Shown here piece after piece: positions 1-64,000 of a DNA stretch of 64,000 nucleotides (positions are counted from its first letter, which is position 1; each line of letters begins with the position of its first letter). The notes under the pieces are model-generated. The model ran no database searches. It was not told where the DNA came from and saw nothing but the letters and a program-made list of their open reading frames with translations. The position numbers and the translations under genes were made by a program. The DNA lies in the IMG/VR virus record IMGVR_UViG_3300043397_000067, positions 1 through 64,000 of that record, one strand, 5' to 3'. This DNA comes from a virus.

Positions 1-1230
1 GGCTACAGCCTTGGGGACTGGCAGGGTATTGAATTGAAAGCCATCCCAGTCGGCAGTGACTACCTTATGTCCTACCTTGACGGCAGGAACGCAGCAGGAA
101 ACAGGGATAACGCAAGTGTTGCCCTGCTCGATGGCAAGTTGGTCGTCCTTACAAAGGAACAGGTAGATGCATACTACACAAGGTTTCGCAACCACCCCAC
201 CACGGGGATTACTACGGCGGGTAAAGTCAAGCCGTCGGTGGTCAACTCAAGCGACTTTATCGTCACCGACGGCCTTACAGGCCAGACGTACAATCTGTTG
301 ACGGAGACAGTACAGTTTAGGAACTACACTGTAGTTCGTAATGACACGGTAGAGCGTATCAGCACTGCGTCAGACATGACTATTTACCCACTATGCATGG
401 CTTACGGAAGTACGGTCTACTGCATGGACGGTAATGAACTTGTGGACTATGCAGGAAACAAGTACTACAACACGGAGAAAAACCTTGTACAGTACAGCTT
501 GGTACGTCTCGATGCAGAGTTGTACCCCAACGAGCAGGAGTTTATCAGCTTGTATAACGTGCTTATAACAGCAAGCGGCAAGCGTGTAAAGAAAACAGAT
601 ACGTACATTTTGTTGAAGGAAGACGGTAGCAGGGCCAGCATCCATACGTCCGAGCTTACCAAGCAGCACGTTAAGCTGTTTGCATTCAAGGGTAAGCAGG
701 TGTTTGCAGAGCCTAATGCAAAGTTCTACCTGACACCTACAAAGAAGAAGGTACACCCTGTCATCCATGACGTACAAATTACGTGGGATGGCAAGTGCTG
801 CTTTGAGCGCAACATTGACAGCGCCTACATGTTTGACGAGCTTTACTACTTTGATAAGGGCGGTAAGGCTGGGCTACACAAGTTCCTCAAGCAGAAATTC
901 TACAAGGAAGTGGAGACTGGTGACACGATTGCTGATATCAAGGCGTACCTCAGGTACTACCGAGGCGCGGTCTACAACGCACCAGTCCGTTATATCGACA
1001 GCGCATCATTGGCCACACTGAGTCTGCAAGACTGCTACACTGTAGCAGACCGGGCGCTGTACAACGTCAGGTTTAATGATACCAATTTCCGTACCCACTC
1101 GGCACTCACCAGAGCCAAGCAGTTATGTGAGTACCTTGCTGCTGACGCCAAGGCCGTAGAAGCACCACACTACCTTGCACCACAACCTGTAGTGGCAATT
1201 TTGCCAGAACCTGTTATCGAAACTGTTTAA
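1..1230 (+). CDS. Hypothetical phage protein, 5'-truncated
   Basis: Frame is open from base 1 (GYSLGDWQGIELKAIP...YLMSYLDG); stop at 1228-1230. Confidence 0.75.
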   Translation, partial: GYSLGDWQGIELKAIPVGSDYLMSYLDGRNAAGNRDNASVALLDGKLVVLTKEQVDAYYTRFRNHPTTGITTAGKVKPSVVNSSDFIVTDGLTGQTYNLLTETVQFRNYTVVRNDTVERISTASDMTIYPLCMAYGSTVYCMDGNELVDYAGNKYYNTEKNLVQYSLVRLDAELYPNEQEFISLYNVLITASGKRVKKTDTYILLKEDGSRASIHTSELTKQHVKLFAFKGKQVFAEPNAKFYLTPTKKKVHPVIHDVQITWDGKCCFERNIDSAYMFDELYYFDKGGKAGLHKFLKQKFYKEVETGDTIADIKAYLRYYRGAVYNAPVRYIDSASLATLSLQDCYTVADRALYNVRFNDTNFRTHSALTRAKQLCEYLAADAKAVEAPHYLAPQPVVAILPEPVIETV

Positions 1231-1243
1231 CCAAGGAAACATC

Positions 1244-2518
1244 ATGTCTGAACTCGCAACAACCCCCGAATCCGAAGCAAAAGCCGCAGTTGAGGCTGCT
1301 GCAGCCACCGCGCCCACAAAACCCGGCAAACAGGGCAAGCTGACCCTTGCCAAAGGCGTCGTCATGCCGGAGCTGCTGTCAAAGCCACCAACAGACCCCA
1401 ACACCCTTCTCGTATCCATTCTCCGCACTCGCCGCGCTGATGGCAGCGAAGGTGAAAAGCAGTTTCGTATCTGGCTGTTCCAGCACCTCAAGCAGATGAC
1501 GGGCAAGGAACCTACAGCACTTGCACTGGGTTGCCTCTATGTCCAAATTGGTAAGGGCAAGACACTGTTCTCATGCCACGTTGATACCGTGCATGGTGTG
1601 CAAGAATCCAATGCACCGGGCGCTCAAGAGCTAAGCTACGACTCTGTGAAGGGGCATATCTTCCTCTCTAACCTGAAATCTTCGGGCTGTCTTGGTGCCG
1701 ATAATGGTGCTGGCATCTATATGCTTCTCAACCTGATCGAAGCCAAGGTGCCCGGTGGCTACATCTTCCACACTGGCGAAGAACGCGGCGGCAAGGGTAG
1801 CCGCGCCGTCCGCAAGGACCACCAAGCCATGCTCGACGGCTACGACCGCGCCGTAGCCTTTGACCGCCGTGGTGGGGCCGAGGTCATTCACACTCAGGGC
1901 GGCATGCGCTGCGCTTCTGATGTGGCAAGTATGTGGCTGTGCAGCAAGCTCAATGACGCAGGACTTGCATACAAGCCTTCTGACAGGGGCAGCTTTACAG
2001 ACACCAAAATCTACGCTGACACCATTCCTGAGTGCTTCAACGTAGCGGTGGGCTATGACTTTGAGCATGGGCCGCAAGAAATTCTGGACGTTACCCATCT
2101 TGAGAACCTTGTATCAGTATGCAAGACTGTTCCTTGGGATGACATGCCTACTGTCCGTAAGCCAGAAGCTCTGTACACGAAGCCAAAGACTACGAAGTAC
2201 AAGACACCAAGCTACGAAAGCTACGGCTTCCCCGGCTTCGGTGGCCTTGGCTCCAACGACTTCGAGGACTACGAGCCACCACGCTCCCCATTCAAGACAC
2301 CACAGCAGGCCGCAAAGCCGATCAAGGTGTCTCTGCCTTCCTTTTGCGACTCGATGCCAAAGTATGTTGGTGAGTTGTTTGACGGTAATCAAGAGGATGT
2401 GCAGAATTTCGTAGACGCTGAGCCTGTCATGGCAGCGGCTGCACTCACGGTACTCATGGGACGAGTTGCCGCGCTTGAGGCAGAAAAGCAAGTGTACTTG
2501 CGCCTGCTAGGGACGTAA
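1244..2518 (+). CDS. Zn-dependent peptidase, M28/M20-like
   Basis: Motifs SCHVDTVH, LGADNGAG, FHTGEERG, AFDRRG, SFTDT, NVAVGY..EH; RBS AAGGAA. Confidence 0.85.
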   Translation: MSELATTPESEAKAAVEAAAATAPTKPGKQGKLTLAKGVVMPELLSKPPTDPNTLLVSILRTRRADGSEGEKQFRIWLFQHLKQMTGKEPTALALGCLYVQIGKGKTLFSCHVDTVHGVQESNAPGAQELSYDSVKGHIFLSNLKSSGCLGADNGAGIYMLLNLIEAKVPGGYIFHTGEERGGKGSRAVRKDHQAMLDGYDRAVAFDRRGGAEVIHTQGGMRCASDVASMWLCSKLNDAGLAYKPSDRGSFTDTKIYADTIPECFNVAVGYDFEHGPQEILDVTHLENLVSVCKTVPWDDMPTVRKPEALYTKPKTTKYKTPSYESYGFPGFGGLGSNDFEDYEPPRSPFKTPQQAAKPIKVSLPSFCDSMPKYVGELFDGNQEDVQNFVDAEPVMAAAALTVLMGRVAALEAEKQVYLRLLGT

Positions 2519-2521
2519 ATC

Positions 2522-2962
2522 ATGGCAGTCATCGTCAATACCGATAAGAATACCCTTGAAATAGAGGATATAGGCGTGACTCTAAGGACCTTGCTTGCAT
2601 GCGGCGCTAAAGGGTACGCCACATCAGGTCGTAGGAAGTGGTCTGTGTACTATCACGGTGCAAAGATCGCAGAGATTCAAATCAAAGATACCCACTTGAA
2701 AGGAAAGAGAAATGAACACAGCAGTAGCACAAGCCCTGATAGCAGCCGGAATCAAGCCAAAGCCGTTGAAGGAGCGGGTGTGGTTGTGGTTGAAGGACCA
2801 CCCGGACCACACTGGAACGTCAGTATCGAAAGCACTGCAGGAGTCGGAGCAGTCAGTAGCATCGGCACTGGCGGACATGACTATGCGGGGGATGCTAGCA
2901 AGGGAGCAGACAAGAAGCATGCGTCGGAACATCAAGGTGTGGATTTACAAGGCAGTAGGTGA
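2522..2962 (+). CDS. Hypothetical protein; 3' part overlaps the next gene
   Basis: ATG 3 nt after the peptidase stop; ~250 nt overlap with 2712..3215 makes the C-terminal half doubtful. Confidence 0.35.
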   Translation: MAVIVNTDKNTLEIEDIGVTLRTLLACGAKGYATSGRRKWSVYYHGAKIAEIQIKDTHLKGKRNEHSSSTSPDSSRNQAKAVEGAGVVVVEGPPGPHWNVSIESTAGVGAVSSIGTGGHDYAGDASKGADKKHASEHQGVDLQGSR

Positions 2963-3215
2963 TACCTATACGGTATTGCCACGGGTCAAGGATGCTACAC
3001 CAAGGAAGTGGCGTCCAACAATGTCTTCTTCAAAGACCCCGCCTATCGGGCAAGCACCAGCCATTGTAGCTATTGCGGAGCTACCGCATTCACCGGTAGG
3101 GCCTAACCCTGATACCTGCACACGGAAAATTTCTGTACAGGAAATTGTAGACGGTATGACCGTCTCAGAAGCGCGTGAAATGCACACGTATCTCAACTCA
3201 CTTTTCGGAAAGTAA
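2712..3215 (+). CDS. Putative winged-helix DNA-binding protein
   Basis: RBS AAAGGA; ERVWLWLKDHP..T...VSKAL....SVASALADM..RGML wHTH-like pattern. Confidence 0.6.
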   Translation: MNTAVAQALIAAGIKPKPLKERVWLWLKDHPDHTGTSVSKALQESEQSVASALADMTMRGMLAREQTRSMRRNIKVWIYKAVGDTYTVLPRVKDATPRKWRPTMSSSKTPPIGQAPAIVAIAELPHSPVGPNPDTCTRKISVQEIVDGMTVSEAREMHTYLNSLFGK

Positions 3216-3218
3216 ACC

Positions 3219-3407
3219 ATGTTCGCATCTTTCACCCAAGACCCGCTCAAACTGGCCAAGCACGAGCTTGAAGCCGCTAAGCGGGAACTCCTTACAAGTC
3301 AGTCCACACTTGAGATGGCACAAGCGTCAGTGCAGTACAACGAAGCACGTATTGCCCGACTTGGTGATACCATCCTCAAGTGGGAGTCTGACAAACTGAA
3401 CAGTTGA
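3219..3407 (+). CDS. Small coiled-coil hypothetical protein
   Basis: Tightly packed ORF with heptad pattern. Confidence 0.6.
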   Translation: MFASFTQDPLKLAKHELEAAKRELLTSQSTLEMAQASVQYNEARIARLGDTILKWESDKLNS

Positions 3408-3490
3408 GTGTTGTGTAGATACAACACAGGAGAGACGTTATGAAATAAATGAAAATTTTTTCAAAGGTGACACACACAGCCTAAAAATGT

Positions 3491-3507
3491 GTGTAGAATT
3501 CAATCCC
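3491..3507 (+). promoter_or_regulatory. Promoter-like motif GTGTAGAATTCAATCCC (-10 TAGAAT)
   Basis: TAGAAT at 3494-3499 in an intergenic region; near-identical copy at 3892-3909. Confidence 0.55.
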
Positions 3508-3553
3508 AGCAGCACAGTGCTGCAAAACAAAACCCAACCAAGGAACCATTATC

Positions 3554-3838
3554 ATGGCTGCAATTCAAACCTCTATCGCAATCCCCGCTTTGAAGCGTTT
3601 CGCTTCCAAAGGCTCGTCCTATGACTTCGCTGGCCTGCGCGCTGGCACCGAAGACTGCATCGCAGAAATGGGTGTCGTCAACGCTGGCAAGGCCCATGCA
3701 CGGCTGTCGAGCGCCGTTGTGGCCTACCGCAAGCGTAGCGGTAGTAAGGACAAGTTCACGGTGCGTACCTTCAAGAACGCAGAAGGTCAGGACTGTGTGG
3801 GTGTGTGGAAGCTGGCAACGCCGGAAGCCGCTGCCTAA
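3554..3838 (+). CDS. Small basic putative DNA-binding protein
   Basis: IAIP....KGSSYDF....AYRKR...KFTVR...GVWK pattern of a widespread small phage protein family; RBS AAGGAA; own promoter and terminator. Confidence 0.7.
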   Translation: MAAIQTSIAIPALKRFASKGSSYDFAGLRAGTEDCIAEMGVVNAGKAHARLSSAVVAYRKRSGSKDKFTVRTFKNAEGQDCVGVWKLATPEAAA

Positions 3839-3862
3839 ACCCTGCTAAGGGTTTTTCCTAAG

Positions 3863-3889
3863 AAAACGGGGGCTTCGGTCCCCGTTTTT
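3863..3889 (+). terminator. Rho-independent terminator
   Basis: AAAACGGGGGC-TTCG-GTCCCCGTTTTT. Confidence 0.85.
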
Positions 3890-3891
3890 GC

Positions 3892-3909
3892 GTGTAGAAT
3901 TTCAATTCC
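3892..3909 (+). promoter_or_regulatory. Promoter-like motif GTGTAGAATTTCAATTCC upstream of the RNA block
   Basis: TAGAAT at 3895-3900; repeat of the 3491 motif. Confidence 0.55.
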
Positions 3910-3921
3910 TGTCATATTTTC

Positions 3922-4215
3922 AGTGGTATGTGTACACGTTAGGTCTATTAGCTTAGGCTGCAAACTGGGTAACCGGGAGATATACAGCCACTATCAGAAC
4001 GGCGCTGTGGAAAGACACAGTAAATGCGGACCAATTAGGCTGTAGCACGGGGAAGCTCTGTCATGTAGCACGAGGCGTATGCCGGTAGACTCATGCAGAA
4101 TGTCGGGAACAGCCAAGCTAGTATGAAAACACTAGCCCGTTCTGATAGTGGTAAAGAAAATAGCGGTTTGCGGGTCAAGTAGAGGGTCACCCCGCAGTGA
4201 GCAAGTAATACCACT
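3922..4215 (+). ncRNA. Candidate structured ncRNA with a tRNA-shaped core (3988-4151)
   Basis: Perfect 15-bp stem 3988-4002/4137-4151; internal stems 4005-4020, 4038-4043/4109-4114, 4117-4136; outer 8-bp pairing 3922-3929/4208-4215; no credible ORF. Confidence 0.55.
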
Positions 4216-4217
4216 AC

Positions 4218-4293
4218 GTATCGGTAGCTCAACTGGCAGAGCAGTGGCCTCCAAAGCCGAAGGTTGAGGGTTCGACTCCTTCCCGGTACGCCA
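4218..4293 (+). tRNA. tRNA-Trp (CCA)
   Basis: Cloverleaf: GTATCGG/CCGGTAC acceptor, GCTC/GAGC D-stem, CT-CCA-AA loop, GAGGG-TTCGACT-CCTTC T-arm, G73, encoded CCA. Confidence 0.93.
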
Positions 4294-4445
4294 GCTATAT
4301 CGTAGGCGCGTTAGGCGAAAGTAGGTTGAGTAGCTTAGCGTGCCTACGAGATAGCTAGCAACAGCGGTCGCATACACTTGGCACTTACTGGGTGCGTTTC
4401 CTCTAGTGTATGCGTTTCCTGTACTTGCAGGTGCGCTAGCTATCT
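4294..4445 (+). ncRNA. Candidate structured RNA in the tRNA 3' trailer
   Basis: 23-bp stem 4294-4316/4333-4355 (one mismatch, three G-U); 10-bp stem 4369-4378/4405-4414; 11-bp stem 4349-4359/4435-4445. Confidence 0.5.
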
Positions 4446-4466
4446 ACCACCACTTTAAGGAGAGAT

Positions 4467-4913
4467 ATGAAAAGGATACTCACACCGGGCTCCCCACAAC
4501 TACTTGAGCTGCTATCGGCGCTAAACCTAGGGCAAAGACCTGTAAAAAACCTTGAGTTCTCCATAGACGTTGAGAGCATAGGTTATATCACAGTCACTAC
4601 AGTAGCGTCAGAGTACGACTGCGCTGCCATCACCAAGTTCCTACAGCACCCACTTGAAGCTAAAGCAAGGGCACTTGCTAAGGCTTTGAGAGAGACAAAC
4701 TTTGAATCAAGTGCGTCTATATGCGCCCTTGACGACCAATTAAACGCCCTTGAGGAAGAACTCAATGTCCTACCAAGCCGTATTTCCGAAAATAGCCGGA
4801 ACGTACCTCCCGGAGAAGCCAAGAGAACGGAAGTCCCTAACAGGTACTCGATCAGGGTACAAGATGGACTACAAGCACCAGACGCAGAAGTACCCACACA
4901 AGGAGATAATTGA
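4467..4913 (+). CDS. Hypothetical protein
   Basis: Strong RBS TAAGGAG before the ATG. Confidence 0.65.
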   Translation: MKRILTPGSPQLLELLSALNLGQRPVKNLEFSIDVESIGYITVTTVASEYDCAAITKFLQHPLEAKARALAKALRETNFESSASICALDDQLNALEEELNVLPSRISENSRNVPPGEAKRTEVPNRYSIRVQDGLQAPDAEVPTQGDN

Positions 4914-5052
4914 TAAGGTACTTGCGGGAGCTACTTGGGAACAATGTGCAGCTGAATATAACTGCACATTAGGCGCTATGTATCTACGTAAGCTAGTTAT
5001 CGTAGGTGCAGCCGCACGAAACCTTAAACCAGAGCAGGCACGTAAATTATGA
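4765..5052 (+). CDS. Hypothetical protein, possible HTH
   Basis: GAGGA before the ATG at 4765; ATGA coupling to rtcB; TWEQCAAEYNCTLGAMY HTH-like segment. Confidence 0.5.
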   Translation: MSYQAVFPKIAGTYLPEKPRERKSLTGTRSGYKMDYKHQTQKYPHKEIIDKVLAGATWEQCAAEYNCTLGAMYLRKLVIVGAAARNLKPEQARKL

Positions 5053-6278
5053 TAGTCATTCAAGAGCAAGGTAGCAGGCCAATTAAAGCATGGGTTGGAG
5101 AAAAACCCATGCCCGGAGCATCCTACGAAGATGTAGTGCTTAACGGGGCTACGGTGCCCGACATTGAAGATACTGCACTGCAGCAAGCCAAGAACCTTGC
5201 GCGGCTCCCCTTTATTGCAAAGAACGGTGTGGCTCTTATGCCAGACGTTCATGCAGGCGTAGGGTCTACCATCGGCAGCGTTATCGCTACACACAAAGCG
5301 ATTATCCCGGCAGCAGTAGGTGTTGACATTGGCTGCGGCATGTGCGCCGTCAAGACCAATCTCAAGGCCAGCCAACTGCCCGACTCCATGAAGGGTATCT
5401 TCGATGCTATTTCTAAGGCAGTACCAGTGGGCTTTAACCAGCACCAAGAGAACTCGAAGCAGTTTGCGGTGAACTCGTGGGACATGACAAACCTGCCAGC
5501 AGAAGTACGCACAGACAAGCTTCACACTAAAGCTGTAGCCCAGCTTGGTACTCTAGGTGGCGGCAACCACTTCATCGAGATATGCTTGGACGAGAACCAA
5601 GATGTGTGGGTTATGTTGCACAGCGGCTCTCGCGGCGTTGGCAATGTTATTGGAACTACGTTTATTGATAAAGCCAAGGAGCATATGGCCCGTAACTTTA
5701 TCGAACTACCAGACCCCAACCTTGCTTTTCTGCCAGAAGGCGACAAGCTATTTCAAGACTACATCAGCTGTATGTTATGGGCACAGCACTACGCTAAGAA
5801 CAACCGCAAGGTAATGCTTGAGAATGTGCTTAAGGTTTTGGCAGAACAAATCACGGACCTCAAGGTTACAGAGGAAGCTATTAACGTACACCACAACTAC
5901 GCCCAAAGGGAGAACCACTTTGGGCAGAACCTGTGGATTACGCGAAAAGGCGCTACTCGTGCAGGCAAGGGTGAGCTTGGCATCATCCCCGGCAGTATGG
6001 GCCAGAAGTCCTACATCGTTTGCGGCAAGGGTCACGTAGAGAGCTACTGTTCTTGCAGTCACGGCGCAGGCCGCTCGATGAGCCGCACAGAGGCTAAAAA
6101 GCGGTTCAGCTTGACTGACCTTGTTTCGCAGACGCAAGGCGTGGAGTGCCGCAAAGACGAAGGCGTACTGGACGAGATTCCGGGTGCCTACAAGGACATA
6201 GATGTGGTGATGGAAAACCAGAAAGACTTGGTTGAAGTGGTACACACCCTCAAGCAAGTCATGTGCATTAAGGGGTAG
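5049..6278 (+). CDS. rtcB: RtcB family RNA 3'-phosphate/5'-OH ligase
   Basis: MPDVHAG, VGVDIGCG, GTLGGGNHFIE, LHSGSRG, HHNY, TRKGA, IPGSMG, SCSHGAGR, DEIPGAYKDI. Confidence 0.96.
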   Translation: MIVIQEQGSRPIKAWVGEKPMPGASYEDVVLNGATVPDIEDTALQQAKNLARLPFIAKNGVALMPDVHAGVGSTIGSVIATHKAIIPAAVGVDIGCGMCAVKTNLKASQLPDSMKGIFDAISKAVPVGFNQHQENSKQFAVNSWDMTNLPAEVRTDKLHTKAVAQLGTLGGGNHFIEICLDENQDVWVMLHSGSRGVGNVIGTTFIDKAKEHMARNFIELPDPNLAFLPEGDKLFQDYISCMLWAQHYAKNNRKVMLENVLKVLAEQITDLKVTEEAINVHHNYAQRENHFGQNLWITRKGATRAGKGELGIIPGSMGQKSYIVCGKGHVESYCSCSHGAGRSMSRTEAKKRFSLTDLVSQTQGVECRKDEGVLDEIPGAYKDIDVVMENQKDLVEVVHTLKQVMCIKG

Positions 6279-6331
6279 GTCATGGACACTATTCCAATAG
6301 TAAAGATTGAGCCAGATACCAAGGAGCAGTA

Positions 6332-6565
6332 ATGTTTCGCCTTATCAGATTTGTAGCCCACCTAATTGGGCCTATGTGGAACTTAATGCGTGGCAGATGG
6401 TACGTATTAAGAGACGTACCGGATTGGGTTCTTGCGGATATAAACGAGATGTTCAGACGCCGAGGTGAAGAAATACGTCGAGACGACTTTATGGTAAGTC
6501 TGTTTGAGGAAGCTAGGCAAGAAACTATGCGCCGCTACAGGCAGGAAGGCATTAAATGCGAGTGA
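6332..6565 (+). CDS. Hypothetical protein
   Basis: RBS AAGGAG; operon packing. Confidence 0.6.
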   Translation: MFRLIRFVAHLIGPMWNLMRGRWYVLRDVPDWVLADINEMFRRRGEEIRRDDFMVSLFEEARQETMRRYRQEGIKCE

Positions 6566-6768
6566 AAATCTGCGTAGACGGCGAAAAGCCTATTTACCTG
6601 CCGCTGGTAGGATACCAGAAGGTGTCTGTGGAGTTTGATCTCGAAGACCGTACCCCATACGATATGCTTAACTACACTGTAGGTATAACAGGCCAATACA
6701 ACGAGAAGTCTGAGTTTATTAAAAGCATACTAGTGCTTGAAGTGGCTGCAGAGCCTATAAAGGCATAA
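6556..6768 (+). CDS. Hypothetical protein
   Basis: Overlapping start, operon packing. Confidence 0.6.
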   Translation: MRVKICVDGEKPIYLPLVGYQKVSVEFDLEDRTPYDMLNYTVGITGQYNEKSEFIKSILVLEVAAEPIKA

Positions 6769-6769
6769 C

Positions 6770-7207
6770 GTGGAAACATCTAATAGGCCTATGGTTGTAG
6801 GCGGCTTTTACAACTGGAAGAACCAGCCAGAAAGGCTTGTATATCTTGGCCGCAAGCAGCGTGGTTGGCAGTTCTTGCACCAGTTTGCTCTTGTGGATAG
6901 TCCACAGGAAGTACGGTACGAAGTTACTTCCGGCTACCTCTCTTACATAGAAGAGACAGGCAGACCAGAACAAGACCTAGTAGAGGTTAACGAGATTCTT
7001 GAGGAGCGAATGGCGATTGCAGGCATTAACCCGTTGAAGATGGGCAGAACTCTACGCTTTGCGGAGTTGTACGGTAGCGACTTACGCACAGTAGGTGTTG
7101 TTACTTACAAGCCAACGAACCCCGATATAGCAGCCCACAATGCCGCTATAGATAAGCGGCGCAAAGAAAAGTTACAAGCTCGTAGAGAGCGAAGGAGCTA
7201 TAGATGA
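6770..7207 (+). CDS. Hypothetical protein
   Basis: Operon packing; GGFYNWKNQPERLVYLG segment. Confidence 0.6.
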   Translation: METSNRPMVVGGFYNWKNQPERLVYLGRKQRGWQFLHQFALVDSPQEVRYEVTSGYLSYIEETGRPEQDLVEVNEILEERMAIAGINPLKMGRTLRFAELYGSDLRTVGVVTYKPTNPDIAAHNAAIDKRRKEKLQARRERRSYR

Positions 7208-7653
7208 AAACCAACATTGAACTGGCGCGGGAAGCTGGAGAGCAGTTGACTATTTTTGCAGCAAAGTTTCCTGAAATGTTTGACCGCTACACCGCCGCAG
7301 TAGAAGCCCGCATGATGGCGAAGCTGCTGGAAGGTGCGGGGGAGCCGGTGGCGTGGCTTTATACATTGCGATACGGTCAAGAAATTGTCAATACAAGGGT
7401 GTCTGACTATCAACTTAACTATCCTTTTGGTGTTTGTGGTGCGGATTACCTACCAAAGAATCATGAGGGTGTTTCGTATGTAAAGCAGACACCACTTCAC
7501 ACCCCAGACAAGATAGCAGCAGCTGTGCTGCACAGGGAACAGGAAAACCTGAAAAGCTATCTCAAGCTGGCAGAAGTGAACAAGCAGCAAGCCGCAATCA
7601 TCAGAGACTTGCGCGAGGAAATAACTGCATGGCGTAACAGAGGAACGAAATGA
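7204..7653 (+). CDS. Hypothetical protein (EPVAW-type early phage protein)
   Basis: ATGA overlap, RBS AAGGAG, GEPVAWLY motif. Confidence 0.65.
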   Translation: MKTNIELAREAGEQLTIFAAKFPEMFDRYTAAVEARMMAKLLEGAGEPVAWLYTLRYGQEIVNTRVSDYQLNYPFGVCGADYLPKNHEGVSYVKQTPLHTPDKIAAAVLHREQENLKSYLKLAEVNKQQAAIIRDLREEITAWRNRGTK

Positions 7654-7817
7654 AACGATTGGCTATTTTTGCACTTGTCTTATGTGTCTGTGCTGCTTTG
7701 GCGTGGATTGGTGGATTTAACTTTGACCAAAGAGGGAAAGATTCTTTTTTATGGAGCTTTTGCTCACTGATTGCTGCTGCATTGATAGCGACTTTCCCCG
7801 GACTTGACAAGGATTGA
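7650..7817 (+). CDS. 55-aa two-TM membrane protein (not in ORF track)
   Basis: MKRLAIFALVLCVCAALAWIGGFNFDQRGKDSFLWSFCSLIAAALIATFPGLDKD; ATGA overlap, RBS GAGGA. Confidence 0.6.
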   Translation: MKRLAIFALVLCVCAALAWIGGFNFDQRGKDSFLWSFCSLIAAALIATFPGLDKD

Positions 7818-7818
7818 C

Positions 7819-8229
7819 ATGACCAGAGCACTACTACAGCAGGCGCTGATGGCATTGGAAATTGGAGATAGCTTTAATCCGGGTGAAGCCCGGAGCATCT
7901 TGAGAAAGGTACTTGCGAAGCCTGAGCAGGAGCCAAAGCCGCTACCCGGCGCAGACTGGACTATTGACATACGCCGAAGGATGAATGGCGGCTGCTCAAA
8001 ACGTAAATGCGTATGCAAGGCGGAAGATGCACCAAACTGCATCTGGTGGGACGAGCCGGGTGATATACCACAGTCAGTACAACCAGCGCAGGAGCCGCTG
8101 ACCCTCGAAGAAATACGTGGACTGCTTACATCGGCGGGCTATGACAAATCTCCAGCACAGGCGCACGTTGATTTTGTTAACGGCCTTCGTCGTGGCGAGG
8201 AAGCTCATGGCATCGGGGGCAAAGCATGA
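7819..8229 (+). CDS. Hypothetical protein
   Basis: AAGGA before the ATG at 7819; RALLQQALMALE N-terminus. Confidence 0.6.
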   Translation: MTRALLQQALMALEIGDSFNPGEARSILRKVLAKPEQEPKPLPGADWTIDIRRRMNGGCSKRKCVCKAEDAPNCIWWDEPGDIPQSVQPAQEPLTLEEIRGLLTSAGYDKSPAQAHVDFVNGLRRGEEAHGIGGKA

Positions 8230-8372
8230 AAGTACCACCGAGTCATCCCGAATACAGCATGAGGTATGTTGAGTGCTCAAGATGCGGGTGTAGGTCTTTG
8301 GGTGATGTTGTTATTTTTCACTTAATCAACTGCCCTACAACAGCAGGAGGCAAAGCCTGTAAACATGAGTAG
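8226..8372 (+). CDS. 48-aa Cys/His-rich protein (not in ORF track)
   Basis: MKVPPSHPEYSMRYVECSRCGCRSLGDVVIFHLINCPTTAGGKACKHE; ATGA overlap. Confidence 0.5.
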   Translation: MKVPPSHPEYSMRYVECSRCGCRSLGDVVIFHLINCPTTAGGKACKHE

Positions 8373-8655
8373 CATACCAGATGCAATTAAGACTCTATCT
8401 GCTGCGGTAGAGAAAGAGCATAAAAAGAAGCTGTCGAAGCTTCAATCTAAGCTCAACGCTGCAAATGTACGTGCAGATCAGTGGAGAGAAACTGCCCGTA
8501 AGTATCAAAAGCAGCTACTTGATCGTAGCAAGCTGCCGGATGAAGCGGTACAAACGATCAAGGACCTTCAAGTCGAACTTGATCGACTAGATCATCACGC
8601 AGGCAGTAAAGCCTACTCAAATGCAACAGACTTTTTAAGGAGAGCTAGGAAATGA
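8365..8655 (+). CDS. Hypothetical coiled-coil protein
   Basis: Operon packing. Confidence 0.6.
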   Translation: MSSIPDAIKTLSAAVEKEHKKKLSKLQSKLNAANVRADQWRETARKYQKQLLDRSKLPDEAVQTIKDLQVELDRLDHHAGSKAYSNATDFLRRARK

Positions 8656-8957
8656 TTACAGTAGAAATTACGTTGTTTACCATCAGGCTTGAAGGTAAGC
8701 TACTATATGCAGTACCCATCAGAGATGAGGAAGAGGAGGTGATGTACTCATACCCAAAGGTGCATATGCCAAATATAGCTGAGTTTGTCGGAGAGGTAAG
8801 TAGGGTGTACGCTAGATACCCGGAAGCAATAGGTGGTGCAGTTATCGCCTATACGGGTGATAGTACAGATGTGCGTATTAGTACATACGCAGGAATGATG
8901 CCCTCAATTGGTAAGCTTGTAGCTGCAGTCGAGACAAAGACAGTAACCGTAGTATAG
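8652..8957 (+). CDS. Hypothetical protein
   Basis: ATGA overlap. Confidence 0.6.
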   Translation: MITVEITLFTIRLEGKLLYAVPIRDEEEEVMYSYPKVHMPNIAEFVGEVSRVYARYPEAIGGAVIAYTGDSTDVRISTYAGMMPSIGKLVAAVETKTVTVV

Positions 8958-8996
8958 GGTTAGCCCTAATTGGCAACAAAACTTGAAAGGAACAAA

Positions 8997-9293
8997 ATGG
9001 GATTTCCAGTACATAACCCGTTTGTTGCAAAAGCGCAACAAGCCAAACGCAAGAAAGCAGTTGGGTGGCTTGCAGTAGGCGGCATCATGGCCGTTACATT
9101 TTTATCCGGTGCAGCCACAATGCTGCCCGTTAGCGACAAGTTGGTGGCAGATGCCTACAGCAAAGGCTATAAAGACGCAGTGGAGAACACAGAGTGGTCG
9201 GAAGTAATACTGAGCAATCAGAAGCAAGTGTCAGCAACGTGCAACCAGTGGTGGTTCGGAATGAACGCCTCGCAGCGTGTGATAAGGAGATAG
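8997..9293 (+). CDS. Hypothetical membrane-anchored protein
   Basis: RBS AAAGGA before the ATG at 8997; one hydrophobic segment. Confidence 0.6.
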   Translation: MGFPVHNPFVAKAQQAKRKKAVGWLAVGGIMAVTFLSGAATMLPVSDKLVADAYSKGYKDAVENTEWSEVILSNQKQVSATCNQWWFGMNASQRVIRR

Positions 9294-9297
9294 AGAA

Positions 9298-9591
9298 ATG
9301 CAGAAAGCAAGGGCTATGGCCGTTTCCCTCGGCCTTGATGCACCAGAAGACACCTTCAAGTTCGATACCTCAGTTGCCGCTGCCTTTAGTGACGCTTATA
9401 TCCGGGAGCGGTGCAAGTACCTAGGAATGAACAGCATCTTTAACCCAAAGATACTTGAAGTAGAGGCCCAGTGGCGCATAGTATATAGAAAAGAGGGTGC
9501 AGTCAATTCAATAGTAATTGCTGGCAACTCCAAGTCTATATCGGAAGGCTCCACTGGTTTAGAGATTTTGAACATGGAGAGAATTAAATGA
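9298..9591 (+). CDS. Hypothetical protein
   Basis: RBS AAGGAG; operon packing. Confidence 0.6.
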   Translation: MQKARAMAVSLGLDAPEDTFKFDTSVAAAFSDAYIRERCKYLGMNSIFNPKILEVEAQWRIVYRKEGAVNSIVIAGNSKSISEGSTGLEILNMERIK

Positions 9592-9836
9592 GATTTGAAA
9601 ACATTTGGGATGCGGTGAAACGCGTAGAAGAGCTTGAGGAGCAGGTATCTTTACTAACTAAGTCTTACGTAGACTTGAGCAAGGAGTACAACGGCCTTGC
9701 TTCTTTATCAGAGCAGCAGGAACAGGGACTCAAGATGTATGAGTCGCACATCACTACTGCTCAAGGCGTGTTTGAGCGACTTGGTGTGGCAAAGGAAGTG
9801 CCACTGTTTATGGCACTCATGAGGGACCCAGTATGA
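9588..9836 (+). CDS. Hypothetical coiled-coil protein
   Basis: ATGA overlap. Confidence 0.6.
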   Translation: MRFENIWDAVKRVEELEEQVSLLTKSYVDLSKEYNGLASLSEQQEQGLKMYESHITTAQGVFERLGVAKEVPLFMALMRDPV

Positions 9837-10015
9837 GCGACTACATGAGAAGTGTGCTAATGCTTGTAGTTAGCATAGTGTCACTGCTAACCCTGCTAGT
9901 TGCTGCCGTCAAGTTTCCAGTGTCAGATGGTTACGTCCTTTCTGGCTTATTCTTGTCAGCATTTATCAACACGTTTGCAATCGTAGTAAACGCAATCCGG
10001 GTATTTAAAACATGA
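9833..10015 (+). CDS. Small two-TM membrane protein
   Basis: Two hydrophobic segments; ATGA overlap. Confidence 0.6.
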   Translation: MSDYMRSVLMLVVSIVSLLTLLVAAVKFPVSDGYVLSGLFLSAFINTFAIVVNAIRVFKT

Positions 10016-10263
10016 ACATTAATGTACTATACGCCCAACAGGTAGAGATTCATATCCTGCGACGAGAGGGCGCTATCGTGGATGTTTACACAGACCCTGA
10101 ACAGTGTAAGCGAGACATGAAAACCTTGCGTAAGAACTCTGAGTACTGGCGCATTGAGACGCGTCAAACCGCACCGCACGGGCTTACCAGCCTTCCAGCC
10201 CCGGAACTTCACACAAAGAAGGTACGTAGAGTGCCAGCAGGGACTATCAGTGGTGCATTTTAG
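10012..10263 (+). CDS. Hypothetical protein
   Basis: ATGA overlap. Confidence 0.55.
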   Translation: MNINVLYAQQVEIHILRREGAIVDVYTDPEQCKRDMKTLRKNSEYWRIETRQTAPHGLTSLPAPELHTKKVRRVPAGTISGAF

Positions 10264-10441
10264 TACAGAACGGATACTGCACTGGCTAATATTACTGGTG
10301 CTAGCAGCACTAGGTTACTGCGTAGGGGTTGGTATTCTAGCTTATAGAGAGTCGGAAAGAGCTAGAATATGTAAGTACGAACATGGTGGAGTCTACATCA
10401 AGGAGCAGAACCTGTGCAAAGTAAAAAGAGAGGCAGCTTAA
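10250..10441 (+). CDS. Small membrane protein
   Basis: GTG start within track ORF 10154..10441; one TM then C...GG.....C. Confidence 0.5.
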   Translation: MVHFSTERILHWLILLVLAALGYCVGVGILAYRESERARICKYEHGGVYIKEQNLCKVKREAA

Positions 10442-10611
10442 GCTCTATAGCAGATATTATAGCTGCGATAGAGCGGGATAAGGTGAAGTCCCGCTTAAAA
10501 GCTGCATTTGGTTCTGCTAAACCAGCAAGGGTAAAATCTATGGAAGACCCACTTGATACAACTGCAGGCATTCGTGCTGCAGATAAATTAAGGAAAAGCA
10601 AGGATGCCTAG
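10414..10611 (+). CDS. Hypothetical basic protein
   Basis: AAGGAG upstream; operon packing. Confidence 0.5.
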   Translation: MQSKKRGSLSSIADIIAAIERDKVKSRLKAAFGSAKPARVKSMEDPLDTTAGIRAADKLRKSKDA

Positions 10612-10963
10612 TGACCTTTACGATAGACCAGTAGGTCTGCTAGACCTTAAACAAGGGTCAATTATTTCCAACGCTACTGCGGGACCTTGGTATCACTGCC
10701 AACCATATATGGCGCTACCGTCGCGCATGACTATTCACGGTAAGGTCCCCGGTACAAGGGTGGACTTTGTTTCAACAAAGAAAGCGCCAATACATAGCAA
10801 AATAATCTCCCCCGCTCAGGGTAGAGATGCCTGTATGTCTTCTGATGACATGGCGTTCATAGCTGAGTTCAACCCTGTTAAAGTTAAAGCACTACTTGAC
10901 TATATCGAGTACTTAGAAAGGAAATTAGATGGACTTGAACCTTGCCTGTTCACAAGCACTTGA
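10604..10963 (+). CDS. Ead/Ea22-like protein
   Basis: ATAGPW ... DDMAFIAEFNPVKVKALLDYIEYLE signature. Confidence 0.7.
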   Translation: MPSDLYDRPVGLLDLKQGSIISNATAGPWYHCQPYMALPSRMTIHGKVPGTRVDFVSTKKAPIHSKIISPAQGRDACMSSDDMAFIAEFNPVKVKALLDYIEYLERKLDGLEPCLFTST

Positions 10964-11387
10964 TAGAATTAAGGACTCAATAGACATGTCAGTAGCCAGT
11001 CACAAGCTACTGATGACACTCTCATGGATTCGCCATGAGAGAAACTACCCAGAGTTGTACGACGAGTTTCCGGGCATGCTTCTGGACTTGATGGATAAGA
11101 AAGAATACGCGGCGTACCAGTATGCAGAGGCTGGGTTTATCCACGCCTTTAAGAGCCTACTTGGCGGGGAGACCGACAGAAGTGGAGTCTCCCAAAAGGA
11201 CTGGCAGCAGATAAAAGAGAGTGTTTGGAAGTTGCAAGATCAAGCAGCTTTGGCGGGGATTGCATCAACCCTTGCGAGAGAACTTGAGATTCAGTTGCTA
11301 ACTAACCACGACTATAAGTACTACGAGTCTGGGATGGAAGCGCTTAGTAGCTATAACTCAGCTTTAGTAAGGAGTAGGTATGTCTGA
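10929..11387 (+). CDS. Hypothetical protein
   Basis: RBS AAAGGA; operon packing. Confidence 0.6.
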   Translation: MDLNLACSQALDRIKDSIDMSVASHKLLMTLSWIRHERNYPELYDEFPGMLLDLMDKKEYAAYQYAEAGFIHAFKSLLGGETDRSGVSQKDWQQIKESVWKLQDQAALAGIASTLARELEIQLLTNHDYKYYESGMEALSSYNSALVRSRYV

Positions 11388-11703
11388 CATTAACATGATG
11401 ATTGCAGAGACTGCTTTGGATAATATGTTCAAGCGGGGCTTCCTTGACATTACTTCTGTAAGAACGGTAGCAGAGTTGCTAGGAAAAGCACAGCAGGGTT
11501 CTGCATGGTTGAAGCTTAGTGCTCTACACTGCGTACACTTCGATAAGATGCCACAGGAACTTAGGATTATGGTCCCGGACCTTATCCGGGAAGCTCTTGA
11601 TATGCCAGAGTTCCAGTTCTCTTTGAAGCCAAAGGTAGTTACTCTTTCTATGGTGGAAGAGGTGCCAAAGGCAAGACCACGTTGGAAACTTTTAGGAGGT
11701 TAG
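11380..11703 (+). CDS. Hypothetical protein
   Basis: RBS TAAGGAG. Confidence 0.65.
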   Translation: MSDINMMIAETALDNMFKRGFLDITSVRTVAELLGKAQQGSAWLKLSALHCVHFDKMPQELRIMVPDLIREALDMPEFQFSLKPKVVTLSMVEEVPKARPRWKLLGG

Positions 11704-11704
11704 T

Positions 11705-12172
11705 ATGGAAGAAGGTACAGTAGTAGTAACCAAGAACAGGCAAGGACAGATTCTTGCAGTTACTCGTCAGGACGAAGACGGTAAGATTTTGAAGATTATC
11801 TCAAAGTCTGAACCGCTGGGTGGATACAGGATAAACACTGACTCTAAGGTAGCAGTAGCTACCGACTATTTCTGGCAAGAAATGAAGTCATGCCCGAAAG
11901 AAGTTACAGTGCAACTACTTAACGAGGGCGGCACAGCTACCTACGGAATTTGGGACGGCAAAGACCCACAGTGGCAGGGGTGGGCTCCTGCACCTAGACG
12001 AAGACTTACTCATGGCATGAAGGGCACTGTACTCAAGCCCTGCCCTGATCGTGATACCTGCAAGTGTGTAATTGATGAATGTACGAAAGAGGGATACTAT
12101 GACGCAAGCCTTGACGCAGTACGAGCAAGACGTAAGGACGAGCTTAGAGCAGGTTTTGATTCAGGCGGATAA
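11705..12172 (+). CDS. Hypothetical protein (DUF551-like W...CP...GW.P.P segment)
   Basis: RBS AGGAGG; WQEMKSCPK...GIWDG...GWAPAP. Confidence 0.6.
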   Translation: MEEGTVVVTKNRQGQILAVTRQDEDGKILKIISKSEPLGGYRINTDSKVAVATDYFWQEMKSCPKEVTVQLLNEGGTATYGIWDGKDPQWQGWAPAPRRRLTHGMKGTVLKPCPDRDTCKCVIDECTKEGYYDASLDAVRARRKDELRAGFDSGG

Positions 12173-12452
12173 AGAAGAACATTGGAACGGCCTACCACGG
12201 GACCTTATCATGTGGATGGATATGTATGAGGGTAATAAGAAAACCCCACGCAACCTGTTCTACCACCTGAGAATGATTGGTACACCAGTACCTAGCTGGC
12301 TTGAGAGTGAAGCAGAGATGAAGAACCTTGATAGCGTACCCAGCAAGGGTACAAGGGTAATGATTATTTTCAGGGCTGTGCTGGAAAACGCTATTGCTGC
12401 CGAGGTAAAATCTCGGGCTAAAGAGGTACAAAATGCTCAGAGTCCAGTCTAA
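12099..12452 (+). CDS. Hypothetical protein
   Basis: GAGGGA before the ATG at 12099. Confidence 0.6.
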   Translation: MTQALTQYEQDVRTSLEQVLIQADKEEHWNGLPRDLIMWMDMYEGNKKTPRNLFYHLRMIGTPVPSWLESEAEMKNLDSVPSKGTRVMIIFRAVLENAIAAEVKSRAKEVQNAQSPV

Positions 12453-12780
12453 ACGTGATGGCTTTTACGTGCAGGAGAAGTACTTGTACTTCTTTTGGAA
12501 AGACAAGCTAGGCCCGGTATCTTTCCACGAAGCTGCGCTTTACTTCTACTCCTCAACGGGCAAGCACCGGCTGCTTGCCATGGATAAAGGCAACAAGTCA
12601 GACCTGTATATGCGCCTTGGTTCCTCACATTTCCCGCCTATCAACTCTGTTATCTTCTTTGAAGCCTGCCGGGCCTTCAAGCCTTTCGATATCGGAGAGC
12701 AGCGCAGGCTGTACCAAGCCTTGCAGAGGTTTGAACAGTCCTGCATTGACAAGGGCACCCACATGAGGACTGGGAAATGA
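12433..12780 (+). CDS. Hypothetical protein
   Basis: RBS GAGGT; operon packing. Confidence 0.6.
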   Translation: MLRVQSKRDGFYVQEKYLYFFWKDKLGPVSFHEAALYFYSSTGKHRLLAMDKGNKSDLYMRLGSSHFPPINSVIFFEACRAFKPFDIGEQRRLYQALQRFEQSCIDKGTHMRTGK

Positions 12781-13106
12781 ACTCAGCCGCTGCCGAGAAA
12801 ATAACAGACATTCTCACAAATACAGCTACTGTTAAGGGTGCGGAGTCCGCAAAGAGAATATCTATCCTTGTAAATGTACTCACATACTTCAACTCCCACG
12901 CAGGACTTGTAGTAGAGTGGTCACAGCTTACGGGTACAGATGCAAAAGAAGCTACAAGTCGGGGTGCCTCAGTTATAGCCGCAGGGCTAGAGCTTGTAAG
13001 GGATATACTGGAGCATCAAGTACAAGCTGGCTACATTAGCATTGAGGACGCTCAAGAGGAAGCTAATACGATCATCAACTTATCAAATGTAGTAGTAAAG
13101 GGATGA
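12777..13106 (+). CDS. Hypothetical protein
   Basis: ATGA overlap. Confidence 0.6.
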   Translation: MNSAAAEKITDILTNTATVKGAESAKRISILVNVLTYFNSHAGLVVEWSQLTGTDAKEATSRGASVIAAGLELVRDILEHQVQAGYISIEDAQEEANTIINLSNVVVKG

Positions 13107-13552
13107 AGAAGAGCTACGCGCAGAGAACGGAAGAAAGCAGATTTTATAAAGCTCTACTGGACGAGAAAACCAGAAAAGAGATGATGCTACACGCAGAGAG
13201 TGCGTTAGACCTTATCTTAACTGGCGTTGGTACTCAGCATGCATGGATGCTAGTATGTACGCTAATAAATATGTCGTACATATGTGATAAAATGTATTTT
13301 GCAAGTTGTGGGCCTGAAATTAAGGCTGCAATGAGAGCACATAAAAACTGCGGAGCAAGGTTTATTTCTCATAGCAGGTACGGATACTCAGGGTTAGAGC
13401 TTGAAGACATAAGGAGTGTATTTGCAATATACGAGCAGCAGCTATCTTTACTAACCCGCGGTGAGTACAACAACATGGTAGGTGTCTTTAACAAGGCACT
13501 TACAGACTTTAACAACAACCCTCAACTATTAAGAGTCACAGATGCAGATTGA
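13103..13552 (+). CDS. Hypothetical helical phage protein
   Basis: ATGA overlap; R....RYGYSGLEL..I.....YEQQL pattern. Confidence 0.6.
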   Translation: MKKSYAQRTEESRFYKALLDEKTRKEMMLHAESALDLILTGVGTQHAWMLVCTLINMSYICDKMYFASCGPEIKAAMRAHKNCGARFISHSRYGYSGLELEDIRSVFAIYEQQLSLLTRGEYNNMVGVFNKALTDFNNNPQLLRVTDAD

Positions 13553-13931
13553 AGTAAACAGCCCGAAACACAAAGCCTTACATGTTCTATCTGTAAACGG
13601 TATCGCTACCTTACACCAGTTAATGGTGCAGTGCCGCGTAAACCATGTGCGGGTAGATGTATTTGAGGAAGACGAAATGAAGCCGCTAACCCGTGCTGGG
13701 CTTGTCACCCGGAACGGCCACCACTTTGCGCCCACGTTCGAGGGCCGCAAACGGGCGATGGAGCTTCGCCAGCAGCAGGGCCAGCCCCAAGTGCCAATGA
13801 CGCCCGGAACGCTCGTGCCGCGCTTTACCAAGACTTTCTATGACGGCAAGGAACTTGGAAGGACTAGCAACCGAGAGGGTGCTTACGACTACAAAGATAA
13901 ACCATCAATCTTTAACGGAAGGCCAGTATGA
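13542..13931 (+). CDS. Hypothetical protein, possible wHTH
   Basis: LTRAGLV.......PTFEG pattern; ATGA-coupled to the ligase. Confidence 0.55.
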   Translation: MQIEVNSPKHKALHVLSVNGIATLHQLMVQCRVNHVRVDVFEEDEMKPLTRAGLVTRNGHHFAPTFEGRKRAMELRQQQGQPQVPMTPGTLVPRFTKTFYDGKELGRTSNREGAYDYKDKPSIFNGRPV

Positions 13932-14887
13932 GTACTAAAAAATGTATGCGGTCAGTAGCCCCTGACTACGAGAAATATCCACTTAGGTTCCCATTCTACG
14001 CCAGCCCCAAGCTGGACGGCATCCGTGGGTATATGGATAATGGCTCCAAAACAAAGTCTGGTAAGACTATACCAAATAACCACATCAGAAACTGGCTAGA
14101 CGAATACATGCCAAACGGTATGGACTTTGAGATTATCTCAGGTGCGCCAAACCTGACCAAGGAAACCTACGCAAAGACATTCAGTGCGGCAATGACCATC
14201 GAAGGTGTGCCTGACTTTGACCTGTATGTGTTCGATGTGTTCAATATGGACGAGTTAACGAAGACCGAACGACTCAGCTACATGAGCAAGGTGCTTGGAG
14301 AGTCTGGCCTTAACGTGCTAGCGCTTGATACCGCCTTCTCAAGACCTTATGTGCATGTACCGGGTACGCAGCGTGTAGTGCTTGTGCTGCCTGTGCGAAT
14401 TGAGAATCAAGAGAAGCTTGACGCCTACTACGACTTGTGCCTTGAGAACGGCTATGAAGGCGTTATAATTGCAAGGCCTGATGGCCTATATAAGCACGGC
14501 AAGTGTACGGAAAAAGAGCAGATTCAAATGAAGCTCAAACCGGAAGACACCAGAGATGCCTTAATCTTGTCTATGTACGAAGCCATGCACAACGGCAACG
14601 AGGCTTTCACAAACGAGATTGGAGAAACCAAGCGCACCAGCCACCAAGAAAACAAGGTTGGTATGGGTACGCTTGGAGGCTTCAATGTTCGTGACCTTAT
14701 ATCGGGACTTGAGTTCAAGGTTGGTCCGGGCAAGCTCTCCCACAAAGAGCGTAAAGAAGCTTGGGATAACCAAGCAAACTATACACACATCAAGTACACG
14801 TCCATGACATACGGTGTTAAGGATGCACCAAGACACCCAAGGTTTGACTCTTGGTTACACGCGGCTGATATTTTCCCAAAGGAGTAA
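13928..14887 (+). CDS. ATP-dependent DNA ligase
   Basis: Motif I SPKLDGIR, YVFD, GYEGVII, KLKP, OB-fold KVGPG...PRHPRF. Confidence 0.92.
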   Translation: MSTKKCMRSVAPDYEKYPLRFPFYASPKLDGIRGYMDNGSKTKSGKTIPNNHIRNWLDEYMPNGMDFEIISGAPNLTKETYAKTFSAAMTIEGVPDFDLYVFDVFNMDELTKTERLSYMSKVLGESGLNVLALDTAFSRPYVHVPGTQRVVLVLPVRIENQEKLDAYYDLCLENGYEGVIIARPDGLYKHGKCTEKEQIQMKLKPEDTRDALILSMYEAMHNGNEAFTNEIGETKRTSHQENKVGMGTLGGFNVRDLISGLEFKVGPGKLSHKERKEAWDNQANYTHIKYTSMTYGVKDAPRHPRFDSWLHAADIFPKE

Positions 14888-14888
14888 T

Positions 14889-15275
14889 ATGGATAGTAAG
14901 CAGTTTATAGAGAGTATCAGTAAGTTCTACTGGTCGCCGCACCCACCAGAAACCTATACGTTTGTCCATAACGGAAAGGTTTCTGGTATCGGCAAGATAG
15001 CTCACAACAACTACGCTGCTTTTAACATAGCATGGGCGCTTACTAACCCAAGCAAAAACCCAGCTACACACGTAGAGGCCATTAAGGTATTCTCTTACGT
15101 AGGTAGTAGGATGGCTATGGAAGTAGAAGGTGCGCCATTGAGCGACTGGGCAACTCTGCTAACGCATAACAAGTTCATTCAACTATACATCAGGAACAGA
15201 AATAAATTTCTTGGCCAAGAAATAGATATCACCCTGAACAAGCTAGTATTTGCAAGTGTCGCTTACAAACTTTGA
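14889..15275 (+). CDS. Hypothetical protein
   Basis: RBS AAGGAG before the ATG at 14889. Confidence 0.6.
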   Translation: MDSKQFIESISKFYWSPHPPETYTFVHNGKVSGIGKIAHNNYAAFNIAWALTNPSKNPATHVEAIKVFSYVGSRMAMEVEGAPLSDWATLLTHNKFIQLYIRNRNKFLGQEIDITLNKLVFASVAYKL

Positions 15276-16662
15276 ACAACTGAAAAAGTTAGTAGACTTT
15301 GAGGGCATGGCAGGCTTTAAGCTAAAGCCGTTGCAAGAGAAGTCTATTGATGAATTAGCCCCCCACCGGAGAACAGCAAACTTCTCCGAGGTGGGGGCTG
15401 GTAAAACTGTGGTCGCTACCGCACTAGCGGCTATGTCTATGGCTGGGCTTACGGTCATTATATGCCCGCCGATTCTTATCGTGCCTTGGGTCAAGTGGCT
15501 CAAGCGGTTCACTAACAAGGTAGTAGACTACCGTGGCAGGTACCGAAAGCTGCTAGATATATTTAGCTACGATGCAGTAGTAATGTCCCACGCTGTCTTT
15601 AGAAAGGACAACAAGAACATACAGACATGGAATGCAAGGAATATCTTCTTGGCCGTAGATGAAGCCCAGTGGCTAAAAAATAGCAACTCCGTGCTTTTCC
15701 GTATGGTATGCACACTTGCCAACGCGCATGAAGATAACTACTTGCACTTGATGACTGGTACGCCAACTAGCAAGCCAAATGATGCGTTTTCGTATATCTT
15801 TTTGAAGACACCCAAGGCTTATAGGTCGTTGACTCACTTCGAGAATCTTCATGTAGCTGATAGAGACTTCATGTATAAACAGCCATCCGAGTGGCGGGGA
15901 CTTGAGATAATCAACGAACATCTGTACAAGCAATCAGTTAAGTACACAAAGGAAGAGGTGCACGGCTATACAACAAAGCCTTTGTTTCCGGATTCTGAAT
16001 ATGAGCTTGACAAGAAGCACCAAGCGCTATACGAGAAAATGGTGGACGAGCAGTTACTGCTGCTACCAGATGGCACCAAGATTGACCTGACTGTAAGTTC
16101 AAGGTTAAGACACGCTCTGCAGCAAGTCGTAGTTAATTACGATTATTACTCTGGGGACCCTACGGTAAGGGCAGCTATATTTGATATAGTTGATCAAACT
16201 ATAGAAGAAGCCGGTATAGAAAAGCCCGGTAACTCCAAATTGATTATTTGGACATACTACAAGCGCACATCAGCAAAAATGTTGGAGTACTTGAAGTCAA
16301 TAGGCATATATGCTGTAGGTGCGTACTCAGAAGTAGACTCTAACAAGTCTTTTCAAATCTTTGATAGTGACGAGAAGTGCCGGATACTTGTGGCCCAGCC
16401 GTCAAGTGCTGGTGCCGGGCTTAATCCACAAGCTTATTGCTGGGAAGCGCTATTTGCGGAGATGTTTACAACACCTATGCTTATGACACAATCTGTAGGT
16501 CGCCTAGACCGAGTTGGGCAGCTACACGTACCACGTATGCGGCTTGCCGTAGCACGGAATACTGTGCAAGTACGGTTGCACCAGATGCTGCTAACTAACG
16601 ACGATACAGTATCCAAGGTGGAAAATAAAAAGGCGTTGCGGGAGTACCTGATGGGGCGCTAA
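15250..16662 (+). CDS. SNF2-family (SF2) helicase
   Basis: EVGAGKT, VDEAQ, MTGTP, GAGLN, QSVGRLDRVGQ. Confidence 0.9.
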   Translation: MQVSLTNFEQLKKLVDFEGMAGFKLKPLQEKSIDELAPHRRTANFSEVGAGKTVVATALAAMSMAGLTVIICPPILIVPWVKWLKRFTNKVVDYRGRYRKLLDIFSYDAVVMSHAVFRKDNKNIQTWNARNIFLAVDEAQWLKNSNSVLFRMVCTLANAHEDNYLHLMTGTPTSKPNDAFSYIFLKTPKAYRSLTHFENLHVADRDFMYKQPSEWRGLEIINEHLYKQSVKYTKEEVHGYTTKPLFPDSEYELDKKHQALYEKMVDEQLLLLPDGTKIDLTVSSRLRHALQQVVVNYDYYSGDPTVRAAIFDIVDQTIEEAGIEKPGNSKLIIWTYYKRTSAKMLEYLKSIGIYAVGAYSEVDSNKSFQIFDSDEKCRILVAQPSSAGAGLNPQAYCWEALFAEMFTTPMLMTQSVGRLDRVGQLHVPRMRLAVARNTVQVRLHQMLLTNDDTVSKVENKKALREYLMGR

Positions 16663-16706
16663 ATCCCAAATCTGAGCTAGAATCCGCCCCTTCATTCGAG
16701 GTTTTA

Positions 16707-17195
16707 ATGCAGAAATTTAACGGCCCACCTCCCCTAGTCCTTGAGTATTCGTTCGCAAACGAAAATGCCAAGCGACTAAACCACCCTTCTTACCTACGCT
16801 GGAAAGACTGCAAATCCAGCCATCGGTTCATGGTATGGGCCAACAAGCAGTTGGTCCACTACACCGTAAAGAATGGAGTACCAGTAGACATTACCAAGTT
16901 CAAGGTTGTAAGCTTCTCAGCGGACAACGAGCAAGGTATGAGGACTAACTGGCTGTCTAGTAACGGGGACAAGTTCACAACTACTACTATGCCACTTGAG
17001 GTCATAGAAGGGTGCTTCCTTTACTCACCAAAGGTAAATGAAGTACGATACGTAGAAGTGGACGGCATCGACGTTCAAGACATACAGTGGTCTATGTGCT
17101 ACAAAGTACCACATAACCCTAAGCTTAAAGTAGAAGGTGGCACCACCCTCTGCGAAGAAGCCCAATTCAAATTTATGTTTGGAGAACATGTGTGA
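16707..17195 (+). CDS. Hypothetical protein
   Basis: TAGAAT plus GAGG upstream; coupled to the primase. Confidence 0.6.
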   Translation: MQKFNGPPPLVLEYSFANENAKRLNHPSYLRWKDCKSSHRFMVWANKQLVHYTVKNGVPVDITKFKVVSFSADNEQGMRTNWLSSNGDKFTTTTMPLEVIEGCFLYSPKVNEVRYVEVDGIDVQDIQWSMCYKVPHNPKLKVEGGTTLCEEAQFKFMFGEHV

Positions 17196-20059
17196 CTCAG
17201 ATGTACCGCTACTTTCAGCGTACAGGTGGGGAAGAAGCGTGGGAGCCAATACAGGCAAACCAGCCACTTGACCACATAAAGCCAACATTCATCACAGTTT
17301 TAACACTGGATACACTCTTAGAGAAAGACGCAAAATCAGAAGTTACTGAGCTGGTAAAGTATCAAGGTCCACTATACTTCGACCTTGATAGCGACGATGT
17401 TACATATTCCATAGCAGGCGCTATTGAGCTACTTGAGAAGCTTAAAGAGCACGGCATAGAAGAAACAGACGTTGAGGTTTACCTGTCAGGCAAGAAAGGC
17501 TTGCACATTCTTGTACCGCAAGAGTGCTTCATGGACAAGGTTATTCCGCTTGTCAAACTGCCTGCAGTGTACAAGGAAATAGCGTTTAAGATGGCTGTGG
17601 ATACGATGGACTTTGCGGTATATACCGCAAAGAAAGGTCGTATGCTGCGTACCTGCTTTAACATTCGTGAGAATGGTAACTACCGGGTTCCTGTAACAGC
17701 GGCAGAGCTTCTGTCTCTTACACCAGAGACATACACAGAGTTCTGTAAAGAACAGCGGTACGTCACTCCACGTACCCCCCAGTACAGGCCGAGGTTTGCA
17801 CTTGTATTTGATGCTGCCAAGCAGAAGATTGCACAGACAAAGAAGAAAAAGAGTAAGCCTGTAGACGCTGCCACCCTGAAACAGCACGAGCCAACGGTAA
17901 AGCGACTGATGGACGGCGAGACAAACGGCGAGGTAAGCTTCAATAAGGCAGCTATCCAGCTTGCCTTATACGCCAGAGAAGCCCACCTCAATGAAGATCA
18001 GCTTGTCGCCGCCTGCCAAGGCCTGATTAACACCCACCAGTCTGACGGTACACGCTACAATACGCCAAATAAGCGGGAGCGTGAGCTTCGGCGTATGGTG
18101 GCCTACGTAGAAGATAATGGCGGCTATGACTACAGCATCGGACCCATCAGGTCTATGTTAGCCAAAGAAGCCGTTCCTGAGGGTTTCACAGAGTCTGATG
18201 AAGGAGCATTCTCCTCTACCGGTGTAGCTATCGAAGGAGGAAGATACCTAGTCCTAGGCGGAGATTCTGGAGATAAGCGTATCCTTGACGCTACGTTCCA
18301 AGATATTGAAGTGCTTAGGTCAGTCTCTGACGAGAGTATTCTGTGCCTAACTGCAAGGCTCGTAAGAGCCGGAGCAGACACCGGGAACAGAGTTTCTATG
18401 GAGAGAGCAGACTTTACAAGCAGTGCCAGCCTGCACAGACTTGTATCAGGGCAGGGTTTATCTTTTACAGGCTCGGACATTCATGCCAGAGGGATTTATG
18501 AAATTATGCTCAGATACATAAGCAAGAAGTCTTACGCAGTAGAGAGCGAAGGCGTAAACATTATCAAGGTGCGAAATGCAGAAGAGGAAGAACTCCGCGA
18601 AGGCGTAGTAGCTTGGGTAGATTCTTCCGGTGTACGGATGCCAGATCATGTAAAGGATTATGGTTATAACTTTACATTTCAAGGCTACCCCTCACCGGAG
18701 GGCGTACTTAAGACTGACCTCTCTTATGCACCAAACCTTGTAACGTACCTTAAAGAACCTGAGAACTACGAGGCTTTCAAGACAATGATTGTCAGCCTTA
18801 TACATTCTCAATCTCCTAGTGCAGTAGCCAAGCTACTTGGCTGGTGCATTGCTTGCTTTTGGCGTCCTATGTTCCACGAGGTACATGGCAAGTTTCCGTT
18901 GCTGCACATCAACGGAAGCGCGGGAGCAGGTAAGACTGAGTTTACGTCTGCTATGGCAAGGCTCTTCTATCACAAAAATGCACCATTCGTTACATCACCA
19001 TCCAGTACCACCTTCAGTACGCTATGCGCTATCGCAGGAAGCTCTTCGATACCAGTTATCATTGACGAGTACAAGCCTACCGAAATGGGGTCCCAGAAGC
19101 ACGGAATCTATAAGGGTATGTTCCGTGACGCCTACAACATGCGTGACACAGCACGGGGCGGCGGCAACCGTACCAAGGACGCATTCAACGCCCTTAACGT
19201 ATGTACTATGTCGGCCCCAATTATCTTCCTTGCGGAAGCAATGGAGACAGAAACAGCGTTACTTGAACGGGTAGTACTGTTGACTTTGACAAGGCCAAGT
19301 TCTCTTACGTCATACAAGACATACGGGTCCTTTGCCAAGTTCAAGGAGTCCGGTGAACCACTATCCGCACTAGGCTTGTACTTTGCAAACATTGTATCGC
19401 GTAGGTACAATAAGGAGCAGTTCCGCGCAGAGTTCAATGAGATATACAACCAGAACAGGGAACGTCACCTGATTATTCCGGGCTTGGATATGGATGCTAT
19501 GTCGGAGGATGACTTCAAGGTCAGGGCCTCTAACCGTGAGCGTAGCGTCTATAACTACTCTGTAGCCTTGTTCGGTATCAGGAAACTTGAGCAAGTCCTT
19601 CGGAACGTATTCAAGGACGAGTTTGACGCTGTTTGTGGAAAGTGGTTCGCCATTAGCACTGACGCTGTATTTGCGCGTATGGGTGACATTAACGCTACTA
19701 CAGTACCTGAGTACATCAAGGTTCTGCAGATAATGTCTGATATAACCCGTATCGTACTAGACGGTCCTGCTCACATGCGAGACGGCTTTGAGTACGCCTT
19801 GTATGACACTGGCGGATTCAAGACTATACACCTCGCTGTACGCCCTATATACTCAAAGTATAGGTCCTATTGTAGGACAGTAGGGGTCAATCCTCTGTTC
19901 TATGATGACGGCGCTTTTGCACATGCGTTAAGGGATTCGCCTTACTTTATACGCAGGGATATACGGACAAGAGCCTTGCAGACGGATACCGTGGTCCTTG
20001 ACTATGAATCACTTTTACGGGCCGGGGTGGAAACTTTCCAAGGAAGATTCTACACTTAG
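17192..20059 (+). CDS. Primase-helicase (AEP/primpol N-terminus plus P-loop helicase)
   Basis: LYFDLD and SGKKGLHI AEP motifs; Walker A GSAGAGKT; Walker B IIDE. Confidence 0.85.
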   Translation: MTQMYRYFQRTGGEEAWEPIQANQPLDHIKPTFITVLTLDTLLEKDAKSEVTELVKYQGPLYFDLDSDDVTYSIAGAIELLEKLKEHGIEETDVEVYLSGKKGLHILVPQECFMDKVIPLVKLPAVYKEIAFKMAVDTMDFAVYTAKKGRMLRTCFNIRENGNYRVPVTAAELLSLTPETYTEFCKEQRYVTPRTPQYRPRFALVFDAAKQKIAQTKKKKSKPVDAATLKQHEPTVKRLMDGETNGEVSFNKAAIQLALYAREAHLNEDQLVAACQGLINTHQSDGTRYNTPNKRERELRRMVAYVEDNGGYDYSIGPIRSMLAKEAVPEGFTESDEGAFSSTGVAIEGGRYLVLGGDSGDKRILDATFQDIEVLRSVSDESILCLTARLVRAGADTGNRVSMERADFTSSASLHRLVSGQGLSFTGSDIHARGIYEIMLRYISKKSYAVESEGVNIIKVRNAEEEELREGVVAWVDSSGVRMPDHVKDYGYNFTFQGYPSPEGVLKTDLSYAPNLVTYLKEPENYEAFKTMIVSLIHSQSPSAVAKLLGWCIACFWRPMFHEVHGKFPLLHINGSAGAGKTEFTSAMARLFYHKNAPFVTSPSSTTFSTLCAIAGSSSIPVIIDEYKPTEMGSQKHGIYKGMFRDAYNMRDTARGGGNRTKDAFNALNVCTMSAPIIFLAEAMETETALLERVVLLTLTRPSSLTSYKTYGSFAKFKESGEPLSALGLYFANIVSRRYNKEQFRAEFNEIYNQNRERHLIIPGLDMDAMSEDDFKVRASNRERSVYNYSVALFGIRKLEQVLRNVFKDEFDAVCGKWFAISTDAVFARMGDINATTVPEYIKVLQIMSDITRIVLDGPAHMRDGFEYALYDTGGFKTIHLAVRPIYSKYRSYCRTVGVNPLFYDDGAFAHALRDSPYFIRRDIRTRALQTDTVVLDYESLLRAGVETFQGRFYT

Positions 20060-20069
20060 TCACCCAATT

Positions 20070-20095
20070 TTGGAAATGTGTAATATAATTTCCAA
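20070..20095 (+). promoter_or_regulatory. Promoter (-10 TATAAT) inside an 8-bp inverted repeat
   Basis: TTGGAAAT-N10-ATTTCCAA with TATAAT at 20084-20089. Confidence 0.55.
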
Positions 20096-20151
20096 CATGA
20101 CAGCACGGAATAGACGGCACAAACTTCAACTACACTGAAAGCGATAGCAAA

Positions 20152-20889
20152 ATGGGTCTTCTTAACCAAACTCCCGCCTTTGAGGCAGAAAATGATGGCA
20201 GCACCAGCACCAGCCCCGATACCAGCGCAGCACCCGCTGCCGCCACTGACACGAAAAAAGAAGCCGCAGCCAGCGCCCCCGCTGCTACACCTCCAGCCGT
20301 AAGGCCGTCAGGCGCTCTCTCCACCGCAGGCGCTAAGGGCAACATGAACGCCCTCGTGGAGATGAAAGACGCTCTCAAGGTGGACTACAACACACTTGCA
20401 CAGGTAACCACTACTAACGGCAACTTTGTGGAACGCGAAGGCAAGATCGTTATGGGTGACACCGTGGTGTTTGAACTGCTGTCCTTCCAAGATAGCTTCG
20501 TGGTATCACCGGAAGATGACAAGGCACCGAAAGAACTCGTCAAGTACTCCGACGACGGCATCACTACCAAAGACGGAATCCCCGTCCAAGAAGCCCTTGA
20601 CGAGTTGTTCAAGACTGGCTGGGTCAAAGCCCGGCTGCGTCGCCGCACAGTGCTTGTCGGTGCCATTGAGTCTGCTGCAAAGACTGACAAGTTCAATAAC
20701 GAACTGATGCAGTTCGACTTGTCTCCCGCTTCCCGTACACAGTGGGAGCGCTACATGGCCAATGCAGCGTACCAGCTCAAGGTTGGCCGCTTGACGGAAG
20801 ACCGCGCTAAGCGGGTGAAAGCTACGGCTGAACTCGCACAGAACGGCAGCAACACCTACACGCTGGCCAAGTTTGTGGCTGCTGCCTAA
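20152..20889 (+). CDS. Putative single-stranded DNA-binding protein
   Basis: Position in the replication module, host-like codons, beta-rich core; function inferred. Confidence 0.5.
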   Translation: MGLLNQTPAFEAENDGSTSTSPDTSAAPAAATDTKKEAAASAPAATPPAVRPSGALSTAGAKGNMNALVEMKDALKVDYNTLAQVTTTNGNFVEREGKIVMGDTVVFELLSFQDSFVVSPEDDKAPKELVKYSDDGITTKDGIPVQEALDELFKTGWVKARLRRRTVLVGAIESAAKTDKFNNELMQFDLSPASRTQWERYMANAAYQLKVGRLTEDRAKRVKATAELAQNGSNTYTLAKFVAAA

Positions 20890-20898
20890 AGGCTACGT

Positions 20899-20974
20899 GG
20901 GACGGTAGCATAACGGTTAGTGCCGTGACCTCATAAGTCATAAGGTGTAGGTTCAACTCCTATCCGTCCCACCA
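20899..20974 (+). tRNA. tRNA with CAT anticodon (Ile2 or elongator Met; not initiator)
   Basis: GGGACGG/CCGTCCC acceptor, GTGAC-CTCATAA-GTCAT arm, GTAGG-TTCAACT-CCTAT T-arm, A73, CCA. Confidence 0.92.
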
Positions 20975-20980
20975 ACTAAC

Positions 20981-21634
20981 ATGCAAGAGTATTACATTCT
21001 TGATACGGAAACTGCAGGCCTTAAAGGGCCTGTAGTTGAGTTGGCGTTTCTGGTTGTAGATAAAGACCTGAACGTAAAGCGTGAGTTCTGTGAGCGCTTT
21101 AACCCCGGAGTGCCCATTGAGCCGGGAGCATCTGCAATACATGGCATCTACGATGCGGACGTTGCAGACTGCAGGAGCATTCAAGACGCTATTGCAGAGA
21201 TGGAGTTAGAGCCTATATCGGTAGTATGTCATAATGCCCCATTTGATGTACGGATGATACAGGATGACCTGCCTGTAGTGCGTAGCTTGTGTACACTGGC
21301 ACTGTCAAGGCAGTATGTTAAAGGTACGACTAACCACAAGCTTGAGACTCTAAAGAAAGAGCTTAGCTTCTCAGAGCAGACCTCGCACTCTGCACTTGGT
21401 GACGTTTACACCGTGCTGGACCTTCTCAAGTACATCTTGCCTATGACAAGTTTGGACCTTGAGACGCTGTTTGAGCGTGGTAGCAAACCCCGTATGCTCT
21501 CTCATATGTACTTTGGGGAGCATAAGGGTAAGCCGATGCTCAAAGTACCAAAGCAGTATAGAGATTGGCTGCTTAGCCGTGCAGAGCTTGATAAGGACCT
21601 TCGTTACACACTTGAAAGACTGAAAGACCTATGA
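20981..21634 (+). CDS. DEDDh 3'-5' exonuclease (ExoX-like)
   Basis: ILDTETAG, CHNAPFD, HSALGDV; C-terminal FGEHKG...VP..Y..WL. Confidence 0.9.
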   Translation: MQEYYILDTETAGLKGPVVELAFLVVDKDLNVKREFCERFNPGVPIEPGASAIHGIYDADVADCRSIQDAIAEMELEPISVVCHNAPFDVRMIQDDLPVVRSLCTLALSRQYVKGTTNHKLETLKKELSFSEQTSHSALGDVYTVLDLLKYILPMTSLDLETLFERGSKPRMLSHMYFGEHKGKPMLKVPKQYRDWLLSRAELDKDLRYTLERLKDL

Positions 21635-22074
21635 GCTTTTCTGAACAAATCCAGCAGTTCAATACCATGTATCGACTGCCGTGCCCTAGCAAGCCTACGC
21701 TAGAAGCTGTGGGCAACCCGATTGACCGGCTTATCAAGTTCCGCAAGACCCTGCAAGACGAGCTTGACGAGAACCTTGAGATTATCGGCCTGATTCAGGA
21801 GTACCAGAAGAACCCTACCGGCGAGAACTACCTTGCTGCACTGGTAGCAGTAGCTGACTGGCTCGGGGACATTCAGGTGTATGCAGCGAGTGAGATGGCT
21901 AAGTTTGGCCTGCCAAACGATCAAGTGCTTAACCTGATTATGAAAAGCAACTTCTCCAAGCAAAACCCCGATGGTAGTACAACGTATGACGAATATGGCA
22001 AGGTCCAGAAAGGCCCGGCGTACTGGAAGCCAGAACCTTCTATTGCGGAAGAACTACGCAGCCGCATGGTCTGA
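21631..22074 (+). CDS. MazG-like NTP pyrophosphohydrolase
   Basis: ELDE...D.LGD...SNFSK...DEYGKVQKGP. Confidence 0.85.
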   Translation: MSFSEQIQQFNTMYRLPCPSKPTLEAVGNPIDRLIKFRKTLQDELDENLEIIGLIQEYQKNPTGENYLAALVAVADWLGDIQVYAASEMAKFGLPNDQVLNLIMKSNFSKQNPDGSTTYDEYGKVQKGPAYWKPEPSIAEELRSRMV

Positions 22075-22092
22075 GTAGTAGTAACTAAACAT

Positions 22093-22114
22093 AAGCCCTC
22101 TACGGAGGGCTTTT
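22093..22114 (+). terminator. Rho-independent terminator
   Basis: AAGCCCTC-TACG-GAGGGCTTTT. Confidence 0.75.
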
Positions 22115-22130
22115 CTCGTGGAGATTTAAG

Positions 22131-22607
22131 ATGGCAGAAAAAGACCCAAGCGGATTAGATGCACATGCACCCGGCGCTAAACTCGACGCTGGAAAGACAA
22201 GACCTTGGCTAATGGAGTCCGGCTTCGCAAGGGCACTTGAGGAAGTTGCCAAGGTAACTACAGTGGGCGCTATCAAGTACACACCGAACGGTTGGGCGCA
22301 GGTAGAAGACGGTCCATCCCGGTACATGGAAGCCTTTGGCCGTCACAAAACCGCACTTGGCAAGGGTGAAATACTGGATGACGGACCTAGCGGTACAGGC
22401 TGCTACCATAAGGCTCAAATGATCTGGAACCTGCTTGCAAGCTTCGAGCTTGAGCTACGGGCGCGGGATGCGGTTAAGACGCAGCTAACTACCCCTGGCG
22501 GTGCCGGTGGCATAACCATGATACCAAACCCACCGGGTCTAACTATTCAAGAGCAGCATAAGCGTTTATGTGCTGGGGACTTCTCCCTCGGCTATCCAAA
22601 GGATTAA
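22131..22607 (+). CDS. dATP/dGTP diphosphohydrolase-domain protein (DUF5664-like)
   Basis: GAKLDAGK....L....ALEEVAKV.T.GA.KY...GW ... Y..A..RH ... H....IWN. Confidence 0.8.
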   Translation: MAEKDPSGLDAHAPGAKLDAGKTRPWLMESGFARALEEVAKVTTVGAIKYTPNGWAQVEDGPSRYMEAFGRHKTALGKGEILDDGPSGTGCYHKAQMIWNLLASFELELRARDAVKTQLTTPGGAGGITMIPNPPGLTIQEQHKRLCAGDFSLGYPKD

Positions 22608-22608
22608 T

Positions 22609-25600
22609 ATGAAAATAGCAGTAGACCTTTCCTCAGTCATCTGGAACTGCATGAATGCAGGTACAGACCCACAGCAATACAAGGTAGAGTACGAAGGCAA
22701 GAGCTTCACTGTACGCACTGCTGCACACGGTTACGAGTATGCCGTGAACTCTATCAAGTCTGTGCTAGACAAATACAACGCCTCTCCCCGTGACCTTATC
22801 ATCGTGATCGAGGGTGCCAACAGCAAGGCTCCACGCTTGATGATCGACAAGGATTACAAGTCCCAGCGCGGCAAGCGGTGCCCAGAGCAGTATCAAGAGT
22901 TTGGCCTGCTGCGTGACCGACTCGTGACCTTGTTTCGTAACCTTGGAGCCTTGGCCATCCAGCAAGACAACGTAGAAGGTGATGACGTTATTGCATGGCT
23001 AGCCAAAACCTACCCCGGCAAGCTAGTCATTAAGACTACTGATAACGACATGGCTGCGCTTAATAGCGACCGCGTTATCGTAGACATTGCAGGGGATGCT
23101 GCCGTCAATAAGTACGGAGACTTTCCTTTTGAGTACGTCACGCTTTACAAAGCGATGGTGGGGGATTCTAGCGATAACATTAAGGGTATCAAGGGCTTTG
23201 GTCCAGCAGCTTGGATTGACTTTGACCGTCAGTTCGGTGCCGCTGGCATGAAGGAGCTTACCCGACTTGCTGAGAAGGGTTCACTGGAAGAGCTGGCACT
23301 GGAAGCTACTCAAAATGATATGGTAGCGCGTATCTATGAAGGCGCAGAAGACTTTCTGCGTAGCTACCAGTGTGCCAAGATGCACCCGGAGTGGGTCAAT
23401 ACCTTGAGCAACCCCATAACATACCTTCCGGGACTTGTTCAGCCTACCTGTGATGACGAGCGACTGGCTAAGTACAAGGCACAGATGCGTCTTATCACTG
23501 CGGATAACTACGACGCTGCAGTCGCGTTCTTTAAGTCCAAGATTACAGAGACTGCATACTTCCCGATTGACCTTGAAACTTCTACACCGGAAGAAAGTGA
23601 CGACTGGCTTGCAGCCGCTGGCTCAGACAGAGTAGACGTTATCGCATCTAAGATCACTGGAGGCTCTGTTAGCTTTGGAGCCAACGGGCAATACGCTTAC
23701 TATATATCGGTGGACCACAAGGACACAAATAACGTCACCATGAAGCAGTTTGGTGACCTACTACGCTTGATACCTACAGATAAACTGTCAGTAGCGCACA
23801 ACGCTCAAGGCTTTGAGCTGCCAGTGCTGTTCATGGAGTTTGGTCAGGAGTGGGCTGATAATGGCTGGCGTGGGTTCTTTCCTAACCTAGTTGACTCTCG
23901 CATCGCCGCATCACACTGGGACGAGAACCAGTTCAGCTTTGGCTTGAAGACGCTGACCAAGAAGCTGTTTGGCTACGATCAGACTAGCTACGCCGAGGTT
24001 ACTGGTGGCCTCAAGATGAATCAGATACCGGCCACACAGGTACTTGCTTACGGCTGCGATGACGTATATACGTCGGGCGCTTTGTGGGACTTCTTCTCTT
24101 TCATCATGACTATCGAAGGTACACTCGATGCGTTCATAGAGATTGAGCAAAAGCCCATGTACCTGCAGGCGCTGTCTTACTGCCAAGGCATCAAACTTGA
24201 CATGCCGAAGCTGCAACAGCTATCAGCAGCAGACCAAGAGCTTGAGAAAGTGCAGCAAGTCGTTCTTGACAAGAGCCTTATCAAGCTGGGCTGGGAAGGC
24301 ACTGTATGCCCTACTTATGTAGAGCTTACACCTGCAAATGTAAAGGAAGCCGTACAGATCATCTCTGGCATTGAGCTTAAGACTGCAGTACGCACCATCA
24401 GCAAGTTATCTCAAATGGTTCGTGAGACTGGCAACGAGCAGTGTATTCTGCTAGCTAACCTCATTGACAGCAATGACGTTGTTGGCATTAATGCACTGGT
24501 AGCTACGCACTTCTCTGGCCACCCAGAGATGAACGTAGGTAGTCCAAAGCAGCTTAAGGAGTTACTGTACGACAAGCTTGGTATGCCGGTGCGCCTGCGT
24601 AACAAGCCTACGCAGGCTATGCGAGACAAAGGCATTCGAGAAGGTACACCCCGTACCGATGAAGACGCTGTTAAGATGGCCATCAAGATGGGAGATGTTC
24701 CAGAGGAGCATGTAGACGCCTTGAAGGCTCTCATGGAACTCAAGTTCATCAATACGCGCCGCTCGCTGTATTGGGATGCCTACCCTAAGCTGCTGCACTG
24801 GAAGACTGGCAGGCTACACCCAGAGCTGCGCCAAAGTGCTACAAACACACGGCGCTATGCTGGGTCTGCCCCCAACATCCAGCAGCAAGACTCTACTCCG
24901 GGCGGTGTACGCTCTACCTGCATACCACACAAGCGCAACGCTATTGTGGTATCACTAGATGAGTCTGCACAAGAGGTTAGGCAACTTGCTGACTACTGCC
25001 AAGACGCTAACTTGCTTACGTGTTACCTTGGCACCAAGGAGCAGCTACGTGACGTTCACTCTATCGTAGCGTGTAAGATCGCAGGCTGCACATACGAGGA
25101 GTTCCGTGCCCGGCTCAAGTCCGGTGATGAGCTATCTGCCAAACAGCGTCAAGCTGCTAAGATTACCTTGTTCGCTACGATCTACGGCGCTGCTGCACCT
25201 AAGATTGCAGAAGGCTTGGGTATCACGGAAGCAGAGGCTCAGGAGTACATCGACGCCATTTATGCACAGTTCCCTGATGTTAAGGCGTGGAAAGAGGCAT
25301 CGGAAGACCAAGCTCGTAGGCTTGGCTTCGTCGAGATTCACGGCGGCACTATTCGCCACCTTGCTTCGCTTGTCCTGTCAGATGACAAGTACACAGCAGC
25401 CAAGGCTATGCGCCAAGCAGGTAACGCCCGGATTCAAGGCGCTGGCGGCAACCAGATCAAGCGTATCATGTCACGCATCTGGGATAGCCGCTTGATTGAG
25501 GACTACGATTACCGCTGGTACTTCTCAGTACATGACGAGACTGTTCACAGCGTAGCCCGTGAACACGCAGTGCCTGTTATCAAGATACTGCACGGCTTTA

Positions 25601-25737
25601 TGACAGAGCAGTTCTTGAAGACCGTGCCAAGTGCGTCATCCATTGGTGTAGGCCGCAGCTTCGGTGAGCTGAATGAGCTTGGCGAAGTATTTGATGAAGA
25701 AGCTATAGCTAAGGCTGTAGAAGCCATCTTTCAATAA
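22609..25737 (+). CDS. polA: Family A DNA polymerase with 5'-3' and 3'-5' exonuclease domains
   Basis: EGDDVI, GDSSDNIKGIKGFG; DLETS, AHNA, YGCDD; PNIQQ, motif A DESAQEVR, motif B RQAAKITLFATIYG, motif C VHDE. Confidence 0.95.
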   Translation: MKIAVDLSSVIWNCMNAGTDPQQYKVEYEGKSFTVRTAAHGYEYAVNSIKSVLDKYNASPRDLIIVIEGANSKAPRLMIDKDYKSQRGKRCPEQYQEFGLLRDRLVTLFRNLGALAIQQDNVEGDDVIAWLAKTYPGKLVIKTTDNDMAALNSDRVIVDIAGDAAVNKYGDFPFEYVTLYKAMVGDSSDNIKGIKGFGPAAWIDFDRQFGAAGMKELTRLAEKGSLEELALEATQNDMVARIYEGAEDFLRSYQCAKMHPEWVNTLSNPITYLPGLVQPTCDDERLAKYKAQMRLITADNYDAAVAFFKSKITETAYFPIDLETSTPEESDDWLAAAGSDRVDVIASKITGGSVSFGANGQYAYYISVDHKDTNNVTMKQFGDLLRLIPTDKLSVAHNAQGFELPVLFMEFGQEWADNGWRGFFPNLVDSRIAASHWDENQFSFGLKTLTKKLFGYDQTSYAEVTGGLKMNQIPATQVLAYGCDDVYTSGALWDFFSFIMTIEGTLDAFIEIEQKPMYLQALSYCQGIKLDMPKLQQLSAADQELEKVQQVVLDKSLIKLGWEGTVCPTYVELTPANVKEAVQIISGIELKTAVRTISKLSQMVRETGNEQCILLANLIDSNDVVGINALVATHFSGHPEMNVGSPKQLKELLYDKLGMPVRLRNKPTQAMRDKGIREGTPRTDEDAVKMAIKMGDVPEEHVDALKALMELKFINTRRSLYWDAYPKLLHWKTGRLHPELRQSATNTRRYAGSAPNIQQQDSTPGGVRSTCIPHKRNAIVVSLDESAQEVRQLADYCQDANLLTCYLGTKEQLRDVHSIVACKIAGCTYEEFRARLKSGDELSAKQRQAAKITLFATIYGAAAPKIAEGLGITEAEAQEYIDAIYAQFPDVKAWKEASEDQARRLGFVEIHGGTIRHLASLVLSDDKYTAAKAMRQAGNARIQGAGGNQIKRIMSRIWDSRLIEDYDYRWYFSVHDETVHSVAREHAVPVIKILHGFMTEQFLKTVPSASSIGVGRSFGELNELGEVFDEEAIAKAVEAIFQ

Positions 25738-25745
25738 GGACCATA

Positions 25746-26591
25746 ATGCAAAACTACCACGAACTACTACAGACCGTACTTGATACGGGCGTCACGCAAG
25801 TCAACCGCACTGGCGTATCGGCCCGGTTCATTCCGGGCGCTATGCTGCGCTACGACTTGCAGAAGGGCTTCCCGGCCATAACCACCAAGCGGCTGGCTTT
25901 CGGGGCCGTCAAGGGCGAACTGATTGGCTTCCTGCACGGTTGCCAGTCAGCCGCCGACTTCCGGGCGCTGAACTGCAATATCTGGACGCAGAACGCCAAT
26001 GAGAACCAAGCGTGGCTAAACAACCCTAACCGCAAGGGCACAGACGACTTGGGGCGCATCTATGGGGCTATTTGGAGAGACTTCAACGGCATCGACCAAC
26101 TCAAGGAGGTAGTGAGTAAGATCATCAATACCCCCACAGATCGACGCATCATCATGTCAGCGTGGAAGCCTGACGAGTTTGACAAGATGGCGCTACCACC
26201 TTGCCATGTACTGTATCAGTTCCTTGTTGATACCGTACATAAGAGGCTACACTTATGCATGTATCAGAGGTCATGTGACTTATTCCTAGGCGTTCCCTTT
26301 AATATCGCCAGTTGTGCATTGCTGCTTTCACTCGTTGCAGAAGCAACAGGCTATACGGCGGGCTCCTTTACACATTTTCTCGCAGACGTTCATATTTACG
26401 AGAACCACGTTGAGCAAGTCAAGCTACAACTTTCAAGGCAACACCTTGAGCCACCAAAGCTGCGGCTTGCCATGACTAAAGGTGATGGACTTAAGGGCGC
26501 TATGGACGCTATTCTTGGTATGTCACCAGAGGACATTGTTCTGGTAGACTATAACTCACACGCTGCCATACCGGCACCAATGGCTGTATGA
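25746..26591 (+). CDS. thyA: Thymidylate synthase
   Basis: DRTG-like NRTG, LGRIYG, MALPPCH, YQRSCDLFLGVPFN, DVHIYENH. Confidence 0.96.
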   Translation: MQNYHELLQTVLDTGVTQVNRTGVSARFIPGAMLRYDLQKGFPAITTKRLAFGAVKGELIGFLHGCQSAADFRALNCNIWTQNANENQAWLNNPNRKGTDDLGRIYGAIWRDFNGIDQLKEVVSKIINTPTDRRIIMSAWKPDEFDKMALPPCHVLYQFLVDTVHKRLHLCMYQRSCDLFLGVPFNIASCALLLSLVAEATGYTAGSFTHFLADVHIYENHVEQVKLQLSRQHLEPPKLRLAMTKGDGLKGAMDAILGMSPEDIVLVDYNSHAAIPAPMAV

Positions 26592-27052
26592 GCCACGCCA
26601 ATAGAGGTAAAGAAGCGGAAAAACAGTTCCGCCTAGCCTGTGAAACCCTTGCCGTACAGCAGGGGTTTACCTATTGGCGAGTCCCTGATGCAAGGACTGC
26701 TATGGGCAACTCTGGCGGGGAAGGTCCGGGGGACTTTCTCGCTTGGAGCCGTATTACTACTCCAGCAGGCCTAGCAGACAGGTCCTACTCTATTGAAGTT
26801 AAAGAAGTCGAACATGAGTACAGGCTTCCAAAAGCAAATTTTAAGAATGACCAAAGAGCGCGTATGCGTATGCTTGAGCTGGCGGGGGTGGTATGCTACG
26901 TCGCAGTGCTGTTCAAACCGCTTAAGAAGTGGAGAGTAACTAGGCTCTCCTACTTTGACTCTGGTACAACTGGGTCATGGGACATGACAAATCTTGAATT
27001 AGTAGAAATCACAGACTGGATTAAAGTACTACATGCTAACTATTCTAAATGA
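26588..27052 (+). CDS. RecU-like Holliday junction resolvase
   Basis: ANRGKEAE ... GDF ... IEVKE ... Q PD-(D/E)xK pattern. Confidence 0.75.
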   Translation: MSHANRGKEAEKQFRLACETLAVQQGFTYWRVPDARTAMGNSGGEGPGDFLAWSRITTPAGLADRSYSIEVKEVEHEYRLPKANFKNDQRARMRMLELAGVVCYVAVLFKPLKKWRVTRLSYFDSGTTGSWDMTNLELVEITDWIKVLHANYSK

Positions 27053-28055
27053 CGTACATGCTGGCGCTATACGCAGCGCCGGTACTACACCGTTCTCGCA
27101 GTTCGCGCTAAGAACGCACATCCTAAATAAGTTTGAGGAACTACTACCTGAGTCTGGCGACTTAATGATTCTTGGCGACCTATTTGACACCAATAACGTA
27201 CCGCTATGGGACGTTAGCAAGGTGCTGTTTATGTTGTCAAAGTGGGTGACAAATAGGCCCGGTAGCACGCTGTACCTAGTCAGAGGCAATCACGATATCA
27301 GCAAGACTTCAAACGTAATGTCTAGCTTTGACTTTCTAGGCACCATGCTTAAGGTTCACGATAACGTAATGGTTATTACAGAGCCAACAGCTATCAAGTA
27401 CGGCTACGTTATCCCCCACCTGATAAATCAGGACCTATTCGATCAGGCACTTGCCTCAGTGCCCAAGTGCGATAATCTATTCTTGCACTGCAACTACGAT
27501 AACAACTTTGCTGCTCAAAGCGACCAGTCCCTAAACCTTAGCGCGGAGCAAGCCAAAGTCTGCCTAGCAAGCAGAATCGTCATTGCACACGAACACCATG
27601 CAAGGTCACTGGGCAAGGTGGTTATTCCCGGAAACCAGATAGCAAGTTCAGTGTCTGACTGGTTATCTCCGGGTGACAAGCAGTACGCTACTATAAACGC
27701 CAGCAACGAGCTTGCACTTGTCAAGTGTGCGGATAGAAGTACAGAGTATGCTGAACTTGACTATACATCGGACTTTACCTCGTGTGATGCTAAGTTTATT
27801 CGCATAACTGGTACTGTAGCAGCAGATACGGCAAGCAAGCTAATTACTGCAGTATCCAAGTTTAGGCAAAGAAGTAGCGCGCTGGTCATTACATCAGCAG
27901 TAAAGACGTTATCGGAAGATGGCAGCGAAACATTTGAAGCTGCCTTGGAAGAGGCTAAGAACTTCTCTGTCATGGAAGCCCTTAAAGACTTCCTCACTCA
28001 AGACGAATACACAAAACTGGAGAAGCTTCATGCTAAACGAGCTAACACTAACTAA
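27033..28055 (+). CDS. sbcD: Metallophosphoesterase, SbcD/Mre11-like nuclease
   Basis: NDVH, GDLFD, GNHD, AHEH; adjacent to an SMC ATPase. Confidence 0.85.
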   Translation: MLTILNDVHAGAIRSAGTTPFSQFALRTHILNKFEELLPESGDLMILGDLFDTNNVPLWDVSKVLFMLSKWVTNRPGSTLYLVRGNHDISKTSNVMSSFDFLGTMLKVHDNVMVITEPTAIKYGYVIPHLINQDLFDQALASVPKCDNLFLHCNYDNNFAAQSDQSLNLSAEQAKVCLASRIVIAHEHHARSLGKVVIPGNQIASSVSDWLSPGDKQYATINASNELALVKCADRSTEYAELDYTSDFTSCDAKFIRITGTVAADTASKLITAVSKFRQRSSALVITSAVKTLSEDGSETFEAALEEAKNFSVMEALKDFLTQDEYTKLEKLHAKRANTN

Positions 28056-30081
28056 ATTTAGGCAGCATGAGTCTAAGGTAGTAAACTTTACATCGGGCCT
28101 TAACGTCATCCGTGGCGCTAACGAAGCAGGCAAGAGTACTATCTTTGAGGCTATCATGTACGCCTTCTACGGGGCACGGGGTCTGCGTGAGTCGTTGGAT
28201 GATGCCGTGACATGGGGTAACCCGGCGTCGCAACTCAGGGTTAAGTTAGTGTTCACTCACTTAGGCGTCAAGTTCACCATCACCCGGTCAAAGTCGGGCG
28301 CAGAGCTTGTCGGACCCGGAGTGACGGCCTCGGGCCAGTCTGAGGTCACCAACTTCGTCACGGCCTTGTTTGGTGCCCCGCTTGACGTTGCCAAGGCCAT
28401 CCTCATGGCGAAACAAGGCGGCTTGCAGGAATCCCTCGACGGCTCTAGTGTACGGATGATTGAGCAACTTGCTAATGTCCAACTGATAGACAAGCTCATT
28501 GAGTGGGTGCAGCTTGACTTGTCTACTGGAAACACTAGCTCGCTGGTCAAGCAACTACAAGACTACCGCGATATGGTAGCCCCAGTGTTAGATACCGCAG
28601 AAGCTGACGCTAAAGTATCTACACTAACTTCCCGAGTTGAGGCAGTTAAAGCAAACCTTGAGTTGGTAGAAGCTAAAATCGCTAACCTGCAGTGGGCACC
28701 ACCTGTGATAGCAGCTAGGGCGGACTATAACGCTAAGCGGGAAGCTTTGGATAGTACGCTTACGCGCCTGCAAACTACACTGCCGTCAGTACCAGAGCCG
28801 GTAGAAGATAACTCCAAGGAGTTAGAAGCAGCGGCTGCTGAACAGACTCGCAACAAGGAGCTTCAAGGCAACTACATGAAGTATGCAGCTTTCGTACAGC
28901 CTAAAGTCGATAGTAAATACACATCAAGAAGTGAGGCAGACGCTCACCGTGAGAAACTTCAAGAAGAAATTCGCGCTATTACGAAAGGGTTATCAGATAC
29001 TAGCACTAAGATAGCGGTAGAACTATCAAAGAAAATTACAGAAACAGCCTGCGGACTATGCGGTAAAGACTTATCACAGGTGCCAGAAGTTGTAGAGAAG
29101 AATAAGGTAATAGATAGCACCATCGCGGCCCTTAAGGTTAGTAAAGCTAGCTTAGAGGCAAATCTTAGCGCCTATAACCTGCAACTGAGCGGTTTGATAG
29201 AGTTGCTTAAAGCAGACTCTGCTGCTAGAAATACAGCAGCAGGTATCCCCCACCTTGAGGAATATCCCACCTTTCCTGCCACCTACGGATGGGCTGGCGG
29301 TATTCCAGTAGTAACTTACGTTGACTATGCAAAACAGTTAAAGGAGCTTACTACAAAGCTTGCACAAAGAGAAGCTGCTTTGCATCAGTATAACAAGGTT
29401 CAGACGGCTATAGAGGTTACTAGGGTCAACATATCAAGGTTGTACAACCCTGTGCAATCAGAAGTTGACATGGCTAATGAAGCATTTGCTGAGTTGACGT
29501 TAGCAGCTACACGTAAGAATGAATCTATTGACGAGCGTAGGCGGCTGGAATCTCAGCTTTCTGAGGCTAGGCACACCCTAGCGATTTTGGAGACGCGCCA
29601 TACGGAGCAGATGAAGGCTTTTACACAGGCTCAATCTCAGGCCTCGGTAGTAGAGTCTAGTATCAGGGAGATGACAGATAACAATCTCTTGATTAAGAAG
29701 CTGAGGGAAGCAAGGCCGTCAGTAACTAACCGCTTATGGAATACTGTACTTGGTACAGTAACCAGTTACTTCTCACAACTTCGTGGTGTTCATACAGTAG
29801 TAGGGCGTAAAGATGACTGCTTCACGCTTGACGGCAAGAAGCATACATCCTATAGTGGTTCTACCCAAGACTGCCTTGGCCTTGCCATTCGTGCTACCCT
29901 GCAAAAGACCTTCATGGCCGGCTGTGACTTCACCACGTATGACGAGCCTGCAAGTGGGTGTGACTTAGCGCGGGAAAGCGATATGCTAGCGATGCTATCG
30001 ACTTGTGGGTTTGAGCAGGTACTGCTCGTCACCCACAGCGACTTAGCAGACGCTTACGCTACTAACTTCATCCAGATATAG
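28030..30081 (+). CDS. sbcC: SbcC/Rad50-like SMC ATPase
   Basis: GANEAGKS, zinc hook CGLC, YSGS signature, YDEP, LVTH; coiled coils. Confidence 0.9.
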   Translation: MLNELTLTKFRQHESKVVNFTSGLNVIRGANEAGKSTIFEAIMYAFYGARGLRESLDDAVTWGNPASQLRVKLVFTHLGVKFTITRSKSGAELVGPGVTASGQSEVTNFVTALFGAPLDVAKAILMAKQGGLQESLDGSSVRMIEQLANVQLIDKLIEWVQLDLSTGNTSSLVKQLQDYRDMVAPVLDTAEADAKVSTLTSRVEAVKANLELVEAKIANLQWAPPVIAARADYNAKREALDSTLTRLQTTLPSVPEPVEDNSKELEAAAAEQTRNKELQGNYMKYAAFVQPKVDSKYTSRSEADAHREKLQEEIRAITKGLSDTSTKIAVELSKKITETACGLCGKDLSQVPEVVEKNKVIDSTIAALKVSKASLEANLSAYNLQLSGLIELLKADSAARNTAAGIPHLEEYPTFPATYGWAGGIPVVTYVDYAKQLKELTTKLAQREAALHQYNKVQTAIEVTRVNISRLYNPVQSEVDMANEAFAELTLAATRKNESIDERRRLESQLSEARHTLAILETRHTEQMKAFTQAQSQASVVESSIREMTDNNLLIKKLREARPSVTNRLWNTVLGTVTSYFSQLRGVHTVVGRKDDCFTLDGKKHTSYSGSTQDCLGLAIRATLQKTFMAGCDFTTYDEPASGCDLARESDMLAMLSTCGFEQVLLVTHSDLADAYATNFIQI

Positions 30082-30108
30082 TAAAGGGAGCCTAGGCTCC
30101 CTTTACTA
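30079..30108. terminator. Bidirectional terminator between the genome arms
   Basis: Perfect 30-bp palindrome TAGTAAAGGGAGC-CTAG-GCTCCCTTTACTA. Confidence 0.85.
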
Positions 30109-30696
30109 CTTAGGTTCAGCGGACTTTGGAGGTCGGGTCCCGAACCAGAAAAGGGATACTGTAGTCCAAACATATAAAATAGTAGAGACTATTTGTACAA
30201 CAATACCGGTTATCTGTTCAGGTGTAAATGAAATACCATGAACGTCCATCAGATTACGTGCCCACACAAACATGTAGGTCACAAGTACGCAAAGATACGC
30301 TGTCATCCCGGGGCGGATAAAGCCGCGCAGGAAGTCAACGAAACCCATCATCAAGGTCACAGCGCCACCCACAAAGCCGGGGCGGCTCTGGGCACCTTTA
30401 TCAAGGTAGGTAGCCTTGTCATTCTCAAGTGCAGCAATCAAGGACTTGGAGGCGGCTTCATCGCCTCGCGCCTCTGCATCAACCTCTGCCATACTGACTT
30501 CGGCAGCGTTACGAGAATCCGCTCTAGCAGACTCAAGCTTTGACAGCTCAAGCGTGTTCTGGTGGTTCAGCTTGATGATTTCAATATCTTGCTTCTTATG
30601 CTGCAAGTCAAAGTAGCGTTGCAGCAATACTCCGATAAGGCCAGTAGCCCCGCCAGAAAGAACACTTGTAAACAGTCCACCAATAATTTCTAGCAT
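30106..30696 (-). CDS. Holin-like membrane protein (3TM GTA-holin-like)
   Basis: LRGFIRP ... FWFG.R pattern, TM segments, next to the endolysin. Confidence 0.65.
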   Translation of the reverse strand: MLEIIGGLFTSVLSGGATGLIGVLLQRYFDLQHKKQDIEIIKLNHQNTLELSKLESARADSRNAAEVSMAEVDAEARGDEAASKSLIAALENDKATYLDKGAQSRPGFVGGAVTLMMGFVDFLRGFIRPGMTAYLCVLVTYMFVWARNLMDVHGISFTPEQITGIVVQIVSTILYVWTTVSLFWFGTRPPKSAEPK

Positions 30697-31247
30697 AGTA
30701 TTAACGCCTTTGTGTATAGAGCTTGCCTATGTGCAATGCCGTTTGTGCCGCCGTTTATACGTTTAGTCAGTGTAACAAAATCTCCACTATCTGCAAACGT
30801 ATTGAGTTTCTTTAAGTTCCAAAATATAGCTGCCGATAATGCTGCATACTGCACAAGCGCTAGCTTCTCTGGTTCTGCGTGAAAGTCTGGGCAGTCTGGT
30901 ACTAACTTTCTCATTTCCCTTGTGGTAATGATATAGTTAGATTCTCCCGTAGTTTGTATCCAGCCACGGCCCATATATCTTTTACCTGAGCCGGGTGCTA
31001 TATTGCCAAGCTGCTTAGCAAGCTTACTTGGTGGCTCATACTTTAGCTGCTGCTGCGTAGGACCCCAAATCTCCTTAGTATATACTAGCATCCCGCTCTC
31101 ATGCCCCACCTGTGCAAGAAAGCAGGCTTTACGCTGTTGCGTAGTACACTTCGCAAGTAGCAAAGCCGCCTCCATAAATGGGGCGGCTTCCTTAGCTTTA
31201 GATAACCTCAGGTTATATAGCTGGACCAGGGTTTGTGTGAGGTTCAT
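30690..31247 (-). CDS. Endolysin, glycoside hydrolase family 19
   Basis: FLAQVGHESG, YMGRGWIQTTG..NY, TKRINGGTNG. Confidence 0.92.
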   Translation of the reverse strand: MNLTQTLVQLYNLRLSKAKEAAPFMEAALLLAKCTTQQRKACFLAQVGHESGMLVYTKEIWGPTQQQLKYEPPSKLAKQLGNIAPGSGKRYMGRGWIQTTGESNYIITTREMRKLVPDCPDFHAEPEKLALVQYAALSAAIFWNLKKLNTFADSGDFVTLTKRINGGTNGIAHRQALYTKALILC

Positions 31248-31551
31248 TGGCTTGGTAGTCTTTTAACATAGTCTCAAGCTCATCTATCTTCTTGTTTGCC
31301 TTACGCAACTCACCCATAAGACCTACGTTCTGTTCGTGGAGTTCAGCTACCTGCTTTGACAAGCTCTGAACAAGCTCAGACTGGGCCTTGAGCTGTGCTG
31401 ATAAAGTAGCGCCAATAGAGGTTACGTCGGCTATGTCTACCTTACGTGAGTGGAGGTAGAGCGCAAATACTGCAAATACGAACCCAACGGTAAGGGTGAA
31501 CGCTGCGGGTTGACCCTTTAGGGCCTGAATCAGTAGCGTTATAGCTTCCAT
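31213..31551 (-). CDS. Lysis-cassette protein, N-terminal TM plus coiled coil
   Basis: One TM then heptad repeats. Confidence 0.6.
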   Translation of the reverse strand: MEAITLLIQALKGQPAAFTLTVGFVFAVFALYLHSRKVDIADVTSIGATLSAQLKAQSELVQSLSKQVAELHEQNVGLMGELRKANKKIDELETMLKDYQANEPHTNPGPAI

Positions 31552-31913
31552 GTAAACCTCAACATGCTTACGTTTACGACAAAGGCGTACAAGTTAGTAA
31601 GCCCTAGAGTTAGTAAACCTATAGCTACATGGTCCGTAGAGAGACTACTAATGCCGACCCACACCCAAAAGCTACCGTTTACCCAGCACATTATAGTGCG
31701 AAGTAGCTCTTGTTTCGGGTACGCCAGTAGGCCAATTAACTGCAAAATCAGCAGAGAGGTAATGGCCCACTCCCAATATACGCAGGGTTTAGATGACTCC
31801 ATCAGAATAGGGGAACCAGACACCAATATAGTAATCAAAAGTAAGGCTAGAGCCATACAACTTGCAAGCTCTGCTACTCTGGTATCTTGTGGAAATAGGT
31901 TAAAAGATTTCAC
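31539..31913 (-). CDS. Multi-pass membrane protein
   Basis: About 4 hydrophobic segments; RBS GGAGG. Confidence 0.6.
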   Translation of the reverse strand: MKSFNLFPQDTRVAELASCMALALLLITILVSGSPILMESSKPCVYWEWAITSLLILQLIGLLAYPKQELLRTIMCWVNGSFWVWVGISSLSTDHVAIGLLTLGLTNLYAFVVNVSMLRFTWKL

Positions 31914-31958
31914 GATGCCTCCAAGCCTTCACTATATATCGCCAACATTAACGCTGAC

Positions 31959-32246
31959 TTAAGTGCCAACTGACTTGTCGCAGTGGTCTTTATCGAATAC
32001 GTCTAGCAGTTTGCATAGCACGCATCCCCACTTTTTATTTTCTCTCTTAGCTCTACCTGCCCTTGAGGATACTGTTTCGTCCTCACTACCGTTGCTAGCT
32101 GCATTAAATAGCTGGTCGAAACTAATTGCTATCTTCCAACTCTTGTCTGGCGCTACCAGTACTGTGTACAGATAGCGAACAAAAGCTATTACTGCTGCAA
32201 GGGCGAGCAGTGGAAGAAAACAAATCAGTATCAACCTAGCTTTCAT
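31959..32246 (-). CDS. Hypothetical phage membrane protein
   Basis: N-terminal TM; DQL.NA...G..DETVSSR.G......C.LLD..DKDHC. Confidence 0.65.
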   Translation of the reverse strand: MKARLILICFLPLLALAAVIAFVRYLYTVLVAPDKSWKIAISFDQLFNAASNGSEDETVSSRAGRAKRENKKWGCVLCKLLDVFDKDHCDKSVGT

Positions 32247-32551
32247 GCAGCGTCCCTAGCAAGGGCCTCACTTATATACAGGCTGTAGAGTACAGCATAA
32301 ACTTGCTCATGCGTCATAACAGTACCAGTAGGTTCCCCAGTAGTCGGGTCAATCAACTGAAATACGCCATCAGCTCTAAAGCTGGCGTTTATTGCTCCAA
32401 CGGGTCGTGCAATTGAATCTGCTCCAAGCTCAATAAACCGCTCCTCAAGAAAGGCCATTGATGGCACACCACCCTTGGGGTTGTTAATGACTACCTGATT
32501 ACATCTGGTATAAGCTGTACCAGAAATAGAACTTTCATTGTAGTTTGGCAC
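32243..32551 (-). CDS. Hypothetical fibre-associated protein
   Basis: RBS AAGGAG; follows the fibre genes. Confidence 0.6.
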   Translation of the reverse strand: MPNYNESSISGTAYTRCNQVVINNPKGGVPSMAFLEERFIELGADSIARPVGAINASFRADGVFQLIDPTTGEPTGTVMTHEQVYAVLYSLYISEALARDAA

Positions 32552-32560
32552 AGTAGCTCC

Positions 32561-32758
32561 TTAAGCGGACTTGAGTGTAGGCGAATAACCCTGAGCAGAG
32601 GCTGACTGCAAGGCTTCCTCAAGGGACTTGACCTGTTGTTGTAGAACAACAATAGTCCCGGCGTCCATGACGTTTTGGGCTTGAGCAATATCGCGCTGTC
32701 GGGTAAGACAGGCGAAACGGGCATTGAGTTCGATTTCAGAAACGATGTTTTCGGGCAT
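32561..32758 (-). CDS. Small coiled-coil protein
   Basis: RBS TAAGGA; follows the fibre gene. Confidence 0.6.
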   Translation of the reverse strand: MPENIVSEIELNARFACLTRQRDIAQAQNVMDAGTIVVLQQQVKSLEEALQSASAQGYSPTLKSA

Positions 32759-32767
32759 TTTATTTCC

Positions 32768-35700
32768 TTACCAGTAGGGGATGTATCGGGTGGTTCCCGC
32801 CACGGCAATGGCAAGCCACCCTTGGACTGTGGTGTTAGCGCCAGTCGGGCCAACGCTGCCAAGTGTAGTCGCAACTGCACCATTTGCAACGTTTGAGTTC
32901 ACAAAATTTACGCGACCGTTAGTGGTGCCAGTGCCAGTAGTGAGGTTAATGTCACCACCTACGCCAGAGCTACCATTAGATGCTGTTATAGATACGTTAG
33001 CACCAGCACCAGTAGAGCCTCTAGCCCCGGCTGTTATAGTAACAGCACCTCCTGCCCCGGTGGCCCCACCAGTACCCCCAGCGATATTTACAGCACCACC
33101 AGCAGCAGCAAGCCCACCTGCACCGGCTGTTATGTTTATAGCACCACCGATACCACCAGTAGTCGTAGTAGAACCCTGACCAGCTAGTATGTCTACTTTT
33201 CCGCCCACAATGCCAGTAACTGTGGCACTAGAATTACCAGCAGTAATAACAACATTACCTGCTCTTACATTACTATTGGTTAAGTTACCCGCAGTAATAG
33301 TAACATCACCGCCTTGGTTACCGCCATTACCAGCTGTTACGCTAATAGAGCCTCCGTTAGACCCCGCAGTAGTACCGCCTGTAATAACTACACTACCTCC
33401 ACTACCTAGTGAGTTAGTAACTGCACCACCGGTTATAGCTACATTACCCCCAGTACCAGAGCCAGAAGACGTACCACCATTTATAGTAACAAGGCCCCCA
33501 GGAGATGTATTAGATATACCGTCACCCCCGGATACAGTAGTACTGCCAGATACACCGCCTGAACTACCTCCGGCTTTAATAGATACTGCTCCACCATTCT
33601 GGCCAAGGCCACCAGCTCCAGCAGTTATAGTAACTGCACCGCCAATACCCCCACTGGTAGTTGTAGACCCAGCACCTGCTGTAATTACTACAGGGCCACC
33701 AGCCACAGAGGCAACTGCACCGGCAGCACCTCCGTTAATTACTACTCCACCGGAGTTACCGGACTGTGCAGCACCCGATGTACCGCCCTGCAGAGTAAGT
33801 ATCCCAGCAGTAGATGCAGAACCACTACCTATTGTAATTGTTATATTACCAGATGTATTTGCATTACCTGTAGTAATACTAATTGCACCGCTAGAGGTTG
33901 AGGATGCGGCGGTATTTATTGAACACGCCCCTGAGCTACCGGTAGACGAAGAGCCGCTAGCTATAGTTACATTACCGCCAGTAGCTGCAAGTCCACCAGT
34001 ACCAGCGGTAATAGAAATAGCGCCTCCAATGCCGCCAGTAGTAGTAGTGGAGCCTGCTCCAGCGGTGAGCACTATTGGGCCACCTGCCACAGAAGCTACT
34101 GCACCAGTAGAACCACCGTTAATAACTACTCCACCAGAGTTACCGGATTGCGCTGTATTAGATGTTCCACCTTGCAGGGTTAAAATGCCAGCAAATCCGG
34201 TAGCTCCACCCGTTCCAGAGGATATAGTTATATTACCGCCGGAGTTTGAAAGACCTCCAGTACCACCAGTAATTGTAATAGGCCCACCAAAACCCCCTGT
34301 AGTTGTGGTAGAACCAACACCACCAGTTAACACGACTGGACCACCAGATATACCTATTACTGCACCAGCAGCACCACCAGTTATGACAACACCGCCTGAG
34401 TTGCCAGACTGCGTTGTGTTGGATATACCACCAGTTATATTTAAAATACCCGCTCGCCCTGTAGCACCCCCACTAGCTACAGATAAATTAAGGTTACCGC
34501 TTGCAGCAGCAAGTCCACCAGTACCGGAAGTGATAGTAACTGCACCACCAACGCCACCAGTCGTTGTAGTAGAGCCTGCACCAGCAGTAAGCACAACAGG
34601 GCCACCTGCAATAGAGGCTACAGAGCCAGCGTTGCCTCCCAGCAGAACCACCCCACCGGAGTTACCCGACTGTGCAGACCTTGCTGAACCACCCTGCAAA
34701 GTAAGAATACCGGGGGTGCCTGACGTTGGGTTTCCAACAGAGATAGTTACGTTACCGCTACTACCAGAAGTAGTAGTACCAGAGCTAATGGAGATAGGGC
34801 CGCTAGCACCGCTAGTGCTTCCACCTACTCCGGTAGCTAAAGTAATTGAGCCACTACTACCAGTAGTACTACCGCTACCAGTAGTGAGTTGAAATACTCC
34901 ACCACCGGATGCTGATGGCGTGGTATTAAATACAACATCACCAGTACTAGTAACAAGCAGTATATTAGTAGCCCTTGCATTAACAGACAAGGCGTTTGCA
35001 GTGGAGCCAGCAAGTGTGCTTATGGAGACAAGGTTTTGACTTCCTACGCCGCCAGTAGCTGCGGAAGTTTCACCGATAGCGAATGCCGTCTGAGCGGCTG
35101 TAGTCTGCGACCAGTTCCAAGTCTGTGGATTGTTGCCGTTGGCAAGCGTGTTTGAGCCTGTTGCAGCCGTCAGACCACTCAAGGCCGAGGTCACACTCAA
35201 CTGGCTTGCTGGGACCTTGCCAGTGCCATCCAATGATGCGTAGCCGTTAGCATTACCCTTCTCACTCAAATCCTGCTTGAGATTGAATGCTGTTTGCTGA
35301 GCAGTAGAGACTGGCTTGTTTACGTCAGAAGTGTTATCTACGTTGGATAACCCGATATCGGCTTTAGCAAGTGTTACTACCCCGGCGTATCCATTTACAG
35401 AGTCTACTGCACCACTGGTTATATAAATATAGGCACTACCAGACCACCTATAAGTCTTGTTTGTATCAAGTGCTACATAAATCTTACCGGTTTCACCGGT
35501 TCCTGGAAAGGCTGCAAGATTGGCGTACTCAAGAACATCGTCAACAAAAGATGGCAGTTGACCCGAGGGAACTTTACCACCAGAGTCCAAGGAAGCATAG
35601 CCATTAGCTACGCCTTTTGCAGATACATCCTGCTTTAAGTTCAAAGCAGTTGTAGTAGCTGTAGAGACAGGCTTATTTACGTCAGATGTATTATCGACGT

Positions 35701-35944
35701 TGCTAAGTCCAACATCAGCCTTAGTAGGTGCAGACCACGAAAAGTCATAATCTGTAGTACTATTTTTTCTAAGGTAGAAACCTGTAGCACCTCCTGTAGG
35801 AGTACCTACACCGGAGGGGCCTTGGCCCACTGACAAAGCAAGTGCTATAGTGGGGGGCGCACCAATGGCAAGTTGTATCGGGTCTTGCCCGGCCTCCACT
35901 ACCTCAAGATTTAGAGGGGCAGGTGTATTAACAGTAATACTCAT
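32768..35944 (-). CDS. Gly/Thr/Ser-rich repetitive tail fibre
   Basis: Two KAD.GLSNVDNTSD.NKPVS..GYASLD..GKVP repeats, long GG.V.I.AG solenoid, C-terminal YIPYW. Confidence 0.8.
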   Translation of the reverse strand: MSITVNTPAPLNLEVVEAGQDPIQLAIGAPPTIALALSVGQGPSGVGTPTGGATGFYLRKNSTTDYDFSWSAPTKADVGLSNVDNTSDVNKPVSTATTTALNLKQDVSAKGVANGYASLDSGGKVPSGQLPSFVDDVLEYANLAAFPGTGETGKIYVALDTNKTYRWSGSAYIYITSGAVDSVNGYAGVVTLAKADIGLSNVDNTSDVNKPVSTAQQTAFNLKQDLSEKGNANGYASLDGTGKVPASQLSVTSALSGLTAATGSNTLANGNNPQTWNWSQTTAAQTAFAIGETSAATGGVGSQNLVSISTLAGSTANALSVNARATNILLVTSTGDVVFNTTPSASGGGVFQLTTGSGSTTGSSGSITLATGVGGSTSGASGPISISSGTTTSGSSGNVTISVGNPTSGTPGILTLQGGSARSAQSGNSGGVVLLGGNAGSVASIAGGPVVLTAGAGSTTTTGGVGGAVTITSGTGGLAAASGNLNLSVASGGATGRAGILNITGGISNTTQSGNSGGVVITGGAAGAVIGISGGPVVLTGGVGSTTTTGGFGGPITITGGTGGLSNSGGNITISSGTGGATGFAGILTLQGGTSNTAQSGNSGGVVINGGSTGAVASVAGGPIVLTAGAGSTTTTGGIGGAISITAGTGGLAATGGNVTIASGSSSTGSSGACSINTAASSTSSGAISITTGNANTSGNITITIGSGSASTAGILTLQGGTSGAAQSGNSGGVVINGGAAGAVASVAGGPVVITAGAGSTTTSGGIGGAVTITAGAGGLGQNGGAVSIKAGGSSGGVSGSTTVSGGDGISNTSPGGLVTINGGTSSGSGTGGNVAITGGAVTNSLGSGGSVVITGGTTAGSNGGSISVTAGNGGNQGGDVTITAGNLTNSNVRAGNVVITAGNSSATVTGIVGGKVDILAGQGSTTTTGGIGGAINITAGAGGLAAAGGAVNIAGGTGGATGAGGAVTITAGARGSTGAGANVSITASNGSSGVGGDINLTTGTGTTNGRVNFVNSNVANGAVATTLGSVGPTGANTTVQGWLAIAVAGTTRYIPYW

Positions 35945-36324
35945 GTCTTGGTAACCTCACGGAATACGGATACAGCACCATACATCAATGGTGTAACAAC
36001 CCCAGCAATTTCCATCTCCATATCCCAGTAGTACTGAGAGTCTGCATCAGTTTCTGTCAATCCCGCAGAAAGTGAGGCAGTGTCAGTAGCAGTTATAGAG
36101 TAAGAAAACTGTCCAGCAGCCGAGTTAGTTATCGTGCATGTAAACGGAGCCGCTACAGTAGCTGAGTTAGGCAACCGTCTTACCTGCCCACGGATTGTAG
36201 CACCGGCAAGGCTTACTGGGGATGTGTCCGGATTAGTCAGTGTGCAGGCCATAGGGCCGAATGTGGCACCCTGACGCACCAGTAGGTTAAGCTCTGCACC
36301 CTTGAAACCAATAGTTACTGCCAT
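35941..36324 (-). CDS. BppU-like fibre adaptor
   Basis: QGATF...VSLAGATIRGQVR...GQF...T..L....YWDME pattern. Confidence 0.65.
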   Translation of the reverse strand: MAVTIGFKGAELNLLVRQGATFGPMACTLTNPDTSPVSLAGATIRGQVRRLPNSATVAAPFTCTITNSAAGQFSYSITATDTASLSAGLTETDADSQYYWDMEMEIAGVVTPLMYGAVSVFREVTKT

Positions 36325-36325
36325 T

Positions 36326-38098
36326 TTATTTAGCTCCTTCAAGCGCCTCAAGGCGGGCTGTAAGTTCTTGTATAGCTTTTACAAGTACTGGTATGAGGCT
36401 ACTCTCGTTGTACAAAAGTTTGTCTGGATTTTCATTATCTATAATAACTGCGTCATCCCCCTCAAGTGCAAGTACTTCCTGAGCCTTAAAGCCGTAGCGC
36501 TTGCCGCCTTGTGTATCCGTAGTGTCCCTAGATACTCTAAATCTGTAGCTTACAGGGCTAAGAGCTTTAACAAATTCAAGTCCATGCAGCACGGGTTGAA
36601 AGTCCGTTTTATCCCTTTCATCAGAAACTACGGTCCAAGCTACCTGAATATACGCATTAGTTGCCGCAGTGCTACCAAGCACTATACGGTTAGACTCCGT
36701 AGTTACGTTAAACACCGAGGTGCCCACACCCGAGGAAATCTCAATATTATTAGTACCACTTGTTGCGTTAATGAGGGCTTGGCTACCTATAGCCGTATGA
36801 ATACCAGATACTACGGAGTACAGGGCTTGGTAGCCGACTGCAGTGCAACTATTGGACGAACTAAGGTTTTGACCAGCTTGATAACCTACAGCAGTATTAA
36901 AACTGCTGTTAGTAGCATTAACAAGTGCCCCATAACCTATAGCCGTGTTGCTAGCGCCAACTGTGTTTGTCTGCAGTGCAGAATACCCCAGCGCAGTATT
37001 ACCGGAACCTGTAGTAAGTGCAGCCCCCGCCGATTTACCTACTAAAGTACAGGTACTCCCAGAAGTTAGTGCAAGTCCCGAGTTATGGCCGACAAGTGTG
37101 TTGTCAGAGCCTGTGTTTGTCGCTGAACTACCAGCATACGAACCTATAGCAGTATTTCTGGCGCCTGTGGCGTTATATAGAGAACTTACACCAACTGCTA
37201 CAATGCTACCGTTGCTATTAGCTACATTTAAAGCATTATAGCCTACAGCGACATTGTAGCCGCTAGCTAAAGAACCGCCGCTTTGGTAACCAACAGCGGT
37301 GTTTCCAAGTGCGCCAGACGTAGTGTACAGGCTACGATAACCTATAGCTACGTTAGCCTGACCAGAAGAGTTGCTAGCTAGGGTAGAGTTACCAACTGCT
37401 ACGTTCTCTGTACCAGAAGTGCTAGACTGCATAGCCGAGCTTCCAACTGCTACGTTGTTAGAAGCTGTAGTACTGGCGCTAAGAGCGAAAGAGCCAACAG
37501 ATACATTGTTGCTACCAGTGGTATTGGCAGAGCCGGAGTTACTGCCAGCAAATACGTTACTTCCGCCGGAGCTTATAGAACTACCCGCACTCAGGCCTAT
37601 AGACGTATTATTAGTGTTACTATTGTTACCAGAGCCTACAGTAATAGTACCCTTAACCTTGATATCACTATCACACACCATAGTGATACTAGTCGGAGAG
37701 ATAGTCCAACTATTAAATGTACCTGACCCACCAGTAAATGTTACGTTTACAATAAGTGTAGTAGATGAGTAAGAAGTTACAACACCTTTCATGTAGTTAT
37801 TTGCATCAGCAGCAATAACTACAGCCATACCAACAGCCCACAACTTGCCTGACTGCGTTGTAAAAGTCTTGGAGCCTGTACCGATGGCAGTGCTAGTAGT
37901 GCTGGAGCCGCTGTATCCGGGCAAGGCCAGCGCAGCAGCCGCACTGGCGGCAACGTCTGCATTAGTCTGCATGGCAATGGCAGTAGCATTCACCTCGGTC
38001 GTAAAGGTGCCAAGCGCAGCTACCCAAGCGTTAGCCTGCGTGGCAAAGTTTATTGGGTCGTCCCGTGTAGGTGCGGTTGGGAGTGCTGTAATCGTCAT
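36326..38098 (-). CDS. Tail fibre/spike with 14-aa N.AVG repeats and C-terminal S74 intramolecular chaperone
   Basis: NTAVG/NVAIG repeats; SDERDK...YGFKAQEV...LIPVLVKAIQEL. Confidence 0.88.
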   Translation of the reverse strand: MTITALPTAPTRDDPINFATQANAWVAALGTFTTEVNATAIAMQTNADVAASAAAALALPGYSGSSTTSTAIGTGSKTFTTQSGKLWAVGMAVVIAADANNYMKGVVTSYSSTTLIVNVTFTGGSGTFNSWTISPTSITMVCDSDIKVKGTITVGSGNNSNTNNTSIGLSAGSSISSGGSNVFAGSNSGSANTTGSNNVSVGSFALSASTTASNNVAVGSSAMQSSTSGTENVAVGNSTLASNSSGQANVAIGYRSLYTTSGALGNTAVGYQSGGSLASGYNVAVGYNALNVANSNGSIVAVGVSSLYNATGARNTAIGSYAGSSATNTGSDNTLVGHNSGLALTSGSTCTLVGKSAGAALTTGSGNTALGYSALQTNTVGASNTAIGYGALVNATNSSFNTAVGYQAGQNLSSSNSCTAVGYQALYSVVSGIHTAIGSQALINATSGTNNIEISSGVGTSVFNVTTESNRIVLGSTAATNAYIQVAWTVVSDERDKTDFQPVLHGLEFVKALSPVSYRFRVSRDTTDTQGGKRYGFKAQEVLALEGDDAVIIDNENPDKLLYNESSLIPVLVKAIQELTARLEALEGAK

Positions 38099-38985
38099 GT
38101 CAATCCTTCTATCTCAAGTGTACACATACTAGCAGAGAAATACTGTATGTCCATTGTGAAATCTCTGTAAAATCCAAATACGTTTAGTGACTGGTAGTTA
38201 CTGTCATCAGTACCCACCCACATGCAGGGTGTGGCTCTTAAGTCCGCAAGTACGCCGTAGACTCTATCGAAGTCTGTATTAAGCACCCACAGCTTAGTGT
38301 TTACTCTACTGCTAAAGCTACGCTTTACGAACGTAGTAACCCCGAACTCGTCAGTATTCTTTCTTGAGTAGTCGGTTATGCCAAGCGTTGTGCCATACTG
38401 AGCGCCGCCAATACTGGCTGCATTACCAAAGCTTACATTACCGATGGCCACCACTGCAAGCGGCGCAGCACTTACTTTAATGTCCATACTAGCATTAACA
38501 TACGAAGGCAAACCACCCAGTACAAGTGTATTAACTTGCGTAAAGGGTTCAAAGAAATATAGATACCAGTCTGTAATAACAGCCCGGTCAAGTGTAATGT
38601 CACCACTATCGTAAACAGTAGGTCCAGCTATTCCGTCTTTAATTACTACCCTTGCCTTAGTACCTGTAAGATTAACCAAAGCAAGTGAATCACAGTTTCC
38701 AGTAGCTACCTTAAACTCTATGTCACCCAGGTCTTCAGAAGCAGTGCTGACCTGTGGGTCAAATGCTGCCCACTTGTTAGATGGACCAAATACTGACCAC
38801 TGCGCTGGGCTTATATCGGGCTGATTACCCGTAGTAGATGTTGTAGCAGTATATATGTAGTTACCATACACTACCTTAGTCCCAGTAGTATAGGCAGTCA
38901 CAGCCGAGTATGTAGCGTACAGTTCCGTGGTGGAACTGTACTGAATCATACCTGCAACCATTGTTGTGGGTTTTATGACCTTCAT
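38095..38985 (-). CDS. Minor tail (tail tip) protein
   Basis: Directly after the tape measure; short CBM5/12-like Y..G..V.Y...Y.A....G..P....W segment. Confidence 0.65.
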   Translation of the reverse strand: MKVIKPTTMVAGMIQYSSTTELYATYSAVTAYTTGTKVVYGNYIYTATTSTTGNQPDISPAQWSVFGPSNKWAAFDPQVSTASEDLGDIEFKVATGNCDSLALVNLTGTKARVVIKDGIAGPTVYDSGDITLDRAVITDWYLYFFEPFTQVNTLVLGGLPSYVNASMDIKVSAAPLAVVAIGNVSFGNAASIGGAQYGTTLGITDYSRKNTDEFGVTTFVKRSFSSRVNTKLWVLNTDFDRVYGVLADLRATPCMWVGTDDSNYQSLNVFGFYRDFTMDIQYFSASMCTLEIEGLT

Positions 38986-41900
38986 ACTGCGTGTGTAGTT
39001 ATGGGTGTATCTGCATCATTACGTATCAGCAGACCGCGACCATCCCAGTCATTTTGGAGCTTCGCCATTTTAGCCGTGTGCGTAGCCGTTGCGCGGGTTT
39101 CATACCGCAGCAAGTCAATTTGGGCTATCAATTCCTTGATAAGTCCTGACACATTGCCGTCATCGGAGCCGCCAAGCATTGACTTGGTTTGCGACGCATT
39201 GTAGTACATTGCTGGCCCGGTAGCCTCAATCTCTGGCCCATCTTCACCAACAAGTCTATAACCACCTCTATGATAGCCCCCAGACGCAAAGGCTGGTATA
39301 GTCAAGGTGGGGTCTACAGCTTTAGCTGCAAACATAGCTTTATTAGCCAGCACGGAAACAGAAGCTAACCACTGTTCACGGGTAGCACTATTTTCTTTCA
39401 GTGCGGTGCTTATATCTGGCAGAGCGTCTGCAAGCTTTGTCAGGTATTCAGCTTGTGTAGTTCCAGACGTAGACAAAGCAAGTGTATAGTTCTTATCGAA
39501 CTGCCCTATTTGCTGCTGCAGCGTCAGCGCTGGAGAAGCGTCCTTCATGACTTTTTCAGCAGCCTGCATCAAGCTATCTGCACTAGATACTGCAGCACTG
39601 GTCATGTCGATGAAAGCAGAGCTAAGCTTGAGCAAACCACCATATACTGCTTGACCACTTTCAGTGGTAAGGTCCTGAGCCTCTACAAGCTGGCGGAATG
39701 CTTGCCGAGTCATTGGAACTGTACTGATACCCAACTTAGACAGCTCGGACGTAAATACGCTAAGCTTAGAGCTAGACTTATCAGTGTTGCTGTAGAATGC
39801 GTCAAAGTAGCCTCGTACTGCAGACTCAAACTCAGATTGAGAGCCTACTGCGTTGATTATGTTTTGAGCATACTGCGCACTCTGCATAGATGCAGAGTAC
39901 GTAGCCTTACCAAGCAGTAGCATAGCTGAGTTAACGCTATTCAGGCCGCCAGACAGCCGCGACAAAGTAGCAGAAGCAGTTTCACCTATCTGTGAGTACT
40001 CAGTAGTCCCAAGTATAAGCTGGGCCATAGCTTCTCCAGCACCCTCAAACGCAGACTTAATCTGAGCGTTTATCTGGTCACCATTAAGGCCGTCTGTTGC
40101 AAAAGCAAAGCTATGTGTGAAATTAACCAAGGCTTCTGCTGATGCACCAAGTGTAGTAGCCTGCAAAGCCGCCTGAGTCTTAACCAGTTGGAACTGGTTA
40201 GACAGCTGCTTTACTATACGTGGGTCAAGAGCGGAAGTGTCTCTCCCGCCTGAGCTAAACCAGCCACCCTCATAGTCTGTATAGCTATAGCCTGAGAAAC
40301 CGTCACCAGCGCCAAAGGTTCCGGCGATACCACTACCGTCGTATTTTTTGCCAAATGCACGGTTAAATAGGCCAGAAGCAATACCACCGATAGGCCCGAA
40401 CCACAGGGATACAGCAGTCCCAATAGCATCAGCAAAGTTACTGACCTTAAAGCCGCCGCTTATTGCATTTTTAAGTGATACACCTGCAGCAGCGCCGCCT
40501 ACAGCACCGAGTACTTGACCAAGCTGGGCACCTACCCCGGTTAGTTGGTAAGCGTTACCATCATAGTAGCTTACTCCAAGCTTTTCGCCCATGGAGTTAC
40601 CGGCAAGCTTAGTGAAACCATTAGCAATACTTGTAGACACGCCACTATTAAGAGCATCAAACACGCTCTTACCTGCGGACAGGGCGCTAAACGCGCTGCC
40701 CTTGCCAGTGCCCGCTCCTTGGGCCGCAGCAGCCGCGCCAGTGGGGTTCAGGGCCGTCGCAATGGTAGCGGCAAGGTCATTGATGATCGGGTCAAGGAAA
40801 AGGCGCAGCGGGGCCATCAGCGCCCGTTGAATCTGGTCACGCAGTTTCTTACCGGACTTGTCTCCTACACCGATGATAGCGTCGAACAGTGAGTCAGCTA
40901 TGTCTTTAGAGGTAGTCTTCCAAGACGTAGCAAGTTTCTGACGCTCAGCCTCAAGCTGGTCAGAGTCAAACTTAGCACCGGCAGTGCTGCCTGCCTTAGA
41001 GATATATGTAGCTTCATCCTTTGATAGCTTAGCAATTTCAGCTCTAAGCCTCTCAATCTCAAGGCCCTTACGTCTGTACATCTCAATGTACTCTGGGTTT
41101 CCACCACTAGAAGTGGCCAACTCATCGTACTTTGCCTGCTCAGCTGTAAGTTCAGTGATCTTAGTAGTAGTAGAAGCAATTCTATCAGAGAAATCCTCTT
41201 GTACTTTCATCTGAGCTTCAACTATAGCTACTGCTCTAGGTCCTTGCTTCTCCGCAGCAGCCCTTGCAGCCTCCACAGCCGAAGCTTTATTGACGCGCTT
41301 ACTGTAACTCTGCATCCACTCCTCATTAGCCTTAACCATACGGTTAATCTCACCAGTGGCTTCGTAGGTTTCATTAGCAAGCCTCTTCGTCTCGTCAGAC
41401 TGACGGGCAATGCTATCATCAATAATCTTACTAGCAGAGCTGTCGTATGCTTCCCCAAGCGCTGTCAAGCGTTCATTTAGATTGCTTTTCTTCTTTGGGT
41501 CTTTCTCTTTATCGTACTGGTCCCCAATAGCTTTATAAACGCTAGTGTACTCCTTATACAACTTATTAAGGCTGTCAGTCTCTATTTTGTCAGCTTCGTC
41601 ATTAAAACGCTTGATAGTAGCCGTTCTCTTAACATAAAACTCAACGTCGCTGAGTTCTTTAGCTTTATGAGCATAGCCGAGCATATCAAGCTCGTCTTGC
41701 ATGAGCTTTCTTTGTAGGCCAAGGTCTCTACTATAGGCAGCGTTTATCTTACCAGAGTTATCATAAATCCGACCCATGTCTTCATCAGTAGAAAGCATAC
41801 CAGTACCAGCTTCACGCTTGTTCCTAGCCTTTCTGGAAGCTTCAGACTGTATTTCATCCAACTTAGAAAGAGACTTTATACGCCCCGCATCGGCCAGCAG

Positions 41901-44900
41901 GGCGTTTACTTGACTCTCAGTTTCAGCCTTATACTTATCCAGTTCGTCCTTAGCCGTCTTAGCTAAACCCTCATTTACTCTATTATAGGCAGGACTTTGA
42001 TTGTTTTTTGCAAGCTTAGCTTTAAACTCTGCGTCTTTCCTAAGCTCATCTTCTACAGGCTGGCGCTTAGAGCGAAGTTCCTCAGCAGCCATGCGAACCT
42101 GTGCATTAGTTGCTTTATCAATCTCGCTAGCATAAAGGCTCCAAGCGTTAGTCTTGGCTTCTAGTCTCTCTATCTCTTTCTTAAAAGACTCGCTGGTATT
42201 CTTAAAGAACTCATCAGAGTTTTCTCTAGCCTTATCTAGTCCACTCTTTGCTTTATCTCCGAATAAAGTATAAGCAGTACCAGCTATTGTGAGTAGTACC
42301 CCAAGTGGGCCAAGTACTCCGAGTACCCGTGACAAAGCCGTCATGCCAAATGTGGCAGTAGCAGCGCTGGCTCCAAGTGTCTTAAGGCCTCCAGACAGGC
42401 CTTCGGCTACTACAGTTGTAGCCGCCATAGTGATACCCTTAGCTTTAATAGCATTAGCAAGCAGTGTAACCTGCGTAACCAAAGCCATTAACCCACCAGT
42501 AGCTACTAGCCCTAGCATCACCATCTTATAAGCAAGATAAGCCTTACCCAAACCTACAATAAGCTCGATATGGTCAGCAAGGACCTGACCAGCTCTGGTA
42601 ACAACGTCTATAAGCTCGGTAACAGCACCCACAAAACGATCAGAAGACAGTATATCTCCAAGGGTACGCATAAGCTTAGTAGCAGCGCCTTCTGATGCAC
42701 TAAAAGCTTTTACCAAGGAACGCTCTATATCCGCAGCCGTATCCTTAAATACGTAACCAAAAGCCTGCCGCTTTCCTATATCAGCAAGTACAGTAAACCC
42801 AGCTGCGTTATTAATTGCATCAGCAATCTTAGCAAACTCAGTTTGTACATCTTTGCCAGCAGCTGCAGCATTTTGAGCAAAAGCTATAAGATCAGCACTC
42901 ATAGACTTAAGGCCACGCTCATTGCCAAGTCGCTGCAGCAACTCAATTTGCTGGTCAAACCTAAGACCAGATAGCTTAGTCGTAAGCTGTCCAAGAATAT
43001 CTGGCAAACCCTTCATCTTATTATTCTGTAGGTCCCATACCTGAATACCAAACTCTTGAAGTGTTTTCTTACCCTTGGCAGTAGCTCCTGTCAATTCGAC
43101 GTACATCTGCCGCACAGCAGTACCGGCAGCACTTCCGGTAATACCAATATTAGCAAGTAGTGCCAGAGATGTAGCAACATCCCTAATATCTACACCGTAG
43201 GTCTGGGCAATTACTGACGAGGCCTTGAATGCCTCCGTCATGTTCTCAATACTAGCCATAGAGCTAGCAGCAGCAGCGCCAATAACGTCGGCTACAACAC
43301 CAAACTCTTTAGCCTTATATCCGAATGCACTACCAATAGCGACTAATGATTCTGCACTCTTTTCTATGTTTACGTTACCAACATTAGAGAATGCACGAAC
43401 TGTACTGAGAGCATCAAGCTGCTCCTTAGCATCCAAGCCTGCCAAAGCAAGTGAGCGCATACCCTTGGCCATCTCAAGTGGTCCAGCGGCACCATTAGCA
43501 GAGTCTACAGCAGCCGCTTTTAGCTTGGTCATGTCCTCCGCAGCAGTCCCTGCTACGTACTGTATGTCAGCGAATACAAGGCTCAGCTCCTTGCCTGCTT
43601 GGTAGGACTTGGCAATGCCGAAAGACAGGGCAGAACCAGCCAGCAGGGGGGCCATCTGACCCCAAGTGAGCCACAGCAAGCCAAAGCCCGACGCAAGGCC
43701 ACGGGCCGCGCTATGGGCTGTATTCATGTCGCCACCGAGTGACTTGAGGGCGTTGCTCAGGCTGAATAGTTTAGGTGTAACATCACCTGTGTTCTTTCCA
43801 AGAGTAGCCATAGCGCCAGCGAGTCGCTCTGTAGCCCCTGACTTAACGGCTTCCACCATGTCAGACCCAAACTTACCTACTGCTGCAGACTCTCCACCAC
43901 GAACTCCAAGCATACCCTGAGCAGATACCATCTTGCTAAGCAAAGCCTTAGCACCAGTAGTTTCGCCAGCTTTGATAGCTTGGTCTACAAGCGCTTGTTG
44001 ATGTCTGTAGTTAGCATTAAGCTCTCCCTGACGGTAAGACTCGTTTGCTGCCTTTTGTGCATTTCTGTACTGAGCTTTAGCTAGGGCTGCTGCATCATCC
44101 AGCCTTTTTTCGTGCTCCAAAATTTCTTTAGCAGCGGAAGCATCTAAAGCAATATTATCTGCCTTAGTTTTATCCCTACGAGCTTTATCCCTAGCGTCTA
44201 GGTCAGCAAGTCCGCTAGACGCCCTTGCTTTTGTAGCTGCCTCTAATCTTGCAAGCTCCTCCATACCAGCAGAACCCGGCTTAGAAACTTTAACGTAGTT
44301 AGAAGCCTGTTGTAGCTCTCTACCGCGAGCTGCTATGTTGTCAGAAATACCAGACGCAAGTGTTTTAGACTCTTGGTTAGCCTCCCTAAGTGCATCTCTA
44401 TATTCTCTGGCAGCTTTTACTGTAGCCTCTGCTATGAGTTTACGATTAACAGTATTCTGGTCCACAGCGTTTACTGAACCAGAGAGTTTTTCTACAGCCC
44501 CAGCTTTAACTGCTTCGACCATATCAGAGCCAAACTTCTTAGCAGCCGTTGACTCCCCTCCAGCTACGCCTAGCATACCCTGAGCGGATACCATTCTACC
44601 AAGCAGCGTTCTAGCGCCCGTGGTCTTACCCGCCTCTATAGCCTGATTTACTAGCGCCTGTTGGTGGGCAAAACTAGCATTAAGTTCCCCTTGGCGGTAT
44701 AGTTCATTAGCTACTTTTTGTGAATTTCTAAACTTAGACTTAGCTATAGCTAATGAGTCATCTAAAGCTCTCTCCTGCCCTTGTATCTGCATAGCAGCAG
44801 AAGCATCTAGTGCTTTACTTACTCTCTTATCTTCCTCCCTGCGAGCCTTTTCTTTATTACTCTGCCACGAGTTGAGGTTGTTAGTAGCATACTTAACACT

Positions 44901-45677
44901 CTCTGCATACTTAGCCTCCTCTGCAGCAGCAGCCGCATAAGTACTAGCTATCTCTGCCCGCTTTTGCTTATTTCTTTGCTTATCAATAAGGTCCCAAGCA
45001 GCCTCACGAGAGGCAGCAGCTTTATTAAGCTCTGCTTGTTCAGCAAGTAGAGCTTTAGAGGCTACTCCAGCCTCTTTCAAAGCGTCTCTGTAATCTCTAG
45101 CAGCCTTCACAGTAGCCTCTGCAATCAGCTTACGATCTACACCAAGCTCAGTACTGGCCCCAGCCACTGTCTCAGAAAGGTTTCCTTTCTTATCTCGTGG
45201 AAAACTTACGCGGCTAAATACGCCACCAGACAGCAGCGACTCGCCGTAGGAAGCAAGTGCTTGTGATCTTATACTTTTGTAAGAAGCTTCTTTTGCTCTG
45301 TCGTACTCATACTGTAGAGTTAGCTTAGCAGTACCCAAAGATTCTCTAAGAGTAGCAGTTATTTTCGCTATAGAGTTAGTAAGAGCGCCATTGGCCGAGC
45401 TACCTACATTCTCAATAAGCTTTGGATAACTACTTAATGCCTTAGCTACCTCCTGCATTGCAGAAGTACTATCCTTAGCTAAGCCCTGCAGCATAGTCTT
45501 AGCATCCCCAGTTCTCTTCTGGGAGGCCTCTATAAAAGCATCTAATTGGGCTTTTGCGGTATTTAGTTTTGCCCTGTTAAGCGCGCCTAAGCTAGCCGTC
45601 AACTCGTCTAAAGCTTTTGTAGCCTTATTCGTCTCGTTGATAGTCTGCGTAAAGCTTAACTGTAGATCGTCGCTCAT
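38982..45677 (-). CDS. Tail tape measure protein
   Basis: 2231 aa, Ala-rich helical, TP901-type core (LANIGITGSAAGTAVR), C-terminal FASGG...VGEDGPE; follows the chaperones. Confidence 0.93.
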   Translation of the reverse strand: MSDDLQLSFTQTINETNKATKALDELTASLGALNRAKLNTAKAQLDAFIEASQKRTGDAKTMLQGLAKDSTSAMQEVAKALSSYPKLIENVGSSANGALTNSIAKITATLRESLGTAKLTLQYEYDRAKEASYKSIRSQALASYGESLLSGGVFSRVSFPRDKKGNLSETVAGASTELGVDRKLIAEATVKAARDYRDALKEAGVASKALLAEQAELNKAAASREAAWDLIDKQRNKQKRAEIASTYAAAAAEEAKYAESVKYATNNLNSWQSNKEKARREEDKRVSKALDASAAMQIQGQERALDDSLAIAKSKFRNSQKVANELYRQGELNASFAHQQALVNQAIEAGKTTGARTLLGRMVSAQGMLGVAGGESTAAKKFGSDMVEAVKAGAVEKLSGSVNAVDQNTVNRKLIAEATVKAAREYRDALREANQESKTLASGISDNIAARGRELQQASNYVKVSKPGSAGMEELARLEAATKARASSGLADLDARDKARRDKTKADNIALDASAAKEILEHEKRLDDAAALAKAQYRNAQKAANESYRQGELNANYRHQQALVDQAIKAGETTGAKALLSKMVSAQGMLGVRGGESAAVGKFGSDMVEAVKSGATERLAGAMATLGKNTGDVTPKLFSLSNALKSLGGDMNTAHSAARGLASGFGLLWLTWGQMAPLLAGSALSFGIAKSYQAGKELSLVFADIQYVAGTAAEDMTKLKAAAVDSANGAAGPLEMAKGMRSLALAGLDAKEQLDALSTVRAFSNVGNVNIEKSAESLVAIGSAFGYKAKEFGVVADVIGAAAASSMASIENMTEAFKASSVIAQTYGVDIRDVATSLALLANIGITGSAAGTAVRQMYVELTGATAKGKKTLQEFGIQVWDLQNNKMKGLPDILGQLTTKLSGLRFDQQIELLQRLGNERGLKSMSADLIAFAQNAAAAGKDVQTEFAKIADAINNAAGFTVLADIGKRQAFGYVFKDTAADIERSLVKAFSASEGAATKLMRTLGDILSSDRFVGAVTELIDVVTRAGQVLADHIELIVGLGKAYLAYKMVMLGLVATGGLMALVTQVTLLANAIKAKGITMAATTVVAEGLSGGLKTLGASAATATFGMTALSRVLGVLGPLGVLLTIAGTAYTLFGDKAKSGLDKARENSDEFFKNTSESFKKEIERLEAKTNAWSLYASEIDKATNAQVRMAAEELRSKRQPVEDELRKDAEFKAKLAKNNQSPAYNRVNEGLAKTAKDELDKYKAETESQVNALLADAGRIKSLSKLDEIQSEASRKARNKREAGTGMLSTDEDMGRIYDNSGKINAAYSRDLGLQRKLMQDELDMLGYAHKAKELSDVEFYVKRTATIKRFNDEADKIETDSLNKLYKEYTSVYKAIGDQYDKEKDPKKKSNLNERLTALGEAYDSSASKIIDDSIARQSDETKRLANETYEATGEINRMVKANEEWMQSYSKRVNKASAVEAARAAAEKQGPRAVAIVEAQMKVQEDFSDRIASTTTKITELTAEQAKYDELATSSGGNPEYIEMYRRKGLEIERLRAEIAKLSKDEATYISKAGSTAGAKFDSDQLEAERQKLATSWKTTSKDIADSLFDAIIGVGDKSGKKLRDQIQRALMAPLRLFLDPIINDLAATIATALNPTGAAAAAQGAGTGKGSAFSALSAGKSVFDALNSGVSTSIANGFTKLAGNSMGEKLGVSYYDGNAYQLTGVGAQLGQVLGAVGGAAAGVSLKNAISGGFKVSNFADAIGTAVSLWFGPIGGIASGLFNRAFGKKYDGSGIAGTFGAGDGFSGYSYTDYEGGWFSSGGRDTSALDPRIVKQLSNQFQLVKTQAALQATTLGASAEALVNFTHSFAFATDGLNGDQINAQIKSAFEGAGEAMAQLILGTTEYSQIGETASATLSRLSGGLNSVNSAMLLLGKATYSASMQSAQYAQNIINAVGSQSEFESAVRGYFDAFYSNTDKSSSKLSVFTSELSKLGISTVPMTRQAFRQLVEAQDLTTESGQAVYGGLLKLSSAFIDMTSAAVSSADSLMQAAEKVMKDASPALTLQQQIGQFDKNYTLALSTSGTTQAEYLTKLADALPDISTALKENSATREQWLASVSVLANKAMFAAKAVDPTLTIPAFASGGYHRGGYRLVGEDGPEIEATGPAMYYNASQTKSMLGGSDDGNVSGLIKELIAQIDLLRYETRATATHTAKMAKLQNDWDGRGLLIRNDADTPITTHAV

Positions 45678-45720
45678 GGGTACTCCGGTAAAATCGCGTA
45701 GCGATTTTATCCCGGCCCAT

Positions 45721-45753
45721 AAGAAAAAGACCTCACGCGGAGGTCTTTTTCTT
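45721..45753 (-). terminator. Terminator-like hairpin over the chaperone stop
   Basis: AAGAAAAAGACCTC-N5-GAGGTCTTTTTCTT. Confidence 0.65.
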
Positions 45754-46098
45754 GCTGTCTTCTTGGAGTTTCCTATTCTTGGAGTACTCAGATAGCCATA
45801 TCATGTCTATTCTGTGTAACTCTTCCCATAAGTCTCCAATGTCTTCTTTAGTGAAGCCTTGCGCTATACACCAAAGAAATATCTCACTAAATGGTATCTC
45901 AGCAGGACCACCCATTGTGTAGTTTCTGCTGCCACTAAGCTCCTGCCAGATTTTATGGTAATACCGTAGATACTTTGGTATCTCCGGTATATTCCTTAAG
46001 CCATCTGGCGTATGTCCAAGTTGCTCTTGTATCTCAAGCAGGTCATTAAGTCTTTCTCCATACTTAAATTGCCACTCGAAATACAAACTTAGTTTTTT
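45733..46098 (-). CDS. Tail assembly chaperone, frameshift (gpGT-like) portion
   Basis: Reached by a -1 shift at A-AAA-AAC; W..LS..R....G...IP..EI..W pattern. Confidence 0.8.
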   Translation of the reverse strand, partial: KKLSLYFEWQFKYGERLNDLLEIQEQLGHTPDGLRNIPEIPKYLRYYHKIWQELSGSRNYTMGGPAEIPFSEIFLWCIAQGFTKEDIGDLWEELHRIDMIWLSEYSKNRKLQEDSKKKTSA

Positions 46099-46493
46099 TC
46101 GTCTTCTTCGTCTTTAACAGCTTTGAAGGTGTTCATGTCATCTGCAACGGATGACACAGCAGCGCGGAACTCCTCGTGAGCAAGTAGTTCCTTAACAAGG
46201 TCCTCGCTGTAGGTGAACTGCTTACCCTTGTAGGTAATCTCGCCTTCAAAGCCCAGCAAAATAGTCTTTGCCATAACATTGATGACAATCTCCTTTGCCT
46301 TGGCGTCCGCAGCATCGCCCTTGCTGTCCAGCACGGCGCGGTTTTGCTTTGCCAGCTTGTTCATCAGCTTAGCGTAGTTCTTGTTGCCTGCACGAGCGAT
46401 CAGCCACTTCGTATCGCCTGCGCCGGGAATCTGCGTCAGCGTACCTTTTTCTTGAGCTTCGGTATCGACTGCAAAAGCGTTAAACAAGTCCAT
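46089..46493 (-). CDS. Tail assembly chaperone (gpG-like)
   Basis: RBS TAAGGA before MDLFNAF; between tail tube and tape measure. Confidence 0.85.
   Translation of the reverse strand: MDLFNAFAVDTEAQEKGTLTQIPGAGDTKWLIARAGNKNYAKLMNKLAKQNRAVLDSKGDAADAKAKEIVINVMAKTILLGFEGEITYKGKQFTYSEDLVKELLAHEEFRAAVSSVADDMNTFKAVKDEEDEKN
46092..46098 (-). other. -1 programmed frameshift slippery site A AAA AAC
   Basis: GAA AAA AAC TAA in frame 0; the -1 frame continues K-L-S-L-Y-F-E-W. Confidence 0.85.
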
Positions 46494-46538
46494 TTGGTGT
46501 TCCTTAAAGTTGGTTGGTTGGAGGTCGTAATATAAACG

Positions 46539-46568
46539 AAAAAAGCCCGGTGGAGCTAACCACCGGGC
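46539..46568 (-). terminator. Rho-independent terminator after the tail tube gene
   Basis: GCCCGGTGG-N6-CCACCGGGC plus T6 on the minus strand. Confidence 0.8.
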
Positions 46569-46623
46569 AAATTTCACTTTCCCCAACCAACTGGTTGAGT
46601 AGTAGGGCTATACCATACTACTA

Positions 46624-47838
46624 TTAAACAACTGCTACACCGATACGATCAATGAAGATCAGCTTACGGAGAGCTGATACTGCATTGCCGGTATCAGACA
46701 ATGCAGTAATTTCAACATCGACCATCTGGTCTTTATCCTTAGCGTCGCTGTTGGACTTGTACGTAGCAAGGTTTCCAACAGGCACCGTGAAGATGTAGCC
46801 GTTACCAGCAGCATCTGTGGAGCTAAAGATAACGCTGGTGTTGGCGTTAGTGCGGAACTTGGTAAACAAGCTCTTGTCAGCGAAGTACAGGCTCATGTTG
46901 AGCTTGCAGTCGATGGTGCCAGAACCAATACCAACGCTACCCAGAGTACCGATGCCGTCTTGGTTACGAAGACCGTTATCAAAGGACAGGTCCACAGACT
47001 TGACAAACGTGCCGGTCAAAGGAACGCCATCGAGCCAGATAGCATTGGTAGCACCACCGACACCAGAGTGAATGTCATAGGTAGGTGCAGCAATGGGACT
47101 GCCCGGCATCACAGTGGTGTTGGACTCAATACCAGCTTTGCCCATGAAGTCAAAGGTGACTTCCGTGAGAGAGCCGGAAGCAACTTTCAGGCCCATCTTG
47201 CTAGGGGTTTGGCCGGTGTAGGCCACAAACACACCAATGTCTGGGTTCTCACGCTCAATGGTCCAGCTAGTCTGGGTCGTGCCATGCGTCAGTCGTGCAG
47301 TCTGCACCTGAATGGATTCACCAGCCGACACCACAGCAGGAGTATTGGTGTCAAGGGTGATAACCGTAGTCGTAGGAGCCGTGACGGTGCTGACACGCAG
47401 AATCTTGCCGTTGTTAGCGCCAGCACTGGTAATACGGAACCACTGACCTTTTTGCAGGTTAGTGAATATGCTGCTACCAGAAGTGGCAGACGTAGCCGTA
47501 ATAGCAGTAGTAGAGATGCTGGTAGTAGGAGTAGCTACACCAACGCCATCAGTACCAAACTCGGTAAAGGTAGATTGCAGGGTAGACTCCAAGAAAGGCT
47601 CTACACCCGCGTAGTGCATTTCTTGAGTAACGCCACCGTTAGCAGTAGCACCAACAGGTACCTTGCTAGAAATAGTACGGGTGCCGTTAATTTCCTTGGA
47701 TGCTTCCTTGGAGATGGCGTAATCAAGGCTTTCACCCGTGATACGCAGGGCGCTGGAGTTACCTGCTACTGGGGTAACGCCAAACGTGGATTCTTTGATT
47801 GCGCGTACAACGGCAAGGCTGGATGATGCAAAAGGCAT
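46624..47838 (-). CDS. Major tail tube protein
   Basis: ESTFGVTP...LRITGESL...SKEI N-terminus; position; host-like codons. Confidence 0.85.
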   Translation of the reverse strand: MPFASSSLAVVRAIKESTFGVTPVAGNSSALRITGESLDYAISKEASKEINGTRTISSKVPVGATANGGVTQEMHYAGVEPFLESTLQSTFTEFGTDGVGVATPTTSISTTAITATSATSGSSIFTNLQKGQWFRITSAGANNGKILRVSTVTAPTTTVITLDTNTPAVVSAGESIQVQTARLTHGTTQTSWTIERENPDIGVFVAYTGQTPSKMGLKVASGSLTEVTFDFMGKAGIESNTTVMPGSPIAAPTYDIHSGVGGATNAIWLDGVPLTGTFVKSVDLSFDNGLRNQDGIGTLGSVGIGSGTIDCKLNMSLYFADKSLFTKFRTNANTSVIFSSTDAAGNGYIFTVPVGNLATYKSNSDAKDKDQMVDVEITALSDTGNAVSALRKLIFIDRIGVAVV

Positions 47839-47932
47839 AAGTTGCTCCGGTTAGATTGACTTTGCTGGAGTCTATAGGCGTAGGTACCGAATAGACCTTA
47901 CACTACTATTTTCTGGATAACAAACCTTACCA

Positions 47933-48346
47933 TTAGTAGGTCTTGTCGCACCAGAAGGGCACTATCACTTGGTACTCAACCCTATTCTTGTCAGGATGGG
48001 CACCTCCCATCATGGCCATATAGGTTCTAACAGAGCCAAGTGTTTTTCTCTGTAAGCGTTCATAGAAGTGACTCAGTAGGGCATTAGCCTTGGCAGAGCC
48101 CTCTCCCTCTCGGACAGAAGCCCCAAGCAGTATCTGCCCCATAATTCGGTGTACCGGATTATCGGATATATCAGCTTGGTAACCATCAATAAGGTTTACT
48201 TTGACGCATAAGAATGGGTCAGTAAGTTCATACCTAGACTCAAGTACTCGGTTGTCATACTCAATGCTAAGCGCCCAAGCTGTAAAACTTGGGGCAGCAG
48301 CTACTACAGCAGTAGTAATGTCTTGTCTGATTGAATCAAGGCTCAT
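47933..48346 (-). CDS. Putative tail terminator
   Basis: Position upstream of the tube; YDN...G.G...A...V.VPF pattern. Confidence 0.65.
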   Translation of the reverse strand: MSLDSIRQDITTAVVAAAPSFTAWALSIEYDNRVLESRYELTDPFLCVKVNLIDGYQADISDNPVHRIMGQILLGASVREGEGSAKANALLSHFYERLQRKTLGSVRTYMAMMGGAHPDKNRVEYQVIVPFWCDKTY

Positions 48347-48846
48347 TTTGCATACCCGAATTTAGTTTTAATAGCAGCCGCTACTGCAGGTATCCCACCA
48401 GCCCTTATATTAGCTTCTCTTATCTTAACAAGGCCAGCTTCCATTGCTTCTGCTATGGGCTTAGTATTAACAAGCAGTACCTTACTGTTCCACTTTATAT
48501 TAGCAATGATTTCTTTATTATAGTCCACCCGCGGCTTAAATATTGGGTCTCCGGCTACTTTAGGTTTAACCTGTTCACCAACGTAACCGTATGAGCCAGT
48601 CTTACCAAAGCTAGCATCATGTCTTGCTCTATCAGGTATCTTAGAGTAAGCTGGATTTTTATACCCAGTTATCTCTACATACCAGTTAGCAGCAAGATCG
48701 CCTGTATACTGAGGAGTAACCCTCCAAGCGTACTCAAGTACTTTAAGCGTATGCATTTGAACATACTTAGTCGCAGACCTCGTTATTTTATTTTTAGCAG
48801 CCTGCGTCTTATCTTTCCACCTGTTTACATTACCAGTTACTATCAT
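48343..48846 (-). CDS. Putative tail completion/neck protein (HK97 gp10-like)
   Basis: TPQYTGDLAANW motif. Confidence 0.65.
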   Translation of the reverse strand: MIVTGNVNRWKDKTQAAKNKITRSATKYVQMHTLKVLEYAWRVTPQYTGDLAANWYVEITGYKNPAYSKIPDRARHDASFGKTGSYGYVGEQVKPKVAGDPIFKPRVDYNKEIIANIKWNSKVLLVNTKPIAEAMEAGLVKIREANIRAGGIPAVAAAIKTKFGYAK

Positions 48847-49682
48847 AGGCGTGTAAGATTATGTGCCCAAGCATCAAGGTCTTGGTTTACTGAACTCACT
48901 CTATAAATCTTGCCACTAACTGTAATAGTTCTTCCTGTTGGTACTTCCACGGGCAGAATTAGCGTAATATCTGCAGCATTAACTTTTGGTTCAGCTTGGT
49001 TGTTATAGTTATACAACTTGTACGCATCAAGCTTTATACCGTTATAGTTACCTGACGTAGTGGTATAAGTATCTGTTACTGGGTTATAAGTTTTCACAGT
49101 ATCTACTGAAACTGCTACTATGCTCTCATTAGGGCTATCATCAAGTTCATCACAGCCTGCAAGCATCAAGCCTTCAAGTTCCAGGTGTAAGCCTCTTACT
49201 CTAGTCAACTTATTCTCAAAGCTTATGAAGTAGCCCCGACTTACTACTTCGTTACCAGAATAGAAAATATTCCAGAACGGGTCGTACTGTGAGTTAGTGA
49301 TACCATTTACGGTATCCTTAAGGTACTGCTTGTGTGTATGTACTGTAGTGCCAGAGTCCCCATTACATACCTGCAGCGGTGTCCTGAACTGCGCTACATC
49401 AGTTACCTTCTTAATCCAGTAGTTCTTGCGAATAGGCTCACCAAAGATAGAGTCTGTGAGGCCATCGCCTACAAGCCAGTTCTCACCTTCAATCCTAATA
49501 GACCTGCGCGCGGGTATAGAAAAGCTTGGGTCTAGCGACAGAATACGACGCTTAGATGTAGTTCCGTCTGGTGAACCCTCGTCGTAAGTACTATACTGCC
49601 CATTAAACAAAAAGGCGTTAGTGTACCCATTGTATATGGGTACATCATCAAACCACCTTGCTGCTTGAAATAGATCAGCCAT
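48843..49682 (-). CDS. Putative head closure/neck protein
   Basis: Position in the head-tail joining block. Confidence 0.55.
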   Translation of the reverse strand: MADLFQAARWFDDVPIYNGYTNAFLFNGQYSTYDEGSPDGTTSKRRILSLDPSFSIPARRSIRIEGENWLVGDGLTDSIFGEPIRKNYWIKKVTDVAQFRTPLQVCNGDSGTTVHTHKQYLKDTVNGITNSQYDPFWNIFYSGNEVVSRGYFISFENKLTRVRGLHLELEGLMLAGCDELDDSPNESIVAVSVDTVKTYNPVTDTYTTTSGNYNGIKLDAYKLYNYNNQAEPKVNAADITLILPVEVPTGRTITVSGKIYRVSSVNQDLDAWAHNLTRL

Positions 49683-50163
49683 TTGTAACAGGGTCCGTTC
49701 CAAGGGTGGCTGCAAGGGCTGTGACCAGCGTGACGCGGGTTACCCCTGCTGCAGCGGGTTCTGCGCTTGCGTAAGCCGCCAAGAGCCTGTAGCGCAGCGA
49801 CGTAAGAGCAGCATCCACGCCATCCCTTACGTCTGCAAAAATATCCGTTTGTCGCTGAAATTCTGCCCTGCCGTCAGTGATACGCTGTACGGAAAACATG
49901 GGCAAAGAAGTGAGAAGCTCTTTGGCTATTGCATATGCAGCATACAGCTTAGTCACTTTTAAGAACCTAGTTTGCACATCTGTAGGAGACGGCAAAGCAG
50001 TGATCTCAGCGAACTTAGCTGGTATGTTAACGTCTACATCCTCAAGCTTTAGATCAACCAGTATGTCATACATGGGTTGAGTAAGCGCTGCGTCTGAAAG
50101 CTCCTTAGAGGATACCCCAAGTATAGCCCTCAGTTCGTCATGTGTGGTGTAGGTCGTAAGCAT
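49675..50163 (-). CDS. Putative head-tail adaptor
   Basis: YTT.DELRAILGV...ELSD N-terminus; position. Confidence 0.65.
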   Translation of the reverse strand: MLTTYTTHDELRAILGVSSKELSDAALTQPMYDILVDLKLEDVDVNIPAKFAEITALPSPTDVQTRFLKVTKLYAAYAIAKELLTSLPMFSVQRITDGRAEFQRQTDIFADVRDGVDAALTSLRYRLLAAYASAEPAAAGVTRVTLVTALAATLGTDPVTNG

Positions 50164-50204
50164 CCAGCGATGATAGACCTATCGGGTTTTACCCGATATA
50201 GAAC

Positions 50205-50396
50205 TTACTTCTTTTTGGAGTCTTTGGTAGGCTCAGTAGGCGCTTCGGCCTTGATGGTGGGCTGTCCTTCAATCCATGCGTTCGATTTAACCTTCACAGG
50301 CTCTCCCGGATTGAATACGTGACCGCTGATAGGGTCAGCAAACGCAAAGTTGCCGGTATTGGTGTGAACAATGCCGTCTTCATCAATGATTTTCAT
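50205..50396 (-). CDS. Small hypothetical protein after the capsid gene
   Basis: RBS GAGGA before the ATG at 50396. Confidence 0.6.
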   Translation of the reverse strand: MKIIDEDGIVHTNTGNFAFADPISGHVFNPGEPVKVKSNAWIEGQPTIKAEAPTEPTKDSKKK

Positions 50397-50501
50397 AGAT
50401 TCCTCAGTTTGTGGAGCCCCGGATTTTACCCAAGGAAGGATGCAATTTTCGTGTACACTATGCGCCAGTTTATAAATTCTTACCAATGAATAGGTGACCT
50501 A

Positions 50502-52145
50502 GTGAACAAGTTTGAGGAATTCGTAGCAAAGGCTGGCCCAGTCCATGAGGGTAAGTACACATACTTATCTATAGGTACTGGAAAACGTAGAAAGATAGTT
50601 TATCAGTGTTCTACTCACGGAGTCAAGGAGCAGGACGCTACAGCACACCTAAGAGGTGCTGGATGTGTGGACTGTTCCTATGAGCTTAGAGCCGCTAATA
50701 AAAAACTAACGCTAGAGCAGGCTATTAAAAGGATAGGGTCAAAACATAATAATAAGTACAGTTACTTAAGAATTGGCACTAACTCAGCCAATAAGTCCAC
50801 TGTAGTGTATGTATGTAATAAACATGGAGAGCAAGAGCAGTCCCTAAATGACCACGCTAACGGACACTCATGCTGTGGCTACGATACTTTAAAAGTAAGT
50901 AACTCTGATAGGTATGAGGACTACTTAGCTAAAGCTATTAAAATCCATGGCAATAAATACACGTATAAACCGTCTGATATAGAAGGTTACTTTTTAATCA
51001 CATGCCCTACACATGGAGAGTTTCATAAGAGATTTACAAGCCATGTACACTCCGAAGAAGGGTGTAAGAATTGTGCTTATGAAGCCTTCGGTAAGTCCAT
51101 AAGGTACGACTTTGAAGACTACTGCAGTAGAGCATCTACAGCTCATAATAATAGATATACATATACTGAACTTATATACGGTAAAGGTCGTACACTTATA
51201 AGAGCTGTATGTAGAGAACACGGAGAATTCATACAGAATGCTAAAGACCACTTATCTAAGCTGACTAACTGCCCTAAGTGCAGTAATAGCGGTGTGTCTG
51301 CACCTTCTATAGAGTTATCTGAATACTTAAGCCAGTTCGGTTTAGTAGAGAGTGAATATAGAGTAGAGGGTTGCAGGTTAAGATGGGATATAAAATATAG
51401 TAATACTTTAATAGAGTACGACGGCCTATACTGGCATTCGTCACAGCATAAGAGTAACGCGTACCATAGCGAAAAAAGACGCTTAGCAGAGTCGTCAGGA
51501 TTTAGTCAAATAAATATATTTAGTGATGAGTGGACTAATAAGAAAGCTTTAGTAAAGCGGCTGTTGCTTAATAGGCTTGGATTATCAACAGAGTCTACAG
51601 TCTATGCTAGAAATACTGTAGTATGTATTGTAGATTCAAAAAAAGCTAGTGAGTTCCTAGACTTATACCATATACAGGGCTATAAAAAATCTAGTCACTA
51701 TGTTGGATTAGTATATAGTGGAGAAGTAATAGCTATAATAGGCTATGAAATGCGTGAGTCTGGCAGAGGTAAAACAACGTCTAGCAGCCACATGGAAATT
51801 ACCCGGTACACAACAAGCTGTTCTGTACCGGGTGGGTTCAGTAAATTACTTAGCTTCCTTATAAAGAATAGCCCCGACTTAGTTGAGGTATATACATTCT
51901 CAGATAAAAGGCTATTTTCTGGTACGTTATACGAACGCTGTGGGTTCAAAAAAGTAGCCACTGTAAGACCTAGCTACTTCTACACTGATGGGGTTAGTAG
52001 GTATGACAAGTCTTCATACCAAAAAAGTAAGTTAGCTACTATGACCAACAAAGTTGGCACTGAGGAAGAAATGGCTGCTTCTCTTGGGCTATACAGGGTT
52101 TATGACTGCGGTAAAGTGAAGTGGTCTAAGCGAATCAGCAAATAA
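50502..52145 (+). mobile_element. Free-standing homing-endonuclease-like gene (Zn-finger repeats, Vsr/PD-(D/E)xK-like nuclease, Mom/GNAT-like C-terminus)
   Basis: Four CxxHG...H...CxxC-type repeats; IEYDGLYWH; HIQG...EITRY...GGFSKLL...FSD.R..G.LY...GF; AT-rich; antisense to neighbours. Confidence 0.8.
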
Positions 52146-52172
52146 ATAAGGGACCCTAGGGTCCCTTATTTA
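52143..52172. terminator. Bidirectional terminator
   Basis: Perfect 30-bp palindrome TAAATAAGGGACC-CTAG-GGTCCCTTATTTA between convergent genes. Confidence 0.85.
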
Positions 52173-52189
52173 CTCAATGAACATTATGT

Positions 52190-53407
52190 TCAGGAGATGG
52201 TAAGCGCGTCAAACGGCTTCAAGTCGGTATCGCCCATCGTGCGGTAGACTTCCTCAGACCACTGCATCGTCATAGCTTCGCTGCGACGCAGAACGAAGGC
52301 TTCCGAAGCCGTGTAGTTAGCAGACACGTTCTGCACACGGGTGATAGCGTAACGGCTATCAACAGCGTACACAGTGTTTGCAGGCACTGGACCACCGTCG
52401 GTAGCTGCATCCGTGATGAACCACACCACATCGTTACCAAAGCCGACATTTGCAGCACGGGCTTGTGGGTCAATACGAGCCAAGGTTGGGTCGTAGTTGG
52501 TAGTACCGGGGCGACCGGTACGGCTTTCAACCTTCAGGTACGTGTCAATGTCGCCCATTACGTGAGTAACGGTACGGAACTTGCGGTTACGGGCAAGGAA
52601 CTTGACCCAAGCTTTGTGGGTGAGCACACCGCCAGTAGCAGCAGCATCCAAGCTGGTAGAAGTCACAGCAGACACAGCACCCACGATCAGGTCACTGTTA
52701 CCAGTGAATAGATCAGCAATGTACTGGTACACGCGACCATCTTTTTCCACTTCCAGATAGCGGCCCATCGTCAGGGCAACCATGTCCAGAGTAGAGGCGC
52801 GCAGAGCCTGCTGAGAGAACTCAAGCTGGATACCGTAGGTAGGCAGCTTGCGGATACGGTCGGAGGTGCCGAAGCGCATGATGGTCGGGGCTTCTGCAAA
52901 CTGAGCGATACGCTGAGCGCGGGCTTGCTCAGGACCGTTCAGGGTGCCGTAGCTGATAACGGGCTGCTCGAAGTTTTCGTTAGCAATGGACAGCTCTTGG
53001 CCAACCATGCCGTTGAAAACGTTGCCGTCCGTAGTACGGTCTTTCATCATCTTGTCTTCGACAAGTTGAATCAGAGCAGCAGGGAACAGGGTACGAGAAG
53101 CGCTACCGAAAGGCGTACCGGAATCACGAGCGTTACCGGCAGCTTCAAAGCCGCTAGAACCGTCCAAGATTTCAGCCACCGTCTTGTCACGCAGACCAAA
53201 AGCGTTGTCACCGGCGACCGACAGGCCTTCCGAAGCAAACAACTGCTGCGCGGCAGTACCGAGCTTAGCGTCAAAGTCGCTGAACTCACGGTTGATATAG
53301 GCTGCAACGCTCAGATTGGCGCGTTGAGCGTTCTGGTACATCTCAGCGCCAAGGCGCTCAGGTGCTACGTGCTGGATAACGCCAGCGGTGTCTTGGTAGA
53401 ATGCCAT
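52190..53407 (-). CDS. Major capsid protein
   Basis: 405 aa after the protease and decoration genes; YGIQLEFSQQAL HK97-like segment; strong RBS; optimised codons. Confidence 0.8.
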   Translation of the reverse strand: MAFYQDTAGVIQHVAPERLGAEMYQNAQRANLSVAAYINREFSDFDAKLGTAAQQLFASEGLSVAGDNAFGLRDKTVAEILDGSSGFEAAGNARDSGTPFGSASRTLFPAALIQLVEDKMMKDRTTDGNVFNGMVGQELSIANENFEQPVISYGTLNGPEQARAQRIAQFAEAPTIMRFGTSDRIRKLPTYGIQLEFSQQALRASTLDMVALTMGRYLEVEKDGRVYQYIADLFTGNSDLIVGAVSAVTSTSLDAAATGGVLTHKAWVKFLARNRKFRTVTHVMGDIDTYLKVESRTGRPGTTNYDPTLARIDPQARAANVGFGNDVVWFITDAATDGGPVPANTVYAVDSRYAITRVQNVSANYTASEAFVLRRSEAMTMQWSEEVYRTMGDTDLKPFDALTIS

Positions 53408-53437
53408 TTTGTGAACTCCTTATTTGTGTGTAGTGGA

Positions 53438-53911
53438 TTAGCAGACTTCCATGATAACACCGGAAGTACCAACGGCACCAGTACCGGCAGTACCAAGCGA
53501 AACCACGCGCCACTTGTAGACGATGCCCGTAGCTGCAGCCGTAGCTTTGCAAACCTTGGGATACACAGTCATTGCCGTATTACGAGCAACTGGAGTACCA
53601 GTAACCACATAATCACCCACAGCGATGGTGCCAGTGCCGGGCGTAGCTTGCAGACCATCAAAGGTCACATCAAGGATGCCTTCACAGATAACGCCACCGA
53701 TGGAGAAGCCGTTTTGCGTAGCCGGTTCCACGGAAGTGATAACGGCTTCGATTTCATTGCCTACTGCACAGAGGTCATACTGACTCTCAGCGGCCAGCTT
53801 GACAAACTTGCCAGCATCATTTTCGCTGTAGTTGACACCTTGAGCGCCAAGACGAACGGTGATAGCCGTGTCCTGTACACCCTGAGGGCGGATATAGTGT
53901 TGACGTGCCAT
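53438..53911 (-). CDS. Head decoration/cement protein
   Basis: Between protease and capsid; GKFVKL....YDLC..G..IE...AVGDYVV. Confidence 0.7.
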   Translation of the reverse strand: MARQHYIRPQGVQDTAITVRLGAQGVNYSENDAGKFVKLAAESQYDLCAVGNEIEAVITSVEPATQNGFSIGGVICEGILDVTFDGLQATPGTGTIAVGDYVVTGTPVARNTAMTVYPKVCKATAAATGIVYKWRVVSLGTAGTGAVGTSGVIMEVC

Positions 53912-53937
53912 GTTAGTGACTCCTTAGAAATGGCGGG

Positions 53938-55383
53938 TTATTTAGAGACAAGTGCTGCAAACATGGGACTCACCCGAGCCGTAGGCTTAGGTGCGTCCTC
54001 ACTAGCGGCGGTTGCAGCGACCCCGCCCACTTTCATTTTCTTACGGTACTCAACAGACAGCCGTGCATGCTCTGCAAGCACTTCCGATGCAGACATAGTA
54101 GCCGTGTCAACAGTCTGGTTGAGTGGAACACTCATGTTCTTCACAGACACTCGAACAATATCAAGGGCAGCATTAAGTTGCACCTTGTTAGCGTCCAGCT
54201 CTGCCTTAGCAGCTATGGCTTCTGCAGTAGCAGCGGCAGCAGCCACATTAGCATCCGACACCATCTTCTGCAGAACAGTCAGTGTATCAGCGCCGCTTTC
54301 AGCAGCCGCAGGTACGACAGTAGCAGTAGTTTCGGTAGTACTGGCAGTAGCTTCCGTAGCTTCTTTATCTTCTGCATCAAGGTCAACACCAGCAGCAAGT
54401 GCTTCAAGGTGTTCCTGTGAGAGTGGTTTTGGCATTGGTGTTCCTTGCGAATTGGGCGAATTATCTGCCAAAACATCAGTACCGGGAAGCGTAGATGCTT
54501 GAACTGTGCCACTATTGGAAGATTCAGCTTTGAAATTAGACGCTTGCGCCCTCGCTTTAGCCTTGTCTGCCAAGGAAGCAGCCTTGGCAAAGGCATCTTC
54601 AAAGGTGCCCACCTTGTCCACAAGGCCCACATCTACGGCTTGCTGCCCAATAAACTCCCGGCCTTGACCAAACTTACCATCTGCTACAGACTTAGTAACT
54701 CCACGAGCATCAGCCATATAGCCCAAGAAAATGCTGCTAAGCGTATCGGCTTGAGCCTGCAACTGGTCCTTGGCTTTCTGGCTAAGTGGCTCAACTGCTG
54801 TTGCAAGTGCCTTGCTGTCGCCGGAGCGAATAACTGTAGGCGTAATGCCGTCAGCAGCAAGCTGCTTAGAGCGTTCTACATGAGTAATCATCGTACCAAT
54901 GCTACCAACCAATGAGGTTTCACCGACTACAGAGTAGCGTGCAGATGCACCAATCCACAACGCAGCACTAGCCATGCGCGAACCCGAATAGGTGACAACA
55001 GGCTTTACCTTGTCAACGCGACGAATAAGAGCGGCAGTTTCTGACACACCATCGACTTGGCCACCACCGGACTTTACGTTAAGGAGAATGGAGCCAACTG
55101 AGGGGTCAGTAACGGCCATTGCAAGCGCGTCACGAATGTCACCATACCCAGTAACGCCAAAGTATAGTCCGTAGCCGACATTACCGTCAACTAAAGAGCC
55201 ACTAACCGTGATGATAGCAACCCCATTTTGCTTTTCATACATCATCTTTGCAAGGTCAGGGTTATCTGACAAAGCAGCAACGATCTGGTTTTTCTCCATA
55301 CCAAGGATTTCACCCTTGTTAAGGGCTATAACGGAAGCGTCATAGGAATCCTGAGAACCTAACCAAAGAATTGACTTATACAT
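53938..55383 (-). CDS. Prohead protease (S49/SppA-like) with C-terminal scaffold
   Basis: SGGGQVDG, MASAALWIGA, VGSIG, GLVDKVG; acidic Ala-rich tail. Confidence 0.9.
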   Translation of the reverse strand: MYKSILWLGSQDSYDASVIALNKGEILGMEKNQIVAALSDNPDLAKMMYEKQNGVAIITVSGSLVDGNVGYGLYFGVTGYGDIRDALAMAVTDPSVGSILLNVKSGGGQVDGVSETAALIRRVDKVKPVVTYSGSRMASAALWIGASARYSVVGETSLVGSIGTMITHVERSKQLAADGITPTVIRSGDSKALATAVEPLSQKAKDQLQAQADTLSSIFLGYMADARGVTKSVADGKFGQGREFIGQQAVDVGLVDKVGTFEDAFAKAASLADKAKARAQASNFKAESSNSGTVQASTLPGTDVLADNSPNSQGTPMPKPLSQEHLEALAAGVDLDAEDKEATEATASTTETTATVVPAAAESGADTLTVLQKMVSDANVAAAAATAEAIAAKAELDANKVQLNAALDIVRVSVKNMSVPLNQTVDTATMSASEVLAEHARLSVEYRKKMKVGGVAATAASEDAPKPTARVSPMFAALVSK

Positions 55384-55793
55384 TACAAAAGCTCCATGAG
55401 TATAATGGCAAGTTCTTCATCGGAGATTCCGACCTTACCCTCTGCCACCATTGTACCAATGCTTGACTTGGAAGATACACGCAAAACAGCCAGTCTAGCG
55501 CCTGATTTAACTGTGACATTTCCGATTTTGGTAGTGGTATCTACCGTTACTAGTTCCAGAGCTACACCAACTTTAGCCTCTAGCTTATTTATAGTAGCTT
55601 GAGTAAGTACACCTTCTAGGCGTACATGCTTGGCTACTCTGTTGTATTTTTTGGCTTGGTATGGATTAGCATAAGCACCACCGAATGTCTGGTTTGGTGC
55701 TTCTGGTAACTCTATAGCTATGTAAGTAAAGCCCTGCAATGCAAGTGCCATTACTCCGTAACCTATGCCTTGCAGTGCTATATTAAGGCTCAT
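55383..55793 (-). CDS. Hypothetical virion-module protein
   Basis: IALQG...ALQG N-terminus, SDEELAIILMELL C-terminus; coupled. Confidence 0.6.
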   Translation of the reverse strand: MSLNIALQGIGYGVMALALQGFTYIAIELPEAPNQTFGGAYANPYQAKKYNRVAKHVRLEGVLTQATINKLEAKVGVALELVTVDTTTKIGNVTVKSGARLAVLRVSSKSSIGTMVAEGKVGISDEELAIILMELL

Positions 55794-57430
55794 ACTCTGG
55801 TTACCGTAGTTACATTACCAACTGTATTTATAGTCTGTGTAATAGAGCCCGCTGATCTTGTGTTATTGCTTACTGTAAGATCAGCACCTATACCATGCAG
55901 CATAGCAAGTTCGCTGAGCATTACGGATACGTTAGCATCCGTAAAGCTTGGCTCCTCAAGTGTACTTACAGTAACTATATCTGTCCCTGTAACAGCTTGT
56001 ACCAGCGAGCCTGCCTGCCTTCCAGTAGGGCTTACTACTAATGGGTCGCTGCTAAGGCCGTGAAGCTTGTATATCTTAAATAACTTAAGTATATCTTCTG
56101 TACTAATCAAGTACAGTATCGAGCCGCTACCGGCTACTGGCGTTACCGTGATTGGCCGTAGTGAAGACAAAGCGCCTGCGCCAGCACTCGCCAAACCCTG
56201 AGCAGGCGTAAAGCTGACCTGTGGGCAGGTAGCTACTCCAGTAGCATTTACTGTAGCATAACCGTTAGGCGTAGCTATATTTATGCTTGAGCAAGCTGTA
56301 GTAGCAGTAGCGTCTACTCTTGCTATAGCATTTGGTGCAGCAAGCTGCACAGCTTGATTACTAGCGGATACAGTAGCACTTCCGCTAGCACTAGCTGTTG
56401 GTGCTTGTAAATTCACCAGGGCTACTGCACCAGAACCCGTAGCTTCATTAGTAAAGTAACCACTTCCCTGTACTGGGGTTGTAGTTACTACAGGCGTTGA
56501 CCCGCTAGCTACTGCACTACCAGAACTGTTAGCTACTGGAGCGGCTATAACTACTACAGAGTTAGTGGTACTAGCTACTGCACTGCCTGAGCCAGTAACA
56601 GTAGTAGCAACTACAGATACCGATGCTAAGCTTGCGCTAGCTGCTGCGCTACCGTTAGCTGATACTGTTTCTGCCGTAACAGATACTGGGGCTACAGTTA
56701 CAGAACCAAGTCCAGAGCCGTTGGCACTTGCTGTGGGTGCGGCAAGTATTGCCGTTGGCAAAGACGCACTAATAAGTCCCGAGCCGTTTGCGCTAGCTGC
56801 TGGAGCAGTAACAACCGCTGCTGCGGGTGCAGTGCTTGCTGATGCAGTACCGGTAGCTGAACCAGCCACAGGTGTAAGGTTTATTACAGTGCTTGCAGCA
56901 GACGCAGTAACAGATACGTTGCCAGTAGCGGCAGGAGCTACTATAGATACGCTAGCAAGTGCAGCACTCGCTGTATTGGAAACTGTAGCAGCACCGGATA
57001 CCGATGAAATAGATACAGCAGATATGGAACCACTACCAGTAGCGTTAGAATTAGCTACTCCAGTACCATTTGGCGCTACTACTGTTACAACACTATTAGC
57101 AGCAGAACCTACCGCAGAACCACTACCAGTACCGGTAGTAGGGGTAGCCGATAATGGATTAATGGTAGCAGAAGCAACCCCTGAACCATTTGCAGTAGCA
57201 GCAGGAACTACTACAGTCGCAGGTGAAACTACAGAGCTACCAACTGCTGTGCCAGAAGCAGTACCAGCAAGTGCTACAACAGATAAACCGCTGACTACAC
57301 TGCTAGCAGACGCACTGCCACTACCGCTGCCAGTAGCAAATACTAAGCTGATAGCGGAAAGTGAGCCACTACCCGTGGCATCTACTCCACCGCCACCGCC
57401 TACGGCTGTAAGGGCTAGTAGCAGTGACAT
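55790..57430 (-). CDS. Ala/Ser/Thr/Val-rich repetitive stalk-like protein
   Basis: ~26-aa A.GSG.AS.....V.V.AP repeats; duplicated LHG....L.VS...R.AGS..Q C-terminal unit. Confidence 0.7.
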   Translation of the reverse strand: MSLLLALTAVGGGGGVDATGSGSLSAISLVFATGSGSGSASASSVVSGLSVVALAGTASGTAVGSSVVSPATVVVPAATANGSGVASATINPLSATPTTGTGSGSAVGSAANSVVTVVAPNGTGVANSNATGSGSISAVSISSVSGAATVSNTASAALASVSIVAPAATGNVSVTASAASTVINLTPVAGSATGTASASTAPAAAVVTAPAASANGSGLISASLPTAILAAPTASANGSGLGSVTVAPVSVTAETVSANGSAAASASLASVSVVATTVTGSGSAVASTTNSVVVIAAPVANSSGSAVASGSTPVVTTTPVQGSGYFTNEATGSGAVALVNLQAPTASASGSATVSASNQAVQLAAPNAIARVDATATTACSSINIATPNGYATVNATGVATCPQVSFTPAQGLASAGAGALSSLRPITVTPVAGSGSILYLISTEDILKLFKIYKLHGLSSDPLVVSPTGRQAGSLVQAVTGTDIVTVSTLEEPSFTDANVSVMLSELAMLHGIGADLTVSNNTRSAGSITQTINTVGNVTTVTRV

Positions 57431-57443
57431 TTACTCTCCGTGT

Positions 57444-57725
57444 TTAGCTTACTGTTCCGGGTTCAATTAGGCCATTTTGCACAAGGTAGGCATAAACAGA
57501 GTATGATAAATCATCCCTGCGACTTAACCCATGGATGGGTTGTGAATCCAGTATAGCAGAAACTCCAGCCTCGTCTATCTGGAATGCCTGCTCACTAATA
57601 GCGTTAAATACTTCGTCCTCGCCAACATACCCAAATCTAACAGATACACTAGCCCTTCCATCAGGGTATAGCGTAAGAGGAAGCAGCTTTAACTGCTTTT
57701 TGTACACCCCGTAGGAAACAGGCAT
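57444..57725 (-). CDS. Hypothetical fibre-associated protein
   Basis: RBS GGAG; follows the 494-aa gene. Confidence 0.6.
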   Translation of the reverse strand: MPVSYGVYKKQLKLLPLTLYPDGRASVSVRFGYVGEDEVFNAISEQAFQIDEAGVSAILDSQPIHGLSRRDDLSYSVYAYLVQNGLIEPGTVS

Positions 57726-57728
57726 AGC

Positions 57729-59213
57729 TTACTCCCATCCGTATATAAACGTAATGTTATGTGCCACAGTACCAGCCGTTGGTGCTGCACCAACCTTCTT
57801 CTTGACGCACTGTACAAACTCACCGGGGTTGACGAACACTGGTGCATCGTCCAGATCAAGCCAGATATCCTGCAGCATTATAAGTGCAGCAGCACCCGAT
57901 GCTACCGACTGCACACCCATAGGGATACGCCTAGGGGCTTTAGTAGCAGTACCCTCGGCAGTAGCAAGTGATACTGCAGTGTGGCCGAAAGCAAGTGACC
58001 ATACAGCGTTATAACCGCCGCCAGTAAGTGCGGTCTGTATGAAGCTTTGAATCTTCACACCGCGTACTACAAGTCTTGCGCCACGGGCGTTAACAGTGGC
58101 AGCTGGCACTTGGAAAGACTGAATGATACCATCAGTAGTTACTGCCAGCGTATCGGTTTCCCAGAACTGACCACCAAGTCCAGAACCTAAGGCTGCAGTC
58201 GTGTTAGTTGGTACTGCTGCAGTCGGGTTAGCACTATTGGCAAAGCTAGCCAAGCTTCCTTGAGTAGCACCATCAAGTGCTTGGTAGCTGCCGTAAATAC
58301 GGTTGCCCATAGTAGACATTACCGTAGCAATGTTACTGCCGCCGAGTCGCACGCTGTAGCCGCTTTCTGACGCTTGCAATGCGCCACCAGAAGCTCCACC
58401 AGTAACCCGGTGTTGGAAGAACTTACGCAAGGACTGCGACATGCACATCCGGCCTTGACCTGCTGGCAGCGGAATGATACCCATCAGCACAGCACCAGTA
58501 CCATCATTCATCCAGAATGCTGCGTACACTCCGCCAATGTAGAGGATATACTGGTATCGCTTATTCAGCGTATACTGCCAAGGAGAAGCATTAGAGGAGG
58601 AAATCGGGAAGATACCAGTAGAGGTTTCCGCTCCGTTGTAGCTGGCAATACCCTGCAAGCCCGAGCTATTAAGCCGGAAAAACACACCATCAGTAGGTGC
58701 TGCCGCTGTAATGGTGGCGGTCTGGCCCCCAAACTCTACAAAGTTGTTCGTAGGGCAGTTAGCAGAAAAAGCTACTTCTTGGTCAAAAGACAGGGTATGC
58801 GTTCCAATAGCAGGAAACGATGCATAGGTCTGAATGCCTGAAAAAGAACCAGCAGCAGAGCCTGATACATTAGCACTATTACTGGTAAAGTTACCAGCAA
58901 CAAAGCCGTTAGCAAATGTGGTAGCAAGTGAGGTATGCTTACCTGTATACTGAGCAGCCGCAGAGTAGGAGTACTCGTCAAGTTGAATATCTTGGCTAAC
59001 CCGGCCACGATAATCAATATCAACTTCCATAGAAGCAAGCCGTGCTACACCTGTAATGACACCTTGGTCATTTTCAGAGAATGTCCTAGTAGCACCAACA
59101 TTAGCAGCATTAGCCCACGCATCCGTTTCGGTAACTACTTCAAGTGACCTGTAGGAGTTAACGTCTGCGCCAGTCCCAGATACTGCACCTACGATTGTGT
59201 TGTCCATTGACAT
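57729..59213 (-). CDS. Beta-rich putative receptor-binding/virion protein
   Basis: Gly/Thr/Ala beta-rich; TDGVFFR lectin-like segment; RBS TAAGGA. Confidence 0.6.
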   Translation of the reverse strand: MSMDNTIVGAVSGTGADVNSYRSLEVVTETDAWANAANVGATRTFSENDQGVITGVARLASMEVDIDYRGRVSQDIQLDEYSYSAAAQYTGKHTSLATTFANGFVAGNFTSNSANVSGSAAGSFSGIQTYASFPAIGTHTLSFDQEVAFSANCPTNNFVEFGGQTATITAAAPTDGVFFRLNSSGLQGIASYNGAETSTGIFPISSSNASPWQYTLNKRYQYILYIGGVYAAFWMNDGTGAVLMGIIPLPAGQGRMCMSQSLRKFFQHRVTGGASGGALQASESGYSVRLGGSNIATVMSTMGNRIYGSYQALDGATQGSLASFANSANPTAAVPTNTTAALGSGLGGQFWETDTLAVTTDGIIQSFQVPAATVNARGARLVVRGVKIQSFIQTALTGGGYNAVWSLAFGHTAVSLATAEGTATKAPRRIPMGVQSVASGAAALIMLQDIWLDLDDAPVFVNPGEFVQCVKKKVGAAPTAGTVAHNITFIYGWE

Positions 59214-59225
59214 AGTAGTTCCTTA

Positions 59226-59519
59226 TTAGTCTGCCCAAACCCAGCGCACCTTGTAGGTGCCTTGCAGTTTCTGTTGTGATGTTGCGTATATGGTAAAACC
59301 GGTAGCTGCTGTCGGTGTACCACAAGTCAAGCCGCAGAACACGTCAAAGTACCTGTGGTCCCTTGCAGTATGGTCAGCCGTGCTGTCATCACCCATTACC
59401 CAAGCCTCTGCCTTACTCGTAGCGCTTATAGTGCCCTGACCAGAAACGACGACCGTTGCTTCGTTAGAGCCGGGAAAGGCTCCGAAGTTAATAGTCGCTG
59501 TTCCGGTTCCAGTAGCCAT
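59226..59519 (-). CDS. Small beta-rich virion protein
   Basis: TAATG coupling; GFTIYA...GTYKVRW. Confidence 0.6.
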   Translation of the reverse strand: MATGTGTATINFGAFPGSNEATVVVSGQGTISATSKAEAWVMGDDSTADHTARDHRYFDVFCGLTCGTPTAATGFTIYATSQQKLQGTYKVRWVWAD

Positions 59520-59950
59520 TATGCGTTAATGTAGAGAGGTGTGGTGTACGTGATGCCGTAGTTACCGTTCGTGCTGGTAATGGTGCCGCCAAAGTCGACA
59601 AAGCTAATAAGCTTGTCGGTAGCTGCTGTACCGGTTGAAAGATAAATGATAGCGCCGACTGCCGAAATGCTAGCAGCAGTCCAGCCAGCCACAATATTCG
59701 ATGGGGTCACTGGAACTCTATTATTAGTGGTATCTACTGCACCCACCGTCATCGTCTGTGCAATACCACCAGTAGCGTAACCACCACCAGCGGCAACTTC
59801 GTTCGTCACATCAGAGCGGTTAACCCATGCGTCGATGTTACCAGCGCTTGGAACAGATGTTACGAGTAGTACCTTAAAAGTACCCGAAGCAAAGTTAACT
59901 CCAGCCCTAGCAAGGTGGTCTGCCAAGTTGGTAAAGTTCGATGATGCCAT
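59519..59950 (-). CDS. Virion structural protein (paralog of 59963..60355)
   Basis: FKVLL...NEV..GGYATGG...W....ISA.GAIIY...L..FVDFG...ST.G. Confidence 0.7.
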   Translation of the reverse strand: MASSNFTNLADHLARAGVNFASGTFKVLLVTSVPSAGNIDAWVNRSDVTNEVAAGGGYATGGIAQTMTVGAVDTTNNRVPVTPSNIVAGWTAASISAVGAIIYLSTGTAATDKLISFVDFGGTITSTNGNYGITYTTPLYINA

Positions 59951-59962
59951 GCTAAAGCTCCG

Positions 59963-60355
59963 TTATGCTTGTGGGAATTCCCACGTAATGAGTGCGGCAT
60001 TATCGCCTACACCCGCTGAAAACGTATCATTCACGGACTTTACTACTTCTCCAAAATCCTGAACGTACAACACAATGCCTGATTCTACGTGGTAAACAAC
60101 AGCGCTACGCGCCGCTATGTTTGAATTTTTCCACTGCGCGTTAATGTTTCCACCAAGGTCTATAGCGCCCTCTCTTTGCACTACTTCCATAGCGCCTACG
60201 GATTTACCGCCAGTAGCGTAACCAGTTGTAGCACCAGCGGCTACTTCTCCACTGGAGCTATAAACTTCTCCAGTGAACATATCAGAATACAGAGCAATCT
60301 TTAGCTCTGTATTTTGGTAATCTCCACTAATATACCCAGCAAGCAGCTTAATCAT
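59963..60355 (-). CDS. Virion structural protein (paralog of 59519..59950)
   Basis: LKIALY...GEV...GYATGG...W.N..IAAR.AVVY.....DFG...S. Confidence 0.7.
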   Translation of the reverse strand: MIKLLAGYISGDYQNTELKIALYSDMFTGEVYSSSGEVAAGATTGYATGGKSVGAMEVVQREGAIDLGGNINAQWKNSNIAARSAVVYHVESGIVLYVQDFGEVVKSVNDTFSAGVGDNAALITWEFPQA

Positions 60356-62094
60356 TGCACAGCCTCTGCCGTAGTGGTTCCATCAGCGTTCTTTGTAAGA
60401 ACCACTTTTCTGTTCACCGGCTGCTTACCCTGCTCAAGCACAAGGTTAAGCTCTATCGGCTGCATATCCACAGTAACTTGTACTGGCTTATTTGCAGAGC
60501 TTTGCATAGCAAAAGCCATATCCTGCACCGCTCTCATAGCACCCTCTGTTGCTTCTACCGCCCTGTCCGCGCTGGCGTGGGCACTGGACAGCATCTGCGC
60601 GGCAAGCTGCACATCGGATTCAGCCTTCACGGGGCCTTTGGGAGCCGCTGGAGCCTTTGGCTTCAGGGTCTGGCCCATTGCACTGGTGTTGGAGTCTGGA
60701 TTGCCTCCAGCCTGCCCAGCCGCGCCTTGACCTCGGAACATGGTGCCCGACTTTGGCGTGTAGCCGTCTGGTGGCAGGTTACCAGTCAGCGCTATACAAG
60801 CTTCTTCATCAGTCAAGAACCCAAGGCTTAGTAGGTCAAGGATGCGTGACTGCTCCATCGACTTATAAGCTTCAAGTTCTCGTGTCGGGCGTAGGTCAAT
60901 CGGCTCATACTCAAATTCTACATACGCATCTTGCCCCATGATGCGTACAGCAATAGTCATTGCACGGGAGTATATCTCATTGAGCTTAACCCGCAGCATA
61001 TTCGCTTGCTTAACATACAGCATAGCTTCCGTAGAGCTAGCGTTCGATGTAGAGGCTTGGCCAAGGATAACCGGCAAGGTCTTTGCACCGCTACTCAGTT
61101 TCCCGTTCAGCACCTTCTGTATGCGCTCAATAATAGCGCTTGGGTCTTGCCCACCGTCGATGTATTTATAGTCTACTTGGTCGTAGCTAACAAACGCATC
61201 TTCTGGTGCAGCACCGTTCACTACTGCTTGCACTTCCTGAATCAGTGCATTCTTGTACGCAGCGTACTTTTCAGGGTCGCCAAGGATATCAGGTGGCGTA
61301 AACTTCTTCACCGCTTCGCTATCAATAATAGCAGTCAAGCGCGGCAGCACAGCACGCTTCAAGGCTCTGCGTGTATCGTTGTTGAAGTCAATGTCTGCAA
61401 GGATAGGCTGTATAGCCGACTCCACGTATGAAGACGGGTACACCTCCGTTTGTAGCTGATCTACCGTAACATAAATAATGGTAGGCAAGTCCAGATCAAT
61501 GTCTTCGCCACCGATGCGCTGCTTAAGCTTGAAGCTGTTATCTTCTTCAAACATCACAAGTGTAGTAACACTGATTGGGTTAAGGCTAGCAGGAATCCTT
61601 GCCTTATCCAGCGCTACTTCCAAACAGCTAGCACCATCAAGAATCAACTCAAGGCCAAGCGCTTCGCTCAAGCTTTGCAAGCCCATCTGTGCGCCAAACG
61701 TACCATCTACGTTTCCAAGGTAGGTCATGCGGCGTAGCAACTCGTGTGCAAGCTTCGTAGCGTCTACGCTAATCTTGCCATCCATATCCCTTGCAGTCAG
61801 CTTAAACTTCTCGGGAATACCGGTACGCATCAAGAATGATACTGCGCTACTAAGGTCTGGGCTACTCTTGCTCAGCTCTCGCAGCACCTTCTGCGTATTA
61901 GACTGTGACCTTGCCGATACCAGTCTATCAGTATTAGCAAGGTTTCTATCAGTCTTTGGTGACGCACTTGTACGTACCGCAGTTTGTGTTCTATAGCCTG
62001 GCAGACCTTGAGGACCCTTAGGAGCCTTAGGTATAGGCATTGGAGGCAGCAATGCCGCCTCAAACTTATTCATCAGGGTGTCTAGGAGTTTCAT
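60352..62094 (-). CDS. Portal protein
   Basis: 580 aa directly after the terminase; LPVILG...SNASSTE...EFEYEPIDL. Confidence 0.8.
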   Translation of the reverse strand: MKLLDTLMNKFEAALLPPMPIPKAPKGPQGLPGYRTQTAVRTSASPKTDRNLANTDRLVSARSQSNTQKVLRELSKSSPDLSSAVSFLMRTGIPEKFKLTARDMDGKISVDATKLAHELLRRMTYLGNVDGTFGAQMGLQSLSEALGLELILDGASCLEVALDKARIPASLNPISVTTLVMFEEDNSFKLKQRIGGEDIDLDLPTIIYVTVDQLQTEVYPSSYVESAIQPILADIDFNNDTRRALKRAVLPRLTAIIDSEAVKKFTPPDILGDPEKYAAYKNALIQEVQAVVNGAAPEDAFVSYDQVDYKYIDGGQDPSAIIERIQKVLNGKLSSGAKTLPVILGQASTSNASSTEAMLYVKQANMLRVKLNEIYSRAMTIAVRIMGQDAYVEFEYEPIDLRPTRELEAYKSMEQSRILDLLSLGFLTDEEACIALTGNLPPDGYTPKSGTMFRGQGAAGQAGGNPDSNTSAMGQTLKPKAPAAPKGPVKAESDVQLAAQMLSSAHASADRAVEATEGAMRAVQDMAFAMQSSANKPVQVTVDMQPIELNLVLEQGKQPVNRKVVLTKNADGTTTAEAVQ

Positions 62095-62133
62095 GTGGTT
62101 ATCATCCGGTCGGTTGACCGGATGATAACTTCC

Positions 62134-63807
62134 TTACGAGTATTCCTTGGGCCTAAACGCTACCAAAAGTGGAGTTCTCCCCGGTTCCGTCCACCCACTT
62201 ACAGTGCCTAGCAGGGTAGTAGCAAGGAACATGTACATCAGTGAGAAGAAGTAGTGATCTTGCCCATCAGTCTTCTGCCAACTGAAAACAAGTTCATCAT
62301 TTTGGAATATCTTAGTGCGCTTCAAGCTCAAGTAGTGCTCTTGCAGCACACCATCATCTGCTCCCTTTGAGATAAATATCTTATTTTCCTTGAATATCTC
62401 AAGCAGCTTATCAAATGCAGCAGTACGGTTAATCTTTAGCAAGCGCAAGTTGAGCTTACCCTCTTCTGCATCCTCGTCTTTATCAGCCACAGTGTACATC
62501 TGCGGATTCTTGGATGTTGTAAACACTGCACCATAAGCATTAGTATCTACTTCGCAGACTGACATAATCTCAGAAACATAAGGTTGTACGTCATGAACTG
62601 AGATAACTACCCGGTATTGGCGTATAAGCTCAAGGCGTCTTTCCCTGAACTTTGATAGTGGCACCATCTCTCTATGCACTACAAGCAACAAGCCTTCGTT
62701 AGACAGCCTGCCGATAGTCACAGCGCACAGTAAGCCCATGTCAAAGCCCATGAAATGTATAGCACTGCTAGACAAATCCGCTTGTACAAGTGCCTTGCTT
62801 ATATCCGCTGCCGTCAACTGCTCATTAGTATCTTCGCTTGTCTCACCTAATACCTGATTTTGCCACTCTGCTCTTGTATTGAACTCCGTACTTGTTCGTA
62901 CCAAATACGCTGGCACAAGCAAGCGGCAAGCAGTGACCGGTGTAACGTAGTGCGTATGTGCTTCATAGTTATCATCTGGGTTTTCTACTACCCACTCAAG
63001 TTTTGTAGGGTCAAGTTGTGGGTCGCGCCTGCAAGCAGGGCACATCCAGTGGGCTTTTTGCCACTGATAGTCCTTGATGTTGTATTTCGTTAACCCTTTA
63101 AGGTCATCATAGTAGCCCGGAATCACAATATCTGTATGGTAACTTGGCAACCACTTATGGCCACAGCAGTTGCATATACCCATGTGGCGTATGCGCTTTG
63201 AAGTCTCTGCTTCCTTAGAAATTCCCACACCTTCTTGTGTAGGAGTACTAAACTGCCTGATAATCTGGTGCTTAGAGGCTTGCAAGCGGCTTCTGAACTG
63301 CTTCAAGGTGTCCGGGTCACATCGGTCTATCTCGTCGGCTACAAGGCAGTCTGCGCTGATAGACAAGGCTGCAGTTTCTGATCTAGTTCCGCGAATAAAC
63401 AAGAAATTGCCGTTGATTTCCTTTAACTCTGTAGAGTCTACATTGACGTTTAGCAAGCGCTTAAGGTCAGGACTACCGTAAAGTATGGGATTTACTTTGG
63501 TAATTGTCAGTTTTGTTGCATCATTGGTCGATGGCAAGGCATAAATAACGTTAAACTGTTTTTGTGTAGCAAGGGCAGATAGAAAGTAGCAGATTGTGCT
63601 GACAGTCAAGCCGATTTGTGCTGGTTTGACTGTGTTCGTTACGCGTGAATCGTCATTAAGAATGGCTCGCTGGAACTCATAACCACCCGTAAAAGACAGC
63701 TTTTTGCTCTCTAAAATGATGTGTTTTTCTGCATAACTTGCTAAATTGTGCAGGTGAAATACGTTATTTAGGCCGTCTTCTATGCGTTTATAGTGGTCAT
63801 TTAGCAC
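62134..63807 (-). CDS. terL: Terminase large subunit (lambda gpA-like)
   Basis: KPAQIGLT, VADEIDR, FSTPT, CxxC..CxxC, GFDMG, DHY; probable GTG start at 63807 after AGGA (track start 63822). Confidence 0.92.
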   Translation of the reverse strand: MLNDHYKRIEDGLNNVFHLHNLASYAEKHIILESKKLSFTGGYEFQRAILNDDSRVTNTVKPAQIGLTVSTICYFLSALATQKQFNVIYALPSTNDATKLTITKVNPILYGSPDLKRLLNVNVDSTELKEINGNFLFIRGTRSETAALSISADCLVADEIDRCDPDTLKQFRSRLQASKHQIIRQFSTPTQEGVGISKEAETSKRIRHMGICNCCGHKWLPSYHTDIVIPGYYDDLKGLTKYNIKDYQWQKAHWMCPACRRDPQLDPTKLEWVVENPDDNYEAHTHYVTPVTACRLLVPAYLVRTSTEFNTRAEWQNQVLGETSEDTNEQLTAADISKALVQADLSSSAIHFMGFDMGLLCAVTIGRLSNEGLLLVVHREMVPLSKFRERRLELIRQYRVVISVHDVQPYVSEIMSVCEVDTNAYGAVFTTSKNPQMYTVADKDEDAEEGKLNLRLLKINRTAAFDKLLEIFKENKIFISKGADDGVLQEHYLSLKRTKIFQNDELVFSWQKTDGQDHYFFSLMYMFLATTLLGTVSGWTEPGRTPLLVAFRPKEYS

Positions 63808-64000
63808 TTCCTGCCCTTTCAAGTGCTGCTTTATATGCTAACAAGAACTCTTCATGTATAGCTGCATGTGGCTTCAAGGTTTCTAGCAGTACATCTTCAA
63901 TGATTCTCAAGCGCCCAGCGTTGTATATATCCGTTTGCTGTTTAGTGATGCTAGCAAGGATAGAAGTAATGGTGTTTAGGGTCTGCGCTTTTTGGTTTAG
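63797..64000 (-). CDS. Probable terminase small subunit, 5'-truncated
   Basis: Open frame LNQKAQTLNTITSIL...ERAGSAK* overlapping the terL start; function from position only. Confidence 0.5.
   Translation of the reverse strand, partial: LNQKAQTLNTITSILASITKQQTDIYNAGRLRIIEDVLLETLKPHAAIHEEFLLAYKAALERAGSAK

Follow-up and report, generated by a model that had tools for sequence, protein, structure and literature searches.

GOLLD and ROOL are large, ornate structured non-coding RNAs of phages and prophages that lie beside tRNA genes and have partly variable domains. The processing stems of RNase III flank stable RNAs and early mRNAs of phages, for example in the rRNA operons of E. coli or in the early region of T7; they are long, near-perfect helices, and their sequence can vary at will provided that it still forms the duplex. 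The tRNA region of phage T4 encodes two non-tRNA RNAs, RNAC and RNAD (species 1 and 2), the role of which is unknown (PMC3014915, PMC9697503). At the YrlA loci of bacteria, the gene of the Ro60 (TROVE) protein lies within about 4 kb of the Y RNA and on the same strand, and the RNA has the motif GNCGAAN0-1G near its 5' end (PMC4201824). Phage tRNAs have been proposed to replace tRNAs that were cut by host nucleases (PMC10264068).

The element described here is a real, unannotated and strongly folded leader domain of a phage tRNA-Trp gene, and its closest kind are the non-tRNA RNAs of phage tRNA units, such as T4 RNAC and RNAD. Like these, it belongs to a phage tRNA unit (between a terminator and the tRNA gene, on the same strand), is non-coding, is not a tRNA and is presumably matured by tRNA enzymes (PMC3014915, PMC9697503). 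Unlike these, to which it has no similarity in sequence or model, it is a 5' leader with a closing helix of 16 bp (P1), is linked to rtcB and is swapped in sister phages. By analogy, it may at most work like RNase III-type processing stems: both are long helices beside a stable RNA in a longer transcript, but P1 of the element, with only 16 bp, encloses a junction of several hairpins and not a tRNA. The element also resembles GOLLD and ROOL in being structured, non-coding, phage-borne, adjacent to a tRNA and partly variable; however, it is much smaller, no conserved family was found, and neither RNA had an Rfam match at E up to 10 in 3500-4800 or at gathering score anywhere in the window.

The window is the whole stretch of DNA that was analysed, 64,000 nucleotides, and corresponds to the first 64 kb of an IMG/VR phage record of 80,014 bp that is rated complete by CheckV. 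The phage is tailed and encodes a tape-measure protein of 2231 aa, a portal protein, a large terminase, a DNA polymerase, a primase and an SbcC-like nuclease; all sequencing runs that contain the stretch are freshwater metagenomes, with no RNA run among them. The folded element is housed in a gene-free island of 628 nt (3839-4466), the second-largest gap of the genome once a spurious minus-strand ORF (4132-4377) is set aside; in contrast, the tRNA-Met gene at 20899 is only 6-10 nt away from its neighbours. The island consists, in this order, of a terminator, the structured stretch, the tRNA-Trp gene, a hairpin of about 24 pairs, a second hairpin and a strong Shine-Dalgarno sequence in front of an ORF of 148 aa; a 95-aa gene and rtcB follow downstream. 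The element is on the same strand (+) as all neighbouring genes. The features are:

3863-3890, + strand: intrinsic terminator hairpin (AAAACGGGG/CCCCGTTTT, then a T-run), an inverted repeat that closes the upstream operon
3891-3914, + strand: conserved left frame of the leader, identical in sister phage L084 and with one difference in sister phage L085
3915-4144, + strand: variable cassette of 230 nt (window allele), defined by alignment; the sisters have an unrelated segment of 178 nt
3922-3929, + strand: 5' strand of an outer 8-bp helix, partner 4208-4215 (inverted-repeat search)
3942-3959, + strand: hairpin A, six pairs, two of them G-U (fold and sequence)
3965-3976, + strand: hairpin B, four pairs, one of them U-G (fold and sequence)
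3987-4002, + strand: P1, 5' strand of the 16-bp long-range helix (repeat search and pair probabilities)
4004-4021, + strand: P2, hairpin of 6 bp with loop GAAAGA (pair probability >0.92)
4022-4037, + strand: J2/3, single-stranded joiner of 16 nt (fold and sequence)
4038-4114, + strand: P3 arm, a base helix of 6 bp and an irregular interior of 65 nt (repeat search and pair probabilities)
4117-4136, + strand: P4, hairpin of 6 bp with loop ATGAAAAC (pair probability >0.96), with no spacer to the 3' strand of P1
4137-4152, + strand: P1, 3' strand; its outer 8 nt (4145-4152) are inside the frame that is kept in the sister phages
4145-4217, + strand: module B, conserved rod-like hairpin of 73 nt (inverted repeat), ending 1 nt before the tRNA
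4218-4293, + strand: tRNA-Trp, anticodon CCA, with encoded CCA end (ARAGORN; Rfam tRNA, 58 bits)
4293-4356, + strand: module C, long hairpin of about 24 pairs whose first nucleotide is the A of the tRNA's CCA (inverted-repeat search and sequence)
4369-4414, + strand: hairpin D, 10 bp, in the spacer before the first ORF (inverted-repeat search)
4467-4913, + strand: ORF of 148 aa, without a family; overlaps the following gene with its 3' third
4765-5052, + strand: gene of 95 aa, probable helix-turn-helix (HTH) protein; the third-codon-position periodicity moves to its frame at about 4767
5049-6278, + strand: gene of the RtcB RNA ligase (Pfam PF01139, E 1e-126; PHROG 1075)

The terminator can also be read as a terminator on the minus strand and is identical in L084 and L085. 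Between terminator and cassette, the left frame has a candidate -10 element (TAGAAT, 3895-3900); a promoter scan of the region found no sigma-70-like promoter on either strand, and the promoter-like motif that a preliminary description of this DNA had assigned to the element was not recovered. That description also lacked both the terminator and the tRNA-Trp gene, which begins just 3 nt past the end (4215) of the RNA it had proposed. On the other side of the tRNA, few windows of the genome are as stable as module C, which contains one A-G mismatch and three interior G-U pairs.

Among the proteins encoded downstream, the one of 148 aa has no Pfam or PHROG family and no usable Atlas match, its AlphaFold model has a pLDDT of 45, and in a large protein collection it is represented by one 90%-identity cluster of 5 sequences. 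The 95-aa protein has remote relatives that carry HTH repeats, and the stop codon of its gene overlaps the start codon of rtcB (ATGA). On the other side of the element, the protein encoded by 2712-3215 has a MarR-like match. In the loci that we fetched, phage rtcB genes are often located within or beside tRNA genes. One unrelated phage (L056) has a stem-closed RNA that bears tRNA arms upstream of its rtcB gene.

All helices that had been listed in the preliminary description exist in the sequence. The stem of 15 bp (3988-4002/4137-4151) is a perfect inverted repeat and is extended to 16 pairs by G3987-U4152; the hairpin with the GAAAGA loop is present at 4004-4021, the GGCTGT/ACAGCC stem forms the base of P3 (4038-4043/4109-4114), and the last hairpin abuts the 3' strand of P1 with no spacer. 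Two copies of TGTAGCACG (4041 and 4064) are part of two 12-nt direct repeats in P3, TGTAGCACGGGG (4041-4052) and TGTAGCACGAGG (4064-4075). A perfect inverted repeat of at least 15 nt within 300 nt was found in none of 30 block-shuffled versions of the genome, and P1 is the only long-range repeat of this kind in the 80-kb genome, the rest being palindromes of the terminator type, whose loops measure 0-18 nt. The fold of the entire 294-nt stretch has a z-score of -4.0 (equally good on the minus strand), and of 1997 genome windows only six fold better than the inner domain (3987-4152) after correction for GC content. Whether or not the tRNA and the 3' spacer were included, each of the four contexts that were folded gave pair probabilities above 0.92 for P1, P2, P4 and the base of P3. 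The predicted topology of the inner domain is a four-way junction: P1 (16 bp), 1 nt, P2, 16 nt, P3 (77 nt), 2 nt, P4, 0 nt, P1.

The flanking helices are less clear-cut. The outer 8-bp helix exists as a pairing in the sequence, but it is predicted only if the tRNA is excluded from the fold (probability of 0.66-0.95 without and about 0 with the tRNA). Its 5' strand contains the heptamer AGTGGTA (3922-3928), which is repeated at 4147-4153. A GGCTG/CAGCC pairing (3956-3960/3985-3989) is present and competes with both P1 and the hairpin at 3942-3959. The hairpin around 4168-4197 is also present, according to both the sequence and the inverted-repeat search, and module B has a stem of its own (4146-4153/4209-4216), which is free to form in the sister phages and is predicted for L085. 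Pairing between 3965-3978 and the 3' end of the tRNA does not exceed chance level (about 0.7 expected). As for the duplex lengths that bear on a possible RNase III site, P1 has 16 bp (22 together with a coaxial P4), module C has about 24 bp and the helix of the sister allele has 16 perfect pairs plus an extension. With its robust fold and with the neighbouring tRNA as the only Rfam match at E up to 10, the element can still be called an undescribed structured RNA-like element, as had been proposed. Its reading as a standalone RNA of about 295 nt did not hold up equally well: the stretch makes more sense as the 5' leader of a tRNA-Trp precursor, and the central 230 nt are not kept in the sister phages.

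The order of stem and hairpins had suggested a tRNA shape and, with it, a tRNA mimic or decoy. The topology is indeed that of a four-way junction and resembles a cloverleaf, with a last hairpin that abuts the closing stem as a T-arm does; nothing beyond topology is tRNA-like. With the tRNA covariance model (RF00005) and ARAGORN, only 4218-4293 is called as tRNA and there is nothing in 3915-4217 at E up to 10. The closing stem has 16 bp instead of 7, the loops are GAAAGA and ATGAAAAC, there is neither a D-loop GG nor a T-loop TTCRA, and no CCA follows position 4152.

A junction that imitates tRNA could engage tRNA-binding enzymes or, in the manner of a Y RNA, the Ro60 protein of the host, and the rtcB neighbour is reminiscent of the rsr-yrlA-rtcBA loci of bacteria (PMC4201824, PMC7790460). 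The element shares with the YrlA RNAs a long closing stem, a multi-hairpin module and the rtcB neighbourhood; unlike these, it has no model match, no Ro60 gene, no mimicry of T- or D-arms, no Ro-binding motif and not the hairpin order of YrlA (PMC4201824). The best match of the YrlA model (RF02553) in the genome scores 8.4 bits, compared to a gathering score of 69, and is on the true tRNA. No TROVE/Ro60 gene was found in the 80-kb genome of the phage itself; a Ro60 of the host is conceivable. The motif GNCGAAN0-1G is absent from 3891-4217; its single match (GGCGAAAG, 4314-4321) is outside of the element, 3' of the tRNA, and about one such match is expected by chance in every 15 regions of this kind. 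The model searches largely refute a tRNA mimic or Y-like RNA, which we consider barely plausible; what the evidence does support is a leader structure of an ordinary kind that had not been annotated.

No other known family could be assigned to the element either. In an Rfam scan of 3500-4800 at E up to 10, the adjacent tRNA was accompanied only by a chance fragment of an SAH element, and at gathering score the whole window has two tRNAs and nothing else. A tmRNA was detected neither by ARAGORN nor by Rfam and the sequence has no tag-like ORF; an RNA flanked by ribozymes and circularised by RtcB is not indicated, as there was no hammerhead, twister, pistol, hatchet or HDV-like match at E up to 10, and the sequence CUGAUAG at 4141-4147 differs from a hammerhead core by the swap of two key purines. 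The element has inverted repeats, as a retron RNA does, but RVT_1 finds no match in the genome. The core sites of an integron attC (GTTRRRY/RYYYAAC) do not fit.

Homologues were equally absent from the searches made by sequence. The 15-mer of P1 has 21 single matches in viral contigs, all attributable to chance and none with the second arm, and patterns of the cassette core, the sister cassette and module B found nothing in viral or genome contigs, with exact or gapped words that can miss diverged relatives. In a BLAST search against 50,697 phage records the tRNA was the sole match. Among 60 rtcB loci from viral contigs, no homologue was identified by blastn or nhmmer, and these loci have no common synteny beyond rtcB itself. 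A covariance model built from the single sequence of the inner domain matched only itself.

A metagenome scan with the 148-aa protein identified two contigs of sister phages, L084 and L085, with coding flanks that are 88-96% identical to the window. The non-coding frame is slightly better conserved than the ORFs: identity is 96-100% in the left frame up to 3914 and about 95-99% from 4145 to the ORF, with 97-99% in module B versus 91-94% in the adjacent ORFs. Between these two borders, the sisters have 178 nt of unrelated sequence in place of the 230-nt cassette, and the joint 3914->4145 with 178 other letters between is also found in X7, a contig of 29.7 kb from an independent run of 2018. The sister segment folds strongly, too (z-score of -4.2), and has its own perfect 16-bp helix, plus extension, in the same slot. 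Both alleles make use of the conserved frame: the 5' strand of the sister helix includes CCTGTCA of the left frame, while the 3' strand of P1 in the window allele uses ATAGTGGT of the right frame. The cassette of the window brings a second copy of AGTGGTA (3922-3928) that is able to take over the pairing with 4208-4215.

Our preferred reading, tentative and somewhat short of probable, is that the 5' leader of the tRNA-Trp/RtcB transcript contains the element as a lineage-specific, interchangeable RNA domain, which RNase P would release and RNase III might cut. The leader would have two parts, a conserved frame (3891-3914 together with module B, 4145-4217) and the interchangeable cassette (3915-4144), which is predicted to fold as an autonomous four-way-junction domain closed by the 16-bp helix. 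We propose that the sister phages can have an unrelated cassette with a perfect 16-bp helix of its own because any stable fold can do the job.

The swap for an unrelated sequence fits a functionless passenger equally well, and this is the main rival of the leader reading. The cassette would then be a functionless or selfish insertion that arrived by illegitimate recombination or by an unknown mobile mechanism, with the tRNA leader as a hot spot; it would be transcribed merely by location and its helices would reflect its origin rather than a role in the phage. Sister phages with a different insert at the same place are what such a hot spot would produce, and each insert is bracketed by short direct repeats: the one of the window by the 7-nt repeat AGTGGTA (3922-3928 and 4147-4153), the one of the sisters by TCCTGTC and TCCCTGCTGTC. 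A single insertion each into the same short ancestral leader would therefore suffice to produce the two alleles, a derivation that we infer from the sequences. The cassette is single-copy in its own genome and has no homologue elsewhere in the searches made, and the neighbourhood shows further gain or loss: a zinc-ribbon gene of 210 nt is present in L084 only.

Mobility of a known kind, however, finds little in favour of it. The ends of the insert have no terminal inverted repeats, and the 15-bp repeat is not terminal, with a right arm that is partly in sequence common to the sisters; the element is thus not a classical MITE. Like MITEs (Correia, ERIC), it is short (about 160 bp), intergenic and has perfect 15-bp inverted repeats; unlike MITEs, it is single-copy, its repeats are not flanked by a target-site duplication (..ACAG / TAAAG..) and its right arm partly occurs in phages that lack the element. 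A group I intron had no Rfam match, and none of the eight AGTGGTA registers combines a T at the end of the 5' exon with a G at the end of the insert. The genome, which is compact, encodes no reverse transcriptase, tyrosine integrase, transposase, IS200/IS605 TnpA or TnpB. The passenger is also at odds with the natural variants described below: diverged copies have kept the core without change, and U-G pairs have become C-G. We regard it as doubtful, but as a possibility to be taken seriously.

Variants of the window allele were obtained by aligning contigs from four runs. X4 is an identical copy, X5 has 5 differences over 3909-4087 and X6 has 13 differences over 3957-4112. Two of the changes create Watson-Crick pairs: 3944 T>C in X5 converts U-G to C-G in hairpin A, and 3966 T>C in both X5 and X6 does the same in hairpin B. 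X6 has five transitions in the 5' strand of P1, three of which still allow pairing with the unchanged partner; the other two would need C4142>T and A4145>G, and the partner strand is beyond the end of the contig. At the base of P3, X6 has 4039 G>A with a possible compensating T at 4113, which is located in the unaligned loose tail of the contig. X6 differs by about 25% in its 5' part but not at all in the core (4000-4100), and P2, J2/3 and the P3 interior are invariant in both X5 and X6. Such invariance is more suggestive of a sequence-specific function or of recent transfer than of a cassette for which any fold will do. One frame of 40 aa (3944-3999) shows no codon periodicity in the natural variants. 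In the 3' spacer, 4308 G>A in L085 changes a G-U pair of module C to A-U, and predicted pairs are broken by natural changes at 4300 (module C) and at 4408/4409, the latter being the two changes in L084 that disrupt hairpin D.

Across the island, the interior wobbles are five in number, and all are G-U on the + strand; none is A-C, as would be needed by an RNA of the minus strand. The wobble positions and the natural pair changes favour an RNA of the + strand, but they are few. They also bear on the question of whether the repeats act as DNA, for example as a binding site for a protein or as a site of replication or recombination. The perfect arms of 15 bp and the two 12-bp direct repeats, 23 bp apart, would suit such a site, HTH proteins are encoded on both sides (the MarR-like protein and the 95-aa protein), and the minus strand has a fold score that is as good as that of the + strand. 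However, 134 bp separate the two arms, the sister phages have the flanking HTH genes (90-95% identity) but not the repeats, all wobbles are of the + strand RNA type, and the obvious repeat-rich control region of this genome is elsewhere, at 65.3-69.2 kb. We consider a role at the level of DNA very unlikely.

A further alternative is that the leader, once freed by RNase P, is a stable phage RNA that acts in trans as a decoy or sponge in a conflict over tRNA damage and repair, at which the tRNA-Trp, tRNA-Met and rtcB genes hint, with alleles aimed at different host factors. The domain is autonomous and very stable, and J2/3, the P2 loop and the P3 interior are the parts that do not vary in X5 and X6; the two 12-nt direct repeats of P3 are putative binding sites. 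The linkage to rtcB and to the tRNA of an amino acid that has a single codon fits the idea that phage tRNAs serve as replacements (PMC10264068), and T4 RNAC and RNAD are a precedent from a phage tRNA unit (PMC3014915, PMC9697503). On the other hand, sister phages lack this RNA and nevertheless keep the tRNA, both small ORFs and rtcB, the element has no target complementarity beyond chance within the genome, and it has no family resemblance by Rfam, by the YrlA model or by our own covariance model. We judge such a trans-acting RNA to be unlikely. A little less likely still is its most specific version, a new class of trans-acting stable phage RNA in which the window-type and the L084-type alleles would serve as exchangeable 'warheads', each binding or distracting other host factors in a conflict over tRNA cleavage and repair of which the linked tRNA-Trp and rtcB genes would be part.

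For the structured leader of tRNA-Trp, our preferred reading, a role in RNA processing or stability is the most likely one, judging from the predicted fold and the position of the element. The region would be transcribed on the + strand, and the leader would head, or be part of, a transcription unit that runs into the two small ORFs and rtcB. Cleavage by RNase P at 4217/4218 would free the leader from the tRNA. P1 may stack coaxially on P4 to give about 22 stacked pairs, and this stack, together with the hairpin of about 24 bp 3' of the tRNA, could serve as a double-stranded processing or stability element: the tRNA would part from the RNA around it through cleavage of the RNase III type or through end protection. 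A typical RNase III site has roughly two helical turns, and P1 alone, with its 16 bp, is shorter.

Regions of phage genomes with tRNA genes repeatedly yield folded RNAs that are unannotated and unexplained. With two unrelated and equally well-folded cassettes in one leader slot of freshwater phages that co-circulate, this locus offers a clean natural experiment. If the cassette serves only in processing or stability, it shows how freely such leaders get exchanged. If the two alleles have different effects, an RNA-based counter-defence that is tied to tRNA repair becomes a candidate role for them, and if they should indeed be 'warheads', they would, together with the RNA upstream of rtcB in L056, suggest that structured phage RNAs linked to RtcB are a recurrent class.

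A structured RNA candidate is present at the rtcB locus of an unrelated phage (L056; RtcB identity 46%) and comprises the following parts:

L056 2585-2608/2755-2778: long helix with 24-nt arms, after tRNA-Met
L056 2611-2627: D-arm-like hairpin inside the helix, GG in the loop
L056 2737-2753: T-arm-like hairpin inside the helix, loop TGCAAAT

The two hairpins are separated by 109 nt, and a second long-helix domain follows the first, immediately 5' of rtcB; neither ARAGORN nor Rfam gave a call for this structure (2585-2928). As an 'extended-acceptor tRNA look-alike', the L056 structure surpasses the folded leader upstream of tRNA-Trp. Several further phage rtcB loci have a tRNA-Pro or tRNA-Met immediately 3' of rtcB. 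Other features near phage rtcB genes are:

L037 2247-2801 (same as L074): 555-nt gene-free stretch, 200 nt upstream of rtcB
L069 1920-2265: tmRNA gene, at most 2 kb from rtcB
L025 1183-1258: suppressor-type tRNA (anticodon CTA), at most 2 kb from rtcB

The L037 stretch folds strongly (z about -5) and has no Rfam match at E-values up to 0.1.

Comparison of the window with the sister phage contigs L084 and L085 revealed two features directly upstream of rtcB:

4765-5052, +1 frame: 95-aa gene, starting within the 148-aa ORF, recognised by its substitution pattern
L084 2580-2789: insertion of 210 nt that separates rtcB from the 95-aa gene

From position ~4767, third-position substitutions between the three sequences shift into the +1 frame of the 95-aa gene, which is missed by plain ORF reading and whose stop overlaps the rtcB start as ATGA; remote relatives of its product have helix-turn-helix repeats. 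The insertion, absent from both the window and L085, is a second gain/loss event in the neighbourhood of the leader; its product is a small protein, rich in Cys and zinc-ribbon-like.

Directly 3' of tRNA-Trp, the top of a long hairpin carries GGCGAAAG (4314-4321), which fits GNCGAAN0-1G, the Ro60-binding motif of bacterial Y RNAs. As the phage genome has no Ro60 gene, this match is probably due to chance.

The phage has a second tRNA:

20899-20974: tRNA-Met (CAT)

Only 6-10 nt separate it from its neighbour genes, while tRNA-Trp is not so packed. Both tRNAs serve single-codon amino acids (Met, Trp), and codon-usage compensation is therefore ruled out as the reason for their presence.

Elsewhere in the genome, palindromes and repeats stand out:

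30079-30108: perfect 15-bp palindrome without loop, directly after a stop codon
52143-52172: the same type, likewise directly after a stop codon
65300-66600 (L086 800-2100, own genome beyond the window): largest gene-free region
65523-65563: perfect 20-bp palindrome

The two 15-bp palindromes are alike in sequence (TAxTAAAGGGAxCCT) and are probably bidirectional terminators. Genome-wide, folding is most stable in windows from the gene-free region, which also contains, at a coding-region end, six copies of a 15-nt tandem repeat. A run of TTTGCGG motifs (25 in the genome versus about 10 expected) extends to 69.2 kb on the + strand. The 65300-66600 region is probably a control or origin region of the phage.
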